From the IMG/VR virus record IMGVR_UViG_2713896787_000009: a stretch of 10,163 nt of DNA, one strand, 5' to 3'. Positions 1 to 10,163 of this stretch are shown piece by piece. Source of the stretch: a virus. Its lineage: Duplodnaviria > Heunggongvirae > Uroviricota > Caudoviricetes. The first letter of the stretch is position 1. The number at the start of each line of letters is the position of its first letter. Both the position numbers and the translations under genes were made by a program. Below the pieces are notes generated by a model. That model ran no database searches. It was not told the origin of the DNA and worked only from the letters and a program-made list of their open reading frames with translations.

Positions 1-212
1 GGGTATGTAATCATTCTGGCAATGCTTAATGCCGCTGCTTTTTCCAGATTGGTGATATCCTGCTCCAGAGCGGACAGATTTTCAGCCTGCTTAGCCCTGG
101 CTTCATTGGCCCATTTCAGATCCTGCGCTGCATTAATTTTCTGGTGCATCCACTCATAAAGTTCATCATCGGTATAGTCTGGCGCGATGATGACGGGTTC
201 TCGTTTCTGCAT
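1..212 (-). CDS. Hypothetical prophage early-left protein, partial (3' end beyond window start); N-terminus MQKREPVIIAPDYTDDELYEWMHQ
   Basis: Minus-strand ATG at 210-212 with AAGGAG 5 nt upstream (plus 218-223); frame stays open to the window edge (>70 codons); begins 40 bp after the stop of the preceding minus ORF, as in an operon. Confidence 0.6.
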   Translation of the reverse strand, partial: MQKREPVIIAPDYTDDELYEWMHQKINAAQDLKWANEARAKQAENLSALEQDITNLEKAAALSIARMITY

Positions 213-252
213 GTCGGCTCCTTGTGGTTAGCGTTGCCTGCTTTTAACCACG

Positions 253-642
253 TCAGGCGAGGTGGTATCCTCTGAGGGGTCTGTTACTCGAGAGGAAATT
301 GGTTATGAATACAATCAAGTTTTCTTGCCCAGAATGTGGTGGCGAAGTCTTTGACACATCCTTTAAGCCGCAGGGCTCTGACAGTTTCGCGGGAGCCATC
401 TGCAAAAATTGTGGTTCACCTTGTAAACTGAAGATGAGTCCTCGCAGTTCGATGACGAAATCGTTGACAATATCTTCGGTGCACTCACCAGAGACTTTCT
501 GAAGTAAAGGCGCATACCGCTTAGTTACCGCTCTGATAACTCTTACCTGTCCGGCAATGGCGCTGATATCAATATAAAGCGCCATCGCTGTTTCTTTGCT
601 GATCCCTGGACGCCTTCCATTCTGATGTTTGACTTCGCCCAC
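253..642 (-). CDS. Hypothetical protein (GTG start); N-terminal ~70 aa look protein-like, C-terminal half may be read-through or antisense shadow
   Basis: 129-codon ORF, GTG at 640-642 with AGAGGA 7 nt upstream; lies downstream of a putative leftward promoter; conflicts with the zinc-ribbon ORF on the + strand (305-502). Confidence 0.4.
   Translation of the reverse strand: MGEVKHQNGRRPGISKETAMALYIDISAIAGQVRVIRAVTKRYAPLLQKVSGECTEDIVNDFVIELRGLIFSLQGEPQFLQMAPAKLSEPCGLKDVSKTSPPHSGQENLIVFITNFLSSNRPLRGYHLA
305..502 (+). CDS. Small zinc-ribbon-like protein (CPECGG ... CKNCG); alternative to the overlapping minus ORF
   Basis: ATG at 305 with AGAGGA 8 nt upstream; two CxxCG motifs about 22 residues apart in the N-terminal 45 aa; C-terminal tail is low complexity; fully inside minus ORF 253-642 with wobble positions aligned. 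Confidence 0.3.
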   Translation: MNTIKFSCPECGGEVFDTSFKPQGSDSFAGAICKNCGSPCKLKMSPRSSMTKSLTISSVHSPETF

Positions 643-721
643 TGAGAAATCCTCTGCTTCCCCTTAACGCCGGGTAGCGGAACTGTTTGCTGAGAACACC
701 GTGCGGTGTCTTGATGAGTAG

Positions 722-751
722 AATTTAGAATAGCCTAAGAGTTATGGTCAA
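722..751 (-). promoter_or_regulatory. Putative leftward early promoter (TTGACC-18-TAAATT on minus strand) overlapping an operator-like dyad TTTAG-N6-CTAAG (724-739)
   Basis: -35 is plus 746-751 (ggtcaa), -10 is plus 722-727 (aattta); the dyad matches the YTTAG-N6-CTAAR sites in the dicA-cro intergenic region. Confidence 0.35.
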
Positions 752-849
752 GCTTTTTGTGTAGAAAAACCTAAGCTTCTTGATGTAAAAAACACAAGTA
801 TTTGAAAGTTTGTGCTTTTTATTACAGAGAGTTGCGAAAAAAAGGGGGG

Positions 850-1257
850 TTATTTATTTGCGCTTCTTTTGCGAGCTTTGAGTAGTTCTTCAAAAAGTTT
901 GTTGAAATTCTCAACTCGAGCACGCATCTCTGACAACAGAGCCTTTTGCTCTGACTCAGGCAGTGCGTCGAACAGTTGAAGCAACTCTTTTTGATCTTCT
1001 GTCAGATTGACTGGCTGATTATCTGGGATCGGTTCGCCTGGTTGCTTATCTTCATCTCCAAAAAGAAGCCAAGTCGGCGAGCACTGAAGCGCCTGGCTCA
1101 GTGCGAATAATCTCTTCCCCGCTGGCTGTGTTTCATCTCTTTCCCATTGAGAAATTGTTACGTGAGCCACTTTGACCAGCTTACCTAATGCGGCCTGAGA
1201 CAGTTTTAATTTTTTTCGCCTGTATAAGAGGCGAGCACCGAAGGTTTCGTTTTTCAT
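850..1257 (-). CDS. dicA: DicA-like prophage repressor (XRE-family helix-turn-helix, 135 aa)
   Basis: 135-aa ORF with an N-terminal HTH signature (LKLSQAALGKLVKVAHVTISQWER) and the C-terminal region typical of DicA-type repressors; divergent from a cro-like gene; minus-strand TAGAAT -10 (plus 1266-1271) ends 8 nt before the ATG, suggesting a near-leaderless pRM-like transcript. Confidence 0.8.
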   Translation of the reverse strand: MKNETFGARLLYRRKKLKLSQAALGKLVKVAHVTISQWERDETQPAGKRLFALSQALQCSPTWLLFGDEDKQPGEPIPDNQPVNLTEDQKELLQLFDALPESEQKALLSEMRARVENFNKLFEELLKARKRSANK

Positions 1258-1324
1258 ATTAGGTAATTCTAATTTTTCTTGACTTAGGTTTCTCTACGAT
1301 CTAGTTTCCTTAGGAAAATCTAAG
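1258..1324. promoter_or_regulatory. Divergent promoter/operator region with three phased dyads: O1 ATTAG-N6-CTAAT (1258-1273), O2 CTTAG-N6-CTACG (1283-1298), O3 CTTAG-N6-CTAAG (1309-1324)
   Basis: Three 16-bp dyads spaced 25 and 26 bp; rightward TTGACT (1279-1284) + 17 bp + TAGTTT (1302-1307); leftward -10 overlaps O1; layout mirrors lambda OR1-OR3. Confidence 0.55.
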
Positions 1325-1333
1325 GGGTTCGAT

Positions 1334-1560
1334 ATGTTGAAAATTGATGCTATAGCGTTTTTGGCAGCAAAACAAAGCTTGCCAATGTCGCAGGAGTTAG
1401 GCTGGCAAGCGTTGCTGCATGGGGGGAACTGGTTCCTGAAGGTCGCGCGATGCGCCTGCAAGAGGCATCCGGCGGGGAACTTCAGTACGACCCCAAAGTT
1501 TATGACGAATATCGTAAGGCAAAGCGGGCGGGGCGGTTGAACAATGAAAATCACCACTGA
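1334..1560 (+). pseudogene. Cro/DicC/YdaS-like regulator interrupted by a -1 frameshift in a G6 run (1421-1426)
   Basis: ATG 1334 with AAGGGG RBS; frame 1 stops at 1538-1540; adding one G restores a 75-codon ORF ending at TGA 1558-1560 with C-terminus LVPEGRAMRLQEASGGELQYDPKVYDEYRKAKRAG. Confidence 0.6.
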
Positions 1561-2095
1561 ACAGGTTTGTGAGGCTCTGGATACCTGGGTATGCCGACCA
1601 GGAATGACACAGGAGCAGGCGACGATATTAATCACGGAAGCATTCTGGGCTCTGAAAGAACGCCCGAACATCGATGTTCAACGCGTCACGTTTAATGATG
1701 GCGAGGTTGATCAACGGGCGCTGGGCGTTAACCGGGTGAAGATATTCGAACGCTGGAAAGCTATCGACACCAGAGATAAGCGTGACAAATTCACGGCGCT
1801 GATTCCGGCAATTATGGAGGCTATCCGGATCAGCGATTTCAGATTGTATTGTGAAATTACTGACGGAAAAAGCATTACGTACATGATCGCCGGGTTAAAC
1901 AAAGAATATGGCGATGTGGTGGAGTCCGGGCTGCTTTTTGCGGATCCAGTTGTTGTGGAACGTGAGACTGACGAGCTTATAGAAAAAGCTATTGCTTTCA
2001 AGCACGCGTATCGTCAGCAATACCAATATTACTTTGCAGATAAACAAATGTCTGCCAGGGGTTCGTATGAGTATCGATGCACTACGATGGGCTAA
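1544..2095 (+). CDS. YdaT-like protein (cII-position gene), 183 aa
   Basis: ATG 1544 overlaps the restored cro stop; sits between cro and the replication gene; the RW...LIPAI motif region resembles my recollection of YdaT-family proteins (unverified). Confidence 0.6.
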   Translation: MKITTEQVCEALDTWVCRPGMTQEQATILITEAFWALKERPNIDVQRVTFNDGEVDQRALGVNRVKIFERWKAIDTRDKRDKFTALIPAIMEAIRISDFRLYCEITDGKSITYMIAGLNKEYGDVVESGLLFADPVVVERETDELIEKAIAFKHAYRQQYQYYFADKQMSARGSYEYRCTTMG

Positions 2096-3107
2096 AAAGG
2101 TGAAAACCGGCAGTTCATCCAGTAAGTCAGTATTGACCTGGCTTGCTGATATGTGCGGTGCCGATTTGTGTGCATACCCGTCTGTATCTGCACTGGCAGA
2201 AGTAACGGAACTGAACAAAAAGACTGTGCAGGACAGCTTACGACACCTGATGGAGATTGGGTTAATTGTTGATACCGGTGAGAGAAAAGGCAGAACAAAG
2301 CAAATTGTGGTGTACCGACTTATCGGTGTAGAAGAAAGTGTTGCCGAGCCTGAATACACCCAAAAACGGGAGTCTTTAAAGGTGGGTAAAATTGGTGCTG
2401 TTAATAAAAACAGTACCGAAAATGGTTATGTTTCAGCACAAAACAGACCCAAAAACAGAACTCTTAGCTGCATGGAAAATAACCAAAGACACCCAAATTT
2501 TCCATCAAAGACACCCAAAAACGGATCACGGAACCCAAAGGAACCCAAAGATCTAAACCCCACACATAACGCACGCGAGAGTGCTCCGACCAGTGAGCAG
2601 GAAGTTTTGTCGTTACAGGCAGCCCCCCCTGTATTCCTGTATGGCCTGAGCGAACCCATCGGAAAATTCCCGATGAGCGATAGCTGGTATCCGTCACGGG
2701 ATTTTCGACGACGGGCTGCGTTGTGGGGGATGGCTTTGCCGGAGACAGAATTTACACCTGCTGAACTTGCCGCCTTCCGGGACTACTGGGCAGCGGAGGG
2801 GAAAGTGTTTACGCAGATTCAGTGGGAGCAGAAATTCGCCCGTCACGTAAATCACGTCAGGGCGCAGGTTAAACCAGTCAGCAAAGGGGTAAACCATGCA
2901 GCAGCACCAGGTGGCACCGCATCACGGGCAGTTCAGGAAATTCGGGCAGCACGTGAGCAGTGGGAACGTGAAAACGGATTTATCAGCGACGGAAACGGCC
3001 TGGAAGCTGTGGGAACTCATGGGGGTGGTTTATTCGAACCGCTGGATCCAGAAGAACGGGGCCGCACCTTCGAAGCTCTGGATTGCACAGATTGGCGCGA
3101 TGACTGA
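2067..3107 (+). CDS. Replication initiation protein (N-terminal HTH DNA-binding domain, C-terminal DnaT-like domain), O-analog
   Basis: ATG 2067 with AGGGG RBS 5 nt upstream (the in-frame ATG at 1992 lacks an RBS and lies inside the upstream gene); N-terminal HTH-like segment, low-complexity linker, C-terminal W/F-rich DnaT-like segment; 3' extent uncertain because of the 211-bp overlap with the next gene. Confidence 0.7.
   Translation: MSIDALRWAKKVKTGSSSSKSVLTWLADMCGADLCAYPSVSALAEVTELNKKTVQDSLRHLMEIGLIVDTGERKGRTKQIVVYRLIGVEESVAEPEYTQKRESLKVGKIGAVNKNSTENGYVSAQNRPKNRTLSCMENNQRHPNFPSKTPKNGSRNPKEPKDLNPTHNARESAPTSEQEVLSLQAAPPVFLYGLSEPIGKFPMSDSWYPSRDFRRRAALWGMALPETEFTPAELAAFRDYWAAEGKVFTQIQWEQKFARHVNHVRAQVKPVSKGVNHAAAPGGTASRAVQEIRAAREQWERENGFISDGNGLEAVGTHGGGLFEPLDPEERGRTFEALDCTDWRDD
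2443..2550. repeat. Iteron-like direct repeats (core ACCCAAA, 5 copies; exact 14-bp CAAAGACACCCAAA x2; tandem GAACCCAAAG x2); candidate replication origin
   Basis: Core starts at 2447, 2491, 2513, 2533, 2543 (spacings 44, 22, 20, 10); located in the interdomain linker of the initiator gene, next to an AT-rich stretch (2395-2442), as ori-lambda lies inside gene O. Confidence 0.45.
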
Positions 3108-3561
3108 GCAGCAAATCCGGCAGGTCTGCCGCCAGTGCATGGACCGCTGCCGGGCGGGTGAAACATGGCCTCCGGACCTGGCTGAGTTTGTGGCACTGAT
3201 TTCGAAAAGCGGAGCCAATCCATTCGGTCTGACGGTGGATGCTGTGATGGAGGAGTACCGCCGCTGGCGCAATGAGTCCTGGCGATACGACGGAAGTGAT
3301 AAGTACCCGTGGTCTCAGCCTGTGCTGTATCACATTTGCCTCGAGATGCGTTCAAAGGGGATTGAGCGCCAGATGACCGAAGGGGAATTAAAACGGCTTG
3401 CAGAACGGCAACTGACGAAATGGGCAAAGCATGTTAGTAACGGCCTGAGCGTTCCGCCAGTCCGGCGACAACTGGCGGCCCCCAAACGCCCGTCGGGGCC
3501 AACGCCAATTGAGTTGCTGAAACAGGAATATGAACGCCGGAAAGCGGCTGGTTTTGTTTGA
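2896..3561 (+). CDS. Lambda P-like replication protein (DnaB helicase loader)
   Basis: Translation resembles my recollection of lambda P across the central and C-terminal regions (FVA, YPW, ELKRLAERQL segments); ATG 2896 with AAAGGGG RBS immediately after an in-frame stop; alternative start ATG 3100 forms an ATGACTGA junction with the upstream stop. Confidence 0.75.
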   Translation: MQQHQVAPHHGQFRKFGQHVSSGNVKTDLSATETAWKLWELMGVVYSNRWIQKNGAAPSKLWIAQIGAMTEQQIRQVCRQCMDRCRAGETWPPDLAEFVALISKSGANPFGLTVDAVMEEYRRWRNESWRYDGSDKYPWSQPVLYHICLEMRSKGIERQMTEGELKRLAERQLTKWAKHVSNGLSVPPVRRQLAAPKRPSGPTPIELLKQEYERRKAAGFV

Positions 3562-3594
3562 GTTGAGAAGTGATTTTTTACCGGGAGGAAATTT

Positions 3595-4329
3595 ATGGAG
3601 ACTGTTTTTGACGCACTGAAAGCGATGGGAAAAGCCACGTCGGTAGAGCTGGCTGCGCGACTTGATATCAGTCGTGAAGAAGTACTGAACGAGCTGTGGG
3701 AACTGAAAAAGGCTGGCTTCGTTGATAAAAGAGTATACACCTGGCGTGTGGCTGATAACAACGTTCAGCAGGAACAGCCAGCGCCAGAAGAAACCACCAC
3801 GGCAACAGAAGCGAAAATCTCAGAGTGCGATTTAACCGCGACGATTGAACAACGCGGACCACAAACGGCGGATGAACTGGCTACGCTGTTCGGTACAACA
3901 TCCCGCAAAGTTGCTTCAACGCTGGCAATGGCAATCAGCAAAGGTCGTCTGATTCGCGTAAACCAGAACGGTAAAATTCGTTACTGCATACCAGGTGATA
4001 ATTTACCAGCAGAGCCGAAAGTTGAATCGGTAGCGGAAACCGATGGTAAAGCCTTTCCTCAGCCAGCCGGTGTTGCGTTACCGGTACAGAAAGATGCAAC
4101 ACAGGAAGATATTAAAACAGAAACTGTGGCGGACATTGTGCAGTCGCTGCCATCGTTTACTGCAACGCGAGAAGATGATTTGATTTTGCCATCGCTGCAT
4201 ATGGCAAATCGCGAACTGCGTAGGGCGAAGAATCATGTCCAGAAGTGGGAGCGAGTCTGCGCCGCGCTGCGGGAGCTGAACAAGCACCGGGATATGGTTG
4301 CCGGGATTTGTCGGAAGTCCGGGCAATGA
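3595..4329 (+). CDS. Conserved phage hypothetical protein with two tandem winged-helix-like segments and an acidic/Thr-rich linker
   Basis: ATG 3595 with GGAGG RBS; 244-aa ORF; internal duplication (residues ~5-50 vs ~85-125) with HTH-like pattern. Confidence 0.7.
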
Positions 4330-4458
4330 GCGGATGGTGCAGGCCTGAAATCATGATACTAACAATGAAGGTAAAATGCATCGGCAGTCTGATTGGTCGT
4401 AGTGAGGCGGCGGTCAGGATGAAAGCCCAGGTTAAGGGAATAAGCCTGATTCTGCGGG

Positions 4459-4937
4459 GTGATTTTCACCAGTCAACAAAATATCCGTAGCGCGATAACG
4501 GTCAAAAATTATGGCGCTGACACTTTTGTGCCACTGGAGATGACTGTACCTAAGTTCAGGGGAGAAGAACACGTCCGGTGGGATGGTCGGGCCAGATTTA
4601 AAGGGCAGGTCATGGCTCCAGCCTGTACGCTGGCAATGGAGGCTGCCTGGCGGGAAATTGATATGGGAACCACGCCACTCAGGGATTTACTGCCGGTCCA
4701 GAGAATAAATTCCTGTTACGGTTACACCACTGTGATCTTGCAAGTGCAGGAAAGTAGGTCTACACGGTAACGCGAGTGCGTGTAACTTTTGATGTCATTC
4801 CCGTAGAAACACCGGACAAATTTTCGCTGACAGGTCATGCAGAAGGTATAAATCTGCAGATTATGGACAATTACGGATATCCGGCAAGAGCCGGAAAAAG
4901 CATGCCGCCTCTAATTCTCAGTGGAAGATGGACTTGA
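4459..4937 (+). pseudogene. Degraded fimbrial major-subunit-like gene remnant (frameshifted, no signal peptide, truncated C-terminus)
   Basis: Frame 1 segment (to 4770) contains FKGQVMAPACTL...IDMGTTPLRDL, close to the FimA-type motif FKGEVVNAACAV...VQLGQV; the other frame (4776-4937) contains GINLQIMDNYG, resembling the GVQILD subunit motif; a single indel between 4758 and 4768 would join them. Confidence 0.35.
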
Positions 4938-4996
4938 TTATACTCATTGCATTGTCAGAAATAGTTATCCATTAAAGGCTGGCTATTCCAAACAGG

Positions 4997-5024
4997 ATGT
5001 TGATTACAAAAATGTAATCAACAT
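4997..5024. promoter_or_regulatory. Perfect 12-bp inverted repeat with 4-bp spacer (ATGTTGATTACA-AAAA-TGTAATCAACAT) upstream of the PEB3/AcfC/Paa-like gene; candidate operator
   Basis: Exact dyad symmetry over 28 bp in the AT-rich upstream region that also holds TATAAT (5051-5056) and TTGACT (5070-5075). Confidence 0.4.
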
Positions 5025-5188
5025 GTAAGGTTTATACTCTTCAATATGCGTATAATTTTCCTTATTTTGTTGACTTTAAATAACAAGCTATGCACGAGGT
5101 AAAGTCGGATAAGTTTATCTGGATGTAATATATATTATTTGTAGTGTTTATAACTTTATTTCATGATAACCAATAAAAGGAGTTTTTT

Positions 5189-5947
5189 ATGAGGAACATA
5201 ATGGCAGGTTTTTTAATATTCCTGTCTTCTGCTGCTTATGCTGATATCAATCTGTATGGTCCTGGTGGCCCGCATACAGCCTTGCTTGATGCAGCCAAAC
5301 TTTATGCCGAAAAAACAGGTATTATAGTGAACGTTCATTACGGCCCACAGAACAAATGGAATGAAGATGCCAAAAAAAATGCAGATATCTTGTTTGGCGC
5401 ATCAGAACAATCTGCTCTGGCTATCATTCGGGACCATAAAGACAGCTTCAGTGAAAAAGATATTCAGCCTCTTTATCTGCGAAAAAGTATTTTACTGGTA
5501 AAGAAAGGTAATCCTAAAAATATCCGGAGTATTGACGACCTGACCAGACCTGGGATTGGCGTAATTGTTAATGATGGTGGTGGTACCAGTAATACATCAG
5601 GCACTGGCGTCTGGGAAGATATTGCCGGACGTAAAGGGAATATAGAAACTGTCGCCGCAATCCGAAAAAATATTATTTTATATGCGCCCAATAGCGGAAC
5701 TGCACGTAAGGCTCTTGAGAATCAGCCTGGAGCAGATGTCTGGATAACCTGGGCTGACTGGGCAGCCAGTAATCCAGAAATTGGTGATGTCGTGGAAATA
5801 GCGCCAGACTACGTGATATGGCGTGATATGAACATTACAGTACGTCAGGATGCAAATGATGAAACCCGTCGATTTGCAGAATGGCTACAAACCGATGAAG
5901 CGGCGCCTGCATTCAAAAAATATGGCTGGACCAGGAAAGGCACTTGA
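5189..5947 (+). CDS. paa: Secreted PEB3/AcfC/Paa-family protein (ModA-like periplasmic binding-protein fold), 252 aa
   Basis: ATG 5189 with AAGGAG RBS 6 nt upstream; signal peptide MRNIMAGFLIFLSSAAYA; motifs DINLYGPGGPHTAL, ADILFGAS, SNTSGTGVWEDI, WITWADW, FKKYGW; markedly low GC; own promoter region and terminator; no adjacent permease or ATPase genes. Confidence 0.65.
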   Translation: MRNIMAGFLIFLSSAAYADINLYGPGGPHTALLDAAKLYAEKTGIIVNVHYGPQNKWNEDAKKNADILFGASEQSALAIIRDHKDSFSEKDIQPLYLRKSILLVKKGNPKNIRSIDDLTRPGIGVIVNDGGGTSNTSGTGVWEDIAGRKGNIETVAAIRKNIILYAPNSGTARKALENQPGADVWITWADWAASNPEIGDVVEIAPDYVIWRDMNITVRQDANDETRRFAEWLQTDEAAPAFKKYGWTRKGT

Positions 5948-5950
5948 CAT

Positions 5951-5980
5951 CCTCGTCCTTCAGGACGTGGATTCTTTTTC
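5951..5980 (+). terminator. Rho-independent terminator after the paa-like gene
   Basis: Hairpin CGTCCT-TC-AGGACG (5954-5967), extendable by two GC pairs, followed by TGGATTCTTTTTCC. Confidence 0.5.
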
Positions 5981-6066
5981 CGGATGCCGCGCCAGCGGCA
6001 TGTAGGGGCAGCTCACAAAACGGAAAAAATTGTACGCTAAGCCTCGCCAGGTGAACTGAATTCATT

Positions 6067-6090
6067 CCGATATGGGAATTCCCATATCGG
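6067..6090. repeat. Perfect 24-bp palindrome CCGATATGGGAATTCCCATATCGG
   Basis: Exact dyad symmetry centred on GAATTC; lies between the paa-like gene and hok/mok, possibly in the hok promoter or leader region. Confidence 0.5.
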
Positions 6091-6189
6091 GCGAAAACGG
6101 TTTGCTGTAACGGCAGAGTTAAGTAGGATTGCTGCGGGTGCTTGAGGCTATCTGCCTCGGGCATGAACACCAACGGCAGATAGATAAAA

Positions 6190-6269
6190 GCCCCACCCGA
6201 CTATAAATCGAAGTGAGGCCCCTATATGCTCGTCACATATAGATTGCCTCTTACGGACCGAAAGGTCAA
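6190..6269 (-). ncRNA. Putative Sok-like antisense RNA region opposite the mok start (boundaries approximate)
   Basis: Position expected from hok/sok biology; minus-strand -35-like TTGACC (plus 6264-6269); no clean -10 or terminator identified. Confidence 0.25.

Positions 6270-10163: not shown

Follow-up and report, generated by a model that had tools for sequence, protein, structure and literature searches.

Predicted operators of a P22-immC/Qin-type immunity switch in the defective lambdoid STEC prophage PPompW

The short inverted repeats on either side of the repressor gene in a cryptic E. coli prophage are most probably the operators of an immunity switch of the P22-immC/Qin type in a defective lambdoid prophage, a reading to which we assign a probability of roughly 85% and in which binding is deduced from sequence. 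Several lines of evidence agree with the original prediction that these dyads act as operators of a DicA-like repressor/Cro pair and overlap the cro, repressor and PL-like promoters: enrichment of the motif in regulatory DNA, its conservation, its covariation with the recognition helix of the repressor, and homology to the Oc site of E. coli K-12 all point to such a role. The motif itself is not new and is already published as the core of the DicA operator Oc. The dyads share this core both with the validated Oc and with the palindromes of CP-933P, which identifies the motif picked out from the sequence as the published DicA-type operator core. The switch has its closest relatives in P22 immC and Qin dicA-dicC rather than in lambda.

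The window, by which we mean the whole 10,163-nucleotide stretch of DNA that was analysed, is 100% identical to DNA of E. coli E2863, a bovine STEC, and constitutes the immunity region of PPompW, a cryptic, defective lambdoid E. coli prophage of STEC. The element carries the name PPompW in phage records, and in the identical genome it adjoins ompW. Of 5426 complete E. coli genomes, 2813 carry related DNA, often at several sites within the same genome. The gene order comprises a leftward dicB operon including ydfC, a leftward gene for a helix-turn-helix repressor of 135 aa, a rightward cro, a YdaT-family gene, a DnaT-like O gene and P; dicB and ydfC are annotated downstream of the PL-like promoter in the identical genome, and the YdaT-like protein gives only a weak match to solved YdaT (8bt1, E = 0.21). 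Read on the plus strand, positions 1201-1340 include the start codon of the leftward-reading repressor gene as CAT at 1255-1257, and GGGG followed by the ATG of cro at 1334.

Reading of the sequence bears out the coordinates originally given for the dyads between the repressor and cro, their start-to-start spacing of 25 and 26 bp, and the promoter hexamers associated with them (Table 1). The consensus YTTAG-N6-CTAAR had been ascribed to four sites and describes two of them (724-739 and 1309-1324); the site adjoining the repressor start codon has A/T flanks and so lies outside this consensus, and the middle site has CTAC in its right half. The invariant element is TTAG-N6-CTAA, and the flanks are a subgroup-specific preference. 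The further site proposed at the leftward promoter is perfect and sits between the -35 and the -10, overlapping the -10, but it is not alone: the left operator has two sites, the second with its core at 761-774, and the distance between OL2 and OL1 is 36 bp. The palindrome of O-c extends to CCTTAG..CTAAGG at 1308-1325, and its right end overlaps the Shine-Dalgarno sequence of cro. Rfam assigned no RNA family to the operator regions.

Table 1. Predicted operators, promoter elements and genes of the immunity region (positions in the window).
Feature	Position	Strand	Sequence or basis	Remarks
O-a, operator adjoining repressor start codon (K-12 Oa equivalent; OR3-like role)	1258-1273, core 1259-1272		ATTAGGTAATTCTAAT = ATTAG-GTAATT-CTAAT	Exact core; carries leftward -10
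O-m, middle imperfect operator (K-12 Om equivalent; OR2-like)	1283-1298, core 1284-1297		CTTAGGTTTCTCTACG = CTTAG-GTTTCT-CTACG	Overlaps PR -35/spacer
O-c, operator over cro transcription start (K-12 Oc equivalent; OR1-like)	1309-1324, core 1310-1323		CTTAGGAAAATCTAAG = CTTAG-GAAAAT-CTAAG	Exact core
OL1, promoter-proximal left operator (dicBp operator)	724-739, core 725-738		TTTAGAATAGCCTAAG = TTTAG-AATAGC-CTAAG	Exact core
OL2, second left operator, upstream of -35	760-775, core 761-774		Plus strand TGTAG-AAAAAC-CTAAG; minus strand CTTAG-GTTTTT-CTACA	One core mismatch
-35 of rightward cro promoter (PR / dicCp equivalent)	1279..1284	+	TTGACT	Matches putative dicC -35 in K-12 (PMC3441716)
Weak -10 of cro promoter	1302..1307	+	TAGTTT; read from sequence	17 bp after TTGACT
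Candidate -10 of the repressor's own promoter (PRM-like)	1271-1266	-	TAGAAT	Inside O-a
Leftward PL / dicBp-like promoter	722..751	-	TTGACC-18-TAAATT; consensus scan	Homologous to K-12 dicBp; drives ydfC...dicB operon
DicA-type repressor gene, 135 aa	850..1257	-	ORF; Pfam HTH_3	Annotated dicA in PPompW phage records
cro/dicC homologue, P22_Cro family	1334..1560	+		Pseudogene here: one T lost from T6 run at 1359-1363

Repeats of this kind could in principle be chance or compositional features of AT-rich promoter DNA that have no operator function. The intergenic DNA is indeed rich in A and T, the hexamers CTAAAT and TAGAAT also resemble -10 elements, and the number of sites with at most one mismatch (five in the window against 2.9 expected) is not significant as a count alone. 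Exact sites behave differently: TTAG-N6-CTAA occurs three times in the window (725, 1259 and 1310) against 0.10 expected, a number reached in none of 200 shuffles, and the strict form YTTAG-N6-CTAAR occurs twice (724-739 and 1309-1324) against 0.01 expected. All five sites with at most one mismatch are confined to the two regulatory regions flanking the repressor gene. A 50-kb stretch of the identical genome, spanning the complete prophage together with flanking DNA, contains just the three exact sites of the window, against about one expected. The density of the motif outside operators was gauged on these 50 kb of genome and on 115 kb of family flanks, and this comparison had been set beforehand as a refutation test; a density comparable to that at the operators appeared neither in the window shuffles, nor in the 50-kb scan, nor in the family flanks.

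The same distribution holds across relatives. A repressor alignment was used to scan one genome per species, which gave 58 loci; the 37 with a full-length relative and the window itself make up a set of 38 loci. With regulatory DNA defined as the 120 bp before and the 200 bp after each repressor gene (12.3 kb in total), the exact core occurs 53 times in this fraction and once in the other 114.8 kb, an enrichment of about 500-fold in which the counts overstate the number of independent events because the surveyed loci are mutually related. Operators of the family occupy fixed positions at -15/-16 and -65/-66 from the repressor ATG, and downstream of the repressor gene an OL pair 35-36 bp apart brackets a TTGAC -35; across the family as a whole, OR and OL each have two strong sites. 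The presence of the core follows the protein. Among loci whose repressor has the recognition helix HV[TS][IV]SQWE, 20 of 29 contain at least one exact site and most of the others contain one-mismatch versions, whereas none of the nine loci with other helices (SISLWE, FKWE) contains an exact site, the same promoter architecture being kept there with other dyads.

Closer to the window, a scan of viral contigs yielded 19 distinct OR and 27 distinct OL sequences of the window's own group. At OR, 4 of the 24 core columns vary, compared with 21 of the 43 columns outside the cores (p = 0.01, with one sequence left out of the count for a 1-nt indel), and at OL the corresponding figures are 1 of 16 and 32 of 48 (p = 2e-5), both p-values being indicative only, since the sequences compared are related to one another. 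O-a shows no variant cells in the 19 distinct relatives, and among the 27 distinct OL sequences the 7 nt that separate the -35 from OL1 are hypervariable, next to operator cores that are nearly invariant. Conservation of the dyads in related immunity regions, likewise chosen in advance as a possible refutation, is thus found both in the family survey and in the within-group variability. Taken together with the experimental proof of the homologous K-12 site (PMC3441716), the shuffles, the 50-kb scan, the family survey with its covariation between site and recognition helix, and the within-group variability at OR and OL effectively refute a chance origin.

The predicted partner of these sites is a repressor that is 63% identical to K-12 DicA over 131 aa. 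Its N-terminal domain matches that of P22 c2 (E = 1e-21), and an AlphaFold model of the protein (pLDDT 88) superposes on the c2-operator crystal complex 3jxb with an rmsd of 0.5 A and about 62% identity. The C-terminal residues, about 50 in number, are a helical hairpin (model helices 87-98 and 101-134). Pfam recognised only helix-turn-helix families in the protein and no Peptidase_S24 or LexA-type cleavage domain. A Foldseek search gave no RovA/SlyA-like match for the C-terminal domain, and the published similarity of that domain to RovA/SlyA was not adopted here. Of the earlier description, a DicA-like repressor with lambda-like operators, the likeness to DicA is borne out by the sequence identity; the protein is not lambda-CI-like, lacking as it does the cleavage domain.

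The other member of the pair is damaged. In the identical genome cro is annotated as frameshifted, in agreement with an alignment to an intact copy, and the pseudogene is present in many identical genomes whose operator sites are intact. The intact product has 75 aa, is close to DicC, and belongs to the P22_Cro family (Pfam E = 3e-13; 1rzs E = 6e-7). The dyads accordingly fit the operators of a DicA-like repressor/Cro pair as first described, with the amendment that in this copy the Cro partner is encoded by a frameshifted pseudogene. Members of the P22_Cro family share operators with their repressor, and this raises the question of which protein the dyads mainly serve. They might be chiefly Cro (DicC-type) sites, or shared sites selected by Cro, with the repressor reading only sites of the O-c type; in K-12 only Oc bound DicA (PMC3441716), and in CP-933P the Cro-like YdaS occupies the PRM-side site first (PMC8630535). 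We consider this unlikely, because the sites remain intact although cro is a pseudogene in the window and in many identical genomes, because the presence of sites covaries with the recognition helix of the repressor, and because the left-operator sites lie at a promoter that DicA is known to repress (bioRxiv 10.1101/2023.04.14.536235).

The promoters that the dyads overlap are those named in the original prediction: TTGACT, the minus-strand TAGAAT and the leftward promoter are all present, the last by consensus scan. The position of TTGACT is fixed in nearly all related loci, heteroimmune ones included, and relatives have TAATCT or TATCTT as the cro -10 at the place where the window has TAGTTT. 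In the consensus scan TAGTTT fell under the threshold, and neither PR nor the PRM-like promoter was called because the hexamers of both are weak; their assignment comes from conservation. TAGnAT, in the sense of the repressor, is found inside the ATG-adjacent operator in every family member listed, while the spacers of the other operators vary freely. Given this conserved hexamer within O-a, and since no Shine-Dalgarno sequence precedes the repressor ATG on reading of the sequence, the repressor transcript should start 0-3 nt before the AUG and would be near-leaderless; paaR2 has been shown to be translated from a leaderless mRNA (PMC8630535). The -35 of the PRM-like promoter is poor (GAGAAA), consistent with a need for activation, and DicA bound at Oc has been reported to activate the repressor promoter in K-12 (PMC3441716). 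On the other side of the repressor gene, PL is followed by a conserved leader, which showed no folding advantage over shuffled sequence (z = 0.08).

The middle site is less certain. OR of the window has two exact dyads and a third with a core mismatch, which is kept in the window's subgroup and not family-wide. The likeness to lambda OR1-OR3 that had been proposed is borne out in part only: the family has two strong sites at OR, and the middle near-dyad is confined to the window's subgroup. O-m and OL2 are the same variant, TTAGGTTTYTCTAC, i.e. TTAGGTTT[C/T]TCTAC. At OL2 the core is invariant in the window's group and the equivalent position is an exact dyad in many somewhat more distant relatives, which, with the invariance of CTAC in the subgroup, argues that OL2 is a genuine operator. 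At O-m a single cell of 152 varies in the 19 distinct relatives, and CTAC is invariant. Adjacent operators are bound cooperatively by lambda CI over a spacing of 23-24 bp, similar to the 25/26 bp found here.

Two readings of O-m have to be weighed. It may be a functional middle site that depends on cooperativity, the reading towards which we lean, or OR may be bipartite, such that O-c, O-a, OL1 and OL2 are the only operators and 1283-1298 is a conserved half-site belonging to the -35/spacer region of the divergent promoters. In loci beyond the window's subgroup, no more than the left half survives at the middle position, fused to the -35, in the form TTGACTTAG followed by CGCG, TGAA or TTAA. 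Because the left half of O-m shares bases with the conserved -35 region, the promoter may account for some of the site's conservation; the element also has a core mismatch. In addition, in vivo tests in K-12 found Oc bound by DicA, while Om and Oa, each tested by itself, were not bound (PMC3441716, which does not show these data), and two of the four CP-933P repeats are also without one half (PMC8630535). The K-12 result implies that a perfect core is not sufficient, and O-a and O-m of the window may be weak or Cro-preferring. A bipartite OR does not, however, account easily for the right half: CTAC falls within the PR spacer, a stretch on which the promoter should impose no constraint, and yet it is invariant in 19 distinct relatives. 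Moreover, the unusual variant recurs at OL2, which in relatives is an exact dyad, and the 25/26-bp spacing is regular. We thus regard the bipartite arrangement as possible and the less probable of the two, and continue with O-m as a candidate operator of cooperativity-dependent type. One idea is that the variant shared by OR and OL is a selected, second class of site that depends on cooperativity.

Comparison with known systems places the switch more precisely. Qin of K-12 has the same arrangement of dicB operon, repressor and divergent cro followed by a ydaT/ydfX-like gene; its DicA is also of 135 aa and also non-cleavable, the -35 is the same TTGACT, and the core TTAG-N6-CTAA stands beside the repressor ATG, after the cro -10 and over the dicBp -10. 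In the K-12 Qin intergenic region TTAGCTAATGCTAA comes right after the dicA start codon, followed by the TTGACT -35 and, after the -10, by Oc, TTGTTAGTTATGACTAACAA. The latter, TTGTTAG-N6-CTAACAA, has the same core and the same relative position as O-c of the window. Binding of DicA to Oc has been demonstrated in vivo and is lost when a single A of CTAA is changed to C (PMC3441716); Oa and Om are, according to that paper, operator-like sequences that received their names purely on the basis of sequence. Three operators like those of lambda PR/PL are described for each of the dicA-dicC and dicA-dicBp regions in bioRxiv 10.1101/2023.04.14.536235, which cites Bejar; the same study shows that DicA is non-cleavable and that its control lies in an antirepressor, Rem, and in bistability with DicC. 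Qin differs from the window in the flanks (GTTAGY against YTTAGR), in the middle site (three core mismatches by our reading, against one), in the frameshift of the window's cro and in the location of the window's prophage beside ompW.

The resemblance to P22 immC lies in the c2-type N-terminal domain, the P22_Cro-family Cro, and symmetric 18-bp operators with several sites at both OR and OL. P22 has six sites (OR1-3 and OL1-3) against five in the window, and its half-site is TTAAG-like as opposed to TTAG, so that one contacted position differs. The c2 protein, of 216 aa (bioRxiv 10.1101/2023.04.14.536235), has a LexA-like cleavable C-terminal domain, in contrast to the short helical hairpin of the window's repressor.

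CP-933P likewise has divergent genes for a repressor and a Cro-like protein with a short region between them, in which 18-bp palindromes with the half-site GTTTAGTAA are evenly spaced; PaaR2 and YdaS give footprints on these palindromes, whose core is TTAG-N6-CTAA (PMC8630535). Both systems also share a PL-like promoter with further operators, a leaderless repressor mRNA (predicted near-leaderless here), a YdaT-family gene after cro, and repeats of which some are one-halved (2/4 in CP-933P; PMC8630535). CP-933P differs in that PaaR2 heads a paaA2-parE2 toxin-antitoxin operon and has a reported low similarity to DicA, and in having four repeats in 97 bp against three in 76 bp in the window. Neither paaA2 nor parE2 is annotated in the window, where the PL region directly follows the repressor gene.

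Lambda is the more distant parallel. It has divergent PR/PRM promoters overlapped by dyads 23-26 bp apart, a second set of operators at PL, and a leaderless repressor mRNA, which is predicted to be near-leaderless in the window. The operator sequence is unrelated, the fold of lambda Cro differs, and lambda CI is RecA-cleavable, unlike the window's repressor, which has no such domain. Relative to the predicted PRM-like start, the sites of the window would also be about 10 bp nearer than those of lambda.

These comparisons suggest how the switch may operate. By homology to P22 c2, a dimer of the repressor would read an 18-bp site through a c2-like helix-turn-helix, making contact in each half-site with six bases, Y-TTAG-R, and leaving the central four base pairs uncontacted. 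Five such sites would be available, of which O-c, OL1 and O-a are exact and O-m and OL2 weaker. Repressor at O-c, with or without O-m, would block TTGACT-17-TAGTTT and keep cro, the ydaT-like gene and the replication genes silent, and by analogy with K-12 it may also stimulate the repressor promoter. OL1 and OL2 lie on either side of the -35 and extend over the -10, and repressor bound to them would block the leftward promoter of the dicB operon. If excess repressor or Cro occupies O-a, which carries the -10 of the repressor's own promoter, repressor synthesis would be turned off. As the repressor is without a RecA-cleavable domain, induction would be expected to proceed via an antirepressor or through bistability, as shown for Qin, and the frameshift in cro should leave the switch of this copy locked towards repression.

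Specificity within the family appears to be written in the positions next to the core. The P22 repressor makes contact with bases 2-7 and 12-17 of its 18-bp site and reads the four in the centre indirectly (PMC4267663). Placed in this frame, TTAG corresponds to positions 3-6, the bases that are conserved or that covary lie at 2-7, and those in the centre vary. The half-site YTTAGR goes with helix-2 SQAALGK, as in P22 c2, and ...AHVTISQW in the window's subgroup; GTTAGR goes with TQREAA...AHVTISQW; and GTTAGY goes with the K-12-type TQRSLAK...SHVSVSQW. The Y...R flanks first noticed in the window are therefore a real preference of its subgroup, not a property of every site. The expectation that the sequence would predict the specificity of the repressor is also supported, in that sites covary with the recognition helix and the flanks appear to covary with helix-2/helix-3 residues. 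Since the contacted flank bases differ (YTTAGR against GTTAGY), the window and K-12 probably have different immunity specificities, and from the handful of lineages available we infer that the repressor of the window is probably heteroimmune to K-12 DicA. A more general proposal, to which we would give somewhat less than even odds, is that the DicA/c2-like family has one invariant core, TTAG-N6-CTAA, and that immunity specificity is set only by the contacted positions 2 and 7.

In sum, the logic of this switch is otherwise textbook lambdoid and is confirmed, unchanged. The exact operators of this allele would allow its regulon to be predicted, together with its cross-immunity with K-12-type DicA and with other STEC prophages. 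For K-12 itself, a recent regulatory survey treats the DicA site at dicC as a gold standard and gives the one at dicB as of unknown location or low evidence (PMC7567609), a gap that the conserved OL1/OL2 pair fills by comparison. The flank code is the only part that might perhaps merit further work. If true, it would provide a readable recognition code and predict, for the several DicA-type prophages that coexist in one STEC genome, which of them repress the dicB/dicF operons of the others and which do not.

The left side of the switch has a second left operator, OL2, which is missing from the sites of the original prediction and is kept in relatives. Directly downstream of the leftward promoter lies a leader that is nearly identical in the cryptic K-12 prophage Qin and at many other loci despite their diverged operators and repressors. 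Within it we find a small hairpin, GACACCGCACGGUGUUC; the folding energy of the leader is no better than that of shuffled sequences, and a comparison with Rfam gave no match. The leader could be a nut-like or a processing signal.

Features of the window
Feature	Position	Strand	Remarks
Second left operator, OL2	760-775		minus strand reads CTTAGGTTTTTCTACA; 36 bp from first left operator
PL leader, ~60 nt	~655-715	-	directly downstream of leftward promoter; catcaagacaccgcacggtgttctcagcaaacagttccgctacccggcgttaagggga
First leftward ORF after PL-like promoter	253-642	-	overlaps opposite-strand ORF 299-502
Zinc-ribbon-like ORF	299-502	+	antisense to 253-642 ORF
Paa gene, AcfC-family adhesin	5189-5947	+	within prophage early-right region
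hok/sok module	6136-6285 and 6226-6438	+ (both)	Rfam sok match (104 bits) overlapping hokD-like ORF
Cluster of four tRNA matches	9569-10163	+	after Q antiterminator gene

For the identical genome, RefSeq places a 99-aa hypothetical protein on the minus strand at about 286-585, and its end disagrees with that of the first leftward ORF as read here. The hokD-like ORF contains one masked base (N), the tRNA region is broken by a run of masked N around 9.85-9.9 kb, and the last of the four tRNA matches is truncated by the end of the window.

On the right side, cro/dicC (1334-1560, + strand) is frameshifted, with five T in the run at 1359-1363 where intact copies have six, and its Shine-Dalgarno sequence (1324-1327) reads GGGG whereas most relatives have GGAG. 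Intact and frameshifted versions are both in circulation among STEC genomes.

The C-terminal domain of the repressor (residues 87-134; gene 850-1257, - strand) is predicted to form a two-helix hairpin. A Foldseek search of this domain against the PDB returned no winged-helix match of the RovA/SlyA type, whereas a published claim holds that DicA has sequence similarity to proteins of this type.

At five related repressor loci (L014, L017, L018, L020 and L023) the recognition helix differs (..SISLWES) while the promoter layout is unchanged, and other dyads, such as ATTGAGAAAACTCAAT, lie upstream of the repressor genes; these loci look like separate immunity specificities. Many complete E. coli genomes match the immunity region of the window at 2-4 separate places, and thus several DicA-type prophages coexist in one genome, so that cross-repression among them is possible.

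Follow-up and report, generated by a model that had tools for sequence, protein, structure and literature searches.

Positions 2355–2554 of the 10,163-nt window (the whole stretch of DNA analysed here) are likely to be the replication origin of a lambdoid prophage, embedded in the codons of a disordered linker within its initiator gene. The repeats in this region are real DNA-level signals, and very probably the initiator-binding sites that mark the origin. The candidate origin would consist of two parts. One comprises four usable and two decayed iterons, all on the + strand, with the core (C)ACCC-AAAAAC-GG(G/A), which appears to be a degenerate form of a dyad site of the family, NCCC-AAAAAC-GGGN. 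The other would be a GAAC(C) tandem, made of two GGAACCCAAA units, that ends in AGATCT. The array sits between the codons of a predicted winged helix (aa 1–88) and those of a DnaT-like domain (aa 201–267); the coordinates of all features are collected in Table 1.

Table 1. Features of the replication segment, in window coordinates
Feature	Position	Strand	Basis or remark
DicA-like repressor	850–1257	−	
YdaT-like gene	1544–2095		
Initiator gene (lambda-O analogue), 346 aa	2067–3107	+	ORF list and translation; Pfam
Coding region of N-terminal winged-helix domain (aa 1–88), presumed iteron binder	2067–2330	+	AlphaFold2, Foldseek
Iteron 1, TACACCCAAAAACGGGAGT	2355–2373	+	read as TQKR
Two decayed iteron relics, AGGTGGGTAAAATTGGT (2380–2396) and CAGTACCGAAAATGGTT (2411–2427)	2380–2427	+	in AT-rich tract
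Iteron 2, CAGACCCAAAAACAGAACT	2444–2462	+	read as RPKNR
Iteron 3, GACACCCAAATTTTCCATC	2488–2506	+	A/T-symmetric type, read as HPNF
Iteron 4, GACACCCAAAAACGGATCA	2510–2528	+	right border CACGGAA; most conserved copy
Short tandem GGAACCCAAA x2.1, GAAC(C) element after the iterons	2530–2550	+	TRF; candidate unwinding/helicase-loading site
AGATCT (holds GATC) at module junction	2549–2554	+	read as KDL or KRS
DnaT-like domain, C-terminal half of initiator (aa 201–267)	2667–2867	+	Pfam PF17948, E 9e-17
Lambda-P-like helicase-loader gene	3100–3561	+	Pfam PF06992 (Phage_lambda_P), E 4e-16
DUF1627 gene			next after lambda-P-like gene

The window covers the immunity, replication and late-control region of a lambdoid E. 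coli prophage. The initiator gene, which is 99.7% identical to that of a 'phage replication protein' of the E. coli PPompW prophages, overlaps the lambda-P-like gene at 3100–3107, across its own stop codon. Rightward of DUF1627 lie a solute-binding 'moron', DUF968, RusA, Q and four tRNA genes. The first-pass annotation of this DNA had paired a DnaT-like C-terminal domain in the initiator with a lambda-P-like loader, and the Pfam matches confirm both assignments. A promoter scan of 1200–3700 found no sigma-70-like promoter; the two terminator-like sites seen in the same scan are irrelevant here. DnaA-box-like sites are not enriched (11 versus 8.5 expected), and no cluster of them coincides with the array.

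The heptamer ACCCAAA occurs six times in the whole window, always on the + strand (starts 2358, 2447, 2491, 2513, 2533 and 2543), against an expectation of 1.55 for 10,163 nt, and all six copies fall inside 192 nt (2358–2549). Five of them, with spacings of 44, 22, 20 and 10, had been described at the outset and were correct on recount. The array had been taken to begin at 2443; its true start is about 2355, as the sixth copy, at 2358 and with a 24-nt extended match, lies 85 nt further left. The exact 14-bp duplicate CAAAGACACCCAAA (2484–2497 and 2506–2519), the 10-bp tandem and the linker peptide KTPKNGSRNPKEPK were all recovered as described. Two earlier statements hold in part. The five copies are real, but the 10-bp pair, which are copies 5 and 6 of the present count, form a separate class of element rather than members of a single array. 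Likewise, the AT-rich stretch exists, but it falls within the array, in the interval from copy 1 to copy 2, rather than upstream of it.

GC content is 0.33–0.38 at 2400–2500, compared with about 0.55 downstream, and A and C strongly predominate on the top strand there. The least stable duplex of the initiator gene lies at 2370–2440, inside the array, and at 2520–2560, downstream of the iterons, the duplex is of average stability and not AT-rich. The iterons themselves have a well-kept left arm and A-tract, and weaker right arms, notably in iterons 2–4. With these weak arms and the two relics, the window copy is more degenerate than those of its relatives, and its dyad symmetry is only partial. 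Both relics align with intact CCCAAAAACGG or ACCGAAAACGG copies of relatives; iteron 3 aligns with their CCCAATTTTGG or CCGTTTTTCCC copies and resembles both TCCCAAAATTGGGA of phage GF-2 and lambda iteron 3; and in nine genera iteron 1 lies at a constant 292 nt from the start codon. The helical phase suggested earlier is present in the window, where the distances 89, 44 and 22 are near multiples of 11, but relatives are spaced by 18, 24, 26 and 33. Phasing was therefore rejected as a property of the family, and carries little weight.

Repeats inside a gene could be a by-product of the protein, here of a low-complexity linker whose PKNG and EPK codons recur without any function at the DNA level. 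The region does encode a disordered and repetitive peptide. In relatives, most copies share one frame (PKNG), at spacings that are multiples of 3, which indicates that in-frame duplication contributes to the peptide repeat. Furthermore, counts of a loose 11-mer (up to two mismatches) largely follow from the peptide alone, and this statistic was discarded; in the synonymous test, only exact k-mer counts could tell constraint on the DNA from constraint on the peptide. The exact heptamer, however, starts at codon positions 0, 2, 1, 2, 1 and 2, and so occupies all three frames, being read as TQK, (R/T/E)PK or (H/N)P(N/K). When the 75-residue peptide was re-encoded with the codon usage of the window, ACCCAAA appeared 0.42 times on average versus six observed, and none of 2000 trials reached six. 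The top multiplicity of any 7-mer was 6, compared with 2.08 expected under synonymous re-encoding, and shuffling only the region's own synonymous codons gave six copies in 0.05% of trials. In addition, tandems with periods of 10 and 13 nt do not keep to the triplet frame, which excludes a codon-repeat origin of the tandem.

Homologues provide a further argument. When DNA of nine genera is aligned, no part of the linker is better conserved than the last iteron, with CCCAAAAACGG invariant. Together with its right border (CCCAAAWWYGGGAYMCRGAA), it is one DNA sequence used in three reading frames among the phages: as PKNG(I/T/S)RN in the window, Kluyvera, Enterobacter, phiV10 and GF-2; as (P/T)QKRD(P/T)ES in Edwardsiella, Plesiomonas and Serratia; and as VPNLGHRT in Bcep176. 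The same DNA thus yields PKNGIRN, PQKRDPES or VPNLGHRT, and 24 nt are identical in a Kluyvera prophage (L003) and Edwardsiella phage EPP-1, yet in different frames. Since the last iteron is kept as DNA across three frames, selection acts on the DNA, and the peptide follows. Both objections foreseen in the first-pass annotation, namely that codon repetition explains the repeats and that homologues keep the linker peptide without its nucleotides, failed when tested: re-encoding never reaches the observed number of heptamers, and homologues keep the CCCAAAWWYGGGAYMCRGAA DNA and not the peptide. These sequence comparisons demonstrate constraint on the repeats at the level of DNA rather than of peptide. 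The by-product explanation is already contradicted, and we regard it as very improbable.

The array is a property of a large family. A protein search with the N-terminal 165 residues returned 76 homologues. In these, an N-domain of some 88 residues is conserved and leads into a repetitive linker (PKNG, TENGT, QKR, PFFP); the C-terminal domains are unrelated. Loci were retrieved with a four-sequence alignment of close members, a broad 16-sequence alignment being too diverse. The DNA of about 20 lineages was compared: enterobacterial prophages (L003–L011), Edwardsiella phages EPP-1 and GF-2, phiV10, Vibrio phage Her, Acinetobacter AP22, Burkholderia Bcep176, EBPR podovirus 1, Moraxella Mcat8, several metagenomic viral contigs and one Yersinia prophage. 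A repeat array directly follows the N-domain in all of them. In 17 related loci, CCCAAAAACGG (up to two mismatches) is found 2–7 times per 321-nt linker, always on the + strand (3–7 times in 16 of the 17; AP22 has two), and 0–5 times in the remaining 3–10 kb of each locus. A near-palindromic core, (T/A)CCC-AAAAAC-GGGA, is common to most relatives, and clear dyad units are found among them (GTCCC-AAAAAC-GGGAC, ATCCC-AAAAAC-GGGAT and ATCCC-AAAATT-GGGAT). A Reinekea locus (L012), considered as an iteron-free DopC control, was rejected because it is phage-like and keeps the motif peptides.

Among the named phages, the initiators of the phiV10/epsilon15-like group, GF-2/EPP-1, the Vibrio H20-like group (Her), AP22 and Bcep176 have an N-domain homologous to that of the window (35–72% identity), the array at the same position and, for the most part, the CCCAAAAACGG core followed by the GAAC tandem. 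Their arrays are more regular than that of the window (e.g., three perfect 24-bp units), and their C-terminal domains (Phg_2220_C, the lambda-O C-domain and others) and loaders differ from its own. Among the database records read for these phages, none annotates an origin. Our survey of the searchable, non-subscription full-text literature found neither a description of these iterons or this origin nor experimental evidence of binding or origin activity in the initiator family.

AlphaFold2 predicts residues 1–88 of the initiator with a pLDDT of 89–97, as a confident winged helix of four helices and a beta-hairpin, and residues 105–164 with a pLDDT below 50, as disordered; the array lies in the codons of this linker. 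By Foldseek, the N-domain matches winged helices of the MarR, ArsR, PerR and TFE-alpha types (E 1e-3 to 1e-2). The match of the window protein to HTH_36 (PF13730) at aa 36–67 is weak (20.9 bits versus a cut-off of 25), and homologues at 40–66% identity carry precomputed PF13730. A PDB sequence search with the N-domain profile returned nothing significant, and the initiator has no match to PF04492 (Phage_rep_O) at E <= 0.01. Against lambda O, the N-domain profile aligned over the HTH and wing at a non-significant level (hhalign E 0.027, probability 1.8%), and homology of this domain to lambda O is therefore not claimed. An HHpred link between HTH_36 and lambda O was reported by Brezellec et al. 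(PMC5509034) and was not reproduced here.

Among the loci compared, the winged-helix 'wing' and the repeat go together. Thus, the wing DTGER(K/R)G is paired with CCC/GGG iteron arms, and relatives with another wing have other dyad repeats at the same position: GTACC-N6-GGTAC repeats in L111 (wing EVERSQGGGNQ) and L113 (wing ATQKVPGKIT), five GTCTC-N5-GAGAC palindromes in L013 (wing SRERAAGQKS), and a GGGGGTACAATTTTGCA unit in Mcat8.

A second element accompanies the iterons. In every lineage compared, a tandem with a period of 9–13 nt follows the last iteron, the same-place tandems including those of L013, Bcep176, Her, phiV10, the EBPR podovirus, Mcat8, GF-2, L111 and L113. The units are AACCAGTCATAT x3.4 in phiV10, GAACAGTAG x3.8 in Bcep176, AGAACCAGTCATT x2.5 in Her, GGAACAGGAA x2.8 in the EBPR podovirus, GAACCAGGAAGA x3.4 in L013 and TGAACCTATCAG x2.5 in L113. 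In the 64 nt past the last iteron of 19 loci (not all independent), GAAC occurs 36 times on the + strand, versus 4.7 expected, and once on the − strand. The GAAC tandem is retained across initiators with different iterons and C-terminal domains, sits where lambda has its AT-rich tract, and is closed by AGATCT. It is conceivable, and we put it forward tentatively, that the GAAC(C) tandem is a distinct sequence-specific and strand-specific origin element, perhaps read as single-stranded DNA during opening or helicase loading, and that with the CCC-A-tract-GGG iterons it makes up an undescribed bipartite intragenic origin of the large HTH_36 initiator family. Read in this way, it would be comparable to DnaA-trios or to the plasmid DUE repeats that Rep binds.

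The end of the array coincides with a boundary of module exchange. In a blastn search with the initiator gene, EPP-1 matches query positions 2–483, and Rac-SA53 ydaU matches 481–1041; the latter homology starts at window position 2554, where the array ends. The exchangeable C-terminal module thus spans 2554–3107, with 89% DNA identity to Rac-SA53 ydaU, the N-terminal half of which is unrelated to that of the window initiator. AGATCT is kept at this junction in the window, L001, L003–5, L009–11, L115, Her and Rac-SA53 ydaU. A natural chimera is found in GF-2, where ORF62 combines an N-domain of the window type (35% identity, E 2e-16), with its array, and a C-domain of the lambda-O type (62% identity, E 2e-67). 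Its repeats align with the annotated iterons of lambda, and lambda homology resumes right after lambda's AT-rich tract. The mosaic junction at the array end and the GF-2 chimera indicate that the N-domain and the array form one exchangeable unit, as in lambda. The initial comparison with lambda, whose origin lies in the initiator gene, is thereby supported by position.

The same junction admits another reading, in which the repeats are initiator sites for autoregulation or copy control, or the mere mark of a recombination junction, with the true origin elsewhere. Plasmid iterons also serve copy control, the array ends exactly at the mosaic junction with its conserved AGATCT, and no strongly AT-rich unwinding element adjoins it. 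We nevertheless consider this unlikely. No other repeat array of such kind is present elsewhere in the window; the GF-2 chimera places the array at the functional iterons of lambda; the iterons are followed in every lineage by a second conserved element, as they would be in an origin; and the domesticated chromosomal DopC, which no longer initiates, is reported without iterons (PMC5509034).

It could also be that the array is an origin by descent, but that the window copy has decayed and is non-functional, as in a defective prophage. Polymorphism among E. coli copies bears on this point. Near-identical E. coli copies dominated the viral-contig scan and were used for the polymorphism analysis only, in which 80 copies gave 44 haplotypes. 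No polymorphism was found at 2340–2384 (iteron 1) or 2476–2551 (iterons 3 and 4 and the tandem); variation within the array is confined to 2385–2475, mostly in the relic/AT-rich tract, and the C-terminal half is far more polymorphic than the array. Position 2457 is G in 35 of the 44 haplotypes, which makes iteron 2 a perfect CCCAAAAACGG; the A of the window is the minority allele and breaks the CGG arm. This allele, the degeneration of two of the six ancestral iteron positions, and the many database proteins truncated or frameshifted within the array (P0002, P0006, P0007, P0022 and P0076) would fit a decayed copy. The window ORF, however, is unbroken, no haplotype differs in iterons 1, 3 and 4 or in the tandem, and in lambda the two iterons closest to the AT-rich tract suffice for unwinding (PMC7466680). 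Decay to a non-functional copy is therefore improbable, and an origin at 2355–2554 remains the preferred reading.

From the array and its setting we infer initiator binding, unwinding and origin activity, which might proceed as follows. By analogy with lambda, dimers of the N-terminal winged helix would bind the iterons to form an O-some-like complex. The DNA might then open nearby, either at the GAAC tandem or at the internal AT-rich tract (2376–2440), and the C-terminal DnaT-like half would recruit the lambda-P-like protein carrying host DnaB.

The replication module is common. Of 5426 complete E. coli genomes, 908 have the N-domain and array, O157:H7 and O111 strains among them, and the copies bear no annotation beyond 'DnaT-like ssDNA-binding domain-containing protein'; Stx2a-converting phage regions belong to the same record family. 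HTH_36 and YdaT proteins are listed in several 'Eru' replication types of Stx phages, in a report where origins are not mentioned (PMC8951638). If true, the bipartite origin would be common to about 17% of complete E. coli genomes and to several non-lambda 'Eru' Stx phage types. The candidate origin and iteron consensus would allow origins to be annotated throughout the HTH_36 initiator family, the wing/iteron pair would make incompatibility and specificity groups predictable, and replication-dependent Stx production would become testable in these phages.

The closest known system is ori-lambda, of lambda and the lambda-type Stx phages, in which four 18–19-bp dyad-symmetric iterons and an AT-rich tract lie in the middle of gene O, with contacts to distal G residues (PMC7466680). 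As in lambda, the window array is inside the initiator gene, in a linker between a winged-helix N-domain and a loader-binding C-domain, with at least four repeats on one strand and a P-type loader gene next to it; the N-domain and iterons are swapped as one module. The repeats share a layout of C-rich arm, A-tract and G-rich arm, which is TCCCTC-AAAAC-GAGGGA in lambda and CACCC-AAAAAC-GGGAG here. Unlike lambda, the window initiator has no Phage_rep_O match and no significant similarity to lambda O, its C-terminal domain is DnaT-like and not of the lambda-O type, and the iteron arms are 3–5 bp long as opposed to 6–7 bp. Moreover, a GAAC(C) tandem follows the iterons where lambda has its AT-rich tract, and the AT-rich tract of the window is internal to the array. 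The sequence evidence thus supports a putative intragenic iteron origin on lambda's plan, but with its own initiator family, iteron sequence, C-terminal domain and adjoining element.

Iteron plasmid origins (RK2 oriV, pPS10, F and R6K, with 13-mer unwinding elements) offer another parallel, in that direct initiator repeats adjoin short tandems of about one helical turn, as here. In these plasmids, however, the iterons are outside rep, Rep has two winged helices, and DnaA boxes are usual, whereas the window array lies within the gene, the initiator is predicted to have one winged helix, and DnaA boxes show no enrichment. The array was therefore not assigned to the iteron-plasmid Rep class. Finally, DopC and DopE of Cellvibrionales and Oceanospirillales combine an HTH_36 N-terminus and a DnaT C-terminal motif in one protein with a lambda-P-like gene after it (PMC5509034), which is the two-gene architecture of the window pair, whose own HTH_36 match is weak. 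The gene dopC is a domesticated chromosomal gene, reported to lie away from the chromosomal origin and to lack iteron-like sequences (Brezellec et al. 2017, PMC5509034); the prophage form in the window carries the array. This contrast lends support to the idea that the array and initiator function are lost together.

Among 44 E. coli haplotypes of the initiator gene, position 2457, in the second of the putative initiator-binding iterons, is an A/G polymorphic site. The base there is the minority A in the window (CCCAAAAACAG) and G in 35 of the haplotypes, G being the base that yields the perfect iteron core CCCAAAAACGG. Frameshifts or truncations inside the repeat region affect many of the initiator proteins in databases (P0002, P0006, P0007, P0022 and P0076); P0022, for example, reads TPKTGLLQQKRHPKRD there. 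In the iterons, the A5-A6 and C3-C5 runs appear to be frameshift-prone, the DNA motif being kept.

The array of a distant relative, L013 (33% identity), is, as read from its DNA, a clean case of the two-part design of iterons followed by a short tandem, presumably with another specificity. The C5/G5 palindrome found past AGATCT in other related loci is a feature of the Edwardsiella/Plesiomonas/Serratia/Yersinia group and is absent from the window.

Features of the window and of related loci
Feature	Position	Remarks
23-bp tandem repeat, AAGCTTCTTGTGTAGAAAAACCT x1.9	window 750-793	just past the 3' end of the DicA-like repressor gene
AT-rich tract and solute-binding-protein gene (SBP_bac_11)	window 5000-5947	the gene is preceded by the AT-rich, least stable DNA
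Small Hok/RelF-like toxin ORF, MKQQKAMLIALIVICLTVIVTALVTRKDLCEV...	window 6226-6438	one masked base inside
Four tRNA genes (Met-CAT, Lys-TTT, Arg-TCT, Arg-TCG)	window 9569-10090	downstream of the Q antiterminator gene
Five 23-bp units, each with a perfect GTCTC-N5-GAGAC palindrome, then GAACCAGGAAGA x3.4	L013 2775-2924	
Conserved C5/G5 palindrome after AGATCT, CCCCCTAGCCCCCAAGGGGGAGGGG	L001 3490-3520	also in L006-L010 and L115

Upstream of the array, a YdaT-like ORF (1544-2095) and the start of the initiator gene share 29 nt (2067-2095). To the right, at about 5000-5170, the window reaches its lowest duplex stability and highest AT content, and the segment containing the solute-binding-protein gene looks like a moron insertion. 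The tRNA gene stretch is broken up by masked N runs. Rare AGA and CCC codons are used in the array region.

Across the E. coli copies, the DnaT-like C-terminal half of the initiator (2554-3107) is many times more polymorphic than the N-terminal half, and it shares 89% identity with ydaU of Rac-SA53, the N-terminus of which is unrelated. Together, these two comparisons indicate that the junction at 2554 is probably a site of frequent recombination.

Follow-up and report, generated by a model that had tools for sequence, protein, structure and literature searches.

The gene-bearing unit at about 4997-6003 of the analysed DNA is most probably the paa (adfO) cassette, a lysogenic-conversion ('moron') gene which lies in the early-right part of a lambdoid prophage that is Rac/Qin-like and of the OI-57/PPompW type, and we assign a probability of roughly 0.9 to this interpretation. 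Within the window, that is, the whole 10,163-nucleotide stretch that was analysed, the ORF at 5189-5947 (+ strand) was confirmed as a genuine gene, and it is paa, alias adfO, designated Z2053 in O-island 57 (OI-57). The elements recognized in and around the unit are the following.

4495-5028, + strand: decayed fimbrial minor-subunit gene, annotated by RefSeq in the identical O157 copy as 'fimbrial protein', frameshifted and with an internal stop
4997-5024, no strand assigned: perfect 28-bp palindrome ATGTTGATTACA-AAAA-TGTAATCAACAT, found by the inverted-repeat search (I6)
5052-5057, + strand: candidate -10 hexamer TATAAT of the putative paa promoter, conserved in the prophage and both plasmid copies
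5177-5182, + strand: AAGGAG ribosome-binding site with a 6-nt spacing to the ATG, also conserved on the plasmids and in E. albertii
5189-5947, + strand: paa (adfO) CDS, encoding a 252-aa precursor (27.7 kDa) and a predicted mature protein of 234 aa
5189-5242, + strand: codons of the predicted 18-residue Sec signal peptide MRNIMAGFLIFLSSAAYA, recognized by hydrophobicity, an A-Y-A motif and the lack of Cys
5949-5979, + strand: intrinsic-terminator-like hairpin, with its stem at 5949-5971, the loop UUCA and then UUCUUUUU at 5972-5979
5984-6001, + strand: second hairpin ATGCCGC-gcca-GCGGCAT, the last element common with the plasmid copies
6004-6118, no strand assigned: spacer between the cassette and sok/hokD, including a perfect 24-bp palindrome at 6067-6090 (inverted repeat I4)

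The identity of the gene was established by direct comparison. Chromosomes of O157, O111, O26, and O103 strains showed 100% identity to the 4700-6200 part of the window, the RefSeq product name of the identical CDS is 'AcfC family adhesin Paa' (WP_001449026.1), and phage records label the identical gene as 'Paa/adherence factor ...'. The original prediction had placed the protein in the PEB3/AcfC/Paa family, which proved to be right, and the comparison it proposed with OI-57-like prophages located the identical gene in prophages of exactly this type. The gene is the same as that of the porcine attaching-and-effacing-associated protein Paa/AdfO of E. coli (Z2053 of OI-57/CP-933O in O157:H7 EDL933), and no difference of substance was seen between the window and the known copies. 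The paa region is present in about 577 of the 5,426 complete E. coli genomes; the cluster headed by the exact protein comprises 616 member sequences, and a separate cluster of proteins 92% identical to Paa also exists. The paa/adfO gene has already been described and there is nothing unusual about this copy, which carries little weight as a discovery: the gene is already listed among the virulence markers of EHEC, EPEC, and ETEC and, through OI-57, serves the molecular risk typing of Shiga-toxin-producing strains. The reading made from the letters of the sequence alone was correct in the gene family, the orphan status and the cargo nature of the gene, to which the present analysis adds three points: where the cassette common to IncF plasmids and prophages begins and ends, that a decayed fimbrial gene adjoins it, and that the PEB3-type ligand-site motif is fully conserved.

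The family assignment was supported by both sequence and structure comparisons. In a phmmer search of PDB sequences, Paa matched PEB3 (3fir, E = 1.2e-81, residues 11-248) and AcfC (4jb7, E = 3.5e-81, residues 16-248) over the full mature length, while the nearest sulfate-binding protein gave only 1e-4 and ModA 0.13. The protein also matched the Pfam family SBP_bac_11 (E = 5.5e-34). The AlphaFold model of Paa, which has a mean pLDDT of 89.9, was superimposed by Foldseek on AcfC 4jb7 with a TM score of 0.89 (rmsd 1.3 Å) and on PEB3 3fj7 with 0.87 (rmsd 1.5 Å), the identity to these structures being 52-53%, whereas the ModA and Sbp structures reached TM scores of 0.70-0.73 with 15-18% identity. 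The mature 234-aa Paa is therefore predicted to share with the rest of the PEB3/AcfC/Paa family a two-lobed fold of the class-II periplasmic-binding-protein type, and the ModA-fold, binding-protein-like nature foreseen for the ORF was borne out by the ModA/Sbp type of this model.

An alignment of 15 diverse family members, ranging from Escherichia to Campylobacter, Helicobacter, and Francisella, contained 69 invariant columns. GPGGPH and SNTSGTGVWED were wholly invariant, as were the letter positions of ADILFG.S.QSA, PNSG.A, and D.W.TW.DW. T136, S137, and G138 of Paa, lying within SNTSGTG, align with T138, S139, and G140 of PEB3, residues that we presume to contact the ligand; the T138A/S139A mutation of PEB3 reportedly abolishes ligand binding. 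This complete conservation brings into sharper focus whether Paa acts as an adhesin or as a binder of ligands.

The N-terminus of Paa has the features of a signal peptide of the SPase-I type. In MRNIMAGFLIFLSSAAYA|D, a basic N-region with Arg is followed by a hydrophobic core and by A-Y-A at positions -3 to -1, with the predicted cleavage before Asp19, and the protein does not contain Cys anywhere, hence no lipobox. In the alignment with PEB3, residue 19 of Paa falls opposite the first residue of crystal chain 3fj7_A, taken here as a construct of the mature protein. The 18-residue signal peptide that had been predicted from the translation agrees with all of these features, the 3fj7_A alignment included.

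We propose that in the lysogen paa would be transcribed from its own AT-rich promoter independently of the phage late genes, and that the Sec system would export the product into the periplasm. In this compartment, or once released further, Paa may bind a small phosphorylated, sulfated or carboxylated anion; alternatively, its target could be such an anionic group on host mucin or glycosaminoglycan. This binding would promote adherence and gut colonization, effects that have been reported in the literature on Paa, AdfO, PEB3, and AcfC. The ligands found in the relatives are heterogeneous, to judge from the PDB entry titles, which give L-phospholactate for PEB3 (3fj7) and D-aspartate for AcfC (4jb7). 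In strain EDL933, paa (published there as acfC) was expressed at a higher level in the bovine rectum than in intestinal contents.

How Paa would affect adherence can be read in two main ways, between which we lean somewhat towards periplasmic ligand binding with an indirect effect. The other, that Paa is a true surface adhesin which after Sec export arrives at the surface of the cell or in the medium, where it would bind receptors of host cells or mucus (such as sulfated glycans) directly and in a lectin-like manner, is an alternative that we consider to be the less probable one. It accords with the terminology, since both Paa and PEB3 go by the name of adhesin in published work, and RefSeq uses the same word in the product name. 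The ELISA data on AcfC, which bound heparin, chondroitin sulfate, and mucin, also speak for it, as does the weaker HeLa adherence of an adfO mutant of O157 described in a review. However, this mutant is pleiotropic and secretes fewer proteins, and in the published work on AcfC, this protein fractionated to the periplasm and the acfC mutant adhered normally to Caco-2 and HT-29MTX-E12 cells. That work portrays AcfC as a periplasmic protein that binds sulfated glycans and affects chemotaxis towards mucin, with no role in cell adhesion. Besides, the Paa sequence gives no sign of a route of secretion to the surface and lacks an anchor, autotransporter or fimbrial assembly feature as well as a lipobox and Cys, and the ligand-site motif is invariant even in the members from Francisella, Aeromonas, and metagenomes, which fits the binding of a small molecule. 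'Adhesin' is a literature label for Paa and not a demonstrated mechanism. It is worth adding that a periplasmic location alone would not account for a direct adhesin role.

PEB3 of Campylobacter jejuni (PDB 2hxw, 3fj7, 3fjg, and 3fir) shows 52-53% identity and TM scores of 0.86-0.87, shares all the conserved motifs and the Sec signal peptide with Paa, and is encoded by an orphan gene like paa, as seen for a Campylobacter relative. In PEB3 a DFNVS sequon carries the N-glycan; the corresponding place in Paa reads DSFSE, and Paa has a D-x-N-x-T sequon elsewhere (DMNIT, N215), in a host without a PEB3-type glycosylation system; K135 of PEB3 corresponds to T133 of Paa, and PEB3 belongs to chromosomal core DNA while paa is prophage cargo. 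In Vibrio cholerae, AcfC (VC_0841, PDB 4jb7; 52% identity, TM 0.89) is a colonization factor like Paa, and its gene lies in a horizontally acquired virulence island; a relative adjoins ToxT and TCP-type genes. In contrast to paa, which stands alone with no chemoreceptor gene nearby, acfC is co-transcribed with, and located downstream of, acfB, whose product is a relative of methyl-accepting chemotaxis proteins.

The prophage setting showed that paa is cargo: it sits between conserved phage modules, is absent from a related phage and has a base composition unlike that of most flanking genes. The unit occupies a variable slot of the Rac/Qin-like prophage between a DUF1627 gene and sok/hokD. Homology with the Rac backbone is interrupted between ~4305 and ~6119, and phage Rac (MN652886) has the same flanks (the DUF1627 gene to ~4305 and sok/hok from ~6119) with unrelated small genes and no paa between them, while other phages match one flank only. 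The nearest relatives of the window backbone are O111 prophages (99.6% over 10.2 kb). The window shares the neighbouring hokD and the position in a PPompW-type prophage with the known Paa/AdfO loci, and differs from the copy of O157 strain PV15-279 in having no IS1203 insertion. We equate hokD of this locus with ckf (Z2054). According to the OI-57 literature, ckf (Z2054) always accompanies adfO. Prophages of the OI-57/PPompW type occur in attaching-and-effacing and Shiga-toxin-producing E. coli.

The same cassette of about 1 kb (~4997-6003) recurs on IncF plasmids with 86-89% DNA identity. The plasmid copies (on plasmids such as pSTEC388_3 and pCFS3246-1, from porcine and bovine E. coli) share the left palindrome, the AT-rich leader, the RBS, the 252-aa ORF, and both hairpins with the prophage copy, and they are annotated as intact 252-aa CDSs, whose product is labelled in RefSeq only as a 'substrate-binding domain-containing protein'. 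Their flanks are different, consisting of IS1, sta1, and the IncFII repA region, and they lack the fimbrial remnant and the 6004-6118 spacer; in pCFS3246-1 the cassette lies ~2 kb from a predicted sta1 heat-stable enterotoxin gene. Because this cassette is found on IncF plasmids and is missing from a Rac-type phage with the same flanks, the comparison supports the separate acquisition of paa, as had been suggested from the low GC content, and does so better than GC alone. The compositional argument itself held for the leader (4997-5188, 25.5% GC) but less so for the coding part, which is only moderately low (43.9% GC, GC3 34.8%); the phage gene rem is similarly low (41.8% GC, GC3 35.6%), whereas most flanking genes have GC3 values of 44-67%. 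The autonomous unit had originally been delimited at 4940-5980, limits that have to be replaced by those of the DNA common with the plasmids, ~4997 to ~6003. Short direct and inverted repeats around paa (11-13 nt, such as I3, I5, and I7) were also considered as transposon ends and rejected, as they are two-copy, chance-level repeats and none of them brackets the cassette edges.

The left edge of the DNA common to prophage and plasmid paa is the 28-bp palindrome, where the plasmid homology begins. It occurs in a single copy in the window, with 0 matches expected from shuffled sequences, and each of the four E. coli paa loci compared contains its core, TTACAAAAATGTAA, as against 0/9 other loci. 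Since the palindrome was absent from the homologue loci of E. albertii, Edwardsiella, Enterobacter, Francisella, Helicobacter, Campylobacter, and Vibrio in which it was looked for, a role as a family-wide regulatory element was rejected; possible functions are those of an operator or of a boundary for recombination. The right edge, at about 6003, is marked by the second hairpin. The left-edge palindrome is conserved in the prophage and IncF plasmid copies and absent from the chromosomal homologue of E. albertii, whose locus shares only the coding sequence and the RBS with the window. In a further reading, 4997-6003 would be a discrete transferable cassette, the palindrome would be the operator through which some regulator turns paa on in the gut or else the recombination site by which the cassette moves, and Paa would be not an adhesin but a periplasmic sensor of a host phospho- or sulfo-metabolite, tuning adherence indirectly. 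We regard this combination as speculative and rather unlikely.

Upstream of the gene, the expectation of an AT-rich promoter region was confirmed in part. The lowest-GC 250-nt windows of the entire sequence start at 4941-5001 (27.6-28.4% GC against a mean of 49.1%, sd 6%), and the 4997-5188 leader is indeed AT-rich, but part of the region is decayed fimbrial coding DNA, and the sigma-70 consensus scan detected no promoter-like site inside 4997-5188. The sole nearby match on the + strand (4915-4944) lies outside the shared cassette, and the number of promoter-like sites in the window (5) was close to the shuffle mean of 4.3. The candidate TATAAT at 5052-5057, examined by eye, has a poor -35, and the palindrome would be ~50 bp upstream of the start site it implies. 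The strong RBS that had been pointed out was confirmed as the AAGGAG of 5177-5182. Pfam gave no match for the two ORF fragments upstream of paa; they were recognized as fimbrial because of the RefSeq annotation and DNA homology. This homology is recognizable at ~4520-4996, where the remnant matches, with 86% identity, a fimbrial gene that is intact in strain EC21Z-147 (195 aa), with deletions of 10, 5, and 18 nt in the alignment. In EC21Z-147 the intact gene directly precedes the usher gene of a PapB/FocB-regulated operon. The fimbrial remnant belongs to the prophage cargo, outside the paa cassette.

Downstream, the terminator-like hairpin begins 2 nt past the stop codon, the terminator scan gave a match at 5954-5967, and folding of the 91-nt RNA of 5940-6030 yielded -35.8 kcal/mol (z = -3.9 vs shuffles). 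The core of this hairpin is conserved in the plasmid copies, and the terminator attributed to the unit finds its likely counterpart in a conserved hairpin followed by a U-run. The adjoining 5998-6118 stretch was found at ≥80% coverage in 577 genomes, which equals the count of the paa region, and partially in only three more; the 6004-6118 spacer travels with prophage-borne paa.

That paa is a passenger without any role, carried in a decaying cargo patch beside a fimbrial pseudogene, is highly improbable: although the adjoining fimbrial gene is broken and prophages of this type are often defective, as the IS1203 insertion in the O157 copy exemplifies, the ORF is unbroken, with 100% identity between serotypes, the diverged plasmid copies are annotated as intact and the 92% identical protein cluster exists, a transcript and mutant phenotypes have been published, and the literature claims for porcine EPEC that a deletion reduces colonization of an animal model, with complementation.

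Equally little credence can be given to Paa being the substrate-binding part of a molybdate, sulfate or thiosulfate ABC importer displaced from its operon. The fold and the SBP_bac_11 assignment are indeed those of ModA, Sbp, and CysP, and weak matches to sulfate and molybdate NCBIfam models were obtained, but with 11.7-22.6 bits these stayed far below the curated cut-offs (62.5-470), and the match length was only ~30-80 residues in each case (sulfate-binding protein models 22.6 vs 288 and 21.5 vs 155.5, CysP 19.0 vs 308, modA TIGR01256 18.3 vs 62.5), and the identity to ModA/Sbp is far below that to AcfC/PEB3. Neither the window nor the annotated 19.5 kb that surround the identical O157 copy (9 kb on either side) contains a permease, ATPase or transporter gene, and no dedicated ABC operon adjoins the seven distant homologues from Edwardsiella, Enterobacter, Francisella, Helicobacter, Campylobacter, Vibrio, and E. 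albertii. The lack of transporter partners noted in the original prediction thus extends to the O157 locus and to seven family contexts, and the finding named there as contrary to it, a true ModA or Sbp protein close to permease genes, did not emerge. On scores and gene context, a molybdate/sulfate ABC binding protein was rejected and is effectively refuted. Two ABC loci do lie near homologues, at gaps of ~0.7-1.8 kb, and have binding proteins of their own. What Paa shares with ModA, Sbp, and CysP, in spite of falling below their family cut-offs and having no partner permease or ATPase genes, is the class-II fold and the Pfam family, and, as in these proteins, anions are probably bound between the two lobes.

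The DNA between 4700 and 6200 proved to be 100% identical in chromosomes of O157:H7, O111, O26, and O103 strains, where the CDS is annotated as 'paa: AcfC family adhesin Paa' (WP_001449026.1), and 577 of the 5,426 complete E. coli genomes contained one place covering at least 80% of this region. In the records of PPompW prophages and Stx2a phage composites, the gene is named 'porcine attaching-effacing associated protein Paa/adherence factor ...', and the window overall showed 99.6% identity to O111 prophages. In a review of O-islands, the Paa gene is equated with adfO (Z2053) of OI-57, which always occurs together with ckf (Z2054). As judged by sequence identity, the feature is paa/adfO itself, a gene already known.

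The product, Paa, matched the Pfam family SBP_bac_11 (E = 5.5e-34). Among the sequences of solved structures, the best matches were Campylobacter jejuni PEB3 (1.2e-81) and Vibrio cholerae AcfC (3.5e-81), as anticipated, followed by sulfate-binding proteins at 1e-4 and worse and by ModA at 0.13. The NCBIfam models of sulfate, thiosulfate, and molybdate binding proteins gave 11.7–22.6 bits on Paa against cut-offs of 62.5–470. The structure model, which was built on a 15-member alignment (pLDDT 89.9), superposed on AcfC (4jb7) with a TM of 0.89 at 52% identity, on PEB3 (3fj7) with 0.87, and on ModA and Sbp structures with 0.70–0.73 at 15–18% identity, in agreement with the ModA fold suggested earlier. 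These scores and superpositions indicate that the predicted fold is of the ModA/Sbp type, but the family is PEB3/AcfC/Paa, all testable defining features of which were found in Paa.

The 15 aligned members (from Escherichia, Salmonella, Yersinia, Edwardsiella, Enterobacter, Aeromonas, Vibrio, Francisella, Helicobacter, and Campylobacter) share 69 invariant columns, which take in all of GPGGPH and SNTSGTGVWED and the lettered positions of ADILFG.S.QSA, PNSG.A, and D.W.TW.DW. In pairwise alignment, T136, S137, and G138 of Paa correspond to T138, S139, and G140 of PEB3, where T138A/S139A reportedly abolishes the binding of 3-phosphoglycerate and phosphoenolpyruvate. A K135E mutant of PEB3 is also said to have been made, and the PDB sequences carry E (3fir) and K (3fjg) at residue 135, precisely the difference this mutant requires, which confirms the PEB3 numbering. 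The DMNIT sequence of Paa (D213–T217, 5825–5839) represents a Campylobacter-type N-glycosylation sequon, D-x-N-x-T. Its Asn215 is invariant in the family alignment, whereas the glycosylated Asn of PEB3 lies at another position. Since E. coli is not known to have such a glycosylation system, the sequon is probably irrelevant in this host.

No permease or ABC ATPase genes were found in the window or, in O157, in the 9 kb flanking it on each side, consistent with the predicted lack of transporter partners. Seven Paa homologues in other genera, whose gene contexts were inspected, also stand alone; together with the O157 locus, they indicate that the family is generally an orphan binding protein. 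The Vibrio relative lies among ToxT and TCP-type island genes and the Campylobacter relative near cdtABC, while upstream of the Edwardsiella and Enterobacter homologues, ~0.7–1.8 kb away, there is an ABC locus with its own binding protein. In Enterobacter bugandensis (L008, 1313–6750), this complete locus, ~690 bp from the homologue, encodes an SBP_bac_11/SBP_bac_1 binding protein, a 589-aa fused permease, and an ATPase in a layout resembling iron or sugar-phosphate (Afu-type) importers. A true molybdate or sulfate ABC binding protein with permeases, the outcome opposed to the original prediction, was not encountered, and the assignment of Paa to ModA/Sbp ABC binding proteins failed on its testable features (family score and adjacent permease genes). 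Overall, the results support the original interpretation.

The following elements were located in the paa cassette, the ~1-kb unit common to prophage and IncF plasmid copies:

4997–5024, perfect 28-bp palindrome ATGTTGATTACA-AAAA-TGTAATCAACAT, the exact start of prophage/IncF plasmid homology
5052–5057, + strand, candidate −10 box TATAAT, a perfect hexamer conserved in three independent copies
5177–5182, + strand, ribosome-binding site AAGGAG read from the sequence, 6 bases 5′ of the ATG
5189–5947, + strand, paa ORF of 252 codons, from ORF calling on the window
5949–5971, + strand, terminator-like stem beginning two bases past the stop codon, then UUCUUUUU
5984–6001, + strand, second hairpin downstream of the first stem, from RNA folding

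The expected ribosome-binding site and terminator were thereby located, and the 91-nt stretch with both hairpins folded at −35.8 kcal/mol (z = −3.9). As for the AT-rich promoter region, its AT-richness was evident: the 192 bases preceding the ATG have 25.5% GC, and the lowest-GC 250-nt windows of the 10 kb (~28% GC; mean 49%, sd 6%) begin at 4941–5001. The promoter itself is putative: the consensus scan gave no site within the cassette, and TATAAT has a poor −35 when read by eye. Similarly, the low-GC contrast holds for the leader, but the coding part (43.9% GC, GC3 34.8%) differs only moderately, and the phage gene rem has a similarly low content.

The N-terminus of Paa, MRNIMAGFLIFLSSAAYA followed by DINLYGPGGPH, contains one basic residue, a hydrophobic core, and A-Y-A ahead of the predicted cleavage site. 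Cysteine is absent from the entire protein, therefore it is no lipoprotein. In the search against PDB sequences, residue 19 was aligned to residue 1 of the PEB3 crystal chain 3fj7_A, presumably a mature-protein construct, which supports the predicted 18-residue signal peptide. Within the first codons of the ORF (5189–5203), the PHROG family phrog_11834 begins at Met5, thus a start at the second ATG (5201) appears in some phage annotations. The first ATG (5189) is the more probable start, judging by its distance from AAGGAG and by the basic residue present in the N-termini of homologues.

Paa is an intact, conserved, Sec-exportable, and non-lipidated binding-protein fold retaining the family ligand-site motif, and its unit inside the prophage is equipped with a translation signal and a terminator-like hairpin of its own. 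In the lysogen, paa would be expressed from its own promoter, and the protein would go to the periplasm and bind either a small anion or host glycans through an anionic group. As summarized in a review, an O157 adfO mutant showed reduced HeLa adherence and fewer secreted proteins. AcfC has been described as a periplasmic protein that binds mucin and sulfated glycosaminoglycans, influences chemotaxis towards mucin, and has no role in adhesion to Caco-2 or HT-29MTX-E12 cells, and in EDL933 the expression of the paa gene (there named acfC) was higher in the bovine rectum than in intestinal contents. Because of these reports, we favour, by judgement rather than result, a periplasmic ligand binder affecting adherence indirectly (probability about 55%). 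That Paa acts directly as a surface adhesin seems to us a tenable but less probable explanation, likewise by judgement, with what is left of the probability spread over other readings.

Variants of paa with 86–89% DNA identity occur on IncF plasmids, mostly from pigs and cattle; on pCFS3246-1 a predicted sta1 gene for heat-stable enterotoxin is located ~2 kb from the copy. The common DNA stops just past the second hairpin, at ~6003, so the self-contained module stands as a unit, but its left edge is at 4997, not 4940. Separate acquisition is supported by the independent presence of the cassette on plasmids and prophages, which is stronger evidence than the GC contrast. The 28-bp palindrome, absent from the loci examined for homologues in other genera, may be an operator, a recombination boundary, or chance. 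In E. albertii, a homologue with 87% protein identity (L013, 6001–6762) is chromosomal, outside prophage, flanked by two sets of mannose/sorbose-type PTS and tagatose-bisphosphate aldolase-type genes (PTS/aga-type locus), and what it shares with the E. coli cassette is limited to the ribosome-binding site and coding sequence.

The window corresponds to the early-right region of a lambdoid prophage resembling Rac and Qin. From the left end, it encodes a cI-like repressor (− strand), a cro-like gene, ydaT, an O-like initiator, and a P-like helicase loader, then a DUF1627 (ydaW-like) gene, the cargo, sok/hokD, rem, DUF968/HNH, rusA, Q, and a tRNA cluster. Phage Rac MN652886 has the same backbone to ~4305 and again from ~6119, with unrelated small genes in between, therefore this interval is a variable cargo slot. 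Around the cassette lie the three other contents of the slot, followed by sok and hokD:

4326–4490, small phage-family ORF in the slot (phrog_30109)
4495–5028, decayed fimbrial minor-subunit gene (RefSeq pseudogene; homology 4520–4996), adjoining the cassette upstream
115-bp spacer from cassette to sok, with a perfect 24-bp palindrome at 6067–6090, CCGATATGGGAA/TTCCCATATCGG
6136–6285, sok RNA (Rfam sok, 103.9 bits)
6283–6438, hokD, directly downstream with sok; a single N at 6382 breaks its frame in the window

The fimbrial remnant has suffered a frameshift, a stop, and three deletions. An intact minor-subunit gene of other E. coli, located directly ahead of the usher in a PapB/FocB-regulated chaperone-usher operon, matches it at 86% identity. 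This match and the position of the remnant directly upstream inside the prophage suggest that paa entered the phage within a larger patch once adjoining a fimbrial operon. The cassette edges, the left palindrome, this remnant, and the family-wide orphan status are refinements rather than discoveries. The 5998–6118 stretch with the 24-bp palindrome reached at least 80% coverage in 577 genomes, equal to the count for the paa region. The 6136–6438 segment is a complete hok/sok-type type I toxin–antitoxin locus, whose hokD we take to be ckf (Z2054).

In the tRNA cluster downstream of Q (9569–10163), which includes a 50-N masked run (9900–9949), ARAGORN called Met(CAT), Lys(TTT), Arg(TCT), and Arg(TCG), with an additional partial tRNA at the window end; Lys(TTT) is missing from the Rfam listing, and RefSeq gives tRNA-Ile as the first tRNA of the matching clusters in two relatives. 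The O-like/DnaT-like replication gene, intact in the window (~1992–3107), is split by IS1203 in O157:H7 PV15-279 (L001, 5056–7408).
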